Assembly: GCA_002269645.1 (NCBI GenBank)
Contig: NIVC01000732.1
Location: 1 to 64,000 of the forward strand
Source: Macrostomum lignano
Taxonomy: Eukaryota
Reading direction: 5' to 3'
Length of the DNA stretch: 64,000 nt
Part shown: positions 1 to 64,000 of the stretch, piece by piece
Layout of the letters: each line of letters begins with the position of its first letter
Position numbering within the stretch: position 1 is the stretch's first letter
Notes under the pieces: generated by a model
What the model saw: the letters and a program-made list of their open reading frames with translations, nothing else
The model's database searches: none
What the model was told of the DNA's origin: nothing
Translations under genes and position numbers: made by a program

Positions 1-102
1 CTAGTGAAGCAAAAGCAAATAATCCGCAAAATTTCTACACATAGAAGAGTGCGGATGCTAAAATACGGGTTTTATCAAATTCTCTACATTCTAATAAGCT
101 AG
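1..102 (+). CDS. 3' end of a small basic/hydrophobic element ORF (partial)
   Basis: Frame 1 is open from base 1 to TAG at 100-102: LVKQKQIIRKISTHRRVRMLKYGFYQILYILIS. A basic run followed by a hydrophobic tail, loosely like small core-type Polinton proteins. Confidence 0.3.
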   Translation, partial: LVKQKQIIRKISTHRRVRMLKYGFYQILYILIS

Positions 103-120
103 TGAAGAAAAAGAAACAAA

Positions 121-813
121 ATGAATAAGTTCTCAGAAATGGTTCTGATCCCCAAGTCAGAATACGACATGCTCACACAGAATTTGAAGCCAGTTGAGTC
201 TGAACTCGACACTGCTGTGAGATATGCGCAGAGGAAATGCAATGATATTTTGCTTGCCGAGGATTGCCCAGACGATGTGAAAGCTGCCATGTACCATGAT
301 GCGATGAAGAGTTTGCTGGCCAAGCGCAAGCGGACTGGAAAGGATGATGCGCGTACCTGCGAGTGATGCAAAGATGCTGAAAACTGATATTGCACCAAGC
401 AGCTGGGGGAAAAGATCACCCAATCCGTGCCGCAGAAGTTTAAAGCGAGAGCCCGCAGTCTATGGGCCATCCTATCTGGCAATCCTTCTCTGATTCGGGG
501 TGTCCGAAAATGGCGAGGCGCAAATTTGTGGGAAGACAATACCCTCCTCAAACATCCTGGATTTGTTTCACAGTGCCGTGAGGGATTCGAAATGTGCCAG
601 CGAGCCGGTGGCTGGAGTGAGTTTGTCTCATTGCTCCAAGATAAAAAGCTTAACATCCCAGCTTCGGCCATAGGAAAGTCAGTTAGGCAGCTAATTTCTA
701 AACCTGCTGTTTCTCCAGAGGCCGCCCCTGCTCATCATACAGTTAAAGGATTCGGGAGTGGGAGAGCTTGGCTACAGCTGAACAGGAAAAAACTATTTAA
801 GAAGGGGAACTGA
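121..813 (+). pseudogene. Conserved Polinton accessory protein, broken by several frameshifts
   Basis: Motifs joined across frames: EMVLIPKSEY..L, ILLAEDCPDDVKAAMY, VPQKFKARARSLWAIL, ENGEAQICGKTIPSSNILDL (alternate frame ~495-560) and GWSEFVSLLQDKKLNIPASAIG. This motif series is recalled from animal Polinton ORFs. Confidence 0.6.
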
Positions 814-853
814 GTCGGCTTCCCGATATCAGGCATCTTGAAACCATCCGATC

Positions 854-1350
854 ATGAACTATATTGACTTCCAAGGCTTCCCACGCGAGAGATCGAGCAG
901 AGATTTCGTTGTGAAGGAGCTAGCCATTGCCAAGTCCGGGCAGGCAGTTACCATATCACTCATCACGTGTACGCCTCTCCGTTCTCATGGGAGCGAATCT
1001 CACCTGAGATGCAGGTGCATTACAGAAAGCTCTCAAAGAATTTGCATCATTTCAAGTGGACAGATGGATCCCGATCGTACATGCATTTGGCAAATGACAT
1101 TCTAAACATTGCTTACGGCCCCACCTGGACAAGCGGGTGAAAAAGTCCATCTTTCTGACTGAGCTGCTTGGCAGACAGGTGTACAACCTAGAGGATCTGG
1201 GATCACCTTTGATTCAAGCATCTGATACTGGTTGTGCAGTGAAAAATGTATTGCTCTACTACAACTGGCTGAAGCCAAAGTTCTGTATCAACTTAAGAAG
1301 CGAGGTGTGCCCGCACCACTCAAAGGCTCTCAAAGACAGCACCACTGACA
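854..1350 (+). pseudogene. DEDD/RNase H-fold-like Polinton accessory protein, frameshifted
   Basis: YIDFQGF...FVVKELAI, then a shift to HVYASPFSWERI...LHHFKWTDGSRSY, then a shift to FLTELLGRQVYNLEDLGSP...CAVKNVLLYYNWL. Frameshifts at ~940 and ~1135. The 3' end is approximate. Confidence 0.55.
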
Positions 1351-1365
1351 GAAAGGACTCTCTAA

Positions 1366-1932
1366 ATGAGTACACCTGCGACAGCCCTGCGAGTGACCAA
1401 TCTGGTTGGCGGCGTGGATCTGAGGCTGGCTGGAGGCAGGGGTGCCCAGTTGCCTCTGCGGGAACTGGCTCTCAGCATGGCTCATGTCATCTATCGCCCC
1501 GTCTGGCCCCGAGTGCTCATCAAGAGGATGCGGAATCCCAGAGTGACTCTGTTGCTCTATCCGACTGGACAACTGAGTATCTGTGGCGCCCGGAGCTACT
1601 CGGCCTCAGTCAAGGCTGCCCGTCGCTTCGTGGCTATGCTGCATCGCAGAGTTCCGCCTCAACTGCTGCCTCGTCAATCCGTTTGTGTCCGAATTAAGAC
1701 TATTACTGCTTATGGAAAAATAGACTTGCCCAAGGCTCTATCACTAAGAAACCTCTGTGAAGTGCTACCGAATGCGAAATATGAACCTGAAAGTTTTACT
1801 GCTTTAGTTTGTCAGCTTCAATACTGCAAGTGTACGCTTTTTCACAATGGCTCATTTGTGCTCAGCGGAGCAAAGTCTAAGCATATGCTACAATCAGACC
1901 GTTCCCTATTAGCTTGCTTGCTTTCAAACTGA
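1366..1932 (+). CDS. Divergent TATA-box-binding protein (TBP)-like protein, 188 aa, intronless
   Basis: Two TBP repeats. Repeat 1: VTNLVG..LRELAL..YRPVWP..MRNPRVTLLLYPTGQLSICGAR (TBP: [41 protein letters not shown]). Repeat 2: IKTITA..YEPESFTAL..TLFHNGSFVLSGAKS (TBP: IQNMVG..YEPELFPGL..LIFVSGKVVLTGAK). A at -3 of the ATG; AATAAA signals at ~1935-1955. Confidence 0.85.
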   Translation: MSTPATALRVTNLVGGVDLRLAGGRGAQLPLRELALSMAHVIYRPVWPRVLIKRMRNPRVTLLLYPTGQLSICGARSYSASVKAARRFVAMLHRRVPPQLLPRQSVCVRIKTITAYGKIDLPKALSLRNLCEVLPNAKYEPESFTALVCQLQYCKCTLFHNGSFVLSGAKSKHMLQSDRSLLACLLSN

Positions 1933-2492
1933 AATAAATAAAAAGAAAGAATAAATCGCGGCTTGTTTAATTAAAATATTCAAATTAATTCTCTCTCATG
2001 CACTAGCTTTTTTGTCTTCATTTTTAATTGCAATGAAAAACCAGTGGTGAACATCTTGTAGAGATAAACAAATAGCAAGCTAAAAGCAAATACGAGCAAG
2101 CAGATAAACCACTACAAAAATAGGAAAAAATAGTCCAAAAGCAGATGGAATATATTAAAACTTATAAAGCAATATCAGGATTCAAAAAACCAACCACAAA
2201 GTACAGGTAAAATTAGAAAAAAATAAAACTCTCACATGCCATCACCGCAAACACCACCACCACCACTAACGAAGCATTGGTTTCATTATCATCATCGCGC
2301 AATTGTAAGTAAATATTGTGAAGCAAAAAATTGTTGCTAGCCTCAGCAGATGATCAAAGTTTTTATTGCATTTGGAAAAAATCCTATTTAGATTAGCGGT
2401 TAACCTTTATTCAATGTCAAAGAAAGAAACTTTGAAATCGCAAAGAAATTATTGTTTTTGTTTAGCAAGCTTGTTGTACTCATTATTCAATT

Positions 2493-2538
2493 TCAAAGTA
2501 GTCGGCGCCGTTTTGATGATTTCTGCTGCTGTTGCTGC

Positions 2539-2569
<31 letters not shown>

Positions 2570-2580
2570 GCTGCTGTTGC

Positions 2581-2649
<69 letters not shown>

Positions 2650-5600
2650 AGCAGCCGAATGTGACCAAATGGGAGACTATAGTTAGGGCTCAGCCAAGCG
2701 CGCTTGTCTTCCCAAATGCTTAAGGCACACTTCCGCTGCTGCAAAGTGTACAGTCGGTGATGGATGCTGGCAATACGATGAACAACGACAGAATGGCTGC
2801 AGAGCTCATTGAACACCCTTAGGTAGTCACTGTGAGCCAGCTCTTTCTTAACAATGCATCCTTGAACTCCTTTGGCCTTCTTCTTTTCCGCGGCTTGGCT
2901 ACTCGCCTTGAATGAGTAAAGCTTCGGCCTTAGGAGCAGCCACTCCTCAAAGCGAGCACCGGCTGCTTCATCCTTAATGCAGCCAAGTCGCGCTTTTAAA
3001 TCATTCGAGAATAGCGCGTGCTCTTGAGGATAGTTTGAAGTGTCGAGCAGCTGCTTCGACTTCAACAGCGGTAGAACTTTAGACTGAACGCTCATGTTGC
3101 TGATTGAGAGAAAGAAAGAATCGGTATCACCACCGCATAGCTTGATGACACCTCCATCGTTCTCTATCCAGGGCTTCAGTTTGTCGTAAAACAGCTCGTA
3201 CATAATCATTTTCGAAAAGTCTAGGACGCATTGCCCGATAAAAATAGGCCGATCGAGCTTTAATTTTGTCTTTTGCAGTTCCAAAACGCTTAGTGAATCA
3301 GTAATTATGATAAAATTGGTAATTGTCGGCTTGGCAAGCAGTACCTTTACCTTTTCCACGTTGGTGCAGACTCGAATATCACGCCGCTTTCGCACATTCT
3401 CCATAGTTTTGCCGAATAGCGCGTTATTCTTTAACTTGTAGAAATCCTTTTCGAAGTTGGTTTTCGCTGCAGCCCGCTTCTGGCTATTTTTCTCGACGTA
3501 GGCAGCAAAGAGAGGCTCTTGGTGAAACTCAATCATGCGATTGATGCGTCTAACCCGCATTCCATGGTTCAGGTAGAACGCCAAAATAGAGGAATGAACC
3601 ACATAGGAAGGCTTATCGTGACAAGTGAGCATCAGCTTCTCTGTCGGATGATAGGTGGAGTTCTCCGTACCGACCTTTTCCCACAGCTGCTGCATGTATT
3701 CAGGAAATTCCCTGAAATTAGGGGCAGCCTTTTCCGGCGCAAATGGCAGGTCTTCGGTGGTTTCGTGAATCTCTGGGGGATACTCAAGGTCAACATCAAA
3801 GAGGTAGGCGAGTGGATCGGTTAGCTTGAGTCCTCGAATGCGATCTTCAGTCCACAAAAGCAGCTCATCATCGTCCAGCCAACGGAATCCTCCGACTGGT
3901 AAGTTCATAGTGAGCGCCTGTCCATACAGGTTGTTTGCATCCACAGCAAGAAGCTCGGTGAGCCAGCATGAATAGTAGGAGTGCCACCATCAACATCCTC
4001 ATTGCTGTCAACACCAGTGCTGGCGCCCGCTGCTGAGGTAGCCTGCACTTTGTGGATGTTAACAAACGACATGCCGCCGCGAATGCCGCGCTCAAACAGC
4101 GAATACATCTGCGCATCTGTTAGCAGTTCAATCCCTGACTTGATGGATTTCAATGCCGAAGCGAATGATAGGCCTGGTGTCGAAATAAAATGGACTGGAT
4201 CAAGGCCATCCTCTTGCATGCTGATCTTGCGAAAATTTTCAAAAATATCAGCCAACTGCCTGATGTCGAGCTCGAGGTAGCACAGCATGTACTCTTTTAG
4301 ATTTGAAACCTGAAATTCTCGCCAGGCGCGTTGAGCATGCTCATAGTCAGAGTTGGTGCAGTGGCTCTTAGTCAGAGCATTGTAGAAGCTCTCTTGGCTG
4401 GGAAGCACGGCATCCTTCAGCACGTCTGAATTTTTAAGATAGTCATACGGGAAAACTCCCTTGCTGAAAAGCACTTCGGATGATAGCAGTGGGAATCTGC
4501 TGCTGCGTAGGCGACTAGTGATACGACATTCAGCCTCTGGTAAATTTTTGATGAGCTGTGAGAGGCTGGCATTAAGAAATTGATTCGAATCAATGAACTG
4601 AATAGTAAAATTTAAAGGCTTGATCTTGCCCTCACTCTCATACTCGCCGATTTTAAATTCGATTTTCATCGACAGAAACTGCTCTGGATTCAGAGGGATG
4701 ACGGAGATTTTCCAACCCTCCATCAGACCCAAAGCGGATGACATCATGAGATGGAGATCGTACCCCTTGAAATTGTGGAACACGACGGGAAGGAAAGACC
4801 TCTTTAGTCTGGCCTTCATATTACAATCAGCACACGCAGCTCCCCGAAATTCTCCGCTGAGGTGGTCGTGATCCCAATGTTTATTGGACCCTTCCGTGAA
4901 TTCGCTTCTACAATAGCAGCAAGCTGTGGCTTCTCTGAACTGTCGCCCTGCCATCTCTGTTCTTATCGCTGCTTGTCGACTGAACTCCGTGTTCCAGCCG
5001 TAAACTTCACGAGCGAGCTTCTCCAGCGATTGCAGGAAATCGGAAATGCACTTATTAGGATCGTCGCTGACAAAAGTGCTCACTTTATCATCCGCTCCTC
5101 TGGGCGCTAGACCAGTCATCCCTTCTCTGTGCAGCACGATGTAGCCAGCAGCAACAGCAATGTGCTCAGTTAACTTCTTCGTTGCTATACCAGCAATCGA
5201 ATCTTCTTGGCATGGAGCATTCAATGCTTCGAAGTCGGCGTAAACAACAAATGGCGGACTAATTGTTTTTTCCCATGATGAGAATCGGAGAATATTATTC
5301 CTTTCATCCGGCAACTCTTCCTTTACGTTGATCACTCCAGGTTGACAAGGAGCTCGGCTGTGTTCTTCAAAGGCTGCATCACTATGAAAGGGCAGCAAGC
5401 AGCGCTCACACCACTTCCGCCGATGCAGAGCTGCCTTGCTATTAAGAAGCCTGTTGATGCTTGAAACAGCACACCAATGACCCGAGGCCTCGTCTTCTGA
5501 TGGTGGAATAAATAAGAGTAGAACAACTTCTCGATCTTTAATTGTAGCTGCAGTAGGCAAGCGGAGGACTTGAGCGCTCTCTTTCTCCCAGATGAAAACC

Positions 5601-6805
5601 GTGAAGCAAAGTCTCGGGTTCAGTCTCTCAACAATGGAAAGGTCGGTGACATTGATTGGCAAGTCAATTCCACTCATGTTAAGTTCATCCAGCCAGTCAG
5701 TGTAGGAAGACTCGCGTTGCGCTGATTTCTTTATTTTGTTGTCTTCCTTGTGCAGAAAAGCAAGGCATGCGTAAAGAAAGCAATTTACACCATTGCTTGG
5801 AGGACAAATAACCGCCTTCTTCCGAAGAAGTGGAGTCGGTAGAATAAATTCCGCAGCATGCCCCGTGTAGTAGGAAACTCGTTCGACGAGAGCTGAGTAA
5901 AGTTCAAAAAAATTGATTTTTTCAATTATCCAGCCACTACCGTTGGTGTTGTAGACATCGACTTTGCGCTCCAGCTCTGTAAACTGCTGTCTCCACCAAT
6001 CATCAAACTCCTGTATATCTACCACCAATCCGAGTTGTGTGCTCATCCATTTATCCTCCCCCTTGACAGCTTCTGACGCCTGCACTCTGACCATGCGCAA
6101 ATTCAGTTTGATCTGAGCTTTAACAGAGCAATTATCCGAAGAGTCGAAGCGAATTTCAAGACACTGCTGCACTGCGATTTTGCAGAAATCGAGAAACTCG
6201 AATGTTTCAGTGGCAGCTCCAGGTGTAAATCGATGAACTTGAAGAACATCTTCGTGAGCGCTGGTTTTTAACGCCAGGGTGAATGAAGGTCCTACAATTG
6301 AAGAAGGGAAGATAGTATTAAAAAATATTTATGGAAAGTGGAAATGATGAGAAATGTCTCTGGGAGTTATGGAAGTCGAATATTTTATTGCCCTTTTTTA
6401 CACTTACGAGTATACTATTTATCCTACTACCTTATATCTAGATTTAATATTTTTTTATTAATCAATACGAGCTACGTATAAGTGTAAAAAAATAATTTGA
6501 AGAGTTATTATTGAAGAAATAGATGGAGTTCTGCTTTCGCATTTTTGTCAATTCATCTAATGAGGAATAAAAATGTCTCATTATTGTGAGTTCTCCGGCT
6601 TAATCCTGTTGGGAACCATTTGGGAATTGTTGTGTAGGCGAGAAAAATATAAATAATTCCGTTGCTAAGAGACAGGAATGCAACAAACAGAAATGCATGA
6701 GTTCATAAAACCAGCAATGGAATGAAAAAACTTACCACTCGGTCCAAATTCGTGGCTGACAGCTGGGTCCACCGGCTCGTCCTCTCGACTCGATGGGGTG
6801 GCCAT
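2493..6805 (-). CDS. polB: Protein-primed family B DNA polymerase (pPolB), ~1290 aa. Exon 1 6805-6736, exon 2 from 6291; single frameshift at ~3945-3960
   Basis: C2H2-like CERC..EEH; ExoI YADFE; endonuclease VII-like DHDHLSGEFRGAACADCN; ExoII HNFKGYD; ExoIII YLELD; Pol motifs DANNLYG, KLKNNALFGK, GGDTDS, RPKLY, KAKGV. The frame stays open upstream of 6172 to a splice acceptor at 6292. Confidence 0.93.
2522..2650 (-). repeat. CAG/CAA microsatellite encoding a ~40-residue polyQ at the pPolB C-terminus
   Basis: (GCT)n/(GTT)n on the plus strand; the ORF ends RLL-polyQ-KSSKRRRLL. Confidence 0.95.
6292..6735 (-). other. Predicted 444-nt spliceosomal intron in pPolB
   Basis: Donor G|GTAAGT at 6735; pyrimidine tract plus TTGTAG| acceptor at 6292. 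Phase 1 join: MATPSSREDEPVDPAVSHEFGPS-G|GA-PSFTLALK, in frame with the 755-aa ORF. Confidence 0.75.
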
Positions 6806-7493
6806 TGCAGAGAATTAATATTAGAAATAGAGCGACATTTAGTGAAGAACTCAATGCTGCTGAAATTCCAGTGTAAAAGTGTTGTTTGATAAATTTAACC
6901 CAAGTGCAATTCTGTCAGAGATGTAGTGGAGTGATAAATTTCCAGCATTCAGAGCTCTATGGAGCAGAAATTGAATCTAACCAAAGTCATGCTTGACAAA
7001 CCAAATTCATGTCATTCTAAACATTGGGTATCATAGATCATCAATCCCATATTATACTCATAGAGTTGAGTAGATGCTGTGAACCTAACGGTAATTCTAT
7101 AAGCGAGTGAACCTATAACTTCTTCGAAGATATTCACATGATTGAAAAAAAACAAGTAATGAATTCAACAAAGTCCAAGAAAGTGCAAAAGCTTTCATTA
7201 AAAGCAACCATCAATCCATTATATTTCTGGTAAAGCATTTCGCAATGCAAAAAATCATGCTCGTTAGTCACCCTACTAATTAAAGCTGCTTATTAAAGCT
7301 TTATTATAAGAATAAGTTTGAACAGTAAGCCTAAATTATTTTCTTTTTCACTTTGTTTATGAGAAACCTGTATGAGCACGATGAGGTGCAACGTAATTAG
7401 TTAATATTTATGCAGGGTAGAATGCATTGGTTTTACCCTAAAAATCTACAAATCTCGTTTCCCCTACTTTTAAATACTTTGAACTGGGACACT

Positions 7494-8852
7494 TTAAGAG
7501 CTACTTAAGCGAATGCGAGTTCCTCCCCCAAGGTCAATAAAATACTCGCCCTCGACTCTGCTCGGTAGTACCAGCTGAATGCAGACTGACGGTGGCATCG
7601 GTGGCATGGCTTCTACGACTGGGATGTCACCGGTTTGGATTTCTGGTGCAGCCGGTGGAGTAGGAGGTTCGAATTCTCGCAGGAGATCGGATAGGCTTGC
7701 TTCTGCCATCATTCTGGCTTGCTCCATATTTTTTCCTGCGACTGGAACAGGCCTGTAGGGTGGCATCTGTTGCTGCTCAGCTTCTTCATTTGCCAGCTCA
7801 ACAGGCTCCAAATCGACATCCTCGAAGAAGGCAGTATCCAACTCCGAAGGAGCTGCAAAACCAGTGGAATCGTCAGCTGGGAGGCCGGCATCAGCAGTTG
7901 GAAGGCCGGCACTGTCAGCTGGGAGGCCGGCATCAGTAGTTGGAAGGCCGGCACCGTCAGCTGGGAGGCCGGCATCAGTAGTTGGAAGGCCGGCACCGTC
8001 AGCTGGGAGGCCAGCATCAGTAGTTGGAAGGCCGGCACCGTCAGCTGGGAGGCCGGCATCAGTAGTTGGAAGGCCGGCACCGTCAGCTGGGAGGCCAGCA
8101 TCAGTAGTTGGAAGGCCGGCACCGTCAGCTGGGAGGCCAGCATCAGTAGTTGGAAGGCCGGCACCGTCAGCTGGGAGGCCGGCATCAGTAGTTGGAAGGC
8201 CGGCACCGTCAGCTGGGAGGCCGGCATCAGTAGTTGGAAGGCCGGCACCGTCAGCTGGGAGGCCGGCATCAGTAGTTGGAAGGCCGGCACCGTCAGCTGG
8301 GAGGCCGGCATCAGTAGTTGGAAGGCCGGCACCGTCAGCTGGGAGGCCGGCATCAGTAGTTGGAAGGCCGGCACCGTCAGCTGGGAGGCCGGCATCAGCA
8401 GCTGGCGCAGCGGTTGAACCAAAAAAATCTGATTGCTGCTCCACAGCGGCAAGTGCAGCGGCAAGCAGATCAAAGTTTGCATCGGTAGCGTGCTGAAAAT
8501 CTTCATCAGGCTGCTGAAAGACGCCCTGAATTGTCTGGCTGAGTGCGCTGACCGGTGCTCGACTGCGCTCGATAATGTTGAGCTGCTCTTGACGCTGGGC
8601 AGCCTCCAAGGCAGCAAAGCGGGCTCGTTTTAAATCTCCAGGTGAGCTCCAGTTAATAATAATGTGGTTTTTGTGAGCTCGAACTTGCTGGCGCACATTA
8701 AAGAGCTCACGCGTCTGGCACTCGTGGCAAAGCAGCCAGCGACTGACATTGCAGCTGCTTTTCATTTTGTGACGTTTTAAGCCACCGAGCTCACATGAGT
8801 TGCAGGAAATGCATACCTCGTACACATATGAAGGGCAGCGCGATTTATTCAT
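7494..8852 (-). CDS. 452-aa terminal element protein: Cys-rich N-terminus, 14-aa repeat array, acidic/Pro-rich C-terminus
   Basis: Intact ORF with CISCNSC and LLCHEC motifs, (DAGLPADGAGLPTT) x~12, then FFEDVDLEPVELANEEAE. TATA box upstream. Confidence 0.7.
   Translation of the reverse strand: MNKSRCPSYVYEVCISCNSCELGGLKRHKMKSSCNVSRWLLCHECQTRELFNVRQQVRAHKNHIIINWSSPGDLKRARFAALEAAQRQEQLNIIERSRAPVSALSQTIQGVFQQPDEDFQHATDANFDLLAAALAAVEQQSDFFGSTAAPAADAGLPADGAGLPTTDAGLPADGAGLPTTDAGLPADGAGLPTTDAGLPADGAGLPTTDAGLPADGAGLPTTDAGLPADGAGLPTTDAGLPADGAGLPTTDAGLPADGAGLPTTDAGLPADGAGLPTTDAGLPADGAGLPTTDAGLPADGAGLPTTDAGLPADSAGLPTADAGLPADDSTGFAAPSELDTAFFEDVDLEPVELANEEAEQQQMPPYRPVPVAGKNMEQARMMAEASLSDLLREFEPPTPPAAPEIQTGDIPVVEAMPPMPPSVCIQLVLPSRVEGEYFIDLGGGTRIRLSSS
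7875..8400. repeat. 42-bp coding minisatellite (~12.5 copies, 21-bp sub-repeat)
   Basis: Unit GGCACCGTCAGCTGGGAGGCCGGCATCAGTAGTTGGAAGGCC. Confidence 0.95.
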
Positions 8853-8946
8853 TCCAAATTTTTTAATGTTTGAATAGAAAAATCAAATTGAAGTTAAATT
8901 CAAATTAGAAGTAGAAACTTATGTCCCGTATTCAAGTATACGGTGT

Positions 8947-8954
8947 CTTATATA
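8947..8954 (-). promoter_or_regulatory. TATA box candidate for the 452-aa ORF
   Basis: TATATAAG on the minus strand, ~95 nt upstream of the ATG at 8852. Confidence 0.5.
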
Positions 8955-8992
8955 CCTCGCTTATTCGAATCTGTGTTAATAAAAACATAGCC

Positions 8993-9039
8993 GCTATGTT
9001 TACAGCTTAGCTATGTTTACAGCTTAGCTATGTTTACAG
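8993..9039. repeat. 17-bp tandem repeat x~3 upstream of the TATA box
   Basis: GCTATGTTTACAGCTTA twice plus a partial third copy. Confidence 0.85.
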
Positions 9040-9499
9040 TCAGTAACCCAGCCGTCTCAGAAACCGGTTTTTTAAAATAATTTTATTAGAAAACCCAGAT
9101 ACAGAGCCTCTATTGAAAGCATACATGTACAAAAGTTCCTTTGCACTTGCCGCCAACTGGAACTCCCGACCAGACTGGGGAGCAATAAAACTGATAATTA
9201 TTGAGCGTCCAATTCCATTTAGCAACACACCCACCACCCCAAGAAAGGGGGAGATGCTTGGCTATTATAATCTTATTAAAGCAGCATCTTGTTATTGAAA
9301 CTTTTGCCTAATTAATAGGCAAAAGTTTCAATTAATTCCAAAATTCCAAAATCCTTAAATTCCAAAATCAAGTGATTTTTCAACAGTTGGTAGCTCAAAT
9401 TTTAGACATGAATTGCAAATTGATTTTATTGTAATCATTGAAATAAAGACACGCCCCTCCTCCTTTTACGATACCCGATGGAATATTAAATGTCATTCA

Positions 9500-9789
9500 G
9501 AAGCAAAGCATTGCCTGGTTTTATGAACCGAACCGCCTGTGTCCGTCGTAGCAGAACACGCATTTGCCAATACTCATTCATTGCGGTTAACGGAATTCCC
9601 GCGGAGCCCCACCCCATTCGCAAATACTTGCACCAATGTACTCTCACTAGGAGGTCTCACGGAATTTCCATGGCCTGCCCTGCGGCAGAGTCGCTCAATG
9701 GATTTACATAGGCCCGTATGTTCACTCACTAGGGCCCATGGCTTTTCCACGGAAATTCCTGCGGCAGAGTTCTGTTATCCCATACTACT
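9500..9789. repeat. Candidate right terminal inverted repeat of the Polinton
   Basis: GC-richer block with internal repeats (CTCACTAGG, CACGGAA, CCTGCGGCAGAGT, each twice) ending in ACTACT. The partner TIR is not in the window and the inner boundary is unknown. Confidence 0.55.
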
Positions 9790-10901
9790 AGTGTAGATAC
9801 CCTTGAGCGAGTGCTCAACATGTACTTTTAGATCTCTTATTACTATTACTAGTTTATTAACTTTTAACTTGCGTTTTTCAATACGTTTCACGGCGTTATC
9901 AATAGGAATTCTATAGAAAATTTGGAGCAATATGATGGCAATTTAGATAAGCAAGCTTGACCAACTTTAACTCTTGCTCTTACAAATTATATACAATGTG
10001 TATGTATTGTCTGTATAGACTAAGCACTATAGGCCTTCTAAACACTGTCGGATCGGACACTTTCTGTAATTTCATCCGTTTTTGCAGCCATGTTGATTCG
10101 ACTGGAAAATTTCCAGGAAATTGACGTAGAAAATTTCCAGGAAATTGCGCATCTGAAATTTCCTGGAAATTGGAGTAGGAATTCTTTTAGGCTTTCGAAG
10201 AAAGTGCGCATCTGAAATTTCCTGGAAATTTTCGAGTGAAAAAAGAAAAAGAAATGACTACAATGCACTATGCAAGGTTGCACTGGTAGAGATAGGTAGC
10301 CTGTAGCAAAAAGACAGTTCGTGTACACTGCCCAGTTCCAGACTTGCAAACTTTCCCACCCTTTGCGCACTCGTATTGGCCTACAAGGCAGCGATAGACA
10401 GTCAGACAATCTCACGCCCACCCTCTGCGACAGCGTCAAACTTTAAGGTTCTGTTCTCTGAAAAATCATGTGATGTTTGGTAGAACTTCATAGTCCTCGT
10501 TGTACAAACTTTCATATGCTATTATACTACTTAGTTGCCTCAGCAGTAGCGTATGTACATGTATGCAGAAATACTTTCATAACAAGCTTGAAACAACTCA
10601 ATTGTTCCAACCCCGCTCCTCTTCTCCTCCGTTGTCAGGGTAAACAACCTGAAATCCCAGAGGTGATCCTCGGCTGAGCAGGCCCGGCGGTGGCGGTGCC
10701 GGTAGTCGTGCTTTTTGTGCGGAGTCTGGCAAAAGAAAACAAACACAAAACTTCTCTACTTAACTTCCTGATGTCAGTCGAAACACAGAATCACCACAAC
10801 CTGCATCGTCGCTGCTGTTCAACATCGCCTCCGTCCGGCGCCCATCAGGATGGAGGAGCCGACGGTGATTTCGAATTGCGACTGTCATTGGTCAGATTTG
10901 A

Positions 10902-11528
10902 ATGCCAGATAAGATCGTTGTAGCAATCAGCAACAACTTTAGTTTTCTAATGGAACTGAGAAACGCACGCAACGGCGGCGGCGTACCGGCCGCTGTGCAG
11001 CGTCGAAGTTACGAGAACAATGTCACCTGGTTTCAGTTCATTCTCGATAGTCAAGAGGACGGTCGTCTGGTGCCAAAGCGGCAGCAGCAACAGCGGCATG
11101 TGACTGTTTGGCACGTGTGGCAAGCGAACACTGTCGTTGGAAAGGAACCGGAGTCGGAAACATCAGGCTGGAGTTACACCGTCCGTCTGCCGAGGAAGTC
11201 GCCAGATTCGATCGGGACTGAGGCAGTCATCGAAGATGTGTTCGGCATGGCTTTTAAGATCGAAAGCTCGACGGATTACCAACAGTTTTTGAGCAGTTAC
11301 CATCGGATTGAGTGCCAGGTGACTGGAGCATCGTCGGTTCCTATCGGAGGATCGCCAAGTATTTATAAAACACTTGTTGAAGTTGGCGACGCCGCTTCAG
11401 ACCAGCTGGACGCGGTGCGCATCCGGGAGGTGCTGAATGATGTACACCTGTTCCAGTCGGGGCAGGTGGACATTGCGAACAACGCGACAGATGGAGTGCC
11501 GTCTTCTGCGCTGTTGATTGAGTACTGA
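10902..11528 (+). CDS. 208-aa protein, copy 1; possible PH-fold/REC114-like
   Basis: Intact ORF, duplicated at 17145. TWFQFILDSQEDGRLV, HVWQANTVVG, FGMAFKIES and IREVLND resemble REC114 motifs recalled from memory. The function call is weak (about 0.35); the ORF itself is well supported. Confidence 0.7.
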   Translation: MPDKIVVAISNNFSFLMELRNARNGGGVPAAVQRRSYENNVTWFQFILDSQEDGRLVPKRQQQQRHVTVWHVWQANTVVGKEPESETSGWSYTVRLPRKSPDSIGTEAVIEDVFGMAFKIESSTDYQQFLSSYHRIECQVTGASSVPIGGSPSIYKTLVEVGDAASDQLDAVRIREVLNDVHLFQSGQVDIANNATDGVPSSALLIEY

Positions 11529-11879
11529 TTGAGTACTGATCATTATGCATTGATGACGCGCGAATTTGACTAAGTCTCACTGAGCATACTAAATAACTAA
11601 GTAGTACTTGTTCAACATTTCTGCTCAGTTGATCGGCACCGATGCAACACCCGCTTGGTCGCTGACTAAATACAAGTTTTAGCAAACACCTTTAAAATCT
11701 GCTTCTTTGTATTGCGTTTAATTTCCTTTTTCTGTATGCAATAGTTGTACAAATAGTTGTACAAAGTTGTACAAATAGTTGTACAATTCGTACTGGTAGT
11801 TGTTACTGTCAATGGATCAATAGTAGTTAGTAGTAAGACGGATTTCTGAAAAAGTAAAAGTATTGAAAAACATTTATTC

Positions 11880-12740
11880 AGTGCTTGTACGCTGACCTAC
11901 CCTAGCTGAATGTGACGTATTCACAAATGAGATGACGGATCTAGCAAATAAAATTCTGGGCAAGCGCCGAAAAATCAGAAAGCCGTGGATCACCAGAGGT
12001 CCTCGATAGCTGCGACAGACGACGTGAGCTACGAAGCAAAAGACACGTGGGTCGCGGGAAAGAAAAGATGGACGAGTACAGAAAAAAGGAATTGCGAATA
12101 CAATTCTGATAGCATGCAGCCAAATAAGAATGTGCAGAGGAACAATCAAGGCTGGTGGAAAGCAACTCTAAGAGGAACAACAGGTCGGTCGGGATGCCCT
12201 TCTTCGGGATTGATGCAATTTTTTATATCCGTCATGTCTCCGGGGCCAGGGTGGAATGGTTGCCTCCGATTTGCGAGTTGTTGCATGTAAGTAGAGCCGT
12301 GAAGATGCGTCAGTTCAGGCAGCTTGAGCACCCTGGGAAGGATGCAATCAAGGCCCGCAGCAGCATCGGGCTACATCATGTCAAGGGCGTAACGAATTTC
12401 ACTCAGTGATGGGTTCAACATCGAAGTCGCTCTCTTTTGCCGGGTTGAGGCCCGGAATAGGGAGGAGGATCTGAGTCGCAGGTGACGGTGCGTTAAAGAC
12501 ACGGCTGTAGTGTTCCACCAGCTTTTGCTTCCTGTCCTCGATCGACTCAGCCCCGACAGCTGATTGTCCTTCCTTCCTGTCAAGTTGTTGATGGCCCGCC
12601 AGGCAGCTCTGGCAACGCAAATTCTCTTCTTCTCCACGAACTTCTTCGATAAAGAGACCTCGCACCGGTAAACGGCTTCCTCAAACGTTATTGCAAACTG
12701 CCAACTTTCTTCGGCATGAGAGGACGCGTGACGCGCCTTG
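11880..12740 (-). mobile_element. Degraded RTE-type non-LTR retroposon fragment (linker plus RT N-terminus)
   Basis: AAWRAINNLTGRK, DFDVEPIT, SIPKKG and LRRLSQ remnants with frameshifts; homologous to the element at 50528-52422. Confidence 0.65.
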
Positions 12741-13300
12741 ATTGGCTGCTCTGCCCTCGTTCTCACATCACACATCAACAAGGTGCGCAAGGTCGTCAAC
12801 ATTCGACCAGCTTGCACCCCCTCTGATCACAGTCTGCTTGCTTGCGAAGTGAAACTGCAATGGCTCACATTCAAGACTCTATTCCCTCTCCAAGCCAACC
12901 TTCGCAACCCTGACACGAAAACCAAGTTTGTCAGGCGTATCTTCGAATCTGACAGAAATCCAGCGATTTCCGCCAAATCCTTCGCCCCAGCTGTTAAAAC
13001 TGCTGCTCCTCTAAAACCTCTCATCTTCCCAAAGCGGTCTGTGACGCCGACCCACACATCGACAAGGCCAGGCGAGCGTTCAAAGCGTCATCGCTAAATG
13101 GGATCCCAACAGTGAAGCTCCCGCTCGTGCAAGGGAAGATCTCCAGAAAACCTATGCTCAACACACCAAGATGCATGTGGAAGAAGCCGTCAAGGAGATC
13201 AGCTCTGCGACTGAGGCGTCGCGACACAGAGCTGCCTGGCGCACCATCAACAAGTTCAGGAGGTATTGGGAAAGGAACCAGCATATGTAGAGGAGATTAT
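12740..13300 (+). mobile_element. Degraded RTE-type fragment (APE endonuclease C-terminus plus linker), opposite orientation
   Basis: VRKVVNIRPACTPSDHSLLACEVKL (SDH motif) and HRAAWRTINKF. Confidence 0.65.
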
Positions 13301-13319
13301 CAAGCGGAGAAAGCTTAAA

Positions 13320-13545
13320 TATTACGGACATCAGACGCAGAATTAGAGAGCTTGGCAAATGTCTGTGTTCAAGGAGCAATGGAAAATAAAAGAAGAGGAA
13401 CCCACCGAAAAGCCAATGGGAAGATAACCTGAAGGAATGGACCGGATGGACAATGGAGAGGTTAAGAAGAGCAGCGAAGGACAGGCAGTGGTAGCGGAAG
13501 CTGCTGCATGAATGGATGCCCCCACGGCCATGACTGCTACGTCGG
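13320..13545 (+). mobile_element. 3' end of an RTE (BovB-like) retroposon ORF
   Basis: YGHIRR...SQWEDNLKEWTGWTMERLRRAAKDRQW*RKL matches the RTE C-terminal motif. Confidence 0.65.
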
Positions 13546-13732
13546 TAAAAAAGACGTTGATCTTAAATGTCTAGTGCGAGCGTACGCAATACGATGGTCA
13601 ATCAGTACAAAAAAGGTAGCTTCCAATCTTGATTACATCATATACGCGTCACTGTGACTCGAAAGTTGACAACATGGTTTTCAGATAAACTGACCCCCTC
13701 GGTCTCAAAGTGCACCTTAACTTGGTCTTAAG

Positions 13733-14075
13733 TGGACTCTTCCTCGGTCACAAATTGAACTCTTCCTCAGTCACAAATTGAACTCTTCCTCAGTCACAAA
13801 TTGAACTCTTCCTCGGTCACAAATTGAACTCTTCCTCGGTCACAAATTGAACTCTTCCTCGGTCACAAATTGAACTCTTTCTCGGTCACAAATTGAACTC
13901 TTCCTCGGTCACAAATTGAACTCTTCCTCGGTCACAAATTGAACTCTTCCTCGGTCACAAATTGAACTCTTCCTCGGTCACAAATTGAACTCTTCCTCGG
14001 TCACAAATTGAACTCTTCCTCGGTCACAAATTGAACTCTTCCTCGGTCACAAATTGAACTCTTCCTCGGTCTCAC
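13733..14075. repeat. 23-bp minisatellite
   Basis: (GAACTCTTCCTCGGTCACAAATT)n; same family as 18230-19300. Confidence 0.95.
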
Positions 14076-14159
14076 AGGTTATTTTTTTTCATGTTTTCCA
14101 AATTTTCAGCACATTTTGAATACATAACGAATGAATTTATTACAATAAATTCTGTTCTT

Positions 14160-14255
14160 GGGTGGCACATTAAGCAATTGTATTCTTAATCAAATAAATT
14201 TGACTCATAACTGCGAACGCGGGCAATCCTGGTGCAGGATATTCCGGAAATATCC
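14160..14255 (-). pseudogene. Remnant of the ROPN1L last codons and 3' UTR
   Basis: RNILHQDCPRSQL* versus RNFLHQDCPPLQ* at 19561; flanks GGGTGGCAC..CTTAATCAAATAAA shared with 19510-19560. Confidence 0.75.
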
Positions 14256-14284
14256 ATAAAGAAGGGGCTCCGAGGAAGCCATAT

Positions 14285-14500
14285 TCATGCTTTCAAAGGC
14301 TGTAGAGGGCCGGGTTGGGCGCCCATAGTAGTTATGCGGCAGGTTCTGCCCTGGATTCTGTAGGGAGCGTCGAGGTTACCCTTGACGCTAAGGCCGATAG
14401 CCCACACGAGGCTGGCGTAACTGATGGAGGGGCGGATAATGGCAGTGTAAATCACCGCAGCTTCTTGGGAATGAGCCCCAAGGTGGTGCTCACGGTGCAC
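14285..14500 (-). mobile_element. Fragment of an R1/LOA/I-group non-LTR retroposon (RT thumb region)
   Basis: IYTAIIRPSISYASLVW...RIQGRTCRIT motif. Confidence 0.65.
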
Positions 14501-14814
14501 CTAGTCTAGTTAAATACATTTTGCACATGATTCTGGTTTAACTTTTCAGCTAGCAAGTAGCTCATGTGTAAATACCAGCAATTTCGGCCGATTACTCGTA
14601 TATTTAATGAATTAGATTAGGGTTCGTTTCGTGCTAATATACTTGTGGTGACCGGCCTGAGTATTCGTTCCAATCGTTGGATCGTTTCAATGAAATTGAT
14701 TTTTAGGTTTCAGAAATTGACGTTGGCTGTACAACTACTATAAGTAGTTATGCAAAACTAGCAAATAAAGATTACAATTTTTTGTATGAAGTGCTATGTA
14801 CATATTCTCGTATA

Positions 14815-15045
<231 letters not shown>

Positions 15046-17144
15046 ATAAGATGTTTTTGGACTGTGTGGTTCAAGCATCGCGAGCCCTTTGAGTCATAAA
15101 AATACATGTAGTAAATATAGTATAGATGGCTATAGCTGCTGTTATACTGTATATTGTCCCTTTCATTTTTTTGTTTGCTGAGCACAGTGGGCCGCTTCAG
15201 TCTCAGAAGTATCACGGCCAAAGAGTCCAAGATCCACATCTGCAGACAAGTGCCGTGTACACTCCTTTGTTATCCGATGCTGGCAGCGGCAGGGGCAAGA
15301 CAGACAGACAATTAAGACAATACATGTAGAGGCAGAATTACAATGGAATACAATGGAATGCAATGGAATTTTCCACACTTCCCCCAGAGTCGCAGTAAAT
15401 CCAGTGTTCCGTGCGTGAGCCTCTCAAGGTTGTTGTCATTGATGGCGAATGTGCATAGCCGTGACCAACCTTAATGAGAGGGGATTGGGGAGGGTGTTGA
15501 ATTCTGGCACTGCATCTAAAAAACTCTCTTGTGGAAAATTCCTCTCCAATACTCGTAAAACCTCGTGTGTCCGTTTACTATTGGCTACAGAGGCAGCTGC
15601 TGCGATAATCGCTCAACCCCACCGCCACCCGCTCCGCGGGAGCCCCCAACCCCTCCCTGCCCCCCTCTATAATTATCGGACGAAGGCGCAGTTGAGGCTT
15701 CGCCTGCCTTCTTTTTTGACACATTTTTAAATGGAGTCAATTCTGGGTAAGTTGGGTTGTAATTGTTGATTGTCTAATGTCTAATATTATTTTGTGCTGT
15801 TCAGTTAGCTGTTTTGGTAATCAATTCAGTGGCTGTATAATTACTATAATTACTAGTCTTTATCTGCGCGTCTTAGCTTGGTATAAAGATATTAGAGTAA
15901 AAGTCGGCCATGCTTGTTTATCTAAATTGCTATCATATATACTTATTGCTCCAATTGTAAATAAACTTCCTATAGTATTAGTATAAAACCGTGAAAACTT
16001 GAAATACATGAAAATTCAATGCCATAATTATAAGAATATATAACTAGCCTTATTCAGCTCAATCGCTGTAAGTCTCAGCTATAGTCTATATAAGATAACA
16101 TAGGCCTTCTAAGCACAGGCGAAACGGACTCTAGTGTGAGCTCAGCTGAGCAAAAAAATCCTTAAAAAGTTGTCCAACTACTACCTGTATTAACTAAAAT
16201 GTAAGTGTGCTTAATTCTAATAAAATTTAATTCTAAAATAACGTGAAGTGTGAATGTGATTAAAGTCAACTGTTCGTAATTTTATGCGTTATTTTGCAGT
16301 AATGTTAAAATTGCACGAACAATAAATTAAAATTAATAATAATTACTTTTATTATTATTACTATTATTACTGAGTAATAATAATCATGCAGCCATGTGGA
16401 TTCCAAAGGGAAATTTCCTGCAAATTGATGTAGAAATTGTTTTGGCCTTTCGGAAAAGTACGCCTCTAAAATTTCCGGGAAACTGTTGAGAAAATGACTA
16501 CAAATGCACTATGCAAGGTTTCCCTGTAGAGGTAGGTACCCTGTATAGCAAGACAACTCATGTACACTGCTGAGCTGAAGTTAGTTACTTAACTTTCTCA
16601 CTCTCTCTGCGAACTCGTATCGGCCTATAGGGTAGCGATGGCCATGCAGTCAGTCAGTGTAGGTCAGGGAGTCCCGCATCCACCCTAAGTGACAACGAAA
16701 AACTGTATGAGTTCTTTTTTCTTCTCATAAAAAACTCATGTGATGCTTGGAAGAACTGTGTTGTCCGTTTATACAAACCTTCATATGCTATACTACTTAT
16801 TGTTGTCTCAGCAGTATATCATGTACATTATGCATAAAAACTTTTCTAACAAGCATTAAACAACTCAATCTTTCTTCCGCCACTCCTTAACCGTTGTCAG
16901 GGTAAACAACCTGAAATCCCAGAGGTGATCCTCGGCTGAGCAGGCCCGGCGGTGGCGGTGCCGGTAGTCGTGCTTTTTGTGCGGAGTCTGGCTAAAAACT
17001 TCTCTATTTCTTTATGTCAGTCGAAACACAGAATCACCACAACCTGCATCGTCGCTGCTGTTCAACATCGCCTCCGTCCGGCGCCCATCAGGATGGAGGA
17101 GCCGACGGTGATTTCGAATTGTGACTATCACTGGTCAGATTTGA

Positions 17145-17771
17145 ATGCCAGATAAGATCGTTGTAGCAATCAGCAACAGCTTTAGTTTTCTAATGGAACT
17201 GAAAAAGGAACGCAACGGCGGCGGCGTACCGGCCGCTGTGCAGCGTCGAAGTTACGAGAACAATGTCACCTGGTTCCAGTTCATTCTCGATAGTCAAGAG
17301 GACGGTCGTCTGGTGCCAAAGCGGCAGCAGCAACAGCGGCACGTGACTGTTTGGCACGTGTGGCAAGCGAACACTGTCGTTGGAAAGGAACCGGAGTCGG
17401 AAACATCAGACCGGAGTTACACCGTCCGTCTGCCGAGGAAGTCGCCAGATTCGATCGGGACTGAGGCAGTTATCGAGGATGTGTTCGGCATGGCTTTTAA
17501 GATCGAAAGCTCGACGGATTACCAGCAGTTTTTGAGCAGTTACCATCGAATCGAGTGCCAGGTGACTGGAGCATCGTCGGTTCCTATCGGAGGATCGCCA
17601 AGTATCTATAAAACACTTGTTGAAGTTGGCGACGCCGCTTCAGACCAGCTGGACGTGGTGCACATCCGGGAGGTGCTGAATGATGTACACCTGTTCCAGT
17701 CGGGGCAGGTGGACATTGCGAACAACGCGACAGATGGAGTGCCGTCTTCTGCGCTGTTGATTGAGTACTGA
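17145..17771 (+). CDS. 208-aa protein, copy 2; possible PH-fold/REC114-like
   Basis: Intact ORF with 8 amino-acid differences from copy 1 (counted by eye). Confidence 0.7.
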   Translation: MPDKIVVAISNSFSFLMELKKERNGGGVPAAVQRRSYENNVTWFQFILDSQEDGRLVPKRQQQQRHVTVWHVWQANTVVGKEPESETSDRSYTVRLPRKSPDSIGTEAVIEDVFGMAFKIESSTDYQQFLSSYHRIECQVTGASSVPIGGSPSIYKTLVEVGDAASDQLDVVHIREVLNDVHLFQSGQVDIANNATDGVPSSALLIEY

Positions 17772-18229
17772 TTGAGTACTGATCATTGTGCATTGATGAC
17801 GCGCGAATTTGACTAAGTCTCACTGAGCATACTAAATAACTAAGTAGTACTTGTTCAACATTTCTGCTCAGTTGATCGGCACCGGTGCAACACCCGCTTG
17901 GTCGCTGACTAAATACAAGTTATAACAAACACCTTTAAAATCTGCTTGTTTGTATTGCGTTTAATTTTCTTTTTGGTGTATGCAATCGCTGTATAGTTGT
18001 AGCCCTTACTGTCAATGGATCGCTACATGTAGTAGTTAGTAAATCAGATTTGATTAAGTGTGGGAGCAAAAGTTTGAGCGCTTTGTACTCGTACGTTGAC
18101 CTTAAATGTCTATGAGCGTACTTATAGTACCCAAGCCTGGAAAGCAACACAGCAAGAGAATTCGGATCGCAAGGAACACAGAGGTGAAGCAACGGCCTTC
18201 ACACAAACTTCAATCCGGAGGCTCCGGAA

Positions 18230-19300
18230 GTGGACTTTTCCTCGGTCTCAAATTGGACTCTTCCTCAGTCTCACAGTGGACTCTTCCTCAGTCTCACAGT
18301 GGACTCTTCCTCAGTTTCACAGTGGACTCTTCCTCAGTCTCACAGTGGACTCTTCCTCAGTCTCACAGTAGACTCTACCTCGGTCTCACAGTGGACTCTT
18401 CCTCAGTCTCACAGTAGACTCTACCTCGGTCTCACAGTGAACTCTTCCTCGGTCTCACACTGGACTCTTCCTCGGTCTCACACTGGACTCTTTCTCAATC
18501 TCACACTGGACTCTTCCTCGGTCTCACAGTGGACTCTTCCTCGGTCTCACACTGGACTCTTTCTCAATCTCACACTGGACTCTTTCTCAGTCTCACAGTG
18601 GACTCTTCCTCGGTCTCACAGTGGACTCTTCCTCAGTCTCACAGTGGACTCTACCTCGGTCTCACAGTGGACTCTTCCTCGGTCTCACAGTGGACTCTTC
18701 CTCGATCTCACACTGGACTCTTTCTCAGTCTCACACTGGACTCTTCCTCGGTCTCAAATTGGACTCTTCCTCGGTCTCGAATTGGACTCTTCCTCGGTCT
18801 CAAATTGGACTCTTCCTCGGTCTCAAATTGAACTCTTCCTCGGTCTCAAATTGGACTCTTCCTCGGTCTCAAATTGGACTCTTCCTCGGTCTCAAATTGA
18901 ACTCTTCCTCGGTCTCAAATTGGACTCTTCCTCGGTCTCAAATTGAACTCTTCCTCGGTCTCAAATTGGACTCTTCCTCAGTCTCACGGTTGGACTTTTC
19001 CTCGGTCTCAAATTGGACTCTTCCTCGGTCTCAAATTGAACTCTTCCTCAGTCTCACGGTTGGACTTTTCCTCGGTCTCAAATTGGACTCTTCCTTGGTC
19101 TCAAATTGGACTCTTCCTCGGTCTCAAATTGAACTCTTCCTCAGTCTCACAGTGGACTCTTCCTCGGTCTCAAATTGGACTCTTCCTCAGTCTCACGGTT
19201 GGACTCTTCCTCGGTCTCAAATTGAACTCTTCCTCAGTCTCACAGTGGACTCTTCCTCGGTTTCTAATTGGACTCTTCCTCAGTCTCGCACACTGGACTC
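18230..19300. repeat. 23-bp minisatellite with variant units
   Basis: (GGACTCTTCCTCGGTCTCAAATT / ...CACAGT)n. Confidence 0.95.
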
Positions 19301-19560
19301 TTTAAGTGTACACCTTTAGCCGTCTCCAAGTAGACAGACAGATGAAGCACTCCTCAAGCGAATTAATTAACCACTCAGAAGCTCAAAATTAAATAAGAAC
19401 TCAGTTTCTTCTCAGAAGCTTGCATATGCGAGCGTGTATATTTGCAACTTGAATTTCTGCTTTTGTTATACCGGCTTACAAAATTTAATCATTAGAATCA
19501 AGTTAGTTTTTGGGTGGCACTTTGAGCATTTGTATACTTAATCAAATAAAATTTGCCCAA

Positions 19561-20816
19561 TCACTGCAAAGGCGGGCAGTCCTGGTGCAGGAAATTCCTC
19601 GGCTGGATGACACCCTTCTGTCGTTCCACGTCGCTAGCCAGGTGAGTGAGGGCTGCCTCGGCCACCTCGGGATCGGCCTCTTGGTTGAGGCTGTACAGGT
19701 ACAGGTAGAGCCGTTTCCAGGTGTCGAAATTCATTCGAGCCGGGCCGCCCTCCGGATCGGCTGTGAGCTGCTCGCAGATCAGCTTCATCGTGTCTGTCAG
19801 GTCGCCGCAGAGCGAGGCGCAAGCAACAGAGAAAAACTTCAGCCATTCCACTTTGCCTGTGAAGTCGCCAACCTTTGGGTTGGGAAACGGATAGAGTGCA
19901 TTTCATAGTTGGGCGGATCGGGAAGTAGCATTGTTGGATCTAGATATAATTATTATTGCGCCTGATTATCTAATTGGAATTGCGCCTGATAATCTAATTG
20001 TAATTGCGCCTGATAATCTAATTGTAATTGCGCCTGATAATCTAATTGTAATTGCGCCTGATTATCTAATTGTAATTGCGCCTGATTATCTAATTGGAAT
20101 TGCGCCTGATTATCTAATTGGAATTGCGCCTGATTCTTTAATTAGCTCGTATATAATTGGCTTGATCAACTACATGCAATTGGAATTGCACCTGATTATC
20201 TAATTGGAATTGCGCTTCGGTATCTAATTATAATTGCGCTTAATTATCTAATTTTAATTGCACTTGGTAATTTAGTTGGACTTACGATAGAAAGTTTTTA
20301 ATTGTGTAACATTAGTATTAGAGAAATGTGTCACCATCAATCAGGAATGTGCTTTTGTCTAGCAGGAAGGCTCAGTGTGAAAGAACTTAATTAATAATCT
20401 AAAAAGAATGCATGGTGCATGGCTGAACTATCTAATCTAACAGAACCAACCTGCAGCAGCTCCTGAAGCCGCTCTGACGGCAAATTGATTGCCCGCCATT
20501 TTTCGGCAATTTCGTCCGCCTCGACCTGCTTCTTCGGGCCCAGCTGTTTATTCAATACTCGCAACAGACCAGGCGTCAGTCCCGAGTCAGTCTTTTGGGT
20601 CGCCACCGCCATCTCAAGTCGCTCCTTCACTGGCGGCGTCTCGGCGTTGGCAATTGCTCGAAAATAGGCGGCAGACCACTGAAGCACGTCCTGCGGCTGC
20701 GTGCGAATGGCCGATTTGGTGTACTGCTTTAGCACGTCGGGTAGGCTGGGGGGAATCTGGATCTGCTCAGAGCAGTAGTACGGATCCTCTGGGTCTTCCT
20801 TTTTGTCGCGGGTCAT
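19561..20816 (-). CDS. ROPN1L: Ropporin-1-like protein (RIIa domain), 225 aa; exons 20816-20451 and 19872-19561
   Basis: YCSEQIQIPPSLPDVLKQYTKSAIRTQPQDVLQWSAAYF (RIIa/ropporin signature), VEWLKF and LTADPEGGPAR. GT-AG phase 0 join LLQ|VGDF. Confidence 0.93.
19950..20260. repeat. 24-bp minisatellite in the ROPN1L intron
   Basis: (ATTGCGCCTGATTATCTAATTGGA)n. Confidence 0.9.
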
Positions 20817-22717
20817 ATTGACAGATTATTTTGGCTGAAATAATAACAATTATTACAGATATTATTACAGTATTAACAATATTATTACAGAGCTGGTATC
20901 CAGAGAGGTATTTCCAGTTCTATTTTAAGATGAAGGCAATCTGAAGAGTGAAGATCCTGTTTCGCAAGGTTCCAAACGGATGAGGTTCCAGACGACGGTG
21001 AAAGAGTTTCTCTTTGGGCTTGCAGCGATCGAGGAGCCTACCTTATGCCCCATTTGCCATTAAAAAATTGTAGACAATTTCCAATTAAGCGAGGTGCTAC
21101 AAAGTAAATAACCGTACCCTTAATTTGATTCAAATACTTAAGATACGAATAATTATAGCTGTCGAGCTTTAGTAAAAATTCGATTTATTGTCATGCTTAC
21201 AAATTGCAGCACATTATCCAAATTTCCTAATTCTGTTTCTGTATAAGAAATAGCCATACACATAACACATATTTAAAACGAAAAACCAATGCAGTTGCAG
21301 TAAGTTAATTAATCTATTCGATGAAAATTAGTCTCTGAGAAAGCAAGCTCAACATAATAATTAAGCTTTCACCCTAAATATGTAAATAGAATCAACAATC
21401 AACGAGTCTTTCAATTAAAAACATAACTTGTTCTTAAGAAAATAACGTATAGCTTGAATTTTCAAGTGAGAAACGCATGAAATGAAATCAAGATAAATTA
21501 TTTTATTTTTATTTATTAAAAGCTTAAAACAGAAAAAGGTGCCTACTAAAACTGTTAGTTATTATTAAGCTTACCCTAGTTCGATTTAAAAAGCAAAATT
21601 TATATAGTTCCTTATGTAAAGAAAGTAGTCCTTGCTGTTAGTATTGGCGCTGTCGCATGCAAAAAAATCGAATTTAATACCAAAGTCGAAAAATTAGGTA
21701 ACCAATGTTGCTATAATAGTGCATAAGTAAATATTATGTTTAATTTTTATTCCACAAACTTTTGCTTATTTTTTGTAACTATATTACTATAGTATCTGAT
21801 TTTTGTGTCTTTGACAAAGGTTTTCTTATACTGCATATCTATGAACTCTAAAAAATAGGCGGTAAATCAAGCTTCTTTGATCTCAAGAATATTTTTATTG
21901 CAACAGCACCACGCAATACAAATCGAACTTATCCGAGCCTTCTTTCAATGTTTTAGCTTTAAGCAACAAGCAGCAGCTAAAATTATTGTAGAAATCTCAT
22001 ATAAAATTATAAACTTACGTATATTTGTAGTTCTCCACTTTTACACTATTGCATTGCTTTTTTATTGCTTGAAAACATGAAAACCTGAAATTTGTTGTGA
22101 ATATTTTTACGTCACAGTTGTGTTGAAGTGTTGCAAAGAAATACAAAAAAATAGTTCGAATGCTTTGTTATATAAAATGTGTCTGTCATTCTTTAATGCA
22201 ACAATTGTATTAAAAATTTAGTTAAATTTGCAACCTTAACCTTAACATCTTAAAGATTACCATTTGTGGTAATGTACCCATTATAAAGATTAATGTTTTT
22301 TTATTATATAGGATTATTAGCCATTAATGGTCCAAACCCTGAATACTTTTCTGTGTTTTAATCTGTGCTACATACTACATTAGATACTTTAGCATAAAGG
22401 ATTATACCAATAAACTCCTAATAGTATTAGTATGATAACATCCAATGATAAATTACTTTTCTCAAGGAAAATATCAATGATAATTAAATATCATATTTAA
22501 AAAAAATTCTCTTTGAATGTCTTAATTTTTAGGCAGAGCAAAATGTAGAGTTAAGATTTTTTAAAATTTAAGTGCATTATAATTTACATTATAATAAATA
22601 TAGTATTTTGTATCACAATTATGCATGATCAAGTCATCACCTAAATCTACTTTAACAACACTTGCATTTAGACTATTAAGTGTCGCATCGAGTCGAGTTT
22701 CACTACTAAAAGTAGTC

Positions 22718-25700
22718 ATGACCAAGCGCAAGGCGGCAGCAACCGCAGCAGCAGCAGGGTTATCGCAGCCAACCCGAGCTAAAAGTGCTCGCACTGCGGC
22801 AGCTAACAAAGCATCGACTTCATCAAAATTGCCGCCGAATTTCGAATGGACTCAAGCTGGCGGATTAGCCAAGCCCGGCGTACCGCACATGTTCGTGATG
22901 TCGTCTTCAACCGCCGCGGCGGCGAAAAAGTGCGCCGTATTCGACATTGACTGGTGCCTCATCAAGCCCAAGTCTGGTGGAAAATGGCCAAAGAATGCCA
23001 CCGATTGGTGCTGGCTGTTTGACTCTGTGCCGGATAAGCTGAGGCAATTGCACTCAGACGGCTATCGGCTGCTGTTCATCTCCAATCAGTCGGGCTTTGA
23101 GAAGGGCACCACCAGTCCCAAAGAGATTATGCAGAAATGCGAATTGGTTATTAGCGAGCTGGGCGTTGCTGCTGATGTCATTCTGATTGGCTCAGTCAGT
23201 CATTTTCGTAAGCCCGACATTGGCGCCTGGGAGTTCTTCGTGAGGGACTGCAACGGCGGCGTTGAGGTGAGCGAATGCTAGTGTGGGACAGGGAGTGTGG
23301 GACAGGGAGAGTGTGGGACAGGGAGAGTGTGGGACAGGGACTGTGGGACAGGGAGAGTGGGACAGGGAGAGTGTGGGACAGGCAGTGTGTGGGACAGGAA
23401 ATCTGGGACAATTAATTCCCGAGCAACCCCCTCTCTAAACTCGAACCCAACTCCCCCAGTTCGACCAGTCATCCAGTTTCTTTGTCGGCGACGCGGCCGG
23501 CCGCCCAGCCAGCGGGTCGCGCAAGAAGGATTTCTCCTGCTCCGACCGGATGTTCGCTGCCAACATCGGCCTGCCGTTTAGTACGCCGGAAGAATTCTTT
23601 CTAGACGAGCCGAAGTCCGAGTTCGATTGGGGCGCACCGAGTCCGCAGAGTTTGCTGGACGCGGCAGCGAGCTGCAGCCTACCGGGGGTGAGTCTGTTAA
23701 TCCGGATTATCTCAACATTAATAATGTCCCCGCCTGGAGTAACTCTAAATAAGAAATATTCCCACCTGGATTATCCCTAAATTAAAAACATCCCCACCTG
23801 GATTACTCCTACTTTAAAAATATCTCCACCTGGATTATCTCTAAATTAGAAATATCCCCACCTGGATTATCTCTAAATTAGAAATATCCAATCTGGATTA
23901 TCTCTATATTAGAAATATCCCCACCTGGATTATCCCTAAATTAGAAATATCCAATCTGGATTATCTCTAGATTAGAAATATCCCCACCTGGATAATTTCT
24001 CAATTATAAATACCCCACCTGGATTATCTCTAAATTAGAAATATCCCCACCTGGATAATCTCTTAATTAGAAATACCCCCACCTGGATTATCTCTAAATT
24101 ACAAATACCCCCACCTGGATTATCTCTCAATTAGAAATATCCCCACCTGGATTATCCCTAAATTAGAAATATCCCCACCTTGATAATCTCTCAATTAGAA
24201 ATACCCCCACCTGGATTATCTCTAAATTAGAAATACCCCCACCTGGATTATCTCTCAATTAGAAATATCCCCACCTGGATTATCCCTAAATTAGAAATAT
24301 CCCCACCTTGATAATCTCTCAATTTGAAATATCCCCACCTGGATTATCCCTAAATTAGAAATATCCCCACCTGGATAATCTCTCAATTAGAAATACCCCC
24401 ACCTGGATTATCTCTAAATTAGAAATATCCCCACCTGGATTATCTCTAAATTAGAAATATCCCCACCTGGATTATCTCTACATAAATAATCGCCAATCTC
24501 CCCTACTCAATCAAGAACCTGTTGTCAAGCAATCAACCGGAGCTGCTGCTGACCGTAGGCGCCCCAGCCTGCGGCAAGTCCAGCCTGGCTGAGCGCGTGT
24601 TCGTGGGCGAGCAGGGCTACTCCAGGGCCAACAGGGACCTGTTGAAAACGCCGGCCGCATGCCTGAGACTGGCCGAGGAGGCGATTAAGAGCGGCAAGTC
24701 GGTCATTGTGGACAACACTAATCCGTCTAGGCAGGATCGGGCCCAGTACCTGGAGCTGGCTAAGAGGCTTAAGGTGTGCGCACTGCTAATTATCTTAATG
24801 ATCCTAACAAATTTTCCTAATTTTCCACGACGATTAGATCCCCAAATTATTCCAACATATCCCAACGATTAGATCCCAAATAATCAAAATTTTCTCCCAA
24901 ATTTTAGATCCTAAATTATCCCATTTTTTTCCAAATGTTAGACCCTAAATAATCCCAATTTCTTCCAAATATTCGATTCGATCCTAAATAATCCCAGTTT
25001 CTTCCAAATATTAGACCTTAAATTATCCCAGTTTCTTCCAAATATTAGACTCGAAATTATCCCAGTTTCTTCCAAATATTAGACTCGAAGTTATTCCAGT
25101 TTCTTCCAAATATTGGATCCTAAATTATCCCAATTTCTTCCAAATATTGGATCCTAAATGATCCCAATTTCTTCCAAATATTGGATCCTAAATGATCCCA
25201 ATTTCTTGCAAATATTAAATCCTAAATTATCCCAACTTCTACCAAATATCAGATACCAATTTCTTCTATAAGCGCTAGATCCTAAATTATCCCAAATTCT
25301 TCTAAATATTAGATCCCGAAATATCTCAATTTCTCCCAAATATTCGATCCTAAATTATCCCAATTTCTACCAAATATTAAATCCTAAATTATCCCAATTT
25401 CTACCAAATATTAAATCCTAAATTATCCCAATTTCTCCCAAATATTAGATCACAAATTATCCCAAATTTCCCAGGACCAGATCCTAAATCAATGAGCAGA
25501 CAATGATAACCGATCAGGGATTCCTTCATCACGATAGTAACTCATTTATCCCAGGTGCCAGCCCGCTGCCTGGTAATGACAACAGACAAGGCCCTGGCCG
25601 AGCATCTGAACATGTTTCGCCAAAGCCAGACGGCCAGCAAAGTGCGCCGGGTGCCCCTGGTTGCCTACCGGATGTACTACAGCAAGTACTCAGAGCCCAC

Positions 25701-25812
25701 TGTTGCCGAGGGCTTCTCAGAGATTGTCCGAGTTCCATTCGTCTACAAGCCCGAGCTGCTTAGCCAGAGAGACAGGAAGCTCATTTTGAACTGGACAACG
25801 GCAGGCCATTGA
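22718..25812 (+). CDS. PNKP: Polynucleotide kinase 3'-phosphatase, 430 aa; exons 22718-23266, 23460-23687, 24516-24773, 25555-25812
   Basis: HAD motifs FDID, ISNQ, FRKP and FFVGDAAGR..KKDFSCSDR..FAANIGL.F.TPEEFF; kinase P-loop GAPACGKS, NRD and DNTNP. All introns GT-AG, phase 0. Confidence 0.95.
23280..23400. repeat. 16-bp minisatellite, PNKP intron 1
   Basis: (GTGTGGGACAGGGAGA)n. Confidence 0.9.
23750..24480. repeat. ~32-bp minisatellite, PNKP intron 2
   Basis: (CCCCACCTGGATTATCTCTAAATTAGAAATAT)n. Confidence 0.95.
24830..25490. repeat. ~34-bp minisatellite, PNKP intron 3
   Basis: (GATCCTAAATTATCCCAATTTCTTCCAAATATT.)n. Confidence 0.9.
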
Positions 25813-26014
25813 GACAGACGCATAAAAGTACACGTTATGTACTTTTTACTGAATGAAATAACCTTGTTTCCCATAATCTTTAACGGAATTTTTACAATTA
25901 TCCTCTTATAACATGTCATGGAATTATTTTTCATGATGTTTACTTAACTGGAGCTTCACTTCACGTGACTTGGCTAGCAATAGATTCCCTTCTGTGATTG
26001 CAACTGTCTATGTA

Positions 26015-26330
26015 GGTCACGTGACTTTACTAATGCACAGTAGGCACCAACTGCGGCTGCAACTCTGGGTCACGTGACTTTACTAATGCACAGTAGGCAC
26101 CCACTGCGGCTGCAACTCTGGGTCACGTGACTTTACTAATGCACAGTAGGCACCCACTGCGGCTGCAACTCTGGGTCACGTGACTTTACTAATGCACAGT
26201 AGGCACCCACTGCGGCTGCAACTCTGGGTCACGTGACTTTACTAATGCACAGTAGGCACCCACTGCGGCTGCAACTCTGGGTCACGTGACTGCTAATGCA
26301 CAGTAAAGGGCACTCTGGGTCACGTGACTT
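26015..26330. repeat. 53-bp tandem repeat, each unit carrying the palindrome GTCACGTGAC
   Basis: Units start at 26015, 26068, 26121 and onward; ~5.5 copies plus flanking CACGTG sites. Confidence 0.93.
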
Positions 26331-26839
26331 TGCAACTGTAGCTCAGTAATTCAGTTCAACCATTTAATCAGCATTGAGTTTCTATTTTTCCTCACGCAAA
26401 GCACAAAAACCCACAATCACTCCACTATACTACAACAAAACGTTTCATTCGATAACAATTTTTAGTGTCGCGAATTTTATCGTCTTACACCGTACGTAGA
26501 CAGAGTTTTTCTGAAACTATTTTTTAAACTAGTTAACATACTACTAAAGAAAATATATGTACTAATCAAAACTAAAATATTTATCTCCTTAAGCAGTTAA
26601 CTTTTTCTGCAAAAAGCAAAATATTTACATATTTACATAGATTTTCTTGGACCCAGTCAGAACTAACCCACTCGGAATCAACCTCATACACCTACATGTT
26701 TGATCTGTGACCCAACCTCTTAAATAGACACCCTGACACTGACCCACTCGGACTCCCATCACGATGCTTTTGACCCATTTGGCGCGCTAGGACCCTTTTT
26801 ATCGACCAACTTGAACTCCATCCTCTCGACCTTCTTAGA

Positions 26840-28185
26840 CCCACTCTGACCCCACCCTCTTGACCCACTCTGACCCCACCCTCTTGACCCACTCTGACCC
26901 TACCCTTGATGTGTTCCTTATTAACAGTCCTTTTACTGTAATCAAGGAACAATCACTTCTAGCTAATTTGCTAGGCAACCCAGTTATCAGATAAAGGTAT
27001 CACTTACCTTTAGTTGTATCCTCAGTTGAGTACTCTTCTTAGATCTCGCTGTAGGTCTAGTCACAAGTAGTTCTGGTCTCAGATGATCCGTAGATCAGGC
27101 GCCTTGTCTCTACTTTGGTTCTGGTCCTGGTTCTTCTTGGACTTCCGATGAAGTTCCTTCCGGCCGGTATCTGCAGTCAGGACCAATCAGAGGCCTCGTA
27201 TCAACAATGGGTACCCTGCGCCGAACAGCGGTTTCTCCTTAGCCTTCTCCTTCTAGTAGTGCCTCTATGCACTCTAGGTAATGCTCCGGTACTCTCTAAT
27301 AGATCCTCTAAGATCTACTAGGGTAGTCCTTCGGGCGACTACTGCCAATGGAGTCTCAAATGGACTCAAGAGTCTCAACAGACTCTAACACTATAACAAT
27401 AGTGAGTCGACTCAACAACTGGCGCAAATGAGAAAGGCTTACCGCAACAACTCGACCGAGTCTCGATTGACTTGGTGATCAGGAAGTCCTCCTAAGGCTT
27501 CCTCTTCGGAGCTTCTCCTATCGTCGGGAGTTGGCTCCGGGTCCGCTTGTATTTATAGAGAAGCAGACCCCTCGGGAGGTCATTCATCACCTTTTTCGTA
27601 AATGTCAAAAGGTCACGATTGGTTGCTGTCAAGCATGACGGGGTAGAAAGTTAAGCAACTAGTCTAGTGTAAGCGCGCATGATTGATTACCGTAGGTGAG
27701 CGATTTTTAGATACTTGATTGGTTCATCCGGGTACAAGCCGAATGATGAATCGCAGGTGGGGTTTGAACTGACAAACGTAGGTCGTACGTGACCAATGAG
27801 GAATCGCAGATGGAGTTTAACTTGACAATTGTAGGTCACGCGTGATTGGTCGGTTGCCAAAAAAGCATGACCGACTTTTCTCTCTTTTGATTGGTTGATT
27901 AAAATATATGTATAGTTCAGCGCATATCTTTATACATGCTACTTAGTATACTACTGAATAAAAATGTATAAGTAGTATGTTAACTATTTTTACGGATTTT
28001 TGAGGGAGGCAGAATACTCTACACCCTCTTGACCCACTCTTACCCACCCTCTTGACCCACTCTGAACCCACCCTCTTGACCCACTCTTACCCACCCTCCT
28101 GACCCACTCTTACCCACCCTCTTGACCCACTCTTACCCACCCTCTTGACCCACTCTGACCTCACTTTCTTGACCCACTAAAATGT
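26840..28185. repeat. 24-bp CCCACCCTCTTGACCCACTCTkA repeat in two blocks (26840-26900, 28020-28180) bracketing a promoter-like module
   Basis: The same unit occurs on both sides of 26900-28020. Confidence 0.8.
27430..27900 (-). promoter_or_regulatory. TATA plus multi-CCAAT promoter module (LTR U3-like)
   Basis: Minus-strand TATAAATA at 27557-27550; CCAAT boxes at 27618, 27718, 27845 and 27890 (plus one on the + strand at 27793); ~50-bp direct repeat at 27749/27801; GTAAG donors downstream at 27442 and 27007. Confidence 0.5.
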
Positions 28186-28979
28186 GAAGTTACCTGCTCC
28201 CTGTTACAAAGGTCTGAATGTGAGGAAAAAAACCGACAGTAAATATAATAATTGCATTTCTGTGCAGTTATTAATTAATAATTATGTACACTAGGGATAA
28301 CACCTGATGCATTAATATACATTGTATATATTAATTAGAGAACAGTTGTCGTTAAACAACAATTTTAATATTACTAACAGTAGCAAGAAGTCTCCAAACG
28401 GACAAAATGCGAAAAATCAGCTTTTGTATTATACTACTATTAATAGCACCGAGAAAATAGTTTTGTAATAGATTTAAAAACAAAATTGAAAATTGAAAGC
28501 AAGTGACCATTGCGGCGTAAGTGAATACGAGGTAAGAAAGAGCAAAATTTGTTAGTTTTTTGTACGGGCGAACTCAAATTCAAACTTTAAGTACGTGACA
28601 GCAGATCAACAAATTGAATTTGAATTAACAAACTAAATAAACAGTACATAGAATGACTAAAAATAGTAAATTGAAATGTGAATACTACTACTGACAAGTA
28701 AAATGCTAACCTTAGTTTATTAAAAATAAACAATATGCACGAGATTTCGAGTTGAATTCAAAGTATACGATTGACAAAGTTAATAGAACAAAATCGCTAA
28801 TTAATTAACTAAATAAAAAAGACAAACAGACACAGGGCTTCAAGCTTTTAATCCGTCATCATACGACTAGGAAATAATGAGTTCATGAAAAAGACAAACA
28901 AATATATATAAAATATATGGCTGTAACAAACCAAATTTTACAAGAATGACAAAAAAGAAAAAAAATACACCAGTCAGTT

Positions 28980-29410
28980 ACAAAGTGGGTCAGGTAATCA
29001 ATAGGTGAGTCAGCAAGTGGGTCAATTAGTGGGTCAGGTAATCAGTGAATAAGTAGGTCAAGTAGTCAATAAGTGGGTCAGGTAGTGAGTCAATAAGTGG
29101 GTCAGGTAGTGAGTCAATAAGTGGGTCAGGTAGTGAGTCAATAAGTGGGCCAGGTATTGAGTCAATAAGTGGGCCAGGTAGTGACAATAAGTAGGTCAGG
29201 TAGTGAGTCAATAAGTGGGCCAGGTAGTGAGTCAATAGGTAGGTCAGGTAGGGAGTCAATAAGTAGGTCAGGTAGTGAGTCAATAAGTGGGCCAGGTAGT
29301 GTCAATAAGTGGGTCAAGTAGTGAGTCAATAAGTGGGCCAGGTAGTGAGTCAATAAGTAGGTCAGGTAGTGTCAGAAGGTGGGTCAATGTTAGGTTAGTA
29401 AGTAGGTCAG
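28980..29410. repeat. 24-bp minisatellite
   Basis: (GTCAATAAGTGGGTCAGGTAGTGA)n. Confidence 0.9.
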
Positions 29411-29459
29411 ACAATGAATCCGTAATTAAATTTGGTTGTGCTTAATTGGGAAGTCTAAC

Positions 29460-29826
29460 GAGCAGCACATTCAACTCAGTATTTGAGCATCACTCAGCAG
29501 CACACAACTCAGTATTTGAGCAGCACTCAGCAGCACACAACTCAGAATTTGAGCAGCACTCAGCAGCACACAACTCAGTATTTGAGCAGCACTCAGCAGC
29601 ACACAACTCAGTATTTGAGCAGCACTCAGCAGCACACAACTCAGTATTTGAGCAGCACTCAGCAGCACACAACTCAGTATTTGAGCAGCACTCAGCAGCA
29701 CACAACTCAGTATTTGAGCAGCACTCAGCAGCACACAACTCAGTATTTGAGCAGCACTCAGCAGCATACAACTCAGTATTTGAGCAGCACTCAGCAGCAC
29801 ACAACTCAGTATTTGAGCAGCACATT
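29460..29826. repeat. 30-bp minisatellite starting immediately after the SLBP stop codon
   Basis: (CAGCACACAACTCAGTATTTGAGCAGCACT)n. Confidence 0.95.
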
Positions 29827-29830
29827 CAAC

Positions 29831-30983
29831 TCAATGCTTGAGCTTCTTGGAGGGCGATTCGGTGAGGGCGGAGGACCTCTTGCGGGTGAGTCTGGGACAG
29901 GCGGCTCCCACAGCGAGTCCCTGAACGTCGCTGGTCAAGCCGCTGTGCAGAGCGTCGGGCTGGACGCTGGACGTGGCGGCAGGTGCAGCGGTGAGGGTCC
30001 GAGAGTCGCCGTCTTCATCGTCAGCCGGAAGCTTCGCAGGCGGTGGCGGCGGCGTGGACGATGGCGAGGACCGCGGCGAGATGCCAGCGCTGCTGCTGGC
30101 TGCGTCATCCCAGCGATGAAGCTGCAGCTTCCACTGCTTGACGCAGCCGTCCCAGGCTCTGCGGGACATTCGCACGAACTTGTTCGGAGTTCGCGGGTCG
30201 CCCTTCTCCCGCAGAGGCTTCGGCACCGACTTCACGTAGTTCGCGTATGCCGTCAGGTTCTTCGACTTGTCGATGTCGCGCTGCCGACGCAGCAGAACCG
30301 CCTCATCGTCCTCCATCTCGAAGCAGCTGCCGTCTGAGGCGTTTGAGTTCAGCGATGAGTTCAAGTTGCCTCCCACGCTGCTGTTGAGGCTCTGCGACAG
30401 CCGCTTCTGCGCCTGCTTGGCCTCGTAGCGCTGCTTGTCGAGTCGCGTCGTCTCGAACAGCTCGTCCTGCTTTGCCCAGTCCGTGTACATGGGGATGCGC
30501 TCCTTCACCTGGGGATGGGGTGCGGCTGCTCAGTATCTGGCATACCTGGGATGGGGTGCGGCTGCTCAGTACCTGGGATACCTGGGACGGGGTGCGGCTG
30601 CTGAGTACCTGGGATACCTGGGATGGGGTGCGGCTGCTCAGTACCTGGGAAACCTGAGATGGGGTGCGGCTGCTCAGAACCTGGGATACCTGGGATGGGG
30701 TACGGCTGCTCAGTACCTGGGATACCTGGGATGCTCCCAATACCCCAGCAAGCGCACGCACCTGCCGCAGCTCAATGCTTGGATCATATCGCAGGTGTCT
30801 CGGCACCCCGCCAGCCAGGCTGTTCCGCCCGCCAGCAAAGCCGTGGCGCCGACCGCCCCTGCCAGCCGGTGAGAAGCTGGCGGCAGCGGAGGCTGGCAGC
30901 GATGGCCGCGAGATTCGACTCCGGGACCTGCTGGTGTCCCTGCGGCGCTGTGGCGAGGCCGCCTTCCTGTGACGGGTCTCCAT
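29831..30983 (-). CDS. SLBP: Histone RNA stem-loop binding protein, 299 aa; exons 30983-30762 and 30508-29831
   Basis: RNA-binding domain EDDEAVLLRRQRDIDKSKNLTAYANY..PRTPNKF..SRRAWDGCVKQWKLQLHRWD and a DWA motif. Phase 0 GT-AG join LRQ|VKER. Confidence 0.93.
30515..30735. repeat. 36-bp minisatellite filling the SLBP intron
   Basis: (GGATGGGGTGCGGCTGCTCAGTACCTGGGATACCTG) x~6. Confidence 0.95.
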
Positions 30984-33039
30984 AATTATACACAAAGCTT
31001 TGATTCGGTCTAGTATATAAAACAAGCCTTTAAGTTGTCTCTCTGTAGTGTGTACAGAAAGTAGAATGATTAGTATATTTTTATTATTGTACAGACAAAA
31101 TAATTTATTATGCATTTTATTATAAAAATGAATTTATCAGCGTTGCTAATGAAAATTTTAACTTCTGTTAATTGCAAAAGTAAAAATATTTAATAAAAAC
31201 TACTTCTATATAAAATAATACTAAGAGTATATATAAAGTAAAATAATTAACTTTTGTAATCGAAACCTAAAATAATTCATAATTTTAACTCATTAATTGC
31301 ATGATCATCATAAACAGAGATTAATTAGACAACAAGTTAGAATGTTTTAACTTCTTCTCTATGAAGTTAAGCACAATTGTAATAATTGTGCTTAACATTA
31401 TTATTAAATAAGTTAAAAATTATCTTAAAATACAGTTAACATTGTTGATCATTAATAAAATAATAAGTATAAATATATACATGAACATCCCCTACTGAAA
31501 ACAAGGGTCAAATTGTGCCAGACATCCCTTGGTAGCAATTTGGTATGCATCTATGGTATAATACTAAAACACTCATAGCATTTTATTTTAGCATATAATT
31601 TAAAATGTACTTGGTGAATAAATTTAAATATTATAGTTCATTCCTCATGTTCCTGTTTTATTAGGAATAACTAAGCCAATTATACAATAGGAACTTAAGC
31701 AATTACATTTAGGGATTGACTGACCATGATTTTTTGTGCGTGATTGGAACTAGACCATGAATAAAAGGATGCATGACCATGAATTTTTATAGCATTCATT
31801 TTAATTTTATTTTAAGTTAATTAATACTACCAAGTCTAGTAATTTTTATTGATTTTTAAGCTTTGTTTTATCATGTTTATTGTTTGACCATATTTAATTA
31901 TGTGGCTTTGTTGCATCTGTGCTAATTGGTTGCAATTTTGGTTTGCTTTGGGTGTGCTAATTGAAAAAAATTAAGTTTTATTGCACAAAATTCATTAATT
32001 GTGATTTGCAAGACTATGCCTGATTTTTTTGTGATCATATTTTTTGTTATTGAGACTATGATCACATCACAGCCAATCCCTATTCTATTCCAATTCCAAT
32101 ATGGATTCCACATTTTTCTAGGTGTCTTAAAGTTATATACACAGTAATAATGAATAATAAAACAATGTTGGTGATATTCTAGTTTGTTTTGCAATATTAT
32201 TTTGAAGTTTGAATTGGTACCACAATATAGTGCCACAATATGAGGCTGAGCTAAGTACTAGATTAAAAGATAGGCCTAAAATATTATTGATAAAGCATTT
32301 TCTGACATTATTTCCTATTCTTTTTGGCTCTATCATTCATCATTCAAAACTTATCATTTCTTGCCATAGTACTAAGCTAAGCTTAAATATTGTAATACTA
32401 ATTTAAAACATTGCTAAACAAACTATTAGATTGGCACAATATTTAGTTAATTGCAAAATTAAGTTATTACTAGGCCTACCACTATCATGAAATATATAGT
32501 TTTGTCTACTAGTAGAAAAAACTAATAGACAAAATGATTGCATCTTAATTAAGATAGATATGTCTATGCTAAAATGAAAAATTTCAGCTTTTAATTTTTT
32601 AATAGTTGCAACTTAGTTTCTCCCAATTGCAACTTAGTTCTTCTTGATTGTGACTTAGTTCTTGATTGCGACTTAGTTCTTGATTGGGACTTAGTTCCTC
32701 CTGATTGCAACTTAGTTCCTCCTGATTGCAACTTAATTTTCACTTTGTATATCACTTTTCTTGCCTGTTTCTCTTCTTTCCTTTCTCTTGCTCTCTCTTT
32801 CTCTCTCTCCTCCCTCCTTTCTTTTCCTTTTCTTTTCCTCTCCTTTCTTTCTTTCCCCAATTTTTCGGTTTTTGCGACTTACCTTGGCCAGCGGCCATTT
32901 CACCCGTCCGGTTCGGATAGGTCGGATGGGTGTTGGGCATGTATGTGACTGCATATTGATAGATTGCATGTACATAACATAGCTACAAGCTAAGTCATGA
33001 GTTTTTTTATTTTCTAACTGCAAATAATTTGCAGCAATG

Positions 33040-34306
33040 AACAATTTATTAAAAACTTCAATCACCAAAGTGGTAGGCCTATATTTGCAATATATGTATA
33101 TGTGCTCACAGTGGTTGGTAGCACCACGCGATACCTTTTTGTCTTTCCAATCTGCAACCAGAAATCAGATACTGTCATTAAAATCCTGCAGGAGAGAATC
33201 TTTAGTGAGTACAGACAGTGCCACTGGATTCTTACCAATAATGGTAAAACATTCTCCAGCAAGCAGTTCAAGGCTTTTTGTGAACTCCATAATGTCAAGC
33301 AGACATTTACTACCCCTTATCATGCCCAGAGCAATGGCTTGGTAGAAAGGTTCAATAAGCAGATAAAGTCTATTATTACCTGCCTTATCAAGAAAGTCCA
33401 TAATAATTGGGATCTGATGATTCCAGCTGCACTAGTTGCTGTCCGAACCAGTGTCAATCAGACAACAGGTTTCATACCCCATTTCCTGTTATTTGGGAGG
33501 GAAGCTGTGTTACCTATGGACAATCAGATCAAGGACTCAAAGCACTACACAGGCTATCCATCCTATAATGCAAAACTTGTAAAAGAGAAATTGGAGGTGA
33601 TAAACCAAAGACAGACTGCTGCTGAAACTAGCAAACAGCCAAAAGAAGTACCGTTAGGAAGTTTAGTGCTTATTAATAACCTGCAACTAGATAACGAGGA
33701 GTCACATAAAATCCATAGACAGCGAAGATCAGCATACCGAGTTTTGAAGCAAATTTCAGAGGTAGTATTCAAGGTGCAGAAGGAGGAAGAAGGAAAGCTA
33801 ATAGGAATAGAGTTGTTAGTGCATAGGGACAACTTAGCTGTAGTGCCAAATTCAGTTAAAGAAATTGCTGCAAGCCAGTTAGACAAAACTGCAACTGCAA
33901 GAGAGCCTAAAGTTAAAGGAAGCCAGCACAATACCGCAGAAGCGAAAGTTAAGGAAAGCCACCCCCGGAGGGAAGAGATAGAAGAAGAAGAAGAATCGGA
34001 AGATGAAGACCGCCTGAATTGGCAGAATCAGAGCAAGACAGTGAAGGCGAAGATGAAGCATCAAGTGAGTCAGATAGTGAGATCTTTGAAGAAGAAGGCA
34101 GTGATGACGAAGAAGCAAAACCGACACAAGAGGAAGAGAGAGAAGAGCTCAAACCTGAGCAAGAGCCCATTGAGATTACTGAAGAGGCGCCTAGGACTGA
34201 AAAGAGGTACAACACTTATAGTCAGATAAAGCCCCCAAACAGGTGCTCATGCTACCTGAAGAGGCTGATTACGGTGTGGCACCTATTGCCTAATCTGACC
34301 TATTGA
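33040..34306 (+). mobile_element. Inactive Gypsy-type retroviral integrase with acidic tail
   Basis: YVLTVVGSTTRY (first D to G), LTNNG (second D to N), PYHAQSNGLVERFN, W..TGFIPHFLLFGRE; frameshifted acidic tail ending RYNTYSQIKPPNR. No RT or RNase H upstream. Confidence 0.85.
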
Positions 34307-34389
34307 GAGATGAGAAACAGGAGAGAAGGCACGCACAGGCGCAAAGGCTAGGGGAGCAATCCCATTGGAAGAAAGGAGTGGTGTGAGGA

Positions 34390-34520
34390 GAGCCAATAAG
34401 AGCACGACATTGGGAAATTGGCTGTCTAAGCAAATCAGAGGCCACAATCTATCCCAGGATCCCCCCTGGGAGAGGCCTATATAAGTGAGACCCCTGAGCC
34501 CCGGAAGCTATTCATATTTC
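34390..34520 (+). promoter_or_regulatory. CCAAT-TATA-Inr promoter directly after the integrase
   Basis: CCAAT at 34393, ATTGG at 34417, TATATAAG at 34478-34485, TCATATT initiator-like at 34512; ATG at 34549. Confidence 0.55.
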
Positions 34521-34548
34521 CCAGAGAAGCCGAGAATTTCGGATAAGT

Positions 34549-36080
34549 ATGAGTGATCAAGGAGAAGACGAATTCTTCCTGCTCAATGAGCTACTAAGCT
34601 TTAATGATCTGTATGATCTCCAGGAGGAGATAGTGGTAACAACTGCCGAACCTGGCGCAGCTGTGAATGCCAAACATGGCTCAGCTACTGCCGAATCTGG
34701 CTCAGCTACTGCCGAATCTGGCTCAGCTACTGCCAAATCTGCACCAGCTATGGCTGTTGACCCAGGTGCAGCTGCAACCGCCAACGTGGGTGCTGCTACC
34801 ATAGTCAATCCGGGCACCTCCAGGTCAGCCAAGGCAGTTGCAGTTGCTGAAGCAGACACCCTTGACAATTGGAGCATAGTCCCAAAATGGCCACCTATTT
34901 GTGGCAATAGGGATCTGGAAGCTCCCAAAAGGCAGCCCACTGTGCCCACTAAGCCCGGAGCACGCCTGAATTTGGTAGTGAAGCAAATTGGGTCGCCAGT
35001 TTGGGCTCTGGTGCAGCCAAAGAAACCTGCCACAACGAGAATCCCAGTGTCTCAGGCAGCTGAAAGTTGGGCTGCTCTTTTACAGTGGCAAGCGAATTGA
35101 GTTCTTGAAAACCCCAATGTTGCTAGAAGGAACCCCAAAGTGACTAGCTCTGTGGTGATGCTGCGCGTCGGCCCCGCAGTCGGGAAGATCTTGCCAAAAT
35201 CACAACAGCTGCCGGCGCAACAGCCGTTGCCTAGGGGACGTTTGGCTAGGCAGAGATTGTTGGCGCAGCAAAAGAGACAGCGACGGTCCCCTACACGGCA
35301 GTAGCAACAGCAAAAGCCACCGGTGCAACCGCCGCAGCAGCCACTGCACCCACAGCCGACGCCGCAACTGCCGCAGCAGCTGCCACACCCACAGCAGCAG
35401 ATTACGCCACAATTGCTGCAGCAGCCACTGCACCCACAGCCGCAGCTGGCGCTGCAACTGCCACAGCAGCCGATGCTGCAACTGCTGCAATAGCCACCAC
35501 ACCCGCAGCCGCCGCCACAACAGCCATCAACATATCCAAAACAGCTGCAACCACAACAATGGCCACCACTGTACCAGCAGCCGCTGCAATAGCCACCATA
35601 GCCGCAGCTGATGTGGCTCCAGCCATCGCAACCGCAACTTTAGCAGTCTTTTCAACAACTATCTCATGTCAACAGCCGCTGCTGCAATCTGCCTGCGGCA
35701 TGACCCAACCTTAATATTAGCAGCAGCCCGGACGAAAGCCATTTCCACGCCCCATTGACGAGAATGAACTAGGCGCCAATCTTAGTCGGGTGCTAAGTGA
35801 GATGCCGGAAGCGCGCCATGCCCATTTCAAGAAAATGATTGCAATGATAAAGTCCTATCTCATGAGGATAGCCAATGTCAGGCTGGACTGGGCTTTGCCA
35901 CAGAGAGCTCATGTCTAGCCGGTACTCAACCTGCTAAGCAATGACTATTCCCAGGAGCAAGCGATTGCCACCTGGAGGCAAGCAGTCGCCTATATGCTAC
36001 AGGCACTACAAATGGCAAGACAACTGTATTATGCCACCCTACTCCAGATAGAGGTAAGGTGGATGGCCAAAATCCTAGGC
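34549..36080 (+). pseudogene. Pseudogenised accessory ORF (acidic N-terminus, Ala-rich then Gln/Pro-rich, helical C-terminus)
   Basis: The frame of the 183-aa ORF continues past TGA at 35100 into a Q/P-rich tract interrupted by several in-frame TAG codons within CAG runs; a further helical-looking segment lies at ~35770-36080. Confidence 0.5.
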
Positions 36081-37103
36081 TAGGGACGATAGCCACTGCC
36101 AGAGGAATTTGAGATAGAATGATGCGGAATTGCGAGATGAACTAACTGATCATTACAAACGCATGCCTATCCCATTTATTATCTTTGTGTTTATGTTGCC
36201 TTTTATTGAATATCCTATGGTGCTATTTTGTCCTATGGTGTTTTCCTTTGAATATCTTATGGTAATTTTTGCAACTATGTGCCTACACTGCGCTACCTTT
36301 TTCTTTGTGCACGCATTTACCATATGTGCTTATTTTTAGGACTAAAATTCTGTGCATTAATACTTACTTTGCTTGCCCATTTGCCAATCGCATATGCTCC
36401 TTTTTATACATGTTATTCTGCACATGTTATAGTCATTTTTGCTTTTAATAATGCACTTTTGTCATGTATAACTGTTAGTAGACACCTTCAGCATTGAATA
36501 ATTTTAGCATCAATTAATTTCTCACTCATACTTTTATTCAAAATTAATTGCTAGGGAAGCCAGTTGATGTAGGCCCAATTTAAATTTTCACATCACTATG
36601 GAAACATAACTTGGAAAAGAATAATTTTGTTTAAATGAATATGGTCCCTTACCCTAATTTTAGTATAAATATACGGGAGTTTTGTACCCAAAGAGGCGAC
36701 CGAGCTTTTTACTTGATCCTGAATTCAGAGGCGATTTGCCTAAGAAAATTAGAGGTGTTCAAGCCTTCCCTATTTGTCAAAAGCTGAGAACAACTGCTCA
36801 TTGGGCAAAGGTGGAATCTACCAAGAGTATCAGACTAACAGTCTACGAGCCAATAAGCGGACCCGCAAAGAATGGAGGCGTGATCAGCCAATAGACAAGG
36901 GAGAATTATCCAAATGGCTATTTTGAATCGAACAGCCAATAACAGGTTGTGAATGACATAAGCAAATCTGTAGACAAGAAACCAGAATTCACCAGGCATA
37001 CATGCGCAACAGTCGGCCGAGTCGGCTGATCCAGCCAACCGATTTGGCAGCCAATCAAGGAAGTCGCAAAAATGCCCACCTGAAAAAATACCAAAGTAGT
37101 ATT

Positions 37104-37184
37104 ACTAAGTAGCTGACGAGGCATTTTGACCTAATAAGACAGTCATAGTTACTCCTGCCGTTTACCCACAGTTGCATTAATTTC
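37104..37184 (-). pseudogene. Isolated ~80-bp 28S rRNA fragment (helix 69-71 region, R2/I-PpoI site)
   Basis: Minus strand GGGTAAACGGCAGGAGTAACTATGACTGTCTTATTAGGTCAAAATGCCTCGTCAGCTACTTAG versus canonical 28S GGGTAAACGGCGGGAGTAACTATGACTCTCTTAAGGTAGCCAAATGCCTCGTCATCTAATTAG. Confidence 0.85.
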
Positions 37185-37858
37185 GCGTTATGGTTTTTAA
37201 TTACATGTAAGTCACATTTTTTGGCCAAAAACTATGTCGCATTTTTGTTAAAACTAAGTTGCATGGCCGACTGAATTTTGGAGGTTGCACATGTATGTCA
37301 CTGGGCACCCTCAGTCCATTGGAAATGCTGCTTTTTAGGACTTAGCCACCCTCATAGCTAAACAGTCTTGCCTCTCGGGCACTGCATGCTACCAAGGCAA
37401 TCCATACTTATGTGAAAGCCTATAGTTCTAACCTCATAACTTAGTAATTCTAGGAATTCTAACTGGTTCAAATGGCCAGCTTATACATGAACCTTTAAAA
37501 TTATAAAACTCACTCCAAGATACTCAAGAGCTCTGTAGCATCAGCAGGATAAGTTAAAATTAAAAATAAAATCTTCTAACAACTTGGTGACAACCATAGG
37601 ATTGTGAATAGGCAGAAAGAACCCCTGGAACATGTAGCCCATCTTTTTGCCAAACTGGTCACTTTCTTTTGCCAAAATGTACATCTATTGAAACTTAAAA
37701 TTCATTTTTGCTAGTGTCTTTCGCCAAAAATTCTTTTGCTAAAATAGGTTGCACCTGATTTATGCATGGTCTAGTTCCCATAGTTTGGAATATCCTAAAT
37801 GTATGCCGGACTAAAATCTCCTACAATTCATTTGGTATGCCAGTATATACCAATTTTT

Positions 37859-38539
37859 GGCAATCTTCAAGTTTCGTTTGTTAAATTATTTTTTCAATGA
37901 TTTCTGAACTATCTTGCTCTGAGATGATTATTTTCGAGCTCTCCAGTGTACCCAGCCCTTTCCTAGCTGAGAAAGTAGCAGCTTTGTTAATATTAACCTT
38001 TAAGGTACCATAAAGCCAGAAAAATAAGATGCAAACAAGCAAAGCTAACATGTAACGCTGAGTACAAACAGACAGAAATAGTAACACAGTGGGGTACAAC
38101 AGGGGCAGTAGTAGCAATCCAGTTTAATAGCAACGCAACAGTTTAGCACATAGAACTCAATGCTTAGACATTAGAGTAATGTGCGATCCAGTATAGGATA
38201 TTCCCAAATGGATTGACAGGGTGCAGACGGCGCCATATGAACTCATCTAGGTAGGTTTCAAACAGGGCCTAGCATCTTTATTCCCCATAGATGTTCTTTG
38301 CTAAAATGCCACGTCAATAAAAGCCGCGTCATCATTATGTTACTGTAATATGGGCCATAGACATTCCTTTGCCTACCAATGGCTTTACGGTATATTAGAT
38401 ATATAATATTAACAAAACTGCTACTTTCTCAGCTAGGAAAGGGCTGAGTACACTAGAGAGCTTGAAAATAATCATCTCAGAGCAAGATAGTTCAGAAAAC
38501 ATTGAAAAAATATTTAACAAACGAAACTTGAAGATTGCC
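37859..38539. mobile_element. 681-bp non-autonomous DNA transposon (MITE) with ~135-bp TIRs and an 8-bp TSD
   Basis: TIRs GGCAATCTTCAAGTTTCGTTTG... and ...CAAACGAAACTTGAAGATTGCC; CAATTTTT duplicated at 37851-37858 and 38540-38547. Confidence 0.9.
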
Positions 38540-40271
38540 CAATTTTTTTATAACCTAAATTATAATTCCAAGAAAAAACACTTGCGGTATAAAATTTTGT
38601 TTTTTCTAATATTGCGCCACACTAAATGACTTTTTTTGCTTGTTCATTTTACTTTTTTGCTTTTTTGCTTTCAAAATAATTACTTTTTATTTGAATTTGC
38701 TTTTATTTCACAATTTTATTCTATAATTGCAAGAACATGTTTGCCATTTTTTTATTATCTATTCTTATAAACCAAATAGGGTCTAGTATGCCAGATTAAA
38801 AAAAATTAGTATGTTAAAATACCAAGTGTTTCACAAAAGTCGTGGGTGTATGTCAGATTAATCTGGTGTACTACCCTTCTTCTGGACTATAGAGTAGACC
38901 CAATGGTCTAGTTTTAATGATACAAAAAATCATGGTTGGTTGATCCCTAAAACAGAATAACACTGCAAAATGTGAAATCTATAGCTAGGCCTATTAATAG
39001 CATCTATACAGACTATAGCTATCTATATAAATTGCAGAATGACTGCAGATTCTATTAGGCCTAACTTTAAGTAAAATGCAAATGCAAGATAGCTAAATGC
39101 CTAAGGCTAAAATGCAGTATGAACTATTATATTACAATAAAGCCTTCAAAATTTGACCAAATTGCTAAAGAGAAAATTATGATAGGCTAATATTTTCAAT
39201 ACTCATCATTAGCCATATTTTTCATGAGAGAACCTAGGCACCTATACTTACATTTTTTTATAGGCCTACATATTTTATTTAGTCCAAAGTTGTGAAGCCA
39301 AAAACAACAATTGTCAATAATGTTGAAATGACAGTTGACAATGCCCTATTATAGGCCTAGTACAACTTGTACAAGACTAGGGCCTACAAGTGCAAAACAG
39401 CAATGCTAGCATAGTACATTGTCATTTGTCAATACTACTTACAAAACAATAATGGTAGGGCCTACACCACGTCACCACCTAGCCTAAGCCACTAGTTTTT
39501 GACTTTTTGTTGATTAAATTGACTCAATCTAGGCCCTATCTAAATCTAGTGAATCCAATAATAAACTTTAAATGGCTAGCACGTGCAGAATTCACACATG
39601 AACTAAGACTGTATAAATGGCAATGCAAAACGCACAAGTGCCTTGTAAGTTTCAATTCAATGTCGTCGTATGTATACAAACCAATGTGAATTTATAGCGG
39701 CAACAAGTCGAAGGCTTGATATTAATAAACACCAAGACACTTAAAAAAATAATATCAGATTGGGCAAATATTTTTACCAAAGTTATTAAACATGTTTTAA
39801 AGTGTACTACACAAGGTAGAAAGCTAAATATTAGTTTTTTTTAAATAAAAACAAGTAGCAGAATCTCAAAGAAACATAGAAGCTTGATCTGGAGTTTGTT
39901 ATTATAAAACGATGTGTACTTAACCTAATCCAATCGAATTTGCTATAAGTTCTTACAGGCCAAAAAGTATGGCCCAATTTTTTTTGCCCACGCGGCTGAG
40001 AGGGGCATGCATGCCCCCCTTGCACTAGGATCCAACACTGATCGGAATCCAGCAGCCAGGCCTTCCTACGGGAAATCTGGTCGGAATCCAACGACCTACA
40101 TGTATATGCAGACCAATTAACTTAATCCCGTCAAATTCCAACCGTCGGATTCCGACCAAATTTTGTGGAGCACAAGTCTGACTGGATTCCGATGAAGAAT
40201 TCAGATGGCTAGCTGCAGCATGTTTTTTCATGCAGCGGTTCTCATTTGGCGCGAATTCGGCAAAACAATTT

Positions 40272-43200
40272 CCCACGTAACCAAGAATCTCGCCAAAGGC
40301 TTGCGTCCCCATCGCGTGGCAATATTAGGCGATATCTCGCCTGGCGATATCTAAGCAATATCTAAGCGATATTGATCGGCGATAAATCAATACGATAGGA
40401 AATTGCCTCTAAAGTCCTATATATATGTCTAAAAGACACTAAAACGAAGTTCAAACCTATATTGGCCCATCTTGCGCGCATTCTTGCGAAATCGCCAAAA
40501 CCTTGAGTTTCGATGCCTTGGCGATAATTGCACCATCGCCGAGCGATAGAACAACGTTGGGAATGCGATCCATGCTTAATTCACATGTATTTTAGCCCAC
40601 TCGACTTATAAATTCGCAATTTAAGGTCACTTCGTGAATGGTGAGTTGCAAGCGAGTGATGCTCTTCTGTTTTAGCATTATCTTCTTGGTCTATCGTACC
40701 GTACATATAAACAAGTTCGTGCATCGCGGCGCGATATTTTAGCGGTTGGCTGGCGCTGTTTTTAAGTTCATCTTGAAACTTTGATGCCAATAAGATGTAT
40801 ATCAAGTTAAATTTGCAGTTTTGATATATGAAAATAAAAAATATGTTCTTTTGTCGTCTTGTCCTGCTTTGTGTTTCTGACTGCAAAATTCATTTATTAA
40901 TTTGATAAAATACGCGTTAAATGTATGCTCTTTTAAAAATGACGCTGCACAACTAGTCAGAGGTCTTGATCGAATTAAGACAGATCATCAGATCGCATGT
41001 TCCCTTTTTACATATGTTATACATGTCTTACGCTCAAGATTATTTGTGAAACAAAAAACTGTGGTAAATAGTGGTAGATAGTAACAGTAGTCCAGTGCTC
41101 AGAGTTTTATTTTGTCAAACTGTGTTTTTAGCACTTCATTTTTAGATTTCTTTTGCACATCCAGATGCCAATTTTGCACCTCGAAATGTTGGTAGACGCA
41201 TACTTTTAATTACATTTCTAGAATTCAAATGCATTTTGGCTCTTTTAGAGAAATTATAACTATTACTGAACTTAGATCAGTGCCAACTGCCAATGTAGTT
41301 GATTAGGGCCTAACTTAAATTTCCTTCATTGTTCATTTCAATTTCAACCTGATCTAGCATTGATTAGGTTTTGGAAAATTCTAAATAGCTAAACTAGCTC
41401 CAGCCTATATTCTACAAGTAGAAGATAGCTTTTGTGGACTTCTTAAGGATCAGATGTATAAAATACTTGCTGATGTCCAAATCTTAAACTGCTTTTGTCA
41501 AATGTCAATACTACTACTAATGTAAAATTTAGGATTTTGGAGGATTTTTGACAAGTGGAAATTTTTATACCTAGCTATTAATGGTGATATTGATCTTCTT
41601 GAATAGAACAATAGGCCTTTCCAACCATAACCCATAGGCCATATTCCCCATGGTCCAAGTATTAAGGTTAACTTATTTTAGACTTTGACTTATTGTTAAA
41701 TGCTAATTAGAAACTTATTTTATAGAATATAATGGCCATTGATCTTGAAATTAGATAGAACAGTGAGTCTCTATTAAAGATCAATTACAATATAGGCCTA
41801 GTAGTCTATACTATATGTGGCTATAGTTTATTGTCATTTTTCCATATCTATATTTTTTGACTTAGCCATTTTCTTATGCCATGGTTTTTGGTGTTTAGGT
41901 TAGCTACCCTAGGGCTAGGCCTAGTCATTTCAAATTGACTAGATCTCAATTTTTAATATATTTTATAGTAGCTATTTATCTTAAATAGAAAAGTGGGCTT
42001 CTTTTAAAGATTAGGCTAGGCCTAATACTATATTAATACTATATTATATTATACTTCTACCTAGCCTAACACCCTGTTCCCTATACAGGTTATAGCTATG
42101 GTACTTAGCATTGATATTAGGATTATCCTAGTTATTTTTTGTAGTAAAAATGGATGCATTCTTTGAACTCTCCATACCAAAAGACCTCTATTTAGACTAT
42201 AGCTACAAATTTATAAACTGATATAAAATGAAACTATCCTAGTTATTTTATCATTTGGACCAAAAATGCTAGTTTTACTAGATTAATAAAATTTGTTCAC
42301 ATCTTTATTTATGCAAGCAATTATATCCTTTCTTTCAGCTGTTCTACAATCTCAATTTTGGGGGCCAGTTTGTCAAGTATGCTCCCGAAGCATGAATTAT
42401 CAGCCTACCAACATGCCAATGGCCTTGAGTGAGCAATGAATGACTGAAGGTCCTCAGAAGCAAAGGTTCAATTCCAGAGACTGACTGGGAGGCCCATTCC
42501 TGTACCATCCTGTCAAAGTGTGGTAAATACTTTAAAGTTCTAGACTTCCTTTGAATTACTTATTTGGTGACTAACTGAACTGCATACTTCTGATGTGGGT
42601 GATATTCTGCACAAGCATGATAAGTCAAAGTAACTGGAATTTTACTTTGTTACATTTAATTTTTCCATTGTGAAGTAACTGATATTTACTGTCGAATTGC
42701 TTGTTAAAGAAGTCGGAAATATTTAATATTTTGTTTTTTTTTAGTCATCTGGGTTTTTCACCTTAGACTTCAAGTCATGTAATGACATGACCGTCATTCT
42801 ATTAGCATGACCAAATTGAGACGGGTTCATGCCAGCCTGGTATTATCAAGAAATTTTATTGTTATGGGTGTCATTTTGACTTGGCTTAGGTTTTGTAAAG
42901 GGCAAAAATTTATTAAGTTACGAATTTTGAGTCATTTAAAGATTCGAGGAGTCTGACAAGAATGCATCATACTTGTCAAATGTATGTTTTTTCTTATTGC
43001 CAACCAGCCCAGCATTTGTCTTCAATATTTGTCAAATGAAAGTCTTTAGTGCTCAAGTCTAACTATTGCTATTTTTCTCCTATATTATATTTTTCTCTCC
43101 CTGCCTGCTGCATATTTATAGCTGAATTTTCACCATACATGCTGCTGTAAGTAGCATCATTAGAAGTAAAATATATATTCAAAAATCGGGAGGCATTAAT

Positions 43201-43522
43201 AAGAACTTGTGGAGTTTTCGTCTCCAGCGACTTAAAGGAAAGCTATAGGCTATCTGATGGAATAATAAATTTGCAGTATTGAGCTGTGTCTGTTGATTCT
43301 TTCAATCATTTTTAATGCTATCATTTAAACAAGAATTATAACTGTATCGTCAATTCATCGCCAATTGCTCGCCAAACGATATCGCCGGGCGATACGGGAC
43401 GATATCGCCCCTGCGGACAGCCGCGATATTTCGGCGAGATGAGGGCGATCGCTCGGCGATGTTTAGACGAATCGCCGGGCGGTATCGCCCCGATGTGGAG
43501 GCGAGGTTTTTGGTTATGTGGG
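40272..43522. mobile_element. ~3.25-kb TIR-bounded non-autonomous or degraded DNA transposon
   Basis: Left end CCCACGTAACCAAGAATCTCGCC; right end (reverse complement) CCCACATAACCAAAAACCTCGCC. Both ends have dense TCGCC/GGCGA/CGAT subterminal motifs; AT-rich interior; no clear TSD. Confidence 0.7.
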
Positions 43523-44381
43523 GAACGTGCAAAGTGACTTGATATTCGTTTGCTGAAAATTAAAGAATTTTTTCTAAAGTTAAGATTCTCGCGAGAATTA
43601 GTCAGCTTTATATGTACGCCAGCAAAAGACTCAACCCTTACAGAGATAGCAAGCTACGGCGTCCAATTCGGTTAATTAATTTCGTATTAAATGCAGTTAC
43701 ATGTATCACGTACAAGTTTAATTATACCTGCTGTACATTTTGAACGCGTACGACCGAATCTGTAAGACTCCTCCTCAGGTCAAAAAAAAATCATTCGAAT
43801 TCTTAAAATGTGTACACTTCATCAAATGAAAACACACTTCGATCTCAGCAAAGCTTGCAATTACGCTTACACACCTATGAATAGCTACCTGAGCTTGAGT
43901 CCTGCTGTGGCTCACTCTCGATCCCTTGAAAAACAGAGCTCAAGCGTGTACACGTACGAGTATACGACGCTGCTTTGTTAGAATTTAATTCAAATAGTTG
44001 GACTTGAAAAAGCCGCGCACACTACTATCACAATTCACAAAGTGCATAATGCGCATGTACACGTCGGAGTTACCCAAAAATGACTTTATTTTGTGGCAAG
44101 TTTGTAAAATTTATATGCTTTAGCATATGTGTATGACGCTATTATATGTATGATTTTCCAGACAATAGGACAATTAATACCAAAAATTATTTGCAAAAAG
44201 CATTTCTAAAAAGTACGCGCAAAAGTGAAAGTCCGCAACAATTAAATCATATTCATAAACATTTCGAAAAGAAATTAAGTGCTCATTTTACAGTAGTCTG
44301 AATATTTACTGTGAAAGATATCTCCTGACTGTTGAAAACTGAATTGCAAACAATGAATTATAGTTTTCCACACGATTACTG

Positions 44382-64000
<19,619 letters not shown>

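Follow-up and report, generated by a model that had tools for sequence, protein, structure and literature searches.

TBP and TFIIB are a textbook pair, and viral relatives of TBP have been described in several settings. In beta- and gammaherpesviruses, the TBP-like factor vTBP (ORF24, BcRF1, UL87) acts with host Pol II on a variant TATA box (TATT) that marks a distinct gene class; according to the available text of PMC7498053, vTBP is a large protein that contacts the Pol II CTD directly and depends on five further viral activators. The TBPs of large DNA viruses (Nucleocytoviricota, mirusviruses) share the TBP fold, and, as far as the available text of PMC7221094 describes them, most vary at the stirrup residues E186 and E188, often losing these glutamates, and come with a TFIIB of their own. 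These two residues make the signature contacts to TFIIB and Brf (PMC7221094). A TBP-like gene is also listed, as 'TBP', in the Fig. 5 legend of Starrett et al. 2021 (PMC8502044; preprint 10.1101/697771), among viruses with an adintovirus-like PolB. This MELD virus TBP belongs to a mid-size linear dsDNA element, as does the gene described below, but in the available text it appears as a legend abbreviation only, with no selection, residue or promoter analysis, and one supplement of that paper has 0 matches to TBP. The original prediction for the present locus, that no TBP was known from Polintons, was therefore too strong.

Polintons, or Mavericks (adintoviruses), are defined by features that include their termini and a 6-bp target-site duplication, and neither TBP nor a PC4-like gene is among the eight core genes given in the available text of PMC8097293. 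Integrated Polintons have no RNA polymerase, and the timing of their capsid and integrase genes is the question addressed here. Promoters or TBP are not discussed in the animal-Polinton literature that we searched: by term search, there is no TBP or TATA in the available text of PMC11071296, PMC10748475, PMC11131425, PMC11161782, PMC11296320, PMC8097293 and 10.64898/2026.06.19.733378. A Polinton TBP with a promoter box, a Macrostomum Polinton TBP, or a promoter box on Polintons of the kind described below was likewise not found in the literature searched, with RepBase, subscription papers and the supplementary virus list of PMC7221094 outside its scope.

Here, we have analysed a window of 64,000 nucleotides from Macrostomum lignano (contig NIVC01000732.1, positions 1 to 64,000) and show that the ORF at 1366..1932 on the + strand encodes a true two-lobed TBP. 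As was predicted, the ORF is intact and intronless, with 188 residues and both TBP repeats. Pfam TBP (PF00352) matches it in two stretches (E=1.3e-22, 79.8 bits against a curated cut-off of 22.9), and 35 of the 39 PDB sequence matches at E<=1 are TBPs or TBP fusions. The AlphaFold2 model has a pLDDT of 95.9, from a 107-row alignment in which 93 rows are non-element TBPs, which favours a TBP fold. In Foldseek searches the model has the saddle fold and fits cellular TBPs (TM ~0.8-0.85; 0.83, E~1e-13) better than the viral TBPs of BFVD (TM 0.5-0.75, best 0.75). The protein is far from the host paralogues in sequence, with 26% identity to host TBP and 22% to host TRF2. All named proteins close to it come from M. 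lignano. Its core begins at about residue 9, so that there is no N-terminal extension, and the N-terminal Pol II CTD-binding domain of the vTBP type is absent. Unlike vTBP, whose function has been shown, the element protein consists of the core only, with the TFIIB stirrup retained, and its function is proposed here. Since the host TBP core is itself intronless, the lack of introns in the element TBP is uninformative.

We number residues as in yeast TBP by offset from the host TBP, and for most of them the yeast numbers are our assumption. The register was set by a profile-profile alignment of 15 element-type and 26 other TBPs, which is ungapped through the first stirrup. In this register, yeast R98 corresponds to Trp47, F99 to Pro48, F116 to Tyr65, F190 to Phe144 and F207 to Phe159. 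The four DNA-intercalating phenylalanines (yeast 99, 116, 190 and 207) thus read Pro, Tyr, Phe and Phe, three of four being aromatic, in place of the canonical four-Phe set. Four intercalating aromatics had been predicted; Tyr65, Phe144 and Phe159 stand, but Trp47, the candidate for F99, was rejected because the ungapped register puts it at R98 and Pro48 at F99. The loss of F99 may weaken DNA bending. The symmetric Asn69/Asn159 and Thr124/Thr215 of canonical TBP are Asn/Thr and Cys/Ser in the element TBP. The YEPE stirrup is retained and the second QN asparagine is Thr112, both as foreseen.

Across element-type proteins, N69, V71, E186, E188, F190 and F207 are kept in 11 of 11 sequences, points of likeness to the cellular TBP and TRF2/TLF group, and F116Y, V122S/T, T124C, Q158K, N159T, V161T/S, P191S/T/N and V203K are fixed in all 11. 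In these alignments the element TBP retains both TFIIB-binding glutamates, whereas its DNA-facing residues are rewired. We take V122 to face box positions 5-6 and P191 to restrict box position 1. V203 is one of the three TBPm3 altered-specificity substitutions of yeast TBP and concerns box position 2 (PMC1636458); our numbering agrees with I194, V203 and L205 as named there. A Phe-to-Tyr change at a universal aromatic position is reported to alter TATA binding (PMC7221094), and this position would map to F116/F207. The losses differ from those of TRF2, as had been claimed: host TRF2 lacks F116 and F190, whereas the element protein keeps F190 and F207, with Tyr at 116 and Pro at 99, and it does not group with host TRF2 in our quick trees. 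The helix-2 basic patch (yeast R137/K138/K145), a surface bound by TAF1, Mot1, TFIIA and Brf (PMC7221094), is kept in the element family of the window (family A) and partly lost in a second family (family B, with E/Q at R137). No TFIIB-family match was found among the element ORFs scanned.

The TBP gene sits inside a Polinton of ~16 kb (~16.1 kb). As the window starts inside the element, the left arm was taken from a second contig (L032), which overlaps window 1-6622 at 99.1-99.8% identity. Its gene order is PC4-like, rve integrase with a chromodomain, putative minor capsid, small basic ORF, putative major capsid, adenain-type protease, P-loop ATPase, orf140, orf235, accessory ORF and TBP, converging on the protein-primed DNA polymerase B (pPolB) and orf476. 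That the TBP gene lies between two accessory ORFs and a converging pPolB, inside the element, was borne out by tblastn, the inverted repeats and the target-site duplication. The right terminal inverted repeat (9658..9789, 132 bp) is 97% identical to the left end in L032 and ends in (ACT)2, and it is followed by the 6-bp duplication AGTGTA (9790..9795), identical to the 6 bp preceding the left end. Terminal inverted repeats, (AGT)2 ends and a 6-bp target duplication are found in both families; pPolB and the rve integrase of the element are further Polinton hallmarks.

On the + strand, upstream of the TBP gene, are orf235 (106..810), identified by tblastn with its L032 homologue, and an accessory ORF (854..1697) that continues in the -1 frame across TBP codons 1-110. 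orf235 has no Pfam family, and its family-B homologue is 34% identical (E=1e-12). The accessory ORF, without a Pfam or NCBIfam match, is labelled 'EXO' for what we take to be a likeness to DEDD exonucleases. Directly after the TBP stop codon, three AATAAA hexamers (1933..1955, + strand) likely mark the end of the rightward transcription unit. On the - strand, pPolB (2493..6431; Pfam DNA_pol_B_2 E=4e-9, tblastn) carries an EndoVII-like Zn motif, with a long poly-Q tract at its end (window 2514-2659), and an orf476-like accessory ORF (7494..8852) contains a 39-bp tandem repeat (window 7880-8400) that varies among subfamilies. The frames of orf235, the accessory ORF and pPolB (the latter near 3905-3960 and near 6320) are broken in the window; these breaks are absent from the overlapping contig, where pPolB is a single open frame, and so may be assembly errors.

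The remaining genes of the left arm are identified with differing confidence. The protease matches Peptidase_C5 above the cut-off (E=4e-5), and the ATPase has a P-loop only, with a faint Pox_A32 match. The putative jelly-roll capsid proteins have no Pfam, NCBIfam or PDB match, and a shallow fold gave a pLDDT of 33; the labels major and minor are our assumption from gene order and size. The PC4-like gene of L032 falls below the Pfam cut-off (E=8.5e-5), and one subfamily copy lies above it. This PC4/Sub1-like gene is present in both families, at the left end in A (L032:2629-3354) and at the right end in B (L045:8174-8866), and in both it is preceded by an AT-rich or canonical TATA box. It may encode another transcription cofactor or, alternatively, a replication protein that binds single-stranded DNA.

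The element TBP (P0001) has at least 151 matches in the genome, 7 of them identical and full-length, the count being a lower bound in that 150 of 228 candidates were scored; they form subfamilies at about 98, 86, 84, 77, 75 and 69% identity. Since host TBP and host TRF2 are each found at 3 loci, real insertion numbers may be up to threefold lower. The accessory ORF lies on the same strand within 900 nt upstream in 108 of the best 111 listed matches. All 30 fetched loci have the upstream ORFs, and 28 of the 30 have pPolB within 1.5 kb downstream. In family B, a second Polinton family, the TBP is 36% identical to P0001 and the gene order is the same; among the matches listed, 21 of the best 30 have a capsid match within 6 kb. 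TBP is found in nearly all detected copies of the two families, and is fixed cargo of the element, not a one-off retrocopy. By comparison, 20 capsid loci of distant Polinton families (34-36% identity; e.g. C2158, C297, C84:1077352) have no TBP within 25 kb among the 141 listed matches tested, and it seems from these matches that some Polintons of this genome are without the gene.

One family-B copy of ~11 kb, read as a single copy (L045:7123-10000 and L046:1-8128), has the same termini and a CATTGG duplication; its ends are intact, only two remnants of pPolB are present, and it is probably non-autonomous for replication. At four other loci (C2930:3032-4108, C2941, C4807 and C3017), a single frame of 362-391 aa joins the accessory ORF and part of TBP, as in the database protein P0007; these could be indel errors or real fusions.

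The element TBP is under purifying selection. Over the whole gene, dN/dS is 0.14-0.32 between representatives of five subfamilies. In the part of the C-lobe free of any second ORF (codons 112-172), all 10 pairs, which are not independent, have a higher pS than pN (p<=1.4e-4). A low dS in the N-lobe was rejected as a sign of stronger selection, for a second ORF covers this region, which is also to the left of a recombination point. The -1 frame of the accessory ORF is open over the first 110 TBP codons in five of five family-A subfamilies (window 1365-1697) and over 129 codons in family B (L045:9503-9888). The chance of its staying open under synonymous resampling is about 0.02 (A) and 0.001 (B), and the overlap thus looks maintained. 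Comparing L001:1800 with L011, L014 and L030, subfamily DNA identity falls from ~97% to ~65% between the lobes, near TBP codon 100; the N-lobe stays linked to the capsid arm, the C-lobe to the pPolB arm. This pattern points to module swaps that would fall within the TBP gene. None of the sequencing runs on record as RNA contain the stretch, and the 14 runs that do are only guessed to be RNA; contigs from four of four such runs, with no DNA run for comparison, span the TBP ORF, and two of them end at 1987 and 2000, which we give no weight as evidence of expression.

In quick trees (SH-aLRT only), host TBP and TRF2 fall outside the single group made up by the element-type proteins (SH-aLRT 88-89); this group also takes in unnamed Logan, ENA and JGI proteins at 31-72% identity. 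Another 39 unnamed TBPs (163-200 aa) cluster in a separate clade, with Thr (one Ser) at N159 and Thr/Ser at V161. These proteins (P0030, P0088, P0092, P0098, P0165-P0199) are encoded on contigs of up to 22 kb, from metagenomes and Logan, and possibly belong to other Polintons. One branch (support 85) parts this clade and the element group from the cellular rows, tentatively, since the branches are long. An archaeal origin, suggested by best phmmer hits to archaeal TBP, was rejected because the trees, in which we assigned the 'archaeal' row labels ourselves, do not support it. A metagenome scan gave 14 loci at 23-39% identity, with no element genes found beside them by tblastn; IMG/VR scans for the context of the element TBP gave no match, and the ESM Atlas returned generic TBP clusters only.

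Upstream of genes of the element is a variant TATA-like box, which was first noticed when the 110 nt upstream of each start codon were printed. In the window, a candidate variant TATA box, CTTAAGAA, lies at 1292..1299 (+ strand), 74 nt 5' of the TBP start codon; a TTTAAGAA box lies at 796..803 (+ strand), 58 nt 5' of the accessory ORF; and a canonical TATA box, TATATAAG, lies at 8947..8954 (- strand), 102 nt 5' of orf476. L032 has five copies of CTTAAGAA against 0.49 expected, a number reached in none of 200 shuffles. They stand 42, 46, 58, 52 and 74 nt 5' of the integrase, minor capsid, ATPase, orf140 and TBP genes, all five within 30-80 nt of a gene start (p~2e-6, for a distance window chosen post hoc). 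CTTAAGAA is the top-ranked 8-mer in four of four family-A left arms, with 20 sense copies to 1 antisense. Flanking host DNA has 7 copies in 120.5 kb, and over the whole window CTTAAGAA is not enriched (4 observed against 3.6 expected). The related TTTAAGAA and CCTAAGAA are found in L032 at 58, 149 and 104 nt 5' of the accessory ORF, the small ORF and the major capsid gene. Of the nine sense xxTAAGAA sites in L032 one, ATTAAGAA, lies 736 nt from the nearest start, and the protease and orf235 genes have no clear box upstream there. The integrase box is in non-coding DNA and is retained in three subfamilies with differing flanks.

In family B, the consensus box is Y[AT]TAAGAA: CATAAGAA, CTTAAGAA, TATAAGAA or CATAAGAG lies 35-140 nt 5' of seven equivalent genes, with one additional ATTAAGAA and no antisense box. 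The top 7-mer is ATAAGAA, and the top 8-mer is unrelated. The box is retained at equivalent genes in families A and B despite protein identities of 36-54%, and its constant feature in both is G at position 6. A hybrid, TATATAAGAA, stands 5' of the accessory ORF in one subfamily. The canonical TATATAAG precedes the PC4-like gene in two of three subfamilies examined and orf476 in three of four, and TATAAAAG precedes the family-B TBP gene. By sequence, and not by timing, the genes thus fall into two promoter classes, and a variant TATA box marks a distinct gene class as in the herpesvirus system. The smallest box-to-start distance is 35 nt and out-of-frame ATGs stand 7-20 nt past several boxes, which would fit initiation ~30 nt downstream; a single such ATG 40 nt past a box (L043) goes against this.

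To our reading, the element carries a real, selected TBP variant together with a candidate cognate box, and what is new is that this strand-specific box stands upstream of integrase, capsid-module, ATPase and, in family A, TBP genes. That most integrase and capsid-module genes stand behind a common box suggests that the element could activate itself through host Pol II. We lean towards the view that an element-specific TBP reads the variant box and borrows host TFIIB and Pol II, as in the herpesvirus vTBP-TATT system. Host TBP/TFIID would transcribe the genes with canonical boxes (PC4-like, orf476 and family-B TBP), presumably at an early time. The element TBP would then bind the 8-bp box, CTTAAGAA in A and Y[AT]TAAGAA in B, and its retained stirrup glutamates could recruit host TFIIB and Pol II to start ~30 nt downstream. 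The integrase, both putative capsid genes, the ATPase and the accessory genes would thereby be switched on, and in family A, where the TBP gene is itself behind the box, positive feedback could result. Two boxes at 104-149 nt from a start, the lack of a clear box at the protease and orf235 genes, and the ATTAAGAA site far from any start sit less easily with this model, and the integrase is not obviously a 'late' gene. The original suggestion of a dedicated basal factor for the element's own promoters, or of a decoy, gains for its first part a candidate target in the TAAGAA box; its decoy and Pol III branches are less favoured. The grounds named for rejecting it have all fallen away, given the TBP fold, the presence of the gene in nearly all copies detected, the purifying selection and a position outside host TBP and TRF2.

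The variant box may nevertheless be independent of the TBP. Host TBP, TRF2 or some other host factor could read it as a weak TATA variant, with the element TBP a decoy or competitor that titrates TFIIB, NC2, Mot1 or TAF1, or a repressor of canonical-TATA genes. Single G(-26) and T(-30) TATA variants have been crystallised with wild-type TBP, judging by PDB titles, and TATAAGAA of family B is one base off canonical TATA, so host TBP may suffice; moreover, although wild-type TBP did not select G at position 6, its cavity can take G (PMC1636458). The invariant TFIIB stirrup, the basic patch retained in family A and the lost F99 would also suit a decoy. We consider this reading unlikely, for a decoy would have no need of identical substitutions on the DNA face in both families, whose TBPs share 36% identity; in family B the basic patch is gone, yet the DNA-face changes and the box are retained; and the family-A box departs from TATAWAWR at three positions. 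That the TBP is a neutral host retrocopy, captured once by the window copy, has next to no probability left: the gene is intronless and divergent, but its 150 or more matches in two families, dN/dS, C-lobe pS>pN and a clade apart from host TBP and TRF2 already refute it.

TAAG is found in every box, mostly in the form [ATG]TAAG known as a late motif of baculoviruses (PMC13483298). The core could instead serve the polymerase of a large DNA helper virus (baculovirus- or nudivirus-like) as a late promoter, much as virophages borrow giant-virus promoters, with a separate role for the TBP. A bracovirus late motif is placed 20-30 bp ahead of the start site (PMC13483298), and downstream initiation is possible there too. 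Baculovirus transcription starts within a few nt of TAAG, however, and out-of-frame ATGs follow the element boxes at +7 to +20; the conserved stretch is 8 bp long (Y-W-TAAG-AA), as large as a TBP footprint; and the element carries its integrase, pPolB and TBP itself. A search for LEF-8 of an integrated helper virus gave no match, and since its control matched nowhere either, this carries no weight. We judge the helper-virus reading rather improbable. Slightly less credence still goes to the proposal that binding of element DNA by the TBP-fold protein serves some other end (Pol III via Brf, replication or packaging) and that another element protein, such as the PC4-like product or an unannotated ORF, reads the box. 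Brf1 and Brf2 use the same glutamate (PMC7221094), several element ORFs have no family, and the C-lobe is exchanged along with the pPolB arm; against this, the boxed genes are long protein-coding ORFs ending at AATAAA, which fits Pol II, and the box resembles a TATA variant at TATA distance.

If the favoured reading, a TBP that recognises its own box, is true, the element would hold a natural altered-specificity TBP, far simpler than the herpesvirus late complex, and Polintons would keep a viral gene-expression cascade. A tentative but quite conceivable extension is that animal Polintons run a two-stage, virus-like programme in which a single protein is the switch: a minimal TBP, rewired on its DNA face, would recognise a TATA variant of its own and engage host TFIIB. 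Different lineages would carry different TBP/box pairs, with the ~40 unnamed short N159T TBPs as further members. Orthogonal TBP-promoter pairs would then exist as a natural library, and it would be explained how an integrated virus without a polymerase activates its capsid genes. The question is testable in a laboratory flatworm, with one protein and one 8-mer. Copies of the gene number more than 150, as against 3 host TBP loci, which also raises the matter of effects on host transcription.

Outside the element, the window contains a near-identical pair of 208-aa ORFs (10902-11528 and 17145-17771) without a Pfam match. It also contains exons of two host genes: one at 20391-20816 (- strand) for a RIIa-domain protein that we take to be ropporin-like, and one at 22625-23281 (+ strand) for polynucleotide kinase 3'-phosphatase.
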